Part shown: positions 1 to 64,000 of the stretch, piece after piece | Layout of the letters: every line of letters starts with the position of its first letter | Position numbering within the stretch: position 1 is the first letter of the stretch | Notes under the pieces: generated by a model | The model's input: the letters and a program-made list of their open reading frames with translations, nothing else | What the model was told of the DNA's origin: nothing | Databases searched by the model: none | Program-made: the position numbers and the translations under genes | Source of the DNA: Salpingoeca rosetta | Lineage: Eukaryota > Protista > Choanoflagellata | Reading direction: 5' to 3' | Assembly (NCBI GenBank): GCA_033442325.1 | Contig: JAWQFM010000018.1 | Location: forward strand, 330,536 to 394,535 | Length of the DNA stretch: 64,000 bases

Positions 1-286
1 TGTACGAGTTCCAGACGCAGACGGAAGGCACCTCTAGCTTGTTCAGCCCATGGTCCGAGACTTACACCGTTCGCCTGCTCGAATCAGGTTTGTGTGATGT
101 GTGCGTGTGAAATGTGTGTGCGAGTTGAACTTAGGCGACATGGTGTGCACTACATGCATACGTCGCTTACCTCGCGCTTTCGTCGCTGTTGCTGTTCCTC
201 GAGTCGTTCGTGACTGCTGGTGAACTTCCCAGTCACAGGCACAAGCACACGCATATGCAAGTTGTACTGTCATACTCTCACTCTCA

Positions 287-332
<46 letters not shown>

Positions 333-3300
333 ACACGCAGCACCCACGGGCAACGTGACCAACACGGACGTGACGACGACGTCGTCATCGCTGATGGTGG
401 AGTGGCAGCTGCCGGAACCGCTGGAGCGGAAGGGGCTCATCACCAACTTCACCATTGTGTACTCGCGCCAGGACGACGACCCACGCGTTGCCACAGACTC
501 GCTGGACAACTGCCCTGCGTCCGTGTGCAACTCGTTTGTGCCCGCAAACGGCGACGTGGTGTACACGTGGCCGCTGGTTGGCCTGGAGGCGTACGTCACA
601 TACACGGTTGAGGTCCGCGCGTGGACGTCTGCTGGCATTGGGCCCGCAGCCACGTTCGTCATCCGCACCGACGAGGCCATTCCGTCCGCCCCTGTTGTCT
701 TTGGCGACGTGAGCGTCACGCCGCGTACAGTCGACATTGACTTTGACCCGCTCCCGGTTCCCGACCGCAACGGCATTGCTGCCTACACGGCCACGCTCAC
801 CATCTCCACAGACCCGTTCTACACGCAGAGGATCGACTCGGCGCTCGCTGCAAGCCTGCCCGTTGTGACGGAGTTTGAGAACCAGCCCAACAGCACCCTC
901 ACCTTCCAGGCCACTGGCCTGCAGCCATTCATGGAGTACACGCTGGAGGTTGTGCCGCACACGAGCGTGGGCGACGGTGAGGCCAACACCATCACTGTGC
1001 TGACGGAGGAGGAAACGCCCACGGCACCAGCCATTACCAATGTGCAGGTGCTGGCAGATGACACTGCACAGGAGAAGCGCGTGCGCGTGAGCGTGAACAT
1101 CCGTCCACTCAACCGCCGCAACGGCGTGCTGCAGAACCTGACAATTGAGTACGGCAACGACGCGTTTGGCGACCTGGCCACGCTGCAGACGCCGCTCACG
1201 TCGGCGGAGCGCGCCACCACCACTGTCTCGCGCGTCATTGATGGTCTGCGCGCCGGTGTGCTGTACAGCTTCACGGCGACGGTCGCCAACCGCGCGCCCG
1301 TGTCGCCCGAGTCGCCCACATCGCCCTCTTTCTCCAAGACCACAGATGAGTACATTCCAACCGGCCCTGTGCTCAACCTGGTGGCTGCGGAGGAGACGGA
1401 CGAAACAGACGCCTCCAAGCGCGTGCTGCTGACGTGGAACCCACCCACCCTTGCAACGCGCAACGGTATCATCACAGAGTACCGCGTTGTCGTGCGGGTG
1501 ACGCCGAACCAGCAGGCGCAGGCGCAGGTGCACAGCGACCTCACGTATTCGCTGGCGGAACTGGGCAGCAACAACCAGGGTGACGGCCTCAGTACGCGCT
1601 TCACTTCGCTGGGCGCATATGACAAGTACACGTTCTCGGTAACGCCGCTGACAGCCATTGGCGAGGGCACTGACACAACGACCGTGTCTACGCCAGACAA
1701 CAACGGCATTCTGTCGCCGGCGCTGCCGGGCGCCAGTGTGGGCCAGCTGACCACCACCAAGGGCACGACCACGCTGGACGTGTCGTGGAACGCGCTCGCC
1801 GTGTCTGACTGGAACGACGCCAGCCTGCAGTACCGCGTGATTCTGACGCAACTTGCTGATGACCACTCGGACACGCCCGCGGAGCACGTGGTGGCGACGC
1901 AGGAGACGTCCACCACAAGTGTCAGCTTCTCCGGGCTGCAGGAGTACGTGCAGTACAAGGTGGACGTGTACCCCATCAACTCTGTGTTTGTTGGCATGGA
2001 GCAGGCTGGTGGGTTTGACGCCAGTGCGCTGTTGACGACAAACACCGTGCGCACGGAGGCGGCACCGCCAGCCGCCACGCCCGTGATCACAGACCGCTCC
2101 AACGACGCGCACAGCATCACGGTGCAGTGGGGCCGCATTGCCATGCACGACTTCAACGGCCCGCCGCGCCACTACGTGGTCAGCTACAAGGGGCTTGCGG
2201 TGGATTACGTCGAGAACGGCGGGCAGAGCGCCACGTCTCCGGAACTGGACGCCACGGACGTGATTGTGCCCTACGACGCCAGCGAGGAGAACCCCTCTGT
2301 GACGCTGACGGACCTGGAGCCAAACCGCATGTACGAGATCAAGGTGGCGCCCGAGAACACCGAGTTTGCGCCGGGCCCCTTTAGCGCGACGGAGTCTGTG
2401 CAGACGTGGTCGTTTCGCCCGGCGGAGCTGCCGACGGTGCAGTTCCACGACGACCGGCCCAACGGCGAGAGCAAGCAGACAACGCTGCGCATCACGTGGC
2501 CCATCATCAACACGCGCTTTGGGCCCGTGCGCCAGGTGCAGGTCATCGTGGAGCCGGAGGACAGCCGCCACTTCAACACCATGTACAACTGCACGTCGGC
2601 CAGTGGCGAGGACGAGTGTGCCTTTGGCGGATGGGAGACGAGCGAGAACGCGCGGGTAAACAAGCAGACGCCGCGCGCGTACATCGCCGTCCAGCGGCTG
2701 TACACCGGTGACGACGCGACGCAGACGAGTGGCTCGCTGGTGGTGGGCGACGAGCTCAACTACGGCGGCTTCTTTAACGGCCCGCTGCGCGCTGGCACCA
2801 CGTACACCGTGCGCCTGCGCGCCTTCACGCAGTCTGGCGACGGAACCGAGATGTTTGACACGGTTGGCACAATCTCAGAACCCGTGTACGACGAGAAGGG
2901 CCGCCTGATCTCGTCCCCACAGGCGTCCACGACCACATCCTCCTCGTCTGGGGGGAGCCCCGTTGGCATCATCGCTGGTGGCGCATCTGCTACGGCTCTG
3001 GTCCTCATTGTACGTTTGCACAACGCGGTTTTGTTTGCCTGCTGACCATCTGTATATGGCCTGACGGCAGCCTGTCGTCCTTGTGAGATGCTGTGCTGCG
3101 TTGCTTCAGACTACCCGTTCACATCGTCGTTGTGTGCACACTGGCTGGTGCGATTACGGCGTGTGCCAGGTGCTTGTTGTCGTGATCCTACAGGCGTGTC
3201 GATCTGGAACAACGAAGACGGCAAGACTGCCAGCGCCCGTGAGTTTATGTGTCCGTTTGCGTGTGCATGAATGCTGTATGCGTGTGCATGTATGTATGAA

Positions 3301-4160
3301 AACGTATGCGTGTGTGTGTGTGTGTGTCTGTGTGTCTCACTCGCTCACACTCACTCACTTGGTTGCTAGACAAACGACGGTCTCATGATGACTGCCAACA
3401 ACCCGACGTTTTCACAACCCGGACAGCATGTCCACGACCATCACGGTATGTGCCGCTGCGCACAGAGATGCTTGTGCTTGAACGTACAGTGGGAAATGCG
3501 TTGCAGTCGTGTTGCTGTGTTGCTGTGTTGCTGTGTTGTGTGGGGGCACTTGAATGTGCAATGCTGCAGCTGCAGCCTCGACACCCTGCTGCGTGTGAAC
3601 ACACTTTCTCTCACACAGTGCACGTGGTCCACAACTGCTGTCATGTGCTGCGTTGTGCAGTGTATGCTGAACTGAGCACAAGCGAAGAGGAAGCGGCAGC
3701 GGCGAGGATGCAGCAGCTCCGGTTTCGATGGAACCCCGCCGTGTACGACATTGGCCCCGTTGATGGTGCAGGGGCGGCCACCAATGGCGACACGCTCGGC
3801 ACACGTCTGCAAGGGATGGCATCCACACGGACGCATGCCTGGGAACCACACACGTTCGATGTGTACGGCGGCCACGGCACCACCGCAGCAGGCAACGACA
3901 GCCCTGTGCGCGACGAGGAGCCAGCCGAGAGTGCAGCCGAGAAGACAGACGGTGCCTACGACACGGTTATTGGCGTTGGCGTTGGTGGACTTCCAGAGTC
4001 GCAAGAAGAAGACGACGACACAGCAGGAGAAGAAAGAGAAGAAAGCCGGAAGAGGGAGGAAGGTCAGCAACTGGCGCAGTTACGTCTGAAGCAGAAAGAC
4101 GATGAGTCGCCATATGAGGTCATCGAAGGCTTTGCAGACGTTGACATGAGCTCTGCGTGA
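1..4160 (+). CDS. FN3-repeat type I membrane protein with RPTP-like juxtamembrane domain and Tyr-motif cytoplasmic tail (5'-partial, multi-exon)
   Basis: Exons ~1-87, 341-3009, 3169-3238, 3369-3445, 3661-4160, bounded by GT/AG. About 7 FN3 repeats (W..P...NG.IT.Y; L..Y..Y.V.V.A). Juxtamembrane 'FFNGPLRAGTTYTVRLRAFT' resembles R2/R3 receptor PTPs. TM 'VGIIAGGASATALVLI|VLVVVIL'. Acidic tail ends at TGA ~4160 with no HCxxGxxR. Confidence 0.85.
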
Positions 4161-4167
4161 AGGATTG

Positions 4168-4239
<72 letters not shown>

Positions 4240-5063
4240 CGTCAACGGGACGTGCCTTTTGTGTGTTGTGTGTATTGCGGGCTTGCCTTTCGTTTCATCC
4301 AAGCGCATTAAACGACATGGTATGGACAGCGGTGGACAGAGAAGATGGTTGATTACACAGTCCATGAATGAAACACGTGGAAGTGCTGCAAAACGTGTGA
4401 AGAGCACCGATTCTATCCGCTGGTTCATGTTTCCTCACTGGCTCTCGCTTGGTGGGTCAAACATCACCCAAGCACACCCACACACATGCACACGCACACA
4501 CACATATGCGCGCGCACACACACACACACACATTCACTCACACATTCACTCACACACACACACACACATGCGCACACACACACAAGCGAGTCGGGTGTTG
4601 TCACGCTGGTTGAAACACATGCTTTCATCAACTCATGCTTTCATCATCAACGACGAGTGGGCACACGGCAAAGAGAAACAACAGAGCAGCCAGCCAGGTA
4701 GCTGCAACCGAGAACCAGCAACGCTAAAACAGTTGTCATGTAAACTGTAACATAATGTAACACGCGCACAGAAACACGGGTGTGTCCAGAGTGGCACACC
4801 CGCCTGCGGCCACTCCCCTCCTACATGTGATCTACGCACCACAAAGCAAATACCAAGTTCGCAGGCACGCGCACGACACAGCAACAAGAGCGACAACAAC
4901 AAGAATGTAGAAGCACGTTTAAGTCCGAGGGTAGCGAAAGCGGAGTTGAAACGAGGGGAGTGAAAGTCGGGCAATGCAATGAAATGAGAGCAAGCAAACA
5001 AATGAACAAGTAAGCAAATGAACGCAAAAGGAGACAGACAGGCAAGAGCGACTATGAAAGCGG

Positions 5064-8365
<3,302 letters not shown>

Positions 8366-8644
8366 TGCGATGGGTGCGGGTTGCGTGGGCTGTTGTTGTT
8401 GGAGCAGAGCGGAAGAAGTGGGGTTTGTTTGTAGAGGATTTGTGGTGATTTTCGCCAATTTTCATCAACCACACGGAACAAGAGGACAGCAAGCAAGCAG
8501 GGGTTGGTTGTTGCTTTTTGCTGTGTGGCCTCGTGTTGCTGAGACTGAGCAGGGTGAGCGAGCTGTGAGCGAGCTGTGAGCGAGCTGTGAGCGAGTGGGA
8601 GACGGCGAGGAGCGTCAGCACACGCGACAACAAAAGGGGACATC

Positions 8645-9560
8645 ATGAGCGACGTGAAGGCCACGGACTTACAGCGACTGTTTTCCTTTCGCCAACATCT
8701 CAACACGTTCCACGGTGAGCGATGTGTTTGGGCTGTCATGCAGCCAGAGGCGGGGAACGACGGGGAGGGAGTGCTGTGGGGAGGAACGGGATCTGTCTAG
8801 CGACTCACCAGCCTTGACACATATTTGCACTCACACGTATTTACAATCACACGTATTTACAATCACACACACACACTAACATACTCACACACACACACAC
8901 TCACACACATACACTGACATACTCATGTCACACACACGCACACACTCTCACACATTTTCACACCCTCCGCGCACGATCTGTAGAGATGTGGCTGGCAATA
9001 TGGACATGGGAGCTTGGGGCGTTTGCGGTGTCACATGCGATTGCCGGGTTCATTGCGTTTCTGCGGTTCCGCAAAGATACCAAGTTTGCGTGGATCGTTC
9101 CGCTCTTCTTCCTTCTCGTTGGCGGCATCATATGTGCCACCGCCGGCGTCATCACAGGTCCGTTCATATGTATGTGTGTGTGCGCACATGTGTGTGTGTT
9201 TGAATCACGATTGATGCTGTTCCGTTGTTGTATGAAGGCCGTTTGCTTTCCCCGATTGACGCGTGTCTTCCTTTTTCCAACACTCATTCACATGCACTCA
9301 CACGCGCACATTCTTGTTCGTTGGTCGTCTTCAGCACTGTTAATCGCATCCATATACACGCAGCTGGACATCACCATGACCACCACCGAGGTTTGTGATC
9401 CTGCTCTATTGGCTGGTGCATGCACATGCTCGCTCACACAAGGCCAAGTACCAACAGCACATCTTGACGCGTGTTCCTCACGCTCGCACACACACACACA
9501 CACATACACACACACACACACATACACACACACACACACGCACGCACGCACGCACACACG

Positions 9561-9597
<37 letters not shown>

Positions 9598-9660
9598 ACA
9601 CACACGCACGCACGCACGCACACACGCACGCACACACGCACTCGCACACATACACACACA

Positions 9661-9700
<40 letters not shown>

Positions 9701-9826
9701 CTCGCACACATACATATACATACACACTTGACACTTCACGCTCGTGTACAGGCAATGATCTGGGGTGTGGGACAGTTTGGACTGTACTTCCTCTCAAGCT
9801 TCTATCACAACTACCAAACGCTGTGA
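8645..9826 (+). CDS. TMEM170: Transmembrane protein 170 (ER/nuclear envelope shaping)
   Basis: Spliced product '[54 protein letters not shown]...[48 protein letters not shown]' matches the TMEM170 pattern (EMW...W......H..AG..A; AG..T.A.IA..Y; G.GQ....SF.....TL). Confidence 0.85.
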
Positions 9827-10413
9827 TTGCCGCCACATAACACAAACAATGTCAGCGCTTTTTCACCCGTGCACATACAGACAAACTGACGGTTTCATCT
9901 TGCCCCCTCCCCTCAATCCCCGTCCACACCACAGCACCGCTAGCTGCCTTTCTTCATGTCATCATGATCATGGTCACCTTCTTCTTGATCTCCTTGCTTT
10001 TCTTCCCAGTGCCTACTTGCCCCAAGTGCACCTAATTGCCCTCGTAATTTATCCCAGTGTTCTTTTCGCGTGTTAGCTGTGTAGTTGGCTTGATACGAGT
10101 AACACTTGGTTTTAAACGAACGCTGCGATGATAGCAGACAAGCAGGCACGCCACACCACGCACGCGCGTACCGAGGGCGTGTTTAAAGTGTTCAGGTGTG
10201 GGCGTGCATGCTGCAGCCTCTCGCACGTGTGGGTGCAAGCTGTGATAACAACAGGACAACAGCACAGTGCCAGAGACGAGCGGCCCAAGGGCTCAAGCAA
10301 ACAAGAGAACGGCAGCGCTGCAAAACTGCAACGACAACACAAGTGTGGCAAAAAGATGACAAGACAGGAGAGTTGCAGTAGAGTGTTACCTGCATACTTG
10401 GCTGAACAATGAC

Positions 10414-10446
<33 letters not shown>

Positions 10447-10494
10447 TCACATCACATCCCATCACATCATATCACAAGAACGCCGATCAAAGCG

Positions 10495-11600
10495 TCAAGC
10501 TGAGTCGGGGAGAAACCTGTCGCGGAGTTGAGCAAAGGTGGGGCGCTGCTCTGGTGAGTGCTGCACGCACTCCCGCGTCACCTCCTTGTACCACTCCGGC
10601 ACTTGCACTGCCACCAAGTGACCAAACAACAAGAACAACAAGCACCAGATTGTTACACATTGGGTTGAGTGTGCGTGTGCATATGTGTATGTGTGTGTGT
10701 GTATGTGTGTGTTATTTAGTGGATGAGTATCAGAGCTGTGATGAGAACGCCAGGAGGGAAGCAAAGGAGGTGATGCCTGAGGTAATATCAAGATAGCAAG
10801 GAGCATAACACCACAGCGCATAAAATTTGTGCACATGTGCGCAGGCACACGGAAAGGACGCAAACACACACCCAAGCACAATCACACACACAATGACGCA
10901 CACACACACAAAACAAAGACACACACGCACACACACACACACACATACACACATGCACACACACATACCGCTGTCGTCGAAGCGAAGTCGCTTGCCATGC
11001 TGCAGGAGATTGCTGATGGTGGCGAGGATTGGACCATGGAAATCACACCCCTCCTCCTGCTCAATCAAGTCTGGCACACGCTGCGTCGCCACCTCCCACA
11101 TCAGCACACCAAAGCTGAACACGTCTGCCTCAAAGCTGTACTTGTCACCCGTCAGTGCCTCTGGCGCCATGTACAGGGGCGTGCCCACGCCCGCCGTTAG
11201 AGACATGCTCGTCATTGTTTCCAGACCAGTCTCCTGCGAGTATTGCGGATCCATCGACGCTGAAGACGGAGACCAGGGTGCCGCTGTCGTTTGCGCTGTC
11301 ATGAAGGAGAAAGTGGTCCGGGCACGCCCCAGTCCTCTTGAGAGCGCTGTTGTTGGGTTGGGCGCGAAACACTGGCGGATGGAGCCAAAGTCCGTGATCT
11401 TGGCGCGCAGATTTCCGGACACCAGCACGTTGCCACTCTTCAAGTCACTGGTGTTGGTGTGGGTTGATGGGTTGATGGAGTGATAAATTGATGAGATAAC
11501 GAGATACCGTGCTTGCAGGCACATGTCCGTACATATGCAGCAAACACACACACACACACACATACCCCGCACACACACACACACACACACACACATACCC

Positions 11601-11688
<88 letters not shown>

Positions 11689-14600
11689 CCACACCGATGC
11701 ATCTGGTCCAGGCTGTGGATGAACGCCATGCCGTTGATGACATCGAGAAGAAGGGTTAGCTTCAGGTCCCAGGACGTCGTCGTCTCCTCCATGCGGCTGC
11801 GCCGCTGGTTCTCGGGTGTGAAGCTGACCAATGTCTCCCCATCCACAGCTTCGTTCGTGACAACATCATCGTCGTCCTCGCCAGTGGTCGGGACGTCAAA
11901 CTCGGCGTGCATGGCTCTCAGCTCAAGCAGCATCGTCTCTATATCAGTGGCTAGCAGGTCCTTCAGTGACCCCATGGCCATGAATTCCAGCACCAGGAAC
12001 CTGGTTCCCGTGGGGTCTGTGCCCGCCCCAAAGAACCGCACTACGTTCGGGTGTCGTGTCTTCTGCAGGAACTCGACCTCCTTCTCAAACTCCGCCACCG
12101 TGCTGTTGTCAAACTCCAGCACACTCTGTTGCAGCACCTTCACCGCCACCGTCACCATGTCCCACTGCACCTTGAACACCACGCCAAATGCGCCCGCGGC
12201 GATGCGTTTCAGAAACTTGAGCTCGCCGTACTCAATCTCCCACGCGCGCTTCAGCGCCAGCACCTCCTCATTGCGCTCACCCAGCAGCTGCCTGTGCAAG
12301 GCATCGCTGGTGTGGGCGCGGCGGTAGCGACGGTACAGCCACAGGGTGATGGGCGCGCACACCGCGGCAAAGGACAGGATGGAGACGATGACGATGGTGG
12401 CAACGTGTAAATCCTTCCTCTGGCATTTGCCGTTGGAGTCCCTGTGGAAGCCATCAGCACAGGTGCATCGAAACTGAAACGAAAGCTGCGTCAGCTCGTC
12501 CTTGCTCTGTTCGCCCTGCTGGCCAGGGGAGCCTCGCACACGAAACTCGTCACGCTGGAACACAATATTACACGTGACGGGCGTGTTGTGTGTGGTGATG
12601 GAGGGCGCCCCGACTCGGCTGCGCAGCGGCAGGTCGTCCAGGCCATTGAACGCTTGCGCTGAGAGGATAATGGGCTCTGCAGTGGCTGCCTGGATCTCGT
12701 CGAGGGAGTTGAACCACGAGCTGCCGCTAAAGTCCACCACCTCTGCGTTGCGAATGCATCGTTGCAGCAGCTCCGGGCCCCGCTGTTCAAGGAGAGGGTT
12801 GCGAACGCCCTTGTAAAACAGCGCGCGTGACCCCCAGTCGCTACACAGCGGCGTGATGGACGTGACACTGGTGTCCGAGAGATCGGCAATCTCAGCGCGC
12901 GGCACGTGGAGGTCTGTTAGCTTGGTGCATCCTTTCAGATGCAGGAGATCTAGTGGGTTGTGGATCTCCACCGATTTCAATTGAGGGTTGTTCTGGAGGA
13001 ACACTGCTTTGAACAGCGTGTGGCTGCACAACGCGATGCTCTCGTACGCCGTGTTGGTGAGCGTAAACTCCTCGACGTTGTCAGCCATTGCACCACAAAG
13101 ATCTTGCAAGGGAAAGTTGCTCGCGCTCATCCCAGGCCAACCAAGGGCGAGCCGTGTGAACGCAAAGTCTGCTGCCTCAAAACCGCGCACAAACAGCTTT
13201 TCAAGAGCGATGTTGCGCGCGTCCAGCTCGTGAACAACTGTTCTGGCGTTGTGCGTGTGCTCTGGCGTGGCAAAAACGGCCGTCGATGTGCGAGTCTGCG
13301 GGGCAGCCGCTATCTCGAGTGTGCGCAGCTGTCGCAGAGAGAACATCACGGACAAATCGACCTTGGTGATGTTGTGGTTGTTCATGCGGAGGGTGACCAG
13401 CCTCGGAAACGCCTGGAGGTTGGGCTGCTGCTCGAGCGGGTTGTCATGAAGGCGCAAATGCTGCAGTGCTGGAAGAGGCGTGTGCTGAAAGTTGGTGATG
13501 CGGTTGTTTGCCAGACCCAGCGCCGTCAGCGCCCGGCTGCTGTGGAAGAGGTTGGGGTCGAGTTGGGATATCTTGTTGCGGCTCAAGTCAACAGCCGTCA
13601 GCGCCGTGGCCGTGCTGAAGGCATCGGGGTGAATGTGGGTGAGCTTGTTGTTGATGAGGAGGAGCGTGTTTAGGTTCGACAAGGGGTGAAAAGCGTCGGC
13701 GTCCACGCTCTCAATCTCGTTGTGCGTCAAGTACAGCTCCTGCAGCCGCGTGACGCCGACAAACAGCCAACTGGGGATGTGGGTGATTCTGTTGAGCGCC
13801 AGCGAGAGAAGAGTGAGCCGGGACAGTGCGTCAAAGGTGCCCTCAGAAACCTGAGTGAACCGATTGCCGCGGAGCCGCAGGTCCAGAAGGTTCGTGTTGT
13901 TGGCAAACAGGTTAACGGGCAAGCTGGTGGCACGGGTGTTGGACAGCTTCAGCTCGCGCAGCTGTGTCAGTCGAGAAAACAGCGCGTCACTGAATGCTTC
14001 AATGGGGTTGTTGTTGAGGTTCAGGAATCGAAGGTTGACGACAGACGCGAGCGCGTCAGCGTGAAGCTGGGAGATACCGTTGCCACTGAGGTCGAGGTGT
14101 ATGAGGGTGCTGAGGCCCGCAAATGTCAGCTTGGCAAGGGTGGACAAGCGATTGTTGCTGAGAATGAGGCTCGTAAGGTTTGGTGTCTGCGTGAAGGCCA
14201 TTTGTTCAATGGAGTCGAGCTGGTTGCCTGCCCACACGAGCTGTTCCAGGTTTGGCATGGCCGCAAGCGTGGCGGTTGGAAGTGCGCTCAAGCTGTTTGA
14301 GGACACATCAAGCGTCTTGATGCTGGGCCCGAGCCCGAATTCATTGTCGCCGTTCGTGGTGTCGACCGGTTGCAAGCTCGTAATGTTGTTTTTGGACAAG
14401 TCGATGGTGGTCAGGGAGGTCAGGCGGTTGAAAGTGGAGAGGGGAAACGTCCCGCCCTCCAAGCCGCGGACAGCAACCGCGTGCACGGATGATGGCCAGT
14501 CCAGTGCAAAGATCCACCGCAGCTCATACACACTCACCACCGAGTTCACGGTGACATTCCTCGGGCGCACTGTTTGGATGATGTCACTGGCAAAGGTGTT

Positions 14601-15124
14601 AGCATCGCTGTCTGAGAACGCTCGGACCTCGCTGGCATCGTTTCTGACCAGTTGCAACTCCAACACGCTTGCCTGCCGCGGTTGGGTGCAGTCATACTCT
14701 GCTGTGCCGAGGGCGCTTGCACTCAGTGTACACACGACGGGTCTCTGCGCAAACTTCTGCGTCTCATTCAGCGTCGTTGTCGTGGTGGTGGTGGTGGTAG
14801 TCGTGGTGGTGGTGGTAGTCGTGGTGGTAGTTGGTGCAGTGGTCGTGGGAGGGGGTGTGCTCTCCCGGCGGACACGCTGGTGCGGTTCTTCTCCTTGGTG
14901 GGAACGATGGTTTTGGGCTGGTCGCTGCTGCGAGACGGTGGAGGGGCAGAACTGGCGTACAAACGCCTCCATCACACGGACGTAGTCCACGTACGTGTCT
15001 GCGCGTGAAAAGCACGTACGGGCATGGGTCAGGGTGTGAGGGTGTGTGTGTGAGGGTGCGTGTGTGTGTGCGTGTGAGGGTGTGTGTAAGGGTATGAACA
15101 CGAGAGAGAGAGAGAGAGAGAGAG

Positions 15125-15161
<37 letters not shown>

Positions 15162-15168
15162 GTTTGAA

Positions 15169-15199
<31 letters not shown>

Positions 15200-15754
15200 G
15201 TGTGTGTGTATGCGAGGGTGGAACCCAACATAACCGCATGAAAAGACCACGCCGAGGCAATGAGCTCAATGGGCAAGTTCACGCCAATTGAAGTGAGGGG
15301 TCACTTCTTTCCCACGCGTACCAATGTTGAGGTCAATGTTCTTGGGGGAAGTGCGCGCGGATAGATTGGTCACATTGAGAGAACGCAGCAGTGTGCGAAA
15401 GGATGAGATGGACGTGCGCGCGTCGGTGCATAGATTGGCGTGTGCATTGCACCCGATACCAATCCATGCAGATGCTGGGTCCGTTGGAGTTGACGGCAGA
15501 TCGATGGTGTCGCTGGGGCTGTTGATGTGCTCTTGGCACGGGCCCTGAGCATACACCATCCGAGTTGCTGTGGTTTGTGTTAGCAAGGAAGGTGCAGCTG
15601 GTGTCGAGGTTCTTGGTGCCGAAGCAGCAGCGAGGACAGGGGTGAGGGTTGTCAGGATCAGGATGACCGCTGCTGTCACGAAAAAGGTGGAGGGGGATCG
15701 CCTGCGCTCGCCATCCCCCTTCCCCGGGGTTGTGCAGGGAGCCTGGCGTACCAT
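10495..15754 (-). CDS. LRR receptor-like protein kinase (TKL group): signal peptide, LRRs, EGF-like Cys motif, TM, kinase
   Basis: ATG ~15754 and hydrophobic 'FFVTAAVILILTTLTPVLA'. More than 15 LxxLxLxxNxL repeats, 'CTCADGFHRDSNGKC', TM 'VATIVIVSILSFAAVCAPITLWLY'. Kinase motifs IAAGAFGVV, VAVK, HR|DLKSGN (split by a phase-2 intron), DFG, GTPLYMAPE, DVFSFG, RPTF. Exons ~15754-15322, 14998-11695, 11447-10969, ~10603-10495. Confidence 0.9.
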
Positions 15755-16425
15755 GGCTCTGGTTCTGGCGGGCGATGCCCTTTTCCCTTCCTGATTCCTC
15801 CTGTCCAGTGTCCTGTCTCTGTGACCTTGTGACACAGTGTCCTAGTGTCCTGTTGTGGCAAGGCGCTGTTGGCGTTGTGGTGGTCTTGTCCGGTTGCAAT
15901 GTGCTAGTGTGTTGTTTCAATGTTGCAAGCAGGCAAGCAAGGTTGAGAAGAGAAGGCAAGAGCTCAGCAAGTCAGCCGAAGAGATCGAGCGTGAACAACA
16001 CTGGAGCCAGGAGTCCGATTGCCGTGCTTCTGTGCTTGTGCAGGTGTGTGGAAGGGAAAAGGCGATCGCGGAAGCGCTGAGAGGGAACAAGAGGGAAGAG
16101 GAGAGGAAAAGTGGAGGCAATGTTGTCTTGTTGTTGTGGACAGCCACACAGAAGAGGAAGGAAAAGATTTTTGTTGGCGTTGTGCTCCAACATGAGCCGC
16201 CTGTTGTCTTGTTGTTGCTGTGCTGTTGTTGCGTATGCGTGCGTATGACCTTGATGTGTGCGAGTCTCCCAACTCGTGCTCCCTTTTACGTGTTGTTGGT
16301 GTTTTTGTTGACAAGTCTACGTGCTATCATACTGGACTATGTTGGCGCATGAGTCGAAAGAAAGAAGAAAGACATGAGCATGAGCATTCCGGACACATGA
16401 ATCATCCACTGCTACAACCCGACAA

Positions 16426-16511
<86 letters not shown>

Positions 16512-16525
16512 ACGTGTTTGCTTTG

Positions 16526-17965
16526 CTACTGGTCCAAGGCCGCGTGCAAGCACTGCGGGAAAAAGCGTTGGAGGACGGTGGAAGGTGGCTGTTCGGAGTA
16601 TTCAGCGGCTTTGTCAAGCAGGAGGTAGTGGCGTGCGTTGACGGAGAAATACGCCCACGTGCTGCGTGCAGGTGCGGTGTCCACAACAGACTCCACCTCC
16701 ACAAACATGCGCTGGGACGTACTGTACGCATACAGGCTCAGCTTCAAGTCAGGAACGTCACCGATGCTGTGGCCCGCTATCGGTACAGCGAGCAGTAACG
16801 ACAGTACACCGTCGATTGTCGCAAAGCTTGCCGAGGATGCAGCCGGCAGCCGCTGATGTTCGCGGTATGAGGCCTTGGTCACAAACAGCAGCTCACTGTA
16901 GCGCCCGCTCTTGGTGGCGATGAGGAAAATGCCCTCGTCGCCAGCGTCGGTCGTGTGCGGCGTATGGGCGATGGAGGTGATGTTACCGCCAATGTCAAGT
17001 GGCGGTCGCTGTGCCAGATCTTGTGCTCCTGACTCCGAAGCAAACAGGTAAACGGCATCGATGGTTGCCACAACAAGCGTTGGATCCCCGCCGAGGGTGG
17101 TTGCCTCCATACGCTGGATGAGAGACATAACCGGCAGTGTTTGGAGCGACGCACCGATGCTATACACGAGTGCTGCAACTCGGTCGACTCTGGCAAACAC
17201 AACAAACGGAAGCTCCACGGCATCAGCGTGTGGCAGCACCACGGCGTCAACAGCGGAGCTCGAGGGCTCCATCCCTGGGTACGAGGTTGGGTCAATTTGA
17301 AAACCCGATGAACCTTGCAGGGGCTGTCCGAGGAGGTACACGACGTTTTGGGCAAGTGATTTGGGGCGAACTAGGAATGGTTGACCATTTGGTGGGTTGT
17401 AGAATGTCCACCTTGCCGCTGAGGGACCCTCGTGTAAAATGGTGTTGATGGGCTCAAGAGATCCAAGTGACGAAACAGCGCCTGGATCAGTGAGGTTGTA
17501 GATGTAGCTCAGTGGGGAGCTGGCACTGACGGTGATCAGGTATACGTTGCCTTCAAGGGTGAAGAGGGTGCTGCGCGTTTCGTCAAAGCGACCAGGTTCA
17601 AGCCGCCGCCGCAAGCTCAGCCCTTTCTGATCGCACAGCGCCTGTGTGAGGGACGTCAGTTGGCGCTGCTGTTCCGCCACGGTCGCCTGCAAGCTGGTGA
17701 TGGTCTGGACAACATCCACGTGGTTCAGGAGCACGTTTCCTCCATCTGGTGCGCGCAGCAGCACATTGCCTTGTCCATCAACCACGAGCGCAGCCCTTGT
17801 CGTTGCGTTGCCACTGATGGCACCCTCAGTCTCAGAGATGGCGGTCACCACCGCTGGCACGGCAAGGAGGTGCAGCGCCGTGATCGCCACCAACACAACA
17901 CGGACAGGCAGGTGGGTGTTTCCAATTGCGCGCGTGTGCGCGTTTGGCTGGTGCTGATGCATCAT
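16526..17965 (-). CDS. Single-exon secreted protein: cubilin-N-terminal-like segment, coiled coil and EAR/EPTP-like beta-propeller repeats
   Basis: Uninterrupted 479-aa ORF. Signal-like 'VVLVAITALHLLAVPAVVTA', then 'DGQGNVLLRAPDGGNVLLNHVDV' and a heptad coil. C-terminal repeats such as 'SLYAYSTSQRMFVEVESVVDTAPARSTWAYFSVNARHYLLL' resemble EAR repeats. Confidence 0.75.
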   Translation of the reverse strand: MMHQHQPNAHTRAIGNTHLPVRVVLVAITALHLLAVPAVVTAISETEGAISGNATTRAALVVDGQGNVLLRAPDGGNVLLNHVDVVQTITSLQATVAEQQRQLTSLTQALCDQKGLSLRRRLEPGRFDETRSTLFTLEGNVYLITVSASSPLSYIYNLTDPGAVSSLGSLEPINTILHEGPSAARWTFYNPPNGQPFLVRPKSLAQNVVYLLGQPLQGSSGFQIDPTSYPGMEPSSSAVDAVVLPHADAVELPFVVFARVDRVAALVYSIGASLQTLPVMSLIQRMEATTLGGDPTLVVATIDAVYLFASESGAQDLAQRPPLDIGGNITSIAHTPHTTDAGDEGIFLIATKSGRYSELLFVTKASYREHQRLPAASSASFATIDGVLSLLLAVPIAGHSIGDVPDLKLSLYAYSTSQRMFVEVESVVDTAPARSTWAYFSVNARHYLLLDKAAEYSEQPPSTVLQRFFPQCLHAALDQ

Positions 17966-18258
17966 TGGTTGTTGTTGTTGTTGTTGCTTGCAGGCAACGG
18001 AAATCTAGTTGAAAATGCACACGAATTTTCCGCGTCTGCTTGACTTGTCCTCTTTGCTTCTTCGTGTTCTCCCACTCTGTTCTCGTCCTCTCACTCTGTT
18101 TTGCTGTGTTGCTGTGTGCATGTGTATTTCGCGCTTGCTTGCAACACCGTCCGCCCCCACACCCATGCACACCATTTCTATGCCTCCGCGCCCATCATAA
18201 GTAAGTCATCATAAGCCATGTGACATGACACAACGTATTACACCCAAATCACAACACG

Positions 18259-19654
18259 TTATGATGCTGCTGCGTCGAGGGTGACGACAAGGTCGGGTGG
18301 TGGTGCATGTGCAAGCGACGGTTCTTGTTCCGGTTCAAACTTCATCATCGCCATCAGGTCTTCCACAAACGCGTGCAGCTGCTCCTCGCCAGCGAGGGTC
18401 ACGCCCACCTTCGCGCGCTCCCTGTCCGCCAGCAAGTGCGCCGCCAACGACAGGTCTTCAAGCCCGCACATGAAGCGAATCCACTCTGCGCTCTCGCTGT
18501 TGCTGCGTCGCTGCGCGCGTGGCACAGCCATCAGCTCGCGCACGTGTGTTTGCGCGGCTGCCGTGAGCGAGGCGTGCGCACGGGCAATGCCGGCTAACAC
18601 ATCCGCGTCACGCTCCGGCACAAACAGCCGCAATGATGATGATGATGATGATGACGTTGGTGGCGACGACAACGACGACGACGATGTTAGGGGCGGCGGG
18701 GAAGACGAGGGCTCGGGTTGTGATTGCAATGATCGCGATGACTGCGGTGGTTGTGACGTTGTGGGCACGGTTGTGGTGGTTGAACCAGATGTAGTGTCGT
18801 TAGATGATGCATCCACGCTCATGCTGTTGCCGCTGGGGCCAGCGTCGCCACTGTGCTCTTCACCTTGGCCATCACCGCTGCCGTCCTCTGCGTCGTCGCC
18901 AATCCAGAGCCGGTCTGGAATCTGCCGGTGCAGGTACTGCAGGCAGCTTTCCAGCAGCTCCTCGTGGTACGGAAACCGAATCAGCGCGTGCCCTGCATCT
19001 GTTCCGGTGCCCGTTGATGGGCCAGGGGTTGTTGAGGAAGAGGTGGCCACGGCGGTCGTTGTTCTGACGCTTGAGTTTGCGTCTGTGCTACTGCTGCCGC
19101 TGCTGCCGGTGCCGCTGGTGTCCGTGTCTGTGCCTGTGGCTGCGGTTGTGTCCGTGTCTGTGCCTGTGGTCGCGTGTGTTGTGCTTGAAGCCGTGGTCTT
19201 TGGGACGAGAAAGGACCGCACGAGTCGCGTGGTGGGGGTTTGGAACACAATGTGCACGCGGGCAAACGAGTCGTGGCTGTGGTGGAGGGCAAGGTGGCGC
19301 GCGCAGAGCAGATTTGCCACGCGATCGTAGAGGGAGAGGCAGGTGACGGTGGGGATGATCGTCTCCGCTTCGTCAAGGTAGTCCCTGAAGATGGACCTGA
19401 TTTTTTTTGGGGGGGGGGGTTGTTGTTGACAGCCACACACTCCACGGGTGAGGCATGGAGAGGCGGCGGGGAGGAGATGCAGGAGCAAGGTGGAATCATC
19501 ATGGATAGAGGCACTCAGCGAAGCACAGATGCAGGCCGGAAACACGGAACTCAAACCACAAGAACGCAGGCTGGCGGGCACACAGGCAGGCAGGTAGGCA
19601 GATGACACGGACAGGCAGACAGAAGGAGAGAGATACAGCAAGGCAGAGAGACAA

Positions 19655-19689
<35 letters not shown>

Positions 19690-19802
19690 CACACACACAC
19701 ACAAGCACACACACACACACACACACACACACGCAAGCACACACACACACACACACACAAGCACACACACACACACACACAAGCACACACACACACACAC
19801 AC

Positions 19803-19875
<73 letters not shown>

Positions 19876-20278
19876 GCAAACGCAAGCGCGGACCTGGAGA
19901 TCCAGAGGGAGATGGTGCCGAGCTCGTCGTCAATGCGGCCCTGCGTGTCCTTGAAGCAGTCGATGAGGTGGCGAGCAACGGCAGCGAGCGGCGCCGTGCG
20001 TGACTGTATCATTTCGTGCTTGAAGAAGCGGCTCAGCGAGAGGATGATGGCCTCTGGATCCGCAGTCCCCTCCGCATCAAGGTGGTTCCTTGTTGTGTGG
20101 TGACACAACAGCAGAGGAGGAGGATGTGGTGGTGAGTGGGGGGGGGGAGATGGTGGCGGCAGGGGATTGGGCAACACTTGAGCCGTTGAAGCACTCGCCC
20201 ACACGCAGACAGATAGGCAGACACACACACAGATAGACAGACACACACACAGACAGGCAGACAGACAGACAGACAGGC

Positions 20279-20311
<33 letters not shown>

Positions 20312-20939
20312 CACGCACATACACACACAACGCGAGCATACGTAAGGAAGACGCGTTGGAGGCGCAAGCTCCAGTGTCTGCGTTGTGCGAGCTGGTGCAG
20401 CCCATCGTTCATCACCGCTTCAGCACCTGGTGATTGTGGTCGGACAGCGGTGGCGACGGGGAGCGGGTGAGATACGGCGATACGAAGATAAGGCAGCTGA
20501 TGTGAAAACAAGCGTACACTTACTCTGACACACACACGCACACACAGACACAGACACACCCACGCTCATATATACACACACAGACACAGACACAGACACA
20601 GACATACACACAGACACCCACATCCAACCACTCACACACAACGAGCGTGCTTACTTGATCCATCAAGGGTGATGCCTGCCTCGTCATCGTCGTCTTCATC
20701 ACGACCACGACTATGAATGACAGTGGCAAAAGCAGCCTTGAGAATGGAGACGGCATCCGGCCGCTCCCGCAGCAGCTCGCACCGCGTCACCAGCACCTGG
20801 TGGAGAGGTGGAGGGGTGGGAATGAGCGAGGTGAAGTGCGGACCGACGGGATGTGAAGACAGGCAAATGGACAAAACACACAGACAGACACGCACACACG
20901 TACACACCGGCACAGACACACACGCACACACATAGACAT

Positions 20940-20979
<40 letters not shown>

Positions 20980-22108
20980 GCACAGACACACACAGACACA
21001 GACACACACACACAGGTATCCTCTGACAACTGACCAGGACGCGTGTGCCTGGTGGCAGCTCTGTGTTGAGGTAATCGATGCGCGCTGCCAAGCGATGGAG
21101 CACGGACGAATCATCCAGCAGGTGCTGGCCGTTGACAAAGTACACAATCTGGATGGATGGTGGTGATGGCGGGTGTTGTGAGTATGGGGCCCTGGAGAGG
21201 GTGAGATTGACGTGTGGAGTGAGTTCCTATTGGGTCAATCACGATCTGACAGACACAGACAGATAGAGACAGACAGAGAGGCAGACAGAGAGAGACAGAC
21301 AGACACACAGACACAGACACACAGACACACAGACACAGACACACACACATATGTGTTTCGACCTGCTGGCACGTCTTGAGGGTCTGCCTGGACTTTGCGA
21401 CGATGGTCTCGATGGCGGGGTGGCCGGCGCTGTTTGGCGTCATGAGCCGATCAAGGTGGTCCCCGCCAAACTCAATGAACTTCAGGGCAAAGTAAATGGT
21501 GTCCTGAGGTACATGACGCACACACGCATAGGGTGGTGTTGTGATGGTTGTTGCAGTGGGCTCTTGTTAAGAGTTACAGCAGCAGCGTAGCAGAGTGCAG
21601 AGAGCAGCGTAGCAGAGCACAACAGCAGCATACATCAACGGAGTGTGCACCTGGGGCGCCTCCGTCACCAATTTGGGGTCCAGCTCGTACTCCGTGACGA
21701 AAAACGCAAAGTCATCGGCCGTCAGCACAATGTTGGCGTGGCCCAAATCCGTATCCTACGCGCATATGTGAGTGCACATGAGCGTGTGTGCGTGTGTATG
21801 TGTGTGCACGTGGTAAGCTGCCAACAGTTTTTGGTTCACGTCAAAGTGCGAGTTTGTGTCTGTGTGCCAGCGAACGGACCAAGAAGCGTCCTTCATCCCG
21901 GGGTGGTGTTGGATCGTCCTGAATGGTAGAAAGACAGCAGCAAGCGAGCACATGTTGGATGGTGAGTGTTTGACATGCAGCCACGCATCAACGCACACGC
22001 GTGTGTGTCCAAACACAAGCACACCCACACCCACACCCACACCCACACCCACACACACGCACACACCCACACCCACACACCACACACACACACCACACCC
22101 ACACACAC

Positions 22109-22170
<62 letters not shown>

Positions 22171-22812
22171 CCCGTACGGGGGCGAGGAAGCGGGAGTTCA
22201 CAAAGGAGCTGGAGAGGATGGGGAGGATGGAGAGCAGCTGCAAGTGCTTGGGGCTCTCCTCGTCCGTGAATGCATGCAGAAACGTCGACTTGCCCGCGTT
22301 CTGATCCCCAGTCAACATGAACGTAAACACCTGCACGGAGACAGACAAATAACATGTGTGTGCGCGCGTGTGCGTGTGTATGTGTTTGTTTGTGTTTGTG
22401 TATGTGTATGTGTGTGCGCGCGTATGTGTGTGTGTGTGCGTGCGTGTGTGTGCGTGTGTATGTGTATGTGTATGTGTGTATGTGTGTATGTGTATGTGTG
22501 TTTGTGTGTGTCCCGAAACGCGCAGTTCGCAGATCTCCCAAGGAGCCACATGCAGTCGTGCGCACCAACGTGCCCGAGGAGAACGAGGAGGCAAATGGGC
22601 TTTCCAGCTCAATCACTTCCTCTGGTGAAGCGAATGATTGTGTGTGTGTGTGTGTTATGAGAATGAAACGGTGAATGCGTGTGTGTGTGTGACGTTGGCA
22701 ACAGCAGGATGAGACATCTGGAAACACGGGTACAGGTACAAGTGTGCGCACAGTTTCGCACGCAGACACACATACACATAGGCGTACACGTATGCACCCA
22801 CACATGACACAT

Positions 22813-22844
<32 letters not shown>

Positions 22845-23000
22845 ATGAAGGCGGTCAAGGTGTCGCCAGGTGCTCTGCTGGTGATAGCCCAGCTCGCTGC
22901 GCCACTCTTCCATCGTTGTTGCCAGTGTTGCTTGATTGCCGATTATTGCTTGAAATGATTCGCCATTTTTCGTTAACCACTGCCGCGAGTCCTGCTGCAT
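18259..23000 (-). CDS. Uncharacterised protein with divergent P-loop GTPase-like N-terminal domain (~10 exons)
   Basis: Spliced 'VFTFMLTGDQNAGKSTFLHAF' (Walker A), 'RFL|DTDLGHANIV', 'LKFIEFGGDHLD' (G3-like), 'IVYFVN', 'VLVTRCE'. Low-complexity C-terminal exon ends at 18259. Start ATG at 23000 is tentative. Confidence 0.7.
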
Positions 23001-23103
23001 TGTCAGCGAACACCACCACACACGTTCACACCACACCACACCACGTTCACACACACTCCTGTGTCACAGGCCTGAGCTTGCTGACGCCAGTGGCCTGTTG
23101 GAG

Positions 23104-25526
23104 ATGGAGAGGAGATCGTACGGGAGTAGGGGGGGCGGGTATGGCGGGAGCAGAGGTGGCGGGTATGGTGGCGGTCGTGGCGGTCGTGGCGGTCGTGGTG
23201 GCGGTCGCGGTGGTTGGCGGTATTCGTCGTCCGCGGAGTACGGTTCCGCAGAGCATTCACACGGCCAGCGTGCGCGGCACTTGGCCTCGTCACACTCCAA
23301 GAGCGGGTTTGGAAAACAGAAACGCGAGCTTCAGAAACACCACACCGTCAATCACTACAGCGCAATCGTCCAACACCTTGAGGTGTGTTTGGGCGTGTGG
23401 CAGTGTTCGACCTGGTATTTGCTGTTGGTCTCGTGTTGCGGGCACAGTGCTTGTGACAAATGCTGGTTGTTGTTGTTGTTGTTGTTGTCGCATGTGTGTG
23501 TGTGTGTGTGTGTGTGCGTGTGTGTGTGTGTGTGTGCGGATGCACCGACATTGCTTAATCCAAAGCTCTCCTAATTCTGGGCACATCGACATACTGCATA
23601 TCCTCGAAGTTCACCATCCTTGCCTCCTCCCTCCCCCAACGCTTGCATATTTCGACCATCTTTGGCGCATACAAGGATCGAGTGGTGCAGCCTGAGGACG
23701 ACATGCCGCCCGCGCTGCAGCCCCATCCGGCATTCACACGCTTTGTACGGTGACAGTGTGTGCATGTTTGTACTTGCTTTACACCGTGTAATGCTTGTTG
23801 GCTTTTGTGGTTGAACCATTAGCAGGTCGTGTGAACCCACTTCCCCCCCCCCACGCTGTTCCTCACTCCGCATCCATCTCGTCGTGCGTCCACGCGGCAC
23901 TTGTGGCGAAATCATCAGATGAGGCCACCCACGGAGATGACACAGAACCCGGCAAACGCCATCACCAAAGATTGCGTGCGCCGGTTGCGCCCGAAAGGCG
24001 AAGCCATCAACTCCATCGCGTGGTGCTGCGAGGTGTGTGTGCCGTGTGTGTGAGTGTGGGTGTGTGTGCGTATGTGTGGGTGTGTGTGCGTATGTGTGAG
24101 TGTGTGTGTGCGCGTATGTGTGAGTGTGTGTATGATTGTGTACACATGTGTGTGCCGTGTGAGTGTGTATGTGTGCAGTACTGTGCATTGCATGGCTACC
24201 TTCCAAACCGTGGCCGTGTCACTAACAAAGGCGCGAATGTATTGCCACTGTGTGTGTGTGTGTGTGCCCGCCTGCCTGGCTGCCAATTCCTTCCCTATGA
24301 TGGTGCAGTGGACGCCCGATGGCCGTCGTCTCATCTCCGGGCACTCCAGCGGCCATCTCATCATGTGGTACTCGTCAACATTCCACTTTGAAACAATTGT
24401 CGAGGTGAGCCGTGCGGTGTGGACCTCACGTGTGTGCTGTGGGCGTAAAAGCAGATTGTGCTCTTGTGAAGCGCGTGTATGTGTGCGTGTGCGCGCGTAT
24501 GTGTGCATGTGTAGACAATTGTGTGCTCATATATGTGTGTGCGTTCGGCCGCATGCTTACAAATCCATGTGCGTCCTCGCCCCCGTGTGCCCACCGCCTC
24601 CGCTGCTGCGTCGCGCCAGGTCGGCAGCGGTATCCGCTCACTCAAGTGGAACAAGGACGGCACATGGATGCTCACGGTGCGCAATTGCCGGCGGGAGTGA
24701 CCGCGGACGCGGTCGTGGTGACGGAGGTTGCCGAAGTGGTGGAGACAACGGATGGGGTGGCGGTGATCGGCGAAGAAGCACGTGTTGTGCGTGCGTACAT
24801 TGTCGAGCCGGAACACTTTCTATACTTCATACACACACTCTCTCTCTCTTCACACACACACACAAACACACACACACACACTCTCTCTCTCTCTCTCTCT
24901 TCACACACACACACACATACACGCTTCATACACACGCATACCTTTCTGACCTCATCGACTTCACTGCATGCATGCGCTCGTGCGTGCGTGTGTGTGTGTG
25001 TGTGTCAGGGCGATGATGAGGGCCGGATTAAGTACTGGCAGGTCACCATCAAGAACGTGTGCGAATTCAAACCCCACAAGAATCCCATTCGCCAAATCGA
25101 GTCAGTTTGGCAGAGTTGGTGATGTGCTGGCACGTGTGCGTCTGGATGCCATGGGCTTGCCGCAACATTCTTGCACGCTGTTCCCTTGCATTGATGCGCA
25201 TGTTCACACCACCTTGCTCTCTCGCTCTCTCGCTCTCTCGCTCTCTCGCTCACAAAACATACACACCACACACAACACCACACGCCAACAGTTTTTCTCC
25301 AAACAACCGCAAGTTCTGCACGTGCTCCGACGATAGCACCGTGCGTGTGTTTGACTTTGAGACGTTCAGCGAGGACCGCGTCCTGCGCGGGCACGGCGCT
25401 GATGTGCGCACTGTGGCGTGGCACCCCATGCTCTCCCTCATTGCATCCGGCAGCCACGACAACCAGCAGCCGCTCAAGCTGTGGGACCCGCGGGCCGGCG
25501 AGAACCTCGCCACCCTGTACGATGGC

Positions 25527-25560
<34 letters not shown>

Positions 25561-26431
25561 GTGGTGATGATGATGATGAGGGCTGTGTTGTGTTGTCGTG
25601 TGCGTGTTTGTATGTGTGTGTATTTGTGTGTTGCGTGATGATGCGTTGTGTTGCGTGTGCGACGTGGTGGATTGTTCACCGCAAACATCCTTGAATTCAC
25701 GCCATACCTCCTTCCTGTCCAGGTACAACGTGCACCGGGACTCTGTGACGAATGTCAAGTGGAGTCCAGACGGCAACGCTCTTCTCTCCGCATCCCGTGA
25801 CTCCCTGGTGAGGATTACTGCTGCTGCTGCTGCTGCCGATGGTGGTGGTGGTGGTGGCGGTGGTGGTGGTGGTGATGATGATGATGATGACGATCATGAT
25901 GATGATGTTGATTGACAAAACCTCACTCAGTATGTGTGTGCTGGCTCATTGCAGATTAAGCTGTATGACATTCGAATGATGAAAGAGGTGCACACCTACC
26001 GCGCCCACCGCAAGGAAGTCAACTGTAAGTCATCAATACAATCGCACACACACACACACACACACTACACCTATAACCACACGCTTTTGCACGTGCGGTC
26101 CTTGTATCGTTGTTGTCCAAAGTGGCATCGTCGCAGTCACTCACCATCCGTGCTACACCACCTACCACTTGCAAACGATCACCACCTCACCACCACCACC
26201 ACCACCAGCACTGGCGTGGCATCCGCTGTATGAGGACATGTTTGTGAGCGGCGGCGCTGACGGCGATCTCCACTTCTGGCTCCAAGGGTCCGCACACGCA
26301 CATACACACACACACACACACACACATACACGCACACACCACAGGGGAAAGGGATCTGGTTCACTGATGGTCGTACTAATGGTGGTGGTATTGGTGAAAT
26401 GCTGGCGCGTGTGAAGTCCATACTCGCGACG

Positions 26432-26511
<80 letters not shown>

Positions 26512-26775
26512 TACACAGGACGGAAACGCCGATTGGGTCGATGGAGCGTGCGCACGAGGCGCACATCTGGGATCTGTCGTGGCACCCGCTGGGACACGTG
26601 CTCGCATCGTCCTCCAATGACCAGTCGCTCAAGGTGCGCAGGTGATGGAGGAAGGGAAGGGAAGGGAGGGAAGGGAGGATTGGCGATTGTGGGCATGGGA
26701 AATGTGATCAAGTGTCAGGCATTCAGGCAGCCATGCTCCAACTGCTACACTTGCTCACACACATTCACACACATA

Positions 26776-26850
<75 letters not shown>

Positions 26851-27265
26851 GCACAAACACACGCACATACGAACACACAAACACATGCACGCGACAGTGC
26901 TGGGCGCGCAACCTGCCTGGAGATGACATGGTGTACAACGATGTGGCGGAGAACATCCTCACGGATGAAGTGCGGCAGCACCGCGAGGACCGCACCAGGG
27001 CCCTCATCGAAGGTGCGATGGCGCGCGTGTGTGGATGTGGACGTGTGTGTGTGTATGTGTGATGTGTGTGTTATTCTCCTGACCACCACAATGTTTGTGC
27101 TTGTCTCATATTGCGCTTCGACCTGCGACACTTCATTTTGCGACAGGGGAGGGTCTGCCGACGACGGAACGGGCACAAGCGCCAATGACGGCAGCCATGC
27201 CCCACGCCATGCCGGCGCCTTCAAAGCCATCGTCCGCCTACACCTCCCTGCCCGGCCTTAACTGA
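23104..27265 (+). CDS. WDR33: Pre-mRNA 3'-end processing WD40 protein WDR33/Pfs2
   Basis: '[32 protein letters not shown]', '[11 protein letters not shown]', '[22 protein letters not shown]...[35 protein letters not shown]', '[20 protein letters not shown]', '[24 protein letters not shown]'. RGG-rich N-terminus. Confidence 0.93.
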
Positions 27266-27431
27266 CACACGCTGCTGCTGCTGTTGCTGTCGTGCTGCTG
27301 CTATGTCGTGATCTTGTTCGGACTGGTATCAGTAAATTGCAGAATGCAAGGGCGAGCGACACAAGAGTGAGCGAGTGAGGCATGCAAGGGGAGCAAGCGA
27401 CAAATTATACAAGAGCGAGCAAGTGAGGTCC

Positions 27432-27471
<40 letters not shown>

Positions 27472-27801
27472 GCACAACAACACGCACGTACGATTGTTGT
27501 AGGGAGTTTTTGGGCAATTTTCCAGCCAAACAGCTGCAGACGACGACAAGCAAGACGAACAAGACGAGCAAGACGAAAGGGTGTGTTTGTTTGGGTGTGT
27601 GTGTGCGTGCTTCATGGCTTCTGTCCTTCGTTTTGCGCGCGAGCATGCATACGTGATACATGTGTGTGGTGGTCGTCGTCATCCTTTGCCTGCTTTATCC
27701 TTCCATTTCCACTCGACGCGCGTTGTGGCACTTGCCGCTCACTGCTGGGATTCCACTTTGTTTCACGTTGCAGGAGGTGCGCTTTTTGAGCTCGTGCCAC
27801 A

Positions 27802-28994
27802 ATGAACGGCAGCGTCATGAACGAGGAAGGCGCGGCCGAGATGCTGCGGCGCTTGGCAGACGGTGAGGTGGTGGTGCGGCAAACAGGGACAGCAACGTGG
27901 CTGCTCGGCAGCATTGATCCCACCACTTTCGCTGCAACGGCCCCAGGGGCGCCTTCCCTGCGCGATTTGCAGGACGCGCCGTCCGAGCTTGTCGAGACAT
28001 TGCAGCAGCGACTGCAGGAGCTGACGCACGGCGTGGACTTCACTCAATTGGGTCTTGGCGACGCAGTGCAGGCGCACCCACCACCGCCCGCCACAGCACA
28101 AACCAATGACAGCGCAACATCAGCATCAGCATCAGCGTCGGCGTCAGACAACTCCAGAGGCAAAACAGGCGCGAAAGCAACGGACAAAGGTAAAGCACAG
28201 CAGGACCAGCAGCAACACAAGGCGAACAAAGGTGGCTCTGATCAACAACAGCCGGCAGCGACAGTGGCAGACGCAAAGCAATCAGCGTCGCCACCGCCGC
28301 CAGGGTCATCCACACCAGCTTTGGCTGCCGGTGCTTCGCAAACTGCATCGGGACCCACCAACATGGACGCAGCAGACCCGCTCCCGCCCGCTGTGTACTC
28401 GCTCTCACCAGAGGATGATGGCATGCGCGTGTTCCTGTACAATGAGCCCATCACAAACGACCCATCCTGCAAGCCGGTGTGTGTGTGTGTCTACGGTTAC
28501 CAGCGAAGCGCTGTCGCGCATGCATGCATGCATGCACGCATGCACGCATTTGTGCACGTGTTGTCTTGTTGTCTTTCGTCTTGTGGTCGCTGTCCACGTT
28601 TCGTGCAACCACACACAGTGATGTACACCGTGCATTCAAGCACTCACATACATTTGCTCCATCTCGCACGCACGCTCACTCTCCATTGCGTGCTGTCCTG
28701 TCTGTATTGGCGCAGCCCCCACCCTGTGGCTGCATCACGGAGCCGTGCCTCAACTGCGGCCGCGAACTCTGCGAGCCAGGTAACACCCGCCAAACATGGC
28801 ATTGGCAGGGAAACGAGAAACATGTGTTGGCCATCATATCCGTCGTGGTGGAAGCTCCGACACTCCGCTCACCTGCTGTGGACGTTTTGTGTTGCACCAC
28901 CCACGCGTCATCCACACACTACTCACACGCACACACATACATGCACACGCACACACACACACGCACACACACGCACACGCACACACACACACAC

Positions 28995-29080
<86 letters not shown>

Positions 29081-30314
29081 TGTCCGAATGCGGCTGAGCT
29101 CGGACACTTTGTGGACGTGTGCGAGAACGGGTGCACGCGCGTGGAGTGCACAGAGTGCGGCAGCGAGAGCAATTTCCGCGTGTGCGCATACTGCGACACG
29201 TCGACATGCACGGGCTGCTACGACCCGCTGGACGATTTTCCGCTTGTGGAGCCGTGCGAGGACCGCGTGAACATCAGCTTCTACTCGTGCGACGAGTGCC
29301 AGCACACCATCTGCGCAACGTGCTGGTGGATTGAGGCCCAGGACGAACAGGAGGTGATTGCGCGGTGCGGGCGGTGCGCGAAGCTGCTGTGCTACAAGTG
29401 CCGCCAACGCAACGACACCAACGGCTACCAGACGATCATGCCAGAGTGCTGGGAGTGCGGCAAGAGCTTCTGTGAGGACTGCAAGTCGCAGTGCTTTGTC
29501 GTCTGCCAGAAGAAGGGGCAGGGCACCATCTGTGATTTTGTGTGCATTGACTGCCGCGGGCATGCGTGTCGCAAGTGCAACCAGGTGCTTGACAGGCAGG
29601 CGCGTGCGAAGCTCCACGCCAAGCAGAAGGCGCGCAGCAAAGCGCTCACAGAGGGCAAGGTCCGCATCTACGCCCCCGCGTTTGGGCGCCACCGCTCGCA
29701 GGTGGCGTCCAGCCTTGGCGAGGCAGCAGCCAAGCGCCGTGGTGGCGGCGGCAGTGGTAATGGTGGCAGTGGCAGTGGTCACGGTGGCGGTGGTGGCGGT
29801 GGTCACGGGGACGTACCGCGATCAGAGGCGCAGCACCAGCGGGAATTGGCGGCACAGGCGGCGCTGGCAGAGGCACAGGCAGAGGCGCTGATTCGAGAGG
29901 AGCAGGCAGCCAAGCAGCGGGCAGCGCGACGCAAGGCAAAGAAGAAGGGCGGTGGGAAGAAGAAGAAGGGGGGTGGTGGTGGTGGTGCGAATGGTGGTGA
30001 TGAGAGGAAGGAGAAGGAGAAGGAAGGCAGTGTGAGCGGTGACAAAGGCAAGGGTAAGAAGGAAGGGAAGAAGGGTGGGAAGCAGAGCGGAGGCAAGGCG
30101 GAGGCAAAGAACCGGCAATCATCATCGTCGCCACCAGCAGCAGACGCAGCTGCTGGCAGTGAGGGCAAGAAGCAGGCGAAGAAGGCGAACGCCAATGCAG
30201 CCGCACCAACACAGGAGAAGCAGCAGAAGCAGGACGGGGGTGACAGCAACGGCAGCAGCAACGGCAGAGCAGCGGCCGCAGACGGCGGCAAGAAGAAACA
30301 GCAGCAGCAACATC

Positions 30315-30405
<91 letters not shown>

Positions 30406-30901
30406 GAAAAAGAAGGAGAGTGAGAAGCAAGCGACGAAGGAGGACGCCGCAGCACTTAAGCGCAAGCAGGAGGAGAAGAAGGCAACCGTAAGCGCAGCGT
30501 GCTTGCGGCATGTGCTTGTTTGGACGTGTGTGTGTGTGTGTGGTTGAGGTGCAGGAGTGAGTCCTTATACAAACGCCTGTACACGACTGACACGTTGTAT
30601 GCGTGCGTGTGTGTGTTTATGTGCGTATGTGTGTGCGTTGTGTGTATGTGTGTTTGTGTGTGTGTGTGTGTGTACGTGTGTGTGTGTACGTGTGTGCTTG
30701 TGTGTACGTGTGTGTGCATGTGTGTGCGTGTGTGTGTGTGTGCAGGCTGCTGCTGAGGCGAAGTTGCAGGCTGCTGTTGACACTGGGGACATTCCTCGCA
30801 TTGAGGCCGCTATCAAGACGGCATCTGCAGCCGGTATTTCCTGTGCATCCGCGTCAAAGGTCCGTCACACACAGAGGTGGTAGCGATGATGGTGGCACAC
30901 G

Positions 30902-30972
<71 letters not shown>

Positions 30973-31838
30973 TGAGTGTATGTGTGTTGGCGGTGTTGCA
31001 TGCACGCATGTAACCATGTGCTCAAATCGAACTTGTGCATGTACATCTGCGCGTGCATGTATGTGTGTGTGTACTTCTGTCTCTGCCTCTCACTCTCTCA
31101 CTGTGTGTGTGTGTGTGTGTGTGCGTGTGTGCTTTCGTCAGGCGCTGCGTCGTCTTCAGCGCGCTGCTGCTCTTCGCGAGGAAATCAACGCCGCTGTCGA
31201 CGAGGTAACGCGACATGAGCACGCGTGCACGATCACGTGTGTTTGGATGCACACGCGTGCGCGTTTGTATGTTGCTTTTCCGGACTATTGTGCAGGGTGT
31301 TGGCTTTGACAGGTCCTGTCGCTATTCGTTGTTGACATGTGCATGTACATGTGTTGCTGCCACCGTCTGACAGGAGGACAAGGAGAAGATTTTTGACCTC
31401 CTGCGTCGTGTCATCGAGTGCTCAAAGAGGTGCGCACGGCTAATATGTTTGTTTGTTTGTTTGTTTGTTTGTTTGTTTGTGTGTATTTGTGTTGGTGTCT
31501 GCTGTCTGTCCTGGGCACTGTGCCGATGCCGCCTTATCCCCAGCAACACACCAGTGCTCACGCTTCATTATCACCATCACCACAACCACCACCCCCCCCC
31601 CCAACAGAATATCGTGTCTGGTGACGGCTGAGCTGACGGGTGCGCTGCAGCTGATGGACGTGCTGCCCGAAGATATGCGCTCCGCCCTCGTCGACATTGT
31701 CCCGCCATCCCGTCAGTCCCCTCGTGCTCGTGACGGCGGCTGTAGCATGCGAGAGTGACGGTTGGGAGAAATGTACTGCCTGACCTTCTTGCCACTTCTC
31801 TTTCTCTCCCCCCTAACCCTCATCACACTCACACACAC

Positions 31839-31933
<95 letters not shown>

Positions 31934-32403
31934 GCCGTCTTATCGTGTCGCAGACGACCTGCCTGTGCTGCTGTCGCCAGCGGAGCGCGAGGCGTTAGCA
32001 CGGAAACTGTCGATCCAGGCGAGCGCGGCGCCAACGCCACCATCATCCACCGCAGCGTCAACGCGACGGTCATCGACCAGCAACGCAGGGGCCACGATCA
32101 ATGCCACAGCTGCGGTAGGGGGAGCGCACTCAACGTCAACATCCAATGCACCTGCCCGCCACAGCAACGGCCACGACAACAACGGGCTCGTTGGGGGCAG
32201 TAGTAACAGCAGCAGTGGCAGCAATGGTGGTGGTAGTGGTGGCGGCGCTGTGTTTGCTAATGGACAGCAGCAGCCTGCGATTGGCGGCATCAGCAGTGAC
32301 AGCTGGCTCTCCGCCGTGGAAAACCCGGCGTTCCCCGTCTGCCTCGCACCAGAGTGCCAGACAGAGGTGTGTGTGTGTGTGTGTGTGTGTGTTTGTGCGT
32401 GAA

Positions 32404-32446
<43 letters not shown>

Positions 32447-32901
32447 ATGTGTGTGAATATGTGTGAATATGTGTGTGTGTGAGCGTGTGAATGTGAACGT
32501 GTGTGTGTGTGTTTGTGTTGATGTATGTGTGTGCATATGTGTGTGCGTATGTGTGTGTCCGTGTGAGCGTGTATGTGTGCGTGTGAGCGTGTGTGTGCAT
32601 GTGAGCGTGTGTGTGTGCCTGGCAGCGGCCGAATGCGGCCGAATGCGGCAGAGTGCGAGTGAGTGCGTGGTGCGAGCGAGCGAGAGGCGTCTTCTCAACC
32701 ACGACAATGCATGCATGCATGCATCCATCACCGTTTGTCGTTTGTTGTGGCAGGCGACGGAGTTTCTCCAGTCGGACGACGAGGAAGAGTCGGCGCCGAT
32801 GGTGTTTGAGGATCCCGTCGCGCTCCGCTCCTACGACGTCGCCCGCGCCCGCATGAAGACAGTGGTCAGTGGCACATACGCAGAGTGAACATGCTTGTAT
32901 T

Positions 32902-32941
<40 letters not shown>

Positions 32942-33962
32942 ACAACTCCTCCACTCCTCCACTCCTCCTTGCAGTACCCGCTGGACTGCGTGGATGTGCC
33001 GACGTCCATCCGCCACGGCCTCCCCGTCGCGTCGTCGTCCGCAAACAGCAGCGGCGGCAGCGGCAATAGTGGTGCCGGCAGCAAGAAGAAGGGCGGGGAT
33101 GAGGTGAGCAAGGCAGCGCGCTTGCTGGACGATCTCAATCTGTCCGAATACAAGGCCCGCCTTCTCTCTCGCGGCGTCACACACGAAGGTGCGCTGCGGA
33201 GGGTGTGAGTGTGCGTGTGTATGCGTGTTTGTGCTTGCGTGTGAGTGTACTGTTTCCCGTTTACCGATCACCACCACGCACACGTTGGCGTTTCCCTCAC
33301 GCTCACACCTCCACCTCACCACACAACACCGCTCCTCCTCCTCTTCCTCCACCTCCTCCTCTTCTCCACGTCATCATCATGATCATGGTCGTGGCAGCGC
33401 TGCTGACGCTGTCGCTGGCGGAGTTGAAGGCGGTTGGCCTGAGCAGCCCGGCCTCCCGCCATCGTCTCATGCAGTTCCGCAAGAAGAAGACGAGTGGCAA
33501 GGAATTCCAGCAACGCCTGTTTGCACAGGGTAGCTGCGTGCTGTGCCAGGGTGTGGCGGATGGCAAGTGCATGCCTTGCGGTCACGTTGCCGTCTGCATG
33601 CAGTGTAACAAGGCCTATCTCAGCCAAACGTGCCCTGTGTGTCGCAAGAATCTGAAGAGTAAGTCTGGTGTGCCTCTGCTGCCGCTGCTGCTGCTGCTGC
33701 TGCTGCTCTGTGTGCGTGTGTGTGCGTGTGTGTGTGTGTGCGCGTGTGTGTGTGTGTGTGTGTGCGTGCGTGTGTGTGTGTGTGTGGTTGCTGTGTCCCC
33801 TGTTTGACAATGCTCTCTACATGCACGCTCATACCCGCATGTGCACACCCACGCACACACGCTCACGCGCACACGCACGTGTCGTCTCATTATGTTGTTG
33901 TCGCATCACTGCTTGCAGGTGTTGTTCCTGTCAACCCAAGTGCTGCAGCAACATCATCGTAA
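27802..33962 (+). CDS. Cys-rich (CxxC array), low-complexity, SAM-domain and C-terminal RING-finger protein; putative E3 ligase
   Basis: Many CxxC pairs at ~29080-29590, a Lys/Gly/polyQ region, SAM-like '[47 protein letters not shown]', RING-HC 'CVLC...[13 protein letters not shown]......TCPVCR'. Last exon ends TAA at 33962. Confidence 0.8.
30301..30406 (+). repeat. Coding (CAA)n/(CAG)n polyglutamine tract
   Basis: In frame within the large exon 29079-30487. Confidence 0.9.
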
Positions 33963-34558
33963 TGGCTGTGTGCGTGTGTTTGTGTGTTCATGTTTTGTTT
34001 TCGTACGAACCCCAATGAACCATCTCCGCCCTCAATGCCATCGCTGCACCCCACGCGCTTGTGAAACGATGACGCGGCTGTGTGCGTGTGTTTGAGTGGA
34101 GGTGGGTATGACGGCAATGTTTCACTACAGCGGCAAACGACAGGCAGCCATTCTGAACACAACAACACGACAATGCATACAACCAGTCATTCATCATGTA
34201 CACGCAATCGAAAGTGAGACATGATAACAAAGGTGGAACAAGCTGTTGTTCTCTCTGGGCGAGCGGGAAGAAACAAGAGAGCGAGAATGACAAGAGACTG
34301 ACAAACAAGGCGAAGGCACACCAATCGAGGGCGCTTTGCGTGTTGTGGTGGTCATACATCCAACCAACACAACAACAGGCACGCGACATCATGAGAAACA
34401 ACAGCACGAGAGAGACGGAGTGGAGTGTCATGGGCAAGCAATCCACACCCCTCAACACACACACACACATCACATTACAAAAAAAAAAAAAAAAACCAAC
34501 GAAATGGAACAAGGTGATCTGATATGAAAGACAAGACGACTGGGAAGAGAATGTGGCA

Positions 34559-35652
34559 TCAGTACTTGTAGTTGACAGACCGCCGGCTGCGAAGGCGGCG
34601 TGACGCAAGCGCGGAGCCGGGCGACTTGGGGCCAGGCGCCTCAAACTGGCCGAGGCAAGGAAGCAAGGGAGGAGGGGCAAGGTGTGTGTGTGTGTTTGTG
34701 TGGCGGTCGTGAGAGGGATGATAACAGCTGGCGCAGGTAGGAATAATAAGGAAGAGCATGTGTAAACACACACACACACACACACAACACACAACACACA
34801 CACAGGCCATGACGATCGGCTGCGCTTACCCGCAAGCCCTTGGGGATCTTCTCCTCGTCAATTGGGGAGCGAACAAAGTAAGACTTCTCTCCACTACTCT
34901 TCCCCTCACCAGCGCCCTCCTCCTCTTCCTCCTCCTCCGTCACCATCTCGTCCACAATCTCGTCATCATCCTCACGCGCGTGTCCGCTGTCCTGCTGCTC
35001 AGCGCCAGCATCGCCGCTGTCATCGCTGTCGGCACCGCGTTCCATGCCCGCCTTTGGTGATGCAACCTTGGGCGCGCGGCTGCGGCGGCGGCGGGGAAGA
35101 GCAATGTCACGCTTCTTCAGGGACTTGAACACGTTCACGGGCTGCTGCTGGCTTGCGGACACGTCCTCCTCCTCAATGTTTGTCACGCTCGATTTGGGCA
35201 ATTGAATTGTCTTCAAGTCGTCCTCATCCTCCGCGTCGCTCACAAGCGACTCGCCGCCCTGCTGTGCACATGTGTGTGTGTGCATGTGCATGTGTGTGTG
35301 AGTGTGTGTGTGTGCGGCGCGTCAGCGTATTGAGTGGACTTGGGCAGTTTCCCTTACCAAAGCTCCCACAAGCGAACGACAGACACACATAGACACAGAC
35401 ACAGACACAGACACACGCACATGCACGCACACACACGCACAGAGGCATACAACCAACCAACCTTTGCCTTTGGCGTGGATGCGACGGGACCAATGGCGCC
35501 CTCGTCCTCCTCACCGCCCGGTGTCGACTCATCATCGCTCTGCAGGTCCTCAAGTCCCATCGACTTCACCGTCACCGCCGCCGCCGCGTCCTGCTCTCCT
35601 GTCGTCTGTGCAGCCGTCGTGGAGCGGAGGTGCCTGGCACATGCGTGCGTGC

Positions 35653-35743
<91 letters not shown>

Positions 35744-37461
35744 TGTTGCAAGCGATAAACGCAAACTTGAGTTGGTGCGTGTCAACGCGACTCCTTGTGC
35801 ATATGGTGTCGCATCAACAAAACAAACTCACTGGATGATGAACCAGGTGCTCACTGTCCAGAAGAGATAGGCAATGGACGCAATAGCGACGACAGAGGCT
35901 GCGATGGCGTTGAGCGTTGAGCGTGGGTGTTCATAGCAGATGTGAGGTGGCGCAATTGCAAGGTGTAGCACAAAATAGCAAGGTGAGCAGACACAACAAA
36001 CGCAACAGTCAGAGCGCGCACACACACACACGCACACACGCACGCACACGCACGCACGCACACGCACACGCACGCACACACACACACACACACACACTTG
36101 AGAAGGAGCAGAGGTAGCGAAGAAGGGCGGCCACGAGAGCGGAGACAATGGCAATGTTTGAAAAGTCGTCCTGGAAGCAGCGGTTTCCCTCGAGGGAGAA
36201 GAACCCCGTCACCACCGCGGAGATGAGGATGCCCATCTGCACGCCACATGACACGTGGCCAAACGCAGGTGTGTGTGTGTGTGTGTCGAAGTGAAGTGAG
36301 TGAGAACATTTGCCAGCGAGTTGAACGACAACACCAACAGCAGCAGTGCGCGCTTGCTTCGAGCAGGCGGCAGGCAAGATAGCTTTAACAGCAGGATGCG
36401 GCGGTTGATGGCAGCAGCCAGGGGCAGCGGAAACAGCCACAATCCACAGGGCGCACCTTGTGTGGGACAAGGAAGGCACCAATTTGCTGCACGGGAGCAA
36501 GGTCCTTTGTCTCGGCCACCTCAACGCTAAGGTTGTTGGAGAGGATGAGGCCAAGATAGACCTGCCATCAACGCAGCATGTGCACAGCAGAGTGAGCACA
36601 TGGAAACAAAGAGGAGGACAGAGTCGACAGCGGAAGCACGCCATCGTTAACGTGTTGTTCACGAGCAGCCTTGAAAGCAACAGTGGGTGCGGCTGCCGTT
36701 GGATACAGAACAGCGACGCTACCATGAGGGAACACGTACGGTGGCAAGGGGCACGAAGAAGAGGAGGTACATCTGGTCACGCATTTGACGGAACGCCTTG
36801 CGGTCCCACGGCTGCATGCTGAGGAACCCCATGGTCGCTGTTACCGCACCCATGGCCCACGTGCTGCACATTGTTACACCGGAATTGAGGGTAAGTGAGT
36901 CCCGCGGACGTATAACAGCACGGCATCAGAAACAAAGAACAGAAGAAGGGGGGGGGTTGTGGTTGATGGGGGATGAAGGCAAGTAGAAGACAAGCAAGAA
37001 AGCAGTGGATTGTGCTGGGCGCAGAAACGTGGTGCAACGCGTAGCAAACGTCCGGAGCAATCTCTCCGCGCGACTGCCACTTCACGCACCTTCTGAAGAG
37101 CGAGTCCATGAGGCCTTCGTACCCAACGACAATGCTGTCCTTGGGCACCTTCACGGTCACGTTGTTTGCCAGCAGAAACGCTGCCGAAAGCACACACCCC
37201 AGCGTGAGGCATGTTTCTATTTCACACACGGGGTGTGCACGAACACGCACAAGGCTGACAGACTAGCTGACAGACCACAGGCACACAGACACACAGACAG
37301 ACACACAGACTAGCTGACAGACACACAGACTAGCTGACAGACAAGCACAAGCACACGCACAACACACAAACACACACAAGCGCACACACATGACCACGAC
37401 TCGCACCTGCCAGTGTTGCTGTTGTGAAGAACACAACGGTGATGTTCAGTTTCTCCAACAT
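34559..37461 (-). CDS. Uncharacterised multi-pass membrane protein with acidic/basic disordered C-terminal tail
   Basis: ATG 37461 'MLEKLNITVVFFTTATLA'. Hydrophobic exons 'CLTLGCVLSAAFLLA', 'MGILISAVVTGFFS...IAIVSALVAALL', 'AIAASVVAIASIAYLFWTVSTWFIIQ'. Acidic tail and last exon 'FEAPGPKSPGSALASRRLRSRRSVNYKY*'. Confidence 0.65.
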
Positions 37462-37662
37462 GGTGGATTGTCTTGTGAAGCTGTCGATGACAACGAGGCT
37501 GTGTCTCGTGGTGGTCGAAGCAGCAGAGCGAGCAAGGACAAGAGGTGGAGGGAAGCACAGCGGCACAGCAGTGGCTGTTGTTGTGGTTGTTGTGGCAAAC
37601 GGCAAAAACGAAAATTTGGGCGGCGAAATTCGCACAATTTCTGCTGACTCAGCACATCCAAG

Positions 37663-37706
37663 ATGAGCACTGTGACGCGACAACAGGTGCATGTGTGTGT
37701 GTGTGT

Positions 37707-37758
<52 letters not shown>

Positions 37759-38211
37759 ACCTTCATTGGGTTCTTCTGATACGTTAGTTTGTTTCCCCGT
37801 GCTTCCCATGGCCCAATCACGCTCACATTGGCATTCATTTGTGTATGTGTGGTGTGTTGCGTGGTGACATGGCAGCTGTGACACAGCGCCACACGGACAC
37901 ACACGAGCCAACGCTCGCACGCAGGCAGGACGCGATCCGCTCGGTTAGACACACACACACGCACACCCTTGCATGTGCTTACGTTGAAAAATCGATTGGG
38001 TGCTTGTATGTGTTGCATACCCCCCCCCCCTCTTCCTCACCTCCGTGCAACTTCAACCTGTTCAACTGTTTGTCTGCAGGACATTTTCTACTTCTTTGAG
38101 GACCATCTCAAGGATGAATTCCCAGCGGAGTCATGTGCGGTTATGCGCTTGCAGTGTTTGTCGTCTCTGTACTTGATTGCGTGATGACTGACGTTGGTGG
38201 GGTTTGTTTGA

Positions 38212-38246
<35 letters not shown>

Positions 38247-38933
38247 TGCACACAAATGCACACAAATGCACACAAATGCACACAAATGCACACAAATGCA
38301 CACAAATGCACACACACACACACTCGTTCGTGCTCATTCACCACATGCTTGTCCAAACATGATAACAGACGTGTTTGACGTGTACTACACGCAGGTGAGA
38401 TCCCCCTCAATGTTCTTGCTTCACATAGCTTTGGATGCGTGGCTTGATCGCCTGCAAGCAACGCGTTGTGTGTTCTGTGCCCATCACTCACCCGCGTTGC
38501 ATCATGCACAGGGTCGGGTGTGGCTGATTGACTTCAATCCGCTGTCGTCCGTGTGCGATCCCGGCCTCTTCACGTGGGAGGAGCTGCAAGGTCGGTTCAG
38601 CGTTGTGTCTGCTGTCATCACGCGCGCGCACGTGAAGCGTTGCACCACCCACCTCAACATCAAACACCATGGCCGGTGCATGCCACGAACACCTCTTTTC
38701 TCGCGTTTGTGGCGTTCTTTCGATACATGCAAACCATCCCATCCCATCTTGTCCCATCTTATCCCGCTCCAACTCACCATATCCTCAATCATTACCACCA
38801 CCAACCATTACCATTACCACCGTGGCACCAGAGCTTGGCGCGAAGCGGCACGAGCGCTTTGTTGAGGACACGGCACAGTATGCGACAGACGAAGAGATTG
38901 AACAGCTGCTGCTGCTGCACCAGCGCATGGAGG

Positions 38934-38974
<41 letters not shown>

Positions 38975-39888
38975 GGCCGTGATGGCCACGTGCAGGGTGA
39001 GTGACAGGCTACTCTGTGTATGTGTGTGTGGTGTTTTGTGTTGTGTGTGTGTGTGTGTGGTTGCTGTCATGTGACAACTTCCATGTGTTTGCTCGCTCAT
39101 GTCTGCGATATCATGCATACACATGCCAACTCCGCTGCCCCTTTGCAGGCGATGCTGAGGGCCGCAACAATGACGACAACGGCAACAGCAGCGGCGAACA
39201 TGATGGCGACGACGAGGACGATGATGCGCGTGCACGCGAGCGGACGCTGACAGATGAACTGAACCGGCGGCTGCTCGTTGCATTTCAAGGGATGGTGGGT
39301 GGTGGCGACGACGACAAGGCGGGGCAACCACCGCCGCCACCAGCAGTCGCGGCCATGATCAAGGCGGGGCAAGCACGCGATACACACGAGGAGGAGGAGG
39401 AGGAAGAGAGCCCCTTTGACGACGACGATGGTGATGATGATGGTGGTGATGACGTGACAGCACCAGCGCAGGCGCAAGGTGGTGCTGAACACACACAGCA
39501 GCAAGCGCAGCAGCAGAAGACAGAAGACAACACGCTCAACGATGCTGATGAAGACGAAGAAGAAGAAGAGGAGGAGGAGGAGGAGGAGGAAGAGACGCCC
39601 CACACTGCCCTGCGGCGGGTTGTGATGCGCGTGGTCACGGACCAGCCGCGTCTTGGGTCCGCCAAGTTTGCAGCGCACGCGTTCCCGCGCGATGTGGTTG
39701 AGATTGCAGCGACGGGTGATGTGAATGTGATGATCAAGGCGATGCAGGAGGCAGCCAGGCAGCAGGCCGAGCACACGGACGACGAAGGTGGTGGTGGTGA
39801 TGATGACTACGACGACGACGACGATGACGATGAGGAAGAGGAGGATTGGACAACAGATGATGATGATGACGAGGAAGAAGAGGAGTAG
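37663..39888 (+). CDS. CDC123: Cell division cycle protein 123 (eIF2 assembly factor); central part absent from this sequence
   Basis: First exon 'MSTVTRQQ', then 'VLRGDMAAVTQRH...QDAIRS-DIFYFFEDHLKDEFPAES-YVFDVYYTQ-GRVWLIDFNPLSSVCDPGLFTWEELQ' and C-terminal 'AHAFPRDVVEIA'. All match the D123 family. Long acidic insertion. Confidence 0.85.
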
Positions 39889-40073
39889 TGGCGTGATCTT
39901 ATGCGAGGGAACAAAGTCTTCTTGTCTTGCACTTTGTGTAGGTGTGTGTGTGTGTGTGGTTGTTGTTGTGTTGGTTGATGTGATTAAAACCGTGTGAACA
40001 AGCTGACAGCATTGTGCAAGACGTTTATTCAATGACAAGTGCATGGGCATGTCAGTGTTGTTGTTGTTGTTGC

Positions 40074-40143
<70 letters not shown>

Positions 40144-40180
40144 TGTGTGCGTGAGTGTGCGCGTGAGTGTGAGCATGCAA

Positions 40181-40691
40181 TCACTCCGGCACGACGGCGA
40201 TGGCCTCAATCTCGACCGAGACGTCCTTAGGCAGGCGCGCCACCTGATACGCAGCACGCGCCGGGCGGTGGTCTCCAAACGCCTGGCACATAGACACGTG
40301 CACAATGTGTATGTGTGTGTGTTGTGTGTGTGTGTGTGTGTGTTGTGTGAAGGTGAGGTGAATACATGGAATCCGCAAACCATCACAACGCGCAGGCAAT
40401 GCCACGTTTGCTTCCATTTGGCGCTCACCTTGCCGTAGACCTCGTTCATGGCCTGGAAGTCATTCATGTCCTTGAGGAGAACAGTTGTCTTCACCACCTG
40501 CACACGCAACGGGGGAGAGCGAGCACAGCATGCACATGAGCGGACATCAACACACATGTGCACGCGTCAGGCCACCTGCGTCGAGGTGTCGTTTGTGCTT
40601 GCACATGTGTCAAGCAATGAATCACACACTCACACACACACTCTCTCTCACTCACACACTCACACACTTGCACACACACACTTACACACAC

Positions 40692-40746
<55 letters not shown>

Positions 40747-41494
40747 CGGCATGGCGTGAGTCAAACCTGGTTCATGTCGCTGCCGGCAGCCTTGAGCACC
40801 TCCCGGAGGTTGCTGAGAACAAGCTCCTGTTGGTGAAGGAGGGGAGGGAGGAACGCATGAGGAACGCAGCACACGTCCGCAAACAACATCAGTCAAACGA
40901 CATGGCACACCATGCATGATGAATACAAGCAATTGAACAAGCGTCATCACGAGGGTGTGGTCAGAAGGGCGAACGAATAACACACATACACACACACACA
41001 CATACGAACACAAACATACGCACACATGTACATGCACACGCACACATGTACTTGCACACGCACACGCACACGCACACGCACGCACACAGACCGTCTGATC
41101 GGCAATGGATCCGAGCTTGAGCTCGCCCGTGGCGGCGTCGATCGGGATCTGGCCGCTGCAGTAGACCATGCCGTTTGCCTTGACTGCCTGCGAGTATGGG
41201 CTATATATGTTCATGTGACGTGGGGTATGTGGTAGGTCATTGAGGTGAGGGAATGGGAAGATGAGAGGGAGATGGGGTGCAAATGCTCACGCACCATGCA
41301 TGTGACATTACACTGCATAGCCTTCTGCATCATATACACACTCACACAGGCACAGACAAACAGACACACAGACAAAGAATACACACAGACAAAGCACACA
41401 CACACACACGCACACACACACACACACACGCACAGACAAAACATACACACTCAGACACACACACACAGACACACACACAGACACACAGACAAAG

Positions 41495-41526
<32 letters not shown>

Positions 41527-41786
41527 GACAAAACATACACACTCAGACACACACACAGACACACACACAGACAGACAGACAGACACACACACACACATAC
41601 ACAGACACACACAGACAAAGCATACACACAACAATACCCGATGGCGGCAGGGGCCTTGTCGGTGTGCACGGTGGCGAGGGAAGACATGGCGCGCGTGTAA
41701 GGGAAGCGGCAAGCAGGGGTGGATGCAAAGGCGAGGTGGAGGCGAGAGGTGATCCGGGCGGTCGTCGCTGTCAGTGCATGCAACAT
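40181..41786 (-). CDS. RIDA: RidA/YjgF/YER057c/UK114 reactive imine deaminase with putative mitochondrial presequence
   Basis: 5 exons: '[44 protein letters not shown]...[75 protein letters not shown]'. Catalytic Arg present in PAR. Confidence 0.95.
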
Positions 41787-42253
41787 GGAGCAGTGGAGGA
41801 GAGGGGAAAGTGTGTTGGTGTTGGCTTTTACTTCTTCTTTCTTTTTTTTTTTTCCTTTTTTTTTGCGATTGCGCAACTTCAACACCACCCAAAACGAAGA
41901 CGCTTTGGATGTGGTGTTGTGTTTGTGGCCTTGTGGTGGTGGTGGTGTGGTGGTGTTGACCGCGGACCCCCTTGGCTGCTTTCAGCGCTGATGAGGGGTG
42001 AGAGTCTCTTTGCTCTTAACAACAGAGATACACAATCTGGTTGGCAGGCAGTCGAGGCGAAACACGCACACGTACGCCATACGTAAACCATGCGCCCACA
42101 CAGCATGCACCGCCACCACCACCACGACCAGCAGAGCATAAGTACAAAATACCAAGCACAAGCAAGCGAGCAAGCAAGTCCTCTTCCATTTTGGTGCCAC
42201 ACAGCAGCAATGGATGCCCACAAACATGACGTCCACTCACACACACACACACA

Positions 42254-42337
<84 letters not shown>

Positions 42338-42485
42338 TTCACAAGAATAGACACGTAGAAGAGGAAAGAAGCCCATGCCGACACATGCGAAATGCAAATT
42401 GAAACATGCACCGCCAGAGGTGTTGACAACTTGAAGCATGCGCACAACGTTGGCCTGTAGGCAACCCACGGCGACCGTTCCCACA

Positions 42486-47049
<4,564 letters not shown>

Positions 47050-48509
47050 GCTGAGCTGTTACCGGATGCGAGGTGCTGTGGGGTGGAGGGAGTGTGTGGT
47101 TGGGAAAGGAGGACGTGCGAGGCGCGAGTGAGCGATACGCCAGGCTGCAAAATGGGTTGTGGTTGTCGTTGTCGTGGCTACTGTGGTTGACGTGGTTGAT
47201 GTGGTTGTTGAGGGAGGGAAAGGGGCCGCCAAAACAGAGGACGTGGAACGAGGAGATGGGGAAGAAAGGCCACGGAAGACCACGAGGGGAGAGATGAACA
47301 GGTCGGCGAGGTGGGGGAAGAGAACAAAGGTGGGAGACAAGGTGGGGGTGTGTGATGGGATGATCGGCAAGCAAGAAGGCAAGAGGAGGAGGAGGTGAGA
47401 ATGATGCTCAGGTGGATGACACCGAGAGCGGTGATGAAGAAAGCAGGGGGGAGGATGATGACCGATTGATCGTGTGCGTTTGCAGAAGATGCAGACGAAG
47501 CAGGATGAAAGCAAGTGTGCCCGGCAAGCGAAGCAACAACACACACGAGAGTAAAAAAGGGTGCGCGATGCGGGAAAACCAAACACCGTGTGACGTTAAC
47601 AACGACGCAACGCACATGTGAAACACAGCCTGGATGAGGCCAACAGCCCGAAGCGCTAGACCGTGTTTTGGAGACAAGCCCGAGTTGGAGCGCCTGATGT
47701 GAATGAAGAAGACCTGCCCACACGCAAACAACAAACACCGTGATGAGAGTCCATACAGTCTCACACGTTAACAACCAAAAGACAAAAAAAAAACCGTCAG
47801 CTGTGCACTGCACGCACCACCGGATGCAGATGCAGAGAACCCCAAGTTCAATTCCAGGAAACCACGCAGACCCAACGAGCGATGATGAACGAGGACACAG
47901 ATGATGGTGGTGGTGGGAACGAACTGACAAACGCGCAAACACACACCCACGCACACACACACCTGTGATTGATTGATTGATTGTGTGCACGACCGCCTTT
48001 TCTTGTGCCCGCCAAAGGAAAGGTGTTGTTGCGTGTGTTTGCAGCAAGCAAGGGGATGAGGATGATCTGATCGTGAGGTGCACTGCTGGTGGTGGTGGTG
48101 GTGGTGGTGGTGGTGGGTGCGAGCCCAACAACGTCAGATGCGCAGAAGTGTGGATGGGGCGCAATGCGTGGTTGCTCTTGCGTGAGGCGCACGCAAAACA
48201 CGGCAATCCATTTCCCAAGGTTTCGCCAGACCCAACCCGTTCGAACGCATACGCTCGTTCGAACCATGACCGAGCACTCCTCCCCAATCACACAACGCTT
48301 CACCAAACGCCACCGCCACGTCCAACGCCACCGCAAACGCCACGCCCGCGCTTGCTTCTTGCATACTCGCGCCTGCCTACCCAAACGCCAGCAAGCCAGT
48401 CCCAGCCTTGCGAGAAAACTGAAGTCAGTCGAGTCACAGAAAACTTTTATGCTGCCGGGTGGTCAGGTGGATGGGTGGATGACTCATCCTGCACCGCAGA
48501 AAGAGGAGG

Positions 48510-49002
48510 ATGGCGACGCCAGTGTGGATGATGTTGTCGACGCTGCTGTTGTTGTTGGCAGCCTCGGACAATGCCGCTGTTCTTGCTGGTCAACCGGAAT
48601 GCACCATCATCAAGGGTCCGTTGTGCCAGGTTGAGGGTGCCAGTGTGCATGAGGGTGTGCGAGGGTGCTTTGAGATAAGGCAAGCAGTGTGTTGTTTGTT
48701 TTGTGGTCTGTGTGCCGTCTTGTTTTGTTTTGGTGTTGTTTGCTGTCCGCACAATGGACATGGGGGTGTCCGTACGTTGAGCTGACACACGTGTGTCGTA
48801 CGCGTTGCTGTACAGATTACGGCTGCTTTGTGGACACACTGAAGCCGCGCACGCTCCCGCAGAAGGCCGACAACGCCTACTCGTGCGTTTGTGCTCGCAT
48901 GCTCGTGTGTGCTCGTGTATGTGTGTGTGGCTGTCTGTGTGTGTGCTTGTGTGCTTGTGTGCTTGTGTGCTTGTGCGTGTTTGCATGTGTGTGCGTGTGT
49001 GC

Positions 49003-49034
<32 letters not shown>

Positions 49035-49556
49035 TACATGTTGTTGTTGTCGTTTGGCTCTATCGTGCATGGCACTGTGCTTGTCCAGCCCAACTTCTTC
49101 ACACGCTGCTGCAACGCATGGTACAGGTACAAAGAATGTGCCGCAAACTGCTTCAGCCTCGGGTTTACGGGCACTGCCGGTGCAGAGGGCGGAGAGGAGT
49201 GCTGGTGCTCAAACGAGAGTGGACCCGTTGGTGGCAGCGCACCCCAATGTAAGCGAGAATGTGTGCGCACGTTGTGTTGTGTATGCGTGGGTTGTGTTGT
49301 GTATGCGTGGGTTGTGTTGTGTATGCGTGCGTTGTATGTGTATCTGTCTCCCCATCTGTCTGCCTGTCTGTCCGTGTCACGAACATGTCTTCGGTCTACG
49401 CTTCTCACACCGCCATCCACTCGTCAGCCGAGTGTGACAAGACATGCAGGGACGACAGCACGCAGGAGTGCGGTGGCCTCTCACGTTTGAGCCAGTTCAG
49501 CTTCAAGTGCACGTCTGGCCAGAAGTTTTACTCTTGCTCAGGTATGTGCGTGTTGC

Positions 49557-49600
<44 letters not shown>

Positions 49601-50330
49601 CGTACATGTGTGGACACCTGTGTGTGTGTTTGTGTGTCGTGGCGTGTGCGTAGACTGTGTGTGGTTGTGTGTTTACAGCTGCTCACATCATGCACACCGG
49701 TGTCGTCTGCTGCAGGCGGCAAGTGTGTTGAGGACCCCCAGGGTCCCTGGAGTCACCCCAACTGCAACGGCCAATGCAAGGCACCGCCACCGCCACCAAC
49801 AACCACGACGACGGCCACCCCATACACCACCCCACACCCTCGGACAACAGCACAGCCGCTGACCTGCGAAATTGTGAACGGTGGGTGTCATTCCATTGTC
49901 ACACCAGTGCCATCGCAATACCATCGCCATGCAACACCAACGTGTCCGTCATCACGCGCCCCATTTTGCGACACGCTTTGATCCGCGTGGTGCTGTGACG
50001 TGTTCGTACCGGCTGCAACGACAGATTGGCCTTGACTGCTGCTCACTGCCTCTCCTTATCTCTCGCACATATATGTATGTGTGTGTATGTGTGTGTGCGT
50101 GTATGTGTGTGTGCGATTGTCCACTTGCTGGGTGTACTCCAAGATTACGGCTGCTTTGTGGACACACTGAAGCCGCGCACGCTCCCGCAGAAGGCCGACA
50201 ACGCCTACTCGTGCGTTTGTGCTCGCATGCTCGTGTGTGCTCGTGTATGTGTGTGTGGCTGTCTGTGTGTGTGCTTGTGTGCTTGTGTGCTTGTGTGCTT
50301 GTGCGTGTTTGCATGTGTGTGCGTGTGTGC

Positions 50331-50362
<32 letters not shown>

Positions 50363-50895
50363 TACATGTTGTTGTTGTCGTTTGGCTCTATCGTGCATGG
50401 CACTGTGCTTGTCCAGCCCAACTTCTTCACACGCTGCTGCAACGCATGGTACAGGTACAAAGAATGTGCCGCAAACTGCTTCAGCCTCGGGTTTACGGGC
50501 ACTGCCGGTGCAGAGGGCGGAGAGGAGTGCTGGTGCTCAAACGAGAGTGGACCCGTTGGTGGCAGCGCACCCCAATGTAAGCGAGAATGTGTGCGCACGT
50601 TGTGTTGTGTATGCGTGGGTTGTGTTGTGTATGCGTGGGTTGTGTTGTGTATGCGTGCGTTGTATGTGTATCTGTCTCCCCATCTGTCTGCCTGTCTGTC
50701 CGTGNNNNNNNNNNNNNNNNNNNNNNNNNNNNNNNNNNNNNNNNNNNNNNNNNNNNNNNNNNNNNNNNNNNNNNNNNNNNNNNNNNNNNNNNNNNNNNNN
50801 NNNNGGAGTGTCGGGCCCTATCATTTTGAGCCAGTTCAGCTTCAAGTGCACGTCTGGCCAGAAGTTTTACTCTTGCTCAGGTATGTGCGTGTTGC

Positions 50896-50939
<44 letters not shown>

Positions 50940-51842
50940 CGTACATGTGTGGACACCTGTGTGTGTGTTTGTGTGTCGTGGCGTGTGCGTAGACTGTGTG
51001 TGGTTGTGTGTTTACAGCTGCTCACATCATGCACACCGGTGTCGTCTGCTGCAGGCGGCAAGTGTGTTGAGGACCCCCAGGGTCCCTGGAGTCACCCCAA
51101 CTGCAACGGCCAATGCAAGGCACCGCCACCGCCACCAACAACCACGACGACGGCCACCCCATACACCACCCCACACCCTCGGACAACAGCACAGCCGCTG
51201 ACCTGCGAAATTGTGAACGGTGGGTGTCATTCCATTGTCACACCAGTGCCATCGCAATACCATCGCCATGCAACACCAACGTGTCCGTCATCACGCGCCC
51301 CATTTTGCGACACGCTTTGATCCGCGTGGTGCTGTGACGTGTTCGTACCGGCTGCAACGACAGATTGGCCTTGACTGCTGCTCACTGCCTCTCCTTACCT
51401 CTCCTTATCTCTTGCACATGTGTGTGTGTGTATGTGTGTGTGCGTGTATGTGTGTGTGCGATTGTCCACTTGCTGGGTGTACTCCAAGATTACGGCTGCT
51501 TTGTGGACACACTGAAGCCGCGCACGCTCCCGCAGAAGGCCGACAACGCCTACTCGTGCGTTTGTGCGCACGTGCTGGAGTGCATGTGCATGTGTGTGCA
51601 TGTGTGTGTGTGGTGTTGTCACAAGACATGTGTGAGCAAAGGCCCCGCCGCCCTCAGTATTTGTACCGCTCTGGCTTGTTTGTTTCATTCAATTCGCTGC
51701 TCAGGTACCAGGAGTGTGCCGCAAACTGCTACGTGCTCGGGTACATCGGCACTGCTGGCATTGAGAACGGCGAGGAGTGTTGGTGCTCAAGTGAGAGCAG
51801 CTCTGTTGGTGATATTGCACCCCAATGTAAGTCACAAATGCA

Positions 51843-51881
<39 letters not shown>

Positions 51882-52125
51882 ACCTTCGTATGTGGCACGA
51901 ACATATCTTTGGGCTTGTCTTCTCACATGCGTATCCCATCAACAGCCGATTGTTTCAGGCCATGTAGGGACAACAGCACACAGGAATGTGGTGGTCGCTC
52001 TCGCTTGAACGAGTTCAGTTTCAAGTGTGCGTCTCATCAGAAATACTACTCTTGCACAGGTATGTGTGTGGGTGTGTGTGCGTGTGTGTGAGTGTGTGCT
52101 GTAATGGTGTACATGTGTGGACACG

Positions 52126-52210
<85 letters not shown>

Positions 52211-52965
52211 CTTCTCATATCTTCGCGTCCTGGGTGGCTCACACCGGTATATTGTGCTGTAGGCCGCAAGTGTGTTGAAGATCCCCAGGGCCCCTGGAGC
52301 GACCCCAACTGCAACGGTGCATGCACGGTACCAACGCCGTTCCCGCCGCCAATCACAACCACGACCACTTCGACCACACCACACACTACAACAACAGTCC
52401 CGACCAATACAACCACGACCACTACCACTTCAACAACAGCCACGACGACCGCCCCACACACCCCTACACACGCTCCGACCCCACAGTCCCTGACCTGCGA
52501 GATTGTGAACGGTGGGTGTCATTCCAATGCCACACCCATGCCAACGCTGTGACCTGTTCACATGGGCTGCAACGATAGATTGGCCTTGGCTGCAGCTCAC
52601 TGCCTTTTTCACTCGTGCGCCTGTGTTGTTGTTGTGCTCCAAGATTACGGCTGCTATGTGGACACCCTGAAGCCACGCACGCTTCCATACAAGACCGACA
52701 ATGCTTACTCGTGCGTTTATGCATGCCTACTTGAGGAGTGCGTGTGTGCGTGTTGTCGTTTGGCTCTGTCGTGCATGGCACTGTGCTTGTCCAGCCCCAC
52801 TTGTTCACACGCTGCTGCAACACATGGCACAGGCTCAAGGAATGTGCCGCACGCTGCTACGAACTTGGGCATATCGGCACTGCCGGCGTTGAGAACGGCG
52901 AGGAATGCTGGTGCTCAGACGCGAGTGGACCCGTTGGTGCTACCGCCCCCAAATGTAAGTCACGA

Positions 52966-53017
<52 letters not shown>

Positions 53018-54237
53018 CTGCCTGCCTGTGTGCGTGGTGGCTGAAAGACGACTTCCGCCTGTTCTTCTCACATGCATATCCCACCAACAGCCAAGTGTGA
53101 CAAGACATGCTGGGATGACAACACGCAGAAGTGTGGTGGCCTGTCTCGCTTGAGCGAGTTCAGTTTCAAGTGCACGTCTGGTCAACAGTTTTACTCTTGT
53201 GCAGGTATGTTTGTGCGTGTTGCATTGTGTGCGTGCGTGCGTGCATGTGTGTGTGTGTGTGTCGTGTGTGTGCTTGTGTGCGTGCATTGTGTGCGTGTGT
53301 GTGTGCGCGCGTGCATTGTGTGCGTTGTGTCTGTGTGTGTGTCGTGTCGTGTCGTGTGCGTAGACTGTGTGTGGTTTTGTGTTTACAGCTGCTCACAACT
53401 CGCGTCCTGAGTGGTGTCGTCTGCTGCAGGCGGCAAGTGCGTCGAGGATCCCCAGGGTCCCTGGAGTGACTCCAACTGCGGTGGCGCATGCACGGCACCG
53501 CCATCCCCGCCATCACCACCCGGCCCATCGCCGCCTGCTCCCCCTGGTCCATCACCACCATCGACAACACCAGAGCCCCTGACCTGCAAAATTGTGAACG
53601 GTGGGTGTCTTTCCAATGTCACACCCATGCCAACGCTATGACCTGTTCACATGGGCTGCAGATTGGCTGTGACCGCTGCTCACTGCTTCTCATTTATCTC
53701 TTGCATACGTATGCGTGTGCCCATCGTGTTGCTGTACTCCAAGATTACGGCTGCCACGTGGACACCAAGACACCACGCACTCTTCCGCAGAAGGCTGGGT
53801 TTGCATCCTCGTACGTTCGCGTGTGTGCGCACGCGTGCGCGTACATCGAATACATACGTGTGTGCACGTTCACTGTCACATTCCTATATCTGTATACATT
53901 GACACACGAGGGCTGCCTTTATTGCCTGTTCCTCACAGCCCTGTTCCCTGACATCACATGCGTCCTCCACCCCTCTTGCCACTTCCCACCCCTCCTTTTG
54001 TTTTCCATGCTCCTTCCACACAGCCATCAGGAGTGTGCTGCAAACTGCTACAGGCTGGGCTTCACGGGCACCGCTGGCGTGGAGAAGGGCGAGCACTGCT
54101 GGTGCTCAGACGAATTCGGTCCTGTCGGTGCAGCTGCTGCCACATGTCAGTCAAGAGAGAGAGAGTGTGTGTGTGTGTGTGTGTGTGTGCGTTTGTGTGT
54201 GTGTGTGTATGTGCGTTTGTGTGTGTGTGTGTGTGTG

Positions 54238-54278
<41 letters not shown>

Positions 54279-55689
54279 CTGTTCCTGTGCCTGTGCGTAC
54301 GTTGATGAATGAGTGGGTAGTCGAGTGAGTGGACTATTGAGGTTCTGAGTAAGAACGAGTGCAATTGCCTCGTGTCTCATGTGTGATTTGAAGGTCGCCC
54401 TTCCGAGCTCAGCACTGCAATTCCTTGTTACCACCTCCTGTCGAATTAACCACACTGAACCAACCAACCCACCGAACCAACAGCCGAGTGCGACCGACGC
54501 TGCCAAGATCGTCCCTCCTCCCAGCGCTGTGGTGGCAATTCTCGCCTGAGCGAATTCGCTTTCCAGTGCACACCCGGTCGCAAGTTCTACTCATGCGCAG
54601 GTGTGTCATTGCATTGTTTGCTTGTTTGCTTGTTTGCTTGTTTGTGTGTGTGAGAGTGTGTGTTTGTTTGTTTGTTTGTTTGTTTGTTTGTTTGTTTGTG
54701 TTTGTTTGTTTGTTTGTTTGTTTGTTTGTTTGTTTGTTTGTTTGTTTGTTTGTTTTTTTGTTTGCATGTGACGCTTGCACTTGATTGGGATTGTTCAAGG
54801 GCAGGACGAGTCTTCCTGTTTCAGCACAGCTTAAACCATGCCAACTTATCATGTCTTGATAACACCCACGACCGTGCGTGTTTCATGTTGGTTCAAGCCT
54901 CTTATTGCGTGGAGGATCCCCACGGCCCCTGGAGTGACCCCGACTGCGGTGGCGCATGCAAGGCACCATCACCAACACCGCCACCGCCACCAACCACGAC
55001 GACCACCCCAGTGCCTACCACTCCATCGCCACCATCCCCCTCCATGCACTGCACCATCCTTATGGGTACGGGTGGGCTGTTGACGTGACCCTCGCACGCG
55101 CTCACCCACAACACACATGTATCCACGCTTTGTTGGTTCTCTCTGTTTTCCCTTGTATTCCTTCATCCTTCATCACACCATGCTCGTGCACGCAATCCAT
55201 GCTGTCACACCCGTGTTTGCTCGTGACTAGACTTCGGCTGTTTCAAGGAGACGTTCACGCCACGCACCCTCCCCCACTACGCTGGTCCTGTGAAGTCGTG
55301 AGTTCATGCACGCGAGCCAGTTTGAGCTGTCCATCGGGTGACATCTTCGTTGCCGCCCTCGCTTGATAAATCTCAATTCTGTCTCCTCACCCAATGTGCA
55401 CTGACATGAATGCACACACGTGCATTTATTTGACTCACTCGCTTTCACACACACGCACGCGTACATGTGTACACATGCACATACATCCATGTACGCACAC
55501 AATCTCGTGCATTCACGCACATTCACACACACACACGTGCATAGGACTGTTGAGTGCGCGTCTGCCTGCTTTGACTTGAAGTTCAACGGCACTGCCGGTG
55601 TCGAGAACGGCACGCAGTGCTGGTGCTCAGACACATATGCGCCCCTCGGCCCACCTCTACCTTCAGGTACACCACGTGCTTCGTTTGTG

Positions 55690-55775
<86 letters not shown>

Positions 55776-56058
55776 ACGCCAGTTTGGACGCAAGTACTCA
55801 CTGCAATGCTTGCCCTCCCCTCTTGCGTGTTTGTGTTGATGCCATCTGCGCCACAATGAATGCACAGCATCCTGCTCCAAGCGGTGCAAAGGTGACCGTG
55901 CCCACCACTGCGGCGGGCCTGCCAGCATCAACGAGTTTGCATTCAAGTGCTCATCCAAGCAGTTCCACTACAGCTGCTCTCGTAGGTTGCTGCGCGCTTT
56001 CACATGCGACATGCGCGGTTGTGTGAGCACACGTGTGTGTGCGTGTGTGAGCACACAC

Positions 56059-56114
<56 letters not shown>

Positions 56115-56402
56115 CTGCGTTGTGGCTAGTGCTGTGGCTGTTGTACTCCTGCCCATGGAATCTTGTACACGGCCCAGTGGGCTGCGAAACATTGCATTGC
56201 GCACCACCTTGCACTGTCTTCTGTGCTCCTCACGATCGAAGCTGTGCTGTCCATTCCAACCGATACCCAGTTGGGCGGTGCGTGGCCGACCCCACGGGCC
56301 CTTTCATCACCTCAGATTGCAACGGCAAGTGCAATGCGGCTGTAGCTGCAGCACCGCTCCGGTCACAGCCACGCTTCACGTGCCGAGGTCAGCACCGCGC
56401 GT

Positions 56403-56481
<79 letters not shown>

Positions 56482-56732
56482 TGCTTATGTCTGTGTCTGT
56501 GTGTTCGTTTCGTCCTGTGCTGTCCTGTGTTGTTGTCCTTGTCTGTGTGCTTGTTTGGCTGTGCGCCTCGTGGTTGAGCGTATTGCTTGTACGCCACAAC
56601 TTGTTGACACACCCCTCCTCTCGCCTACCATCGTTGCACACTTCAGGCCGCCAGTGCGTGGAGGATGCAGACGGCGAGTACGCGTCGTTCAATTGCGACC
56701 ACGCATGCGATCCAACCTTCCTCGAGACCTGA
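48510..56732 (+). CDS. Secreted tandem WSC-domain (carbohydrate-binding) protein: 6 units with Pro/Thr mucin-like linkers
   Basis: Signal exon 48510-48615. Each unit reads 'DYGCFVD...RTLP...S|YKECAANC...G..GTAG.E.GEECWCS...|[19 protein letters not shown]' (WSC consensus), then a 4-Cys module and a P/T linker. Ends 'CDPTFLET*' with no TM. Confidence 0.88.
48816..56400 (+). repeat. Tandem array of six 4-exon WSC modules (starts 48816, 50144, 51489, 52644, 53744, 55231; ~1.1-1.5 kb period)
   Basis: Repeated exons and recognisably homologous introns. Units 1 and 2 are near-identical; unit 6 is the most diverged. Confidence 0.92.
50705..50804. other. Assembly gap (100 N) inside WSC unit 2
   Basis: Run of N. 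Confidence 1.
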
Positions 56733-57316
56733 CGCCGCAACCATTCACTGCATCCATCTTTTGTTACAACTGTTTTCCTGCTTCCTTTCGCTGTTACACC
56801 GATGCGTTTCTCCTCTCAGCGGAGTGCTTGCTGCTGTGACGAGGACTGCTGCCGCGTTGTTGTTCCCCTGCTGCGTGGTGGTCGCATACGTTGTTGTTCC
56901 AACACAAGAACCCATCCCACGCAACTGCTCTTGTTTCCTTCTTGGAAGATCCTTCAATCCCACGCTGCAACAAAACAAAAAAAAATCACCAAAAAAAATA
57001 TGCGCCTTGCTTGGGCCCGTACCACCGTGTTCGCATGACTCACGTCCCCCTCATTCGCCCTCATTCCCCTCTCCTCCAACGCAAACAACAGCAAGCACAA
57101 CACAGAGCGGCAGTGACAAGGTGGTGTTCTGTGGTCTTGTTTGTTTGTGTGTGAGTAGGTGAGGAGGCTTGCAATGGCATGACGCACGCTGCAGCAAGGG
57201 ACTGTGCGGTCTGTGCAGTTGTGTGCATTCGGGCATGGTTGTGCTCACCCCTGCGTTCTGTTTGGTCTTGACGCTCATTTGCACCGATCATTACCTGCGT
57301 TGTTGCAGTCAGCAAA

Positions 57317-57425
57317 ATGAGGCTCCTCTTCGTGGCACTTGCCGTGCTACTGGCAGCGAACAACATTGCTGCCGATGGCACCGAATGCACCATCGTCAAC
57401 GGTGTGTGTGTGTGTGTGTGTGTCT

Positions 57426-57491
<66 letters not shown>

Positions 57492-57816
57492 GTGCGTGTG
57501 TGCGTGTGTGTGATGTTATGGGGGATGAACGCTTTCCTTGCACTCGTGCATGCGTTTGTGTGTGCGTGGTGCATGTTCATGTCCTTTCTTGTGTGTTGTG
57601 GTCCAACACCTGTCCTCACGCATGTCCCTGGGTGTGGCGTGCTCATGTTCAGATTATGGCTGCTTTGTGGACACCCTGAAGCCGCGCACGCTTCCGCAGA
57701 AGGCCGACAACGCCTACTCGTGCGTTTGTGCGCACGTGCTGGAGTGCATGTGCATGTGTGTGTGTGTCTGTCTGTCTGTCTGTCTGTCCATCTGTGTTTG
57801 TGTCTGGCTGGCTGTA

Positions 57817-57851
<35 letters not shown>

Positions 57852-58915
57852 GTGTGCGTGTGTCTCTGTGTTACATGTTATCGTTGCCATTCTCCTTAGT
57901 CGTGCATGGCACTGTGTTTGTCCAGCCCCCCCCCCTCTTCACACACTGCTGCAACGCATGGTGCAGGTACAAGGAATGTGCCGCAAACTGCTACGGGCTC
58001 GGATTCACAGGCACAGCTGGTGCAGAGAATGGCGAGGAGTGCTGGTGCTCAAACGAGAGTGGACCCGTTGGTGCCAGCGCACCCCAATGTAAGCCACGAA
58101 TGTATGCGTGTGCATGCGTGCGCGTAACGTTCTTGGTGTCGGCGTGGGTTGTGTTGTGTGTGCGTGGGTTGTGTTGTGTATGCGTGTGTTGTGTTGTGTT
58201 GTGTTGTGTTGTGTTGTCTGCCTGTCTTTCTGCCTGTCTGTACCTGGTACTAACATGCCTTAATGCCTCCCGTCTGCTCTTCTCACACCGCCATCCACTT
58301 AACAGCCGAGTGTGACAAGACATGCAGGGACGACAGCACGCAGGAGTGCGGTGGCCTCTCACGTTTGAGCCAGTTCAGCTTCCAGTGCACATCCGGCCAG
58401 AAGTTTTACTCTTGCTCAGGTCTATGCACATACCCTGCCAGCTCTTGTATCTGCCTTGCCCATCCCGCGTCTCCTCGCCTCTGCCCTCCTTTGCTCAAAC
58501 CAATCCTTCCATTGTGTTCCCGATAACGTTTCCGATCGCCAACGCAACCACTAACGCCGTGCCTTCACCACATCCTGCGTCCTTCTCCTGTCACAACGAT
58601 ACGATGACTTGTCTGTTCAAAGCAGGCGGTCTCTGCGTTGAAGATCCCCAGGGTCCCTGGAGTGACCCCAACTGCAACGGCGCATGCAAGGCACCGCCAT
58701 CCCCGCCATCACCACCCGGCCCATCGCCGCCTGCTCCCCCTGGTCCATCACCACCATCGCCACCGCCACCAGGCCCACCGGGCCCAACACCGCCACCATC
58801 CCCGCCATCTCCGCCATCCCCGCCATCTCCGCCATCCCCGCCCTCTGGCCACTCGAAGAAGAAGCTCGGCGCAGGCGACGTCATCGTCATCATGTGCGTG
58901 CGTGTGTGTGTCTCT

Positions 58916-58950
<35 letters not shown>

Positions 58951-59151
58951 GTGTGTGCATGTCATTGCTCGACAATCGATGCTGTCCTGCCCACTCCGCA
59001 TTTCACTGCCCCCATCTCACACGGCATGCGACACCTCCAACACGCTCACATATGTTTCACAGCTTCTTCGTCGGCATCATTTTCCCTTACTTCGTCCTGG
59101 GTGCCGTGTACATGAAATACGTCCGGGTACGTCCCGTATATGACACCTGCA

Positions 59152-59219
<68 letters not shown>

Positions 59220-59412
59220 CACACACACACACGCACGCACAACACAACTCACCCTCACATTCGCACACCACCGTGCTGTGCAGAATGCGTCTGGCGTTGA
59301 GGTTGTGCCCAACTACGAGTTCTGGGCGTCGCTGCCCGGCCTCATCTCGGACGGGTTCCGCTTTGTCATTGGAAAGGTCACCGGCCGCCCTCAGAGCTAC
59401 CAGGCCCTGTGA
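57317..59412 (+). CDS. Type I membrane protein: signal peptide, WSC, Pro/Ser stalk, Atg27/CD-M6PR-like TM and cytosolic tail
   Basis: 'MRLLFVALAVLLAANNIAA', one WSC module (57653-58690), an (SPP)n stalk, then 'KKKLGAGDVIVII|FFVGIIFPYFVLGAVYMKYVR|NASGVEVVPNYEFWASLPGLISDGFRFVIGKVTGRPQSYQAL*'. Confidence 0.88.
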
Positions 59413-60511
59413 TCCACCCCCGCTGTGCTCTCCACCCCTCCACCCTTTTCCATACAACCGCAGCCTCGTGGCAGGATGTGTGCTGACTTTGTTCAAAGTG
59501 GCTTCGCGCTTGGTGTTGCAATTCGCACTTGCGTCTCGAGAGTTGCCGTGCTGGTTGCATCACCACCTGTCCCAGCATCAACGCTGGCCCACACTCCACT
59601 TTTGCTCTGAGTTCTTCCCTCTTCATCATACCCACCCTTGTCTCAAGTCTTGGTCACACCATGTCTGTCTCTTCCTCCACCGTACGTGAGTGAATGAATG
59701 TGTGTGTGTGTGTGTGCTTCGCGACGCGTACGTTCTCGCGTCCGGCCTCCGTCACACCTCTTCCTCTCCTTCGTAACCTCGCGCTTGGCCTCCCTCTCTC
59801 CATCATCGTCGTCTTCCATTGTCTTTCTCCTCTTCTTCACGTTAGAAGTTTCGTCGTGCGCAAGCACTCTGCTCTCCGTGGTGGGCGCGGCCTTCCGTTG
59901 TTCCCAGCTGCCGTCGTTTCGCGTCGTCTTGCTCATCGACCTTGGTGTTCTTTGTGGTTTCTTTTCCTCCAATCATCATCACCATCACCATCACCATCAC
60001 CATCACTATCACCATCACGGCAAACGTGCCCCCACACCACACTTCCGCTATTCCCCAGCAGTGCCCACTTGTTCCTTTTGTGACGAATACACGCCTCTCG
60101 TTTTGAAGCCGCAGCATGTGTGTGCGAATGTGTGTGAGCGTGACTGGGAGTGAGTACGTGTAACGAGAATGTTACACAGACTAAATGGTGATGTTGTGAC
60201 ATATTGTTATGTTGGTGATTTTTATTGTTTCGGGCACAGACACAACAATCAGCACAATCACACATCTTTTCTGGCGCTGTCCAACGCATGCGCACAACAC
60301 CCCACTTTGCACCGCCACCACCAAGAGCAGCAGTGGTAGCGGCGGTGGCGGTGACGTTGTTGGGCACGGACGCAGGACAACCTGTTGTTGACCTTGCATG
60401 ACGCACAAAGGAAGTTGGTTGGGAAAGGGGAGGGAGTGTGGAGAAAGCATAGATAAAGCGCACAAACAAAACAACTCGCTCGTATCCTAGACAGAACCAA
60501 GCAAACGCACG

Positions 60512-60580
<69 letters not shown>

Positions 60581-60923
60581 CACAAAGCCATCGCTCTCTG
60601 GAGAGGGCAGGAGGGGGGTTGGTGCGTGGCTCCTTTTGCCACGATAGCCCACGTCCTCACGTCACATCTTAAGTCTTTTCAATCGCGGCGACGCTAAATG
60701 GTGCGGTGTAGCAAAGGAAAGCAATTGCACACTGCGGCAGCACACGTGAGCTAAGCTCTCCACCTCACAAAACACACACAACTCCCATGTATCAATGCAT
60801 GCATGCATGCATGCAAACGCACGCAAACGCACATCCCAGCATCCCACCACACAGGACGGAATGAAAGTTGACCAAGTTGACCAATTCAACGCACCGTGGC
60901 GGTCGTGACAGCTGCCATCGTCG

Positions 60924-61231
60924 TCACTCGCTGCCATCCCATTCACCCCCTTCATCTTCATCGTCATCATCATCATCATCGTCGTCGCCATCGTTGTCCT
61001 CATCGCGGCTGTTGCGGCGCTGCTTCGGGTTTGCCTCAGCGGTCAGCTTGGCTGCCAGCGCGCTGAACGACAGCGGGCGGTGTGTCTGGCGGCTCTGCTT
61101 CGGGCTCGCGAATCCTGGTTCACGCGCAGCACCAACAACAACAGCGCCATGCTTCGTATCGGCAAACGCAACGCCAGCCATGGCCCCAACGTCCAAGATG
61201 CCCAGGCCGCTGTCCTGCGGCATCAGTGGCG

Positions 61232-61279
<48 letters not shown>

Positions 61280-63517
61280 TGTGTGACAGCTGTTGCATCA
61301 GAGCTTGGTTCAGCTGTGACAGCATCTGACGCTGTGGCTGCTTCTGCTGCTGTTGCTGCTTGTCCTGATCCAGGCTGTTGTTGCGCGTGCGTGCTGACNN
61401 NNNNNNNNNNNNNNNNNNNNNNNNNNNNNNNNNNNNNNNNNNNNNNNNNNNNNNNNNNNNNNNNNNNNNNNNNNNNNNNNNNNNNNNNNNNNNNNNNNCC
61501 AGCTGCTCCTCCTCCTGCTGCTGCTGCGCTGACGCGGGAGCTGAGTGGCACGTGCGGCAGTCGACGCTGACGATCTGATGATGCTGCTGTGTCTTCACGG
61601 GAGGTGACGCTGAATGGAGCAACGCACAACGCAAGGGTACGCAATGTGAGTGAAGGAACAATAACATACGCGCACACAAGACCACACAAGACACACACAC
61701 GCACACACACACACGCACACACACAGCCCCATGCATGCACGAACATACTCCCAATTGCAATGCTCACCTCCCGGCTGCTGCAGAGGGCCGCTGGCGGCAA
61801 GAGCGGGTACTGCCCGTTCATGCTCATCCACCATACGAACCCGGCGTATCAGCCGCTCGGTCATCCTTGCAGCCGATGCCGCTGTTGTCCGTGCCTCCAC
61901 CGAGGGTTGCACTGGATGGACCAAGCAACGCACACCACAGCACAAGAGCAGTGAGCACACGTGTCAAGTGTGAACTCAGACAGGAGAAAAACTGACACAC
62001 GAAACCAGGAACACGTGCACAATTATATTGTTACGACACACACACACGCACACACACACACACGCACACACACGCACGCACACATACAACCACACAGCAG
62101 CGCACACCTCGCGTTCGCGGTGGAGGGGTGAAGATCTCGGGGCCAAGCGGCTGGCCATGCTGGTCGACAGAGTTTCCAACACCCACGAACGGCTCCACGC
62201 ACAAGCAGAACTCATCAATAATCTTCGCAATGGCGTCCTCCCCACCAGGCAGCACGCCCCTCCGATCTGCAAGCACAGGGTCCGCCCCGAGCGTCAGCAG
62301 CAGGGCGACAAGATCTCGGTCCTTCATCTTGCACGCCCACGTCAGCGCGTTGCAGCCTGCGTCGTCCACAGTGGCCACAAGAATGTCGGGCTGCTGCACA
62401 ACAGCATCCACGAGCCTGTGCACCGCAGACATGCGCTCCCCGCCACTCGTGCCCGCAATGCTCGTCACGGCGCTAATGTCAGGGGTGTCAGCATCGATGC
62501 GGGCGCGATTGCGGACGTGGGCCACGTCTTCTGCTGCCGTAGACACCATGCGCCTGTTCCTCTGCTTGCGCAGTGCTCGCAGCAGCTTGCCCACACGCTT
62601 CCCAAGCTGCCGCAGCCACCCCTGGGTAGCGTCGTGTGCCCTCACCGTGGACCGCATGCACGCCCGCCGTGCCTCATGCACGATGGCTGCAACAATGACG
62701 GGCACTGTGCGCCACGCCATCTGAAGTTGCGTGCAGACGGCGCCGTCGCCACGATCATTCGGCACATCCCCCATGCTGCTCAGCTCAGTGCGCACAAGCG
62801 CAACAATGCGGTATGTGGACGGCACAGCACGGCGGGAACCACTGCGCCGCGCCTTGGGTGGGGCTTGCACGCATGCAAACTTGTGCGGGACGTACACCCC
62901 CTGCAGCAACTCGCGGCGAACCGCCGTCAGCTGCGCTGCGAGCGACGCAGGGGGGCCAGCCAACACCACCAGCGGCATGTGAAGACGCGGCACAGCTACC
63001 ACCAAGTCGCAGGCAAACCGTGCACCATCACCAAGGTCGGCGCACGCAACGTGCACCTCGCCGATGTACTCGCTGCCACCACCACGACCACCACCATGGA
63101 TGATGCTGCTGTTCCCATCACCAACACGGCGAAGGAAGCAGGCGGGCCTGAAGTTGCTGCTGTCGATGTGGCTGTGGTCGTCGTCAGGGCTGTTGGCGCT
63201 CAGGGGGCGAATGGTGACAGCAACAATGGGGCAATACAAGGTGTCGCCCCACTTTTCCATCTGCTGCACCTCTGCATCTTCCATGAGAACTGATGACTCA
63301 ATGGCCACCGCCACGTGCGTGCACGCAACGAAGGTGTCGATGACGTCCTGCGGAACCGCACACTCCTTCTCGTTGGACAGCCTCAGATTCTCCATACGCG
63401 CGTCCGTGATGGACACCACGCGTATGTCCATCGTGCCTGCGAAGGGTCAAACGCCACAGCAGCCGAGCCAAAGTGAGCGACAAGAGGGCAGCGGATTGCC
63501 GGGGTGAAGATGGCTCT

Positions 63518-63589
<72 letters not shown>

Positions 63590-63781
63590 AGGTAGAAGGA
63601 GGGAAGCAGACATGGGGGAAATGCACACAGCAGGCAGGGTGGAATGGGGCCAGTGCGAGCCAACATGCGCGCGCGTGTGTGTGTGCGTAGGCGTGCGCGT
63701 GCGTGTGCGTGTGCGTGTGCGTGTGCGTGTGCGTTCACCTACTACTGCCCCACAAGGGACGGGAGAAGGGCAGAGATGAGA

Positions 63782-63820
<39 letters not shown>

Positions 63821-63988
63821 CGCTGCGGGAAATGGTGTCCACACTCGCGCAGGAAGCCAGCACACGTGCACACGTCCATAAGAGAGCGCAAGTTGGCAGT
63901 AGGCCAACGGCAAGTGATACAAGAGATTGTGCGAATCTCACCGTTTTTTGTTCTTTTCGCCCAGAGCAATTCCTGCTCTCTCGTGTGA
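60924..63988 (-). CDS. Uncharacterised protein with degenerate C2-like N-terminal region, ankyrin repeat(s) and polyQ/acidic tail (5'-partial)
   Basis: Large exon ~63436-62109 with ankyrin 'DAGCNALTWACKMKDRDLVALLLTLGADPVLADRRG'. Downstream exons run to a stop at 60924. Upstream exon 63988-63942. Interrupted by an N gap. Confidence 0.65.
61399..61498. other. Assembly gap (100 N) in a Gln-rich coding region
   Basis: Run of N. Confidence 1.
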
Positions 63989-64000
63989 CTGCAGGTGCAG

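What the first reader, a model, noticed from the sequence alone, without database searches (positions are those of the whole stretch)
57317..59412. WSC lectin domain joined to an Atg27/mannose-6-phosphate-receptor sorting tail
Seen: signal peptide, WSC module, proline stalk, TM and the tail 'YFVLGAVY.KYVRNASGVEVVPNYEFWASLPGLISDGFRF...YQAL'. Known: this TM/tail signature (G.E..PN..FW..LP.L..DG..F plus a C-terminal YxxPhi) is typical of CD-M6PR/Atg27 proteins, which normally carry a luminal MRH domain. WSC domains bind carbohydrates such as beta-glucans. Inference: the MRH was replaced by a WSC, giving a glycan-capture receptor that cycles to endosomes/lysosomes. It could act in prey or particle recognition, or in cargo sorting.
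Basis: partly seen in the sequence, partly recalled or inferred. Interest (0 to 1): 0.85.

Follow-up and report, generated by a model that had tools for sequence, protein, structure and literature searches.

The report
WSC receptor with MPR/Atg27 sorting tail
A choanoflagellate (Salpingoeca rosetta) expresses a small membrane protein that joins a sugar-binding-type WSC domain to the membrane anchor and cytosolic sorting tail of mannose-6-phosphate-receptor/Atg27 proteins; this domain combination has not been described, is conserved in a second genus, and suggests a receptor that shuttles to endosomes or lysosomes.

Summary
Window 57317-59412 (+) holds a seven-exon, GT..AG-spliced gene for a 282-aa type I membrane protein. 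Its parts are a signal peptide, one WSC domain (eight Cys plus a CGG motif), a 4-Cys module, a 53-residue Pro/Ser stalk, a TM helix and a 46-residue cytosolic tail ending in YQAL. Stranded RNA-seq supports every junction, including WSC-stalk exon to TM exon to tail exon. The tail exon alone matches the C-terminal ends of Pfam ATG27 (E 8e-6) and Man-6-P_recep (E 1e-4). A profile of 82 canonical MRH-bearing relatives matches residues 201-281 at 108 bits and finds nothing in the ectodomain. A full-length orthologue in Hartaetosiga balthica (52% identical) passes the Pfam cut-offs for WSC, ATG27 (tail part only) and Man-6-P_recep. The organism is Salpingoeca rosetta. The same tail also sits on its two canonical Atg27/MPR-like genes and on at least two genes with other ectodomains, so it behaves as a portable module. 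The gene lies just downstream of a paralogue with six WSC modules, no TM segment found and no such tail. The function, a glycan-binding receptor cycling through endosomes and lysosomes, is inferred and untested. This is a new variant of known kinds, of moderate to high interest.

The parts
57077..57120 (+). 5'UTR exon. The 3' end is firm and the 5' end approximate. It contains an in-frame TGA at 57114-57116.
   Evidence: RNA-seq joint 57118/57307 (cut +2 gives intron 57121-57308, GT..AG), 8+23 reads and one contig; sequence read.
57309..57401 (+). Exon 1: 8 nt of 5'UTR, ATG at 57317, signal peptide (aa 1-19), and the first luminal Cys (C24) in an ECTIVN motif.
   Evidence: It is homologous to the signal-peptide exon of the upstream paralogue at 48512-48615.
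57653..58364 (+). WSC domain, aa 29-111, spread over exons 2-4 (57653-57719, 57967-58088, 58306-58419). It has eight Cys (C32, 55, 59, 76, 78, 94, 98, 106) and the CGG motif at 106-108.
   Evidence: Exon 3 alone hits Pfam WSC at E 1.4e-4, profile positions 28-63/82. It is 72% identical to the WSC of orthologue P0075, which scores 43 bits over positions 2-82/82. The Cys spacing equals that of ScWsc1 as given in PMC9024836.
58413..58687 (+). 4-Cys module (C-x4-C-x12-C-x3-C, aa 128-150), spanning the exon 4/5 junction.
   Evidence: It recurs after each WSC module of the upstream paralogue and in Choanoeca flexa proteins. It has no Pfam match. The AlphaFold model of the orthologue gives pLDDT about 95 here.
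58694..58852 (+). Pro/Ser-rich stalk, aa 153-205 (34 Pro, 11 Ser).
58853..59114 (+). Luminal juxtamembrane SKKKLGAG (aa 206-213) and TM helix (aa 214-236), covering the end of exon 5 and exon 6 (59063-59126).
   Evidence: Highest hydropathy window in the protein. The local canonical ATG27/MPR profile alignment starts at aa 201. The TM of the orthologue is modelled as a helix with pLDDT above 90.
59115..59412 (+). Cytosolic tail, aa 237-282 (end of exon 6 and exon 7, 59284-59412 including the stop). It carries the G-x-E-x-x-P-N-x-x-F-W-x-x-L-P-x-L-x-x-D-G-x-x-F motif, with FW at 59320-59325, and the C-terminal YQAL at 59398-59409.
   Evidence: Pfam ATG27 E 8.4e-6 (positions 223-256/261) and Man-6-P_recep E 1.4e-4 (positions 194-232/254) on exon 7 alone; 108.3 bits on the local canonical profile; 61% identical to the tail of S. 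rosetta PTSG_07762.
59413..59900 (+). 3'UTR. It reaches at least the end of the stretch that was laid.
   Evidence: Continuous stranded RNA depth of 60-180 up to 59900.
48512..56732 (+). Upstream tandem paralogue: a signal peptide plus six modules of WSC, 4-Cys module and Thr/Pro linker. No TM or ATG27-type tail was found. The end is approximate.
   Evidence: tblastn of the spliced protein against the window; start read; three-frame reading of 55150-57130. RNA reads from it cross-map as loose ends whose sequences lie at 49717, 49850, 51056, 51189 and 53564.

Best explanation
The locus encodes a 282-aa type I membrane protein of Salpingoeca rosetta. A Kremen/Wsc-type WSC (PAN/Apple-like) domain and a small 4-Cys module are held away from the membrane on a polyproline-like stalk of about 50 residues. 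They are anchored by the transmembrane helix and cytosolic tail that otherwise belong to single-MRH Atg27/cation-dependent-MPR-type receptors. Shown: the gene structure, its expression and splicing, the WSC identity, the absence of an MRH domain, the homology of residues 201-281 to Atg27/MPR TM-tails, and conservation of the whole architecture in Hartaetosiga balthica. Inferred: the tail works as it does in Atg27 and CD-MPR. On that reading, the C-terminal YxxPhi (YQAL-COOH) engages AP adaptor complexes for delivery to endosomes, lysosomes or food vacuoles, or for internalisation. The conserved juxtamembrane FW-containing segment, probably an amphipathic helix, mediates retrieval. The protein would then cycle between Golgi, endosomes/lysosomes and possibly the surface, while its luminal/extracellular WSC domain binds a glycan or glycoprotein ligand. 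It is thus best read as a non-M6P lectin-type sorting or uptake receptor, built by joining a WSC ectodomain from a locally expanded WSC gene family to a portable MPR/Atg27 sorting cassette.
For: Gene model: seven in-frame GT..AG exons. RNA-seq: every junction is supported, the signal is strand-specific, and an in-frame stop lies upstream of Met1. WSC: the exon 3 Pfam hit; eight Cys plus CGG with ScWsc1 spacing; orthologue P0075 scores 43 bits on WSC over the full model and matches the Kremen1 WSC structure 5FWW at E 4e-6. Tail: Pfam ATG27 and Man-6-P_recep hits on a 42-aa exon without TM residues; 108.3 bits for aa 201-281 against a profile of 82 MRH-bearing relatives, with no score for aa 1-200; the orthologue passes both Pfam cut-offs through its tail only, positions 181-259/261 and 154-218/254. 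The nearest tail in the same genome is that of PTSG_07762, annotated 'Autophagy-related protein 27' (61% identity; shared YFVLGAVY and EFWASLPGL). Conservation: P0075 is 52% identical end to end, all 14 luminal Cys are kept, and FW, DGF and the C-terminal YxxL are kept. Three environmental fragments (P0035, P0028, P0022) carry pieces of the same layout: a WSC C-terminal part (P0035 and P0028 only), the 4-Cys module, TM and tail. Tail biology in model systems: in yeast Atg27 the C-terminal YSAV directs AP-3 transport to the vacuole, and tail residues 222-237 are needed for Snx4-dependent retrieval (PMC5940307). The CD-MPR tail and TM keep that receptor out of lysosomes (PMC2120581). WSC domains bind beta-glucans or proteins in other contexts (PMC9024836).
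Against: No localisation, ligand or phenotype data exist for this protein. The ScWsc1 WSC structure shows no obvious glycan pocket (PMC9024836), and the Kremen WSC mediates protein contacts, so the ligand need not be a glycan. The tail lacks the acidic-cluster dileucine and the palmoylatable Cys of CD-MPR (from my own recall of the CD-MPR sequence, not tested here), so its itinerary may differ. The canonical profile was built from proteins chosen by similarity to a tail profile that included this tail, so its 108 bits are inflated. The independent evidence is the Pfam scores. The full 282-aa protein could not be submitted to Pfam, because a spliced product has no reference. The tail tree is unresolved, so the donor of the cassette is unknown.
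Confidence: 0.6

Rival explanations
1. The protein is a Wsc-type cell-surface sensor or adhesion protein. The overall layout copies fungal Wsc1-3 (signal peptide, WSC, extended glycosylated stalk, TM, short tail). It would probe the cell coat, theca or rosette matrix, or bind prey, at the plasma membrane. The Atg27/MPR-type tail would only set its endocytic turnover or polarised distribution.
For: The architecture is identical in outline to that described for ScWsc1-3 (PMC9024836). The stalk is rigid and Pro-rich. The neighbouring paralogue has six WSC modules, no TM segment found and mucin-like linkers, and looks like a matrix component.
Against: The entire tail is accounted for by homology to Atg27/MPR tails, whose described roles are intracellular sorting. 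No homology to fungal Wsc tails was seen. The stalk is Pro/Ser rather than Ser/Thr rich (1 Thr in 53 residues).
Confidence: 0.22
2. The protein is an Atg27-like membrane-traffic factor. Its TM and tail would do the work, for example accompanying Atg9-type vesicles or marking a lysosomal membrane pool, and the ectodomain would have little ligand function.
For: The TM-tail is closest to that of the S. rosetta protein annotated Atg27. In yeast the Atg27 tail is what drives its itinerary.
Against: The WSC domain is the best conserved part between the two orthologues (72% against 46-48% for TM and tail), and all 14 luminal Cys are kept. This argues for selection on the ectodomain. S. rosetta already has two canonical Atg27/MPR-like genes.
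Confidence: 0.12
3. The gene is an assembly or annotation artefact, or a non-functional chimeric gene produced by the local tandem duplication of WSC modules.
For: The region is repetitive: seven WSC modules, a 100-N gap at 50705, and microsatellite-filled introns. No matching S. rosetta protein of 107-451 aa was found in the protein databases.
Against: Copy-specific exon junctions are seen in raw RNA reads of two runs from one study, and in one contig run of another study. The reading frame is intact. An independent transcriptome of another genus encodes the same architecture.
Confidence: 0.03

Closest known systems
[quoted passage not shown]
   Same: Type I topology; a Lys-rich luminal juxtamembrane stretch; a TM with the YF-x-x-G-x-x-Y pattern; the cytosolic G-x-E-x-[IV]-P-N-x-x-F-W-x-x-L-P-x-L-x-x-D-G-x-x-F segment; and a YxxPhi at the extreme C-terminus.
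   Different: The luminal MRH (M6P-binding) domain that defines the family is absent and a WSC domain stands in its place. Two introns interrupt the TM-tail region here, but none does in the PTSG_07762 gene. There is no acidic dileucine signal.
Fungal Wsc1/2/3 cell-wall-integrity sensors
   Same: Signal peptide, N-terminal WSC domain with eight Cys and CGG, an extended low-complexity stalk, a single TM and a short cytoplasmic tail (PMC9024836).
   Different: The stalk is Pro/Ser rich rather than Ser/Thr rich. There is an extra 4-Cys module. The tail is homologous to Atg27/MPR tails rather than to the fungal signalling tail.
Kremen1/2 (animal Dickkopf co-receptors)
   Same: The closest solved WSC domain by sequence (orthologue P0075 against 5FWW, E 4e-6, including the Cys just upstream of the domain). 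Both are type I membrane proteins of holozoans.
   Different: Kremen has Kringle and CUB domains flanking the WSC and an unrelated tail. No Kringle or CUB domain is present here.
Hartaetosiga balthica EP00055_P003351 (P0075), an uncharacterised transcriptome protein
   Same: Full-length orthologue: 52% identity over aa 3-282, the same order of signal peptide, WSC, 4-Cys module, Pro/Ser/Thr stalk, TM and tail ending YSSL. Pfam gives WSC, ATG27 and Man-6-P_recep, all above cut-off.
   Different: Its stalk is shorter (258 aa in total). It has one extra Cys in the TM. It is known only as a predicted ORF without a description.

Membership tests
WSC domain (PF01822) | Match to the family profile | tested here: met
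   Exon 3 alone scores 22.5 bits, E 1.4e-4, on positions 28-63 of 82. This is below the 27.8-bit cut-off because only the middle third of the domain lies on that exon. The orthologue, 72% identical across the domain, scores 43 bits over positions 2-82. The whole spliced protein could not be submitted because it has no reference.
WSC domain (PF01822) | Eight conserved Cys (four disulfides) and the CGG motif | tested here: met
   C32, 55, 59, 76, 78, 94, 98, 106 give spacings 23-4-17-2-16-4-8. ScWsc1 (C27, 49, 53, 69, 71, 86, 90, 98) gives 22-4-16-2-15-4-8. CGG lies at 106-108.
WSC domain (PF01822) | PAN/Apple-like fold | tested here: inconclusive
   The AlphaFold model of the orthologue has pLDDT below 50 over much of the WSC region (shallow alignment that was partly misaligned), so no fold search was made. 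Sequence similarity to the Kremen1 WSC structure is E 4e-6.
Atg27 / CD-MPR family (PF09451, PF02157) | Luminal MRH domain | tested here: not met
   A profile of 82 canonical members gives no score for residues 1-200 (-3.5 bits). Pfam matches of the orthologue are confined to profile positions 181-259/261 and 154-218/254.
Atg27 / CD-MPR family (PF09451, PF02157) | TM helix followed by the conserved cytosolic FW-containing segment | tested here: met
   Exon 7: ATG27 26.3 bits (cut-off 27), E 8.4e-6; Man-6-P_recep 21.5 bits, E 1.4e-4. The local canonical profile gives 108.3 bits for aa 201-281. The orthologue scores 44.1 and 39.5 bits, both above cut-off.
Atg27 / CD-MPR family (PF09451, PF02157) | Tyrosine-based sorting signal at or near the C-terminus | tested here: met
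   YQAL followed by the stop codon. S. rosetta paralogues end YAQI, YGAL and YDSL, and the orthologue ends YSSL. Yeast Atg27 ends YSAV. Function as a signal was not tested.
Atg27 / CD-MPR family (PF09451, PF02157) | Binding of mannose-6-phosphate, or a role in Atg9 vesicle traffic | not testable with these tools
   This needs experiments. M6P binding is unlikely without an MRH domain.
Fungal Wsc-type sensors | Layout of signal peptide, WSC, extended stalk, TM and short tail | tested here: met
   compared with the description in PMC9024836.
Fungal Wsc-type sensors | Ser/Thr-rich stalk and a tail that signals to the cell-wall-integrity pathway | tested here: not met
   The stalk has 34 Pro, 11 Ser and 1 Thr in 53 residues. 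The tail is fully explained by homology to Atg27/MPR tails.

The most novel reading that the evidence does not exclude
The TM helix plus cytosolic tail of Atg27/CD-MPR proteins is an ancient, portable 'address label'. Choanoflagellates have moved it onto several unrelated ectodomains: a Kremen-like WSC domain (this gene and its Hartaetosiga orthologue), an APCDD1-like ectodomain (S. rosetta C3:437868; H. gracilis P0149) and a large unknown ectodomain (Choanoeca flexa P0027/P0098; S. rosetta C3:1943367). This would give a lineage-specific set of M6P-independent receptors that carry glycan or prey-derived ligands to endosomes, lysosomes or food vacuoles. The WSC member would be the first lectin-type lysosomal sorting or uptake receptor outside the MRH, sortilin and LIMP-2 classes in the closest relatives of animals.
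Probability: 0.35. Interest if true: 0.75.

Novelty: new variant of a known kind. Interest (0 to 1): 0.6.

Why it matters
Mannose-6-phosphate receptors and Atg27 are usually treated as one unit of MRH domain plus tail. A recent pan-eukaryotic survey even required an MRH domain to call an MPR (bioRxiv 10.64898/2026.10.22.760878), so proteins like this one are invisible to such screens. Here the TM-tail half is separable and has been reused on a WSC domain in two choanoflagellate genera. It has also been reused on other ectodomains in the same genomes. If the tail works as in yeast and mammals, this gives a simple way to study how sorting signals and ligand-binding domains were recombined before animals arose. 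S. rosetta is reported to be genetically tractable (from my own knowledge, not checked here), which would make the test feasible. It may also reveal a glycan receptor involved in feeding or matrix turnover. The WSC domain is closest to that of Kremen, an animal endocytic co-receptor, so the gene may bear on the ancestry of WSC-type receptors in holozoans. No S. rosetta protein matching this gene was found in the protein collections searched, so the gene model itself is a useful correction.

Tried and rejected
(1) I searched for the window's own protein by word-indexed search in three ways: the exon 3 frame (candidates 107-341 aa), the PTSG_07762 tail, which shares exact words with this one (102-324 aa), and orthologue P0075 (142-451 aa). 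None returned an S. rosetta WSC-tail protein. A longer, merged gene model cannot be excluded.

(2) The spliced 282-aa protein has no reference. It was therefore not typed into Pfam, structure, atlas or look-up tools. Single exons, the orthologue and local HMMER or BLAST were used instead.

(3) AlphaFold on the orthologue used a mixed alignment (A2) in which MAFFT misplaced the exon 4 fragments. The WSC region came out at pLDDT below 50, so no fold search was run.

(4) A maximum-likelihood tree of 155 TM-tail segments (75 columns) left 87 of 152 branches unresolved. This tail groups weakly (SH-aLRT 81) with environmental fragments P0022, P0026 and P0028 and does not group with P0075. The donor of the cassette cannot be named.

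(5) Pfam on open frames of the S. rosetta genes at C3:437868 and C3:1943367 gave nothing. Their ectodomains were identified only through tblastn with H. gracilis P0149, or not at all.

(6) The crinoid protein P0045 was first counted as a non-MRH carrier. It was then dropped, because the local profile gives a weak MRH-part match (14.8 bits).

(7) The ESM Atlas, earlier findings of this scan and a paper search for 'WSC domain' together with 'Atg27' returned nothing.

(8) Apparent SNPs and odd loose ends in the RNA reads (57675, 57693, 58074, 58383 and others; loose ends at 57652, 58420 and 58759) were considered as possible editing or alternative splicing. They were rejected because the loose-end sequences lie in the upstream paralogue, so they are cross-mapped paralogue reads.

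(9) I considered that the gene is the 3' end of the upstream multi-WSC gene. This was rejected: exon 1 has its own signal peptide and is spliced to a 5'UTR exon carrying an in-frame stop.

Full report
1. What is in the sequence.

Reading 56800-60000 and joining the open pieces at GT..AG borders gives seven coding exons on the + strand. They are 57317-57401, 57653-57719, 57967-58088, 58306-58419, 58626-58893, 59063-59126 and 59284-59412. They total 849 nt in frame and encode 282 aa. The introns are filled with (GT)n and (CA)n runs.

The product has these parts:
- a signal peptide, aa 1-19;
- a Cys-rich region with a WSC domain, aa 29-111;
- a 4-Cys module, aa 128-150;
- a 53-residue Pro/Ser stalk with 34 Pro;
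- a Lys-rich juxtamembrane stretch;
- one strongly hydrophobic segment, aa 214-236;
- a 46-residue tail with FW at 253-254 that ends YQAL-stop.

2. Is the gene real and spliced as proposed?

Two stranded raw-read RNA runs from one study, and contigs from two other studies, were laid on 57000-59900.
- Junctions 57719/57967, 58088/58306, 58419/58626 and 59126/59284 are each supported by tens to hundreds of reads.
- Exon 1 and exon 2 lie on one transcript contig.
- The exon 5 to exon 6 junction falls next to a skipped microsatellite. It is shown by 27+15 reads whose unaligned part before 59063 spells the last 30 nt of exon 5.
- A 5'UTR intron (57121-57308) is also seen. The spliced leader carries an in-frame TGA at 57114-57116, so translation starts at 57317.
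- Read orientation fits a + strand RNA.

Some reads showed other letters or foreign ends (57652, 58420, 58759). Those end sequences lie at 49717, 49850, 51056, 51189 and 53564. They are reads of the expressed upstream paralogue that cross-map onto this gene.

3. The two halves.

WSC half. Exon 3 alone matches Pfam WSC at E 1.4e-4, on profile positions 28-63 of 82. The eight Cys (32, 55, 59, 76, 78, 94, 98, 106) have almost the same spacing as C27, 49, 53, 69, 71, 86, 90, 98 of yeast Wsc1. The CGG motif follows the eighth Cys, as described for Wsc-like domains (PMC9024836).

Tail half. Exon 7 has 42 aa and no TM residues. It matches the C-terminal ends of Pfam ATG27 (E 8.4e-6, 26.3 bits against a cut-off of 27, positions 223-256/261) and Man-6-P_recep (E 1.4e-4, positions 194-232/254).

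I also built a profile from 82 MRH-bearing relatives, leaving out the S. rosetta Atg27-like protein P0001, its close relative P0002 and this protein. It aligns residues 201-281 to its positions 170-249 at 108.3 bits and gives no score to residues 1-200. That number is inflated, because the 82 proteins came from a search with a tail profile that included this tail. The Pfam scores are the independent evidence.

The first refutation condition, that the tail fails the ATG27/M6PR profiles, is not met either. There is no MRH domain.

4. Organism and relatives in the same genome.

The tail of a paralogue retrieved PTSG_07762 of Salpingoeca rosetta, annotated 'Autophagy-related protein 27' (P0001). 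This identifies the genome, which has 55.4 Mb in 68 contigs.

Six-frame searches of the genome with PF09451, PF02157 and the tail exon, followed by reading the loci, show that the TM-tail occurs in several genes:
- two canonical single-MRH genes (C21 = P0001, tail 61% identical to ours; C16 = P0003);
- a gene at C6 with an MRH-like end;
- the present WSC gene;
- a gene at C3:437868 whose ectodomain is homologous over most of its length to H. gracilis P0149, which carries Pfam APCDDC plus a tail-only ATG27 match;
- a gene at C3:1943367 with an unidentified ectodomain and a tail ending YDSL.

Multi-repeat CI-MPR-like genes are also present (C9, C23).

All the complete tails read here (C21, C3:437868, C3:1943367 and this gene) end in YxxPhi-stop.

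Intron positions in the TM-tail region differ between the genes. The C21 gene has none there and this gene has two. So this is not a recent copy of an exon.

5. Relatives elsewhere.

A profile of seven S. rosetta tails was searched against 1.84 billion representative proteins. It found 3334 proteins at E<=0.001.

Among the best 150, BLAST with the spliced protein picked out P0075, a complete 258-aa ORF from the Hartaetosiga balthica transcriptome (EukProt). It aligns to residues 3-282 at 52% identity.

Identity by region is WSC 72%, 4-Cys region 67%, TM 48% and tail 46%. All 14 luminal Cys, FW, DGF and the terminal YxxL are kept.

P0075 passes the Pfam cut-offs for WSC (43 bits, positions 2-82/82), ATG27 (44.1 bits, positions 181-259/261 only) and Man-6-P_recep (39.5 bits). 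Its WSC is most similar to the solved Kremen1 WSC (5FWW, E 4e-6).

Three environmental fragments show parts of the same layout. P0035 and P0028 carry a WSC C-terminal piece, the 4-Cys module, TM and tail. P0022 carries the 4-Cys module, TM and tail.

No other full-length orthologue of 142-451 aa was found. No S. rosetta protein for this locus appeared in any search.

Of the top hits with at least 100 residues before the TM region, 105 match the MRH part of the canonical profile and 7 match only the tail. The seven are this protein, P0075, P0098, P0149, P0046, P0064 and P0117. The cassette is therefore usually joined to MRH and occasionally to something else.

6. Local context.

Immediately upstream on the same strand lies a paralogous gene. 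It starts at 48512 with a homologous signal-peptide exon. It runs through six modules of WSC, 4-Cys module and Thr/Pro linker with the same exon pattern. It probably ends near 56732, without a TM segment and without an ATG27-type tail. The only tail match in the window is at 59064-59409.

The WSC half of our gene thus belongs to a local tandem family. It is at least as likely that a WSC gene gained the TM-tail as that an MPR lost its MRH. The tail tree cannot decide.

7. How it most likely works.

Shown: topology elements, domain identities, expression and conservation. Inferred: everything about traffic and ligand.

In yeast Atg27 the C-terminal YSAV binds AP-3 and sends the protein to the vacuole membrane. 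A 15-residue juxtamembrane stretch of the tail, including a Phe, is needed for Snx4-dependent retrieval, followed by retromer (PMC5940307).

In CD-MPR the tail together with the TM prevents delivery to lysosomes, and the receptor cycles between TGN, endosomes and the plasma membrane (PMC2120581).

The present tail keeps the conserved FW segment and a C-terminal YxxPhi. In the orthologue's AlphaFold model the FW segment is a confident helix after the TM (pLDDT 85-96).

I therefore read the protein as a cycling receptor of the Golgi-endosome-lysosome system, possibly with a surface pool. It would present a WSC domain about 15 nm from the membrane if the stalk is polyproline-II-like; that distance is my estimate.

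WSC domains bind beta-glucan in some fungal proteins and proteins in Kremen, and the yeast Wsc1 structure shows no clear sugar pocket. The ligand class is therefore open.

Rivals are a Wsc-like surface sensor whose tail only sets turnover, and an Atg27-like traffic factor whose ectodomain matters little. The second is weakened because the WSC is the most conserved part.

8. Comparison, novelty and verdict.

It is not a member of the MPR/Atg27 lectin family, because the defining MRH domain was tested and is absent. It shares that family's TM-tail module by homology.

It is a WSC-domain protein. It has the outline of fungal Wsc sensors but not their stalk chemistry or tail.

I found no paper that mentions WSC together with Atg27. 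A recent survey of MPRs required an MRH domain and so would not list it. The only prior trace is the automatic Pfam labelling of the Hartaetosiga ORF.

I rate it a new variant of known kinds, with interest 0.6. The architecture is certain and conserved, the organism is said to be experimentally tractable (from my own knowledge), and the portable-cassette idea is testable. The function remains inferred.

Noticed in passing
window 48512-56732 (+): A tandem paralogue lies directly upstream. It has a signal-peptide exon (ATG 48512) and six modules of WSC, 4-Cys module and Thr/Pro-rich linker, with the same exon pattern as the finding's gene. It probably ends near 56732 (...DPTFLET-stop). No TM segment or ATG27-type tail was found. 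It is expressed, since its reads cross-map onto the finding's gene. It looks like a secreted mucin-like multi-WSC protein. The gene model was not verified by RNA.
   Followed up: partly
window 48815-49783 and 50134-51122; N run at 50705-50804: The first two WSC modules of the upstream gene are near-identical copies (the same 30-mers occur at 49717/51056 and 49850/51189). They flank a 100-N assembly gap, so the number of modules may be mis-assembled. A second 100-N gap lies at 61399.
   Followed up: no
G000:C3:428000-438100 (L024, L003): An S. rosetta gene has a large ectodomain homologous to Hartaetosiga gracilis P0149 (885 aa; Pfam APCDDC, 40 bits). It ends in the same Atg27/MPR-type TM and tail (...IPHAEFWTSLPGLISDGF..., C-terminal YGAL). 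This looks like an APCDD1-like ectodomain on a sorting tail.
   Followed up: partly
G000:C3:1943300-1951800 (L006, L026): Another S. rosetta gene has this tail (best Man-6-P_recep hit in the genome, 33.9 bits; ends YDSL). Its ectodomain has no Pfam match. The tail shares the FWTQTLP variant with Choanoeca flexa P0027/P0098 (621/650 aa, unknown ectodomain followed by tandem 4-Cys modules).
   Followed up: partly
window 58413-58687 and after each upstream WSC module (e.g. 49709-49783, 52250-52324, 53420-53497, 54903-54965, 56273-56338): A small module, C-x4-C-x12-C-x3-C (consensus about [18 protein letters not shown]), recurs and has no Pfam match. It also occurs in tandem in Choanoeca flexa P0027/P0098 just before the TM. 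It is modelled with pLDDT about 95 in the orthologue. It may be an undescribed mini-domain.
   Followed up: partly
window 57077-57120: RNA or DNA contigs of two runs continue upstream of about 57077-57079 into sequences that occur nowhere in the 64-kb window (for example a 30-mer beginning CGATTCCGTT). Either a further 5' exon lies outside the window or the contigs are chimeric at a low-complexity stretch.
   Followed up: no
window 57317-59412: No S. rosetta protein corresponding to this gene was returned by three database searches covering 102-451 aa. The gene may be missing or merged in the public annotation.
   Followed up: partly
window 57403-57510, 57757-57860, 58895-58950, 59150-59235: Most introns of this gene (five of the seven, counting the 5'UTR intron) consist largely of (GT)n or (CA)n microsatellites, and another is rich in GTGTT-type repeats. 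The read-laying tool skipped these stretches, which hides reads across junctions 57401/57653 and 58893/59063.
   Followed up: no
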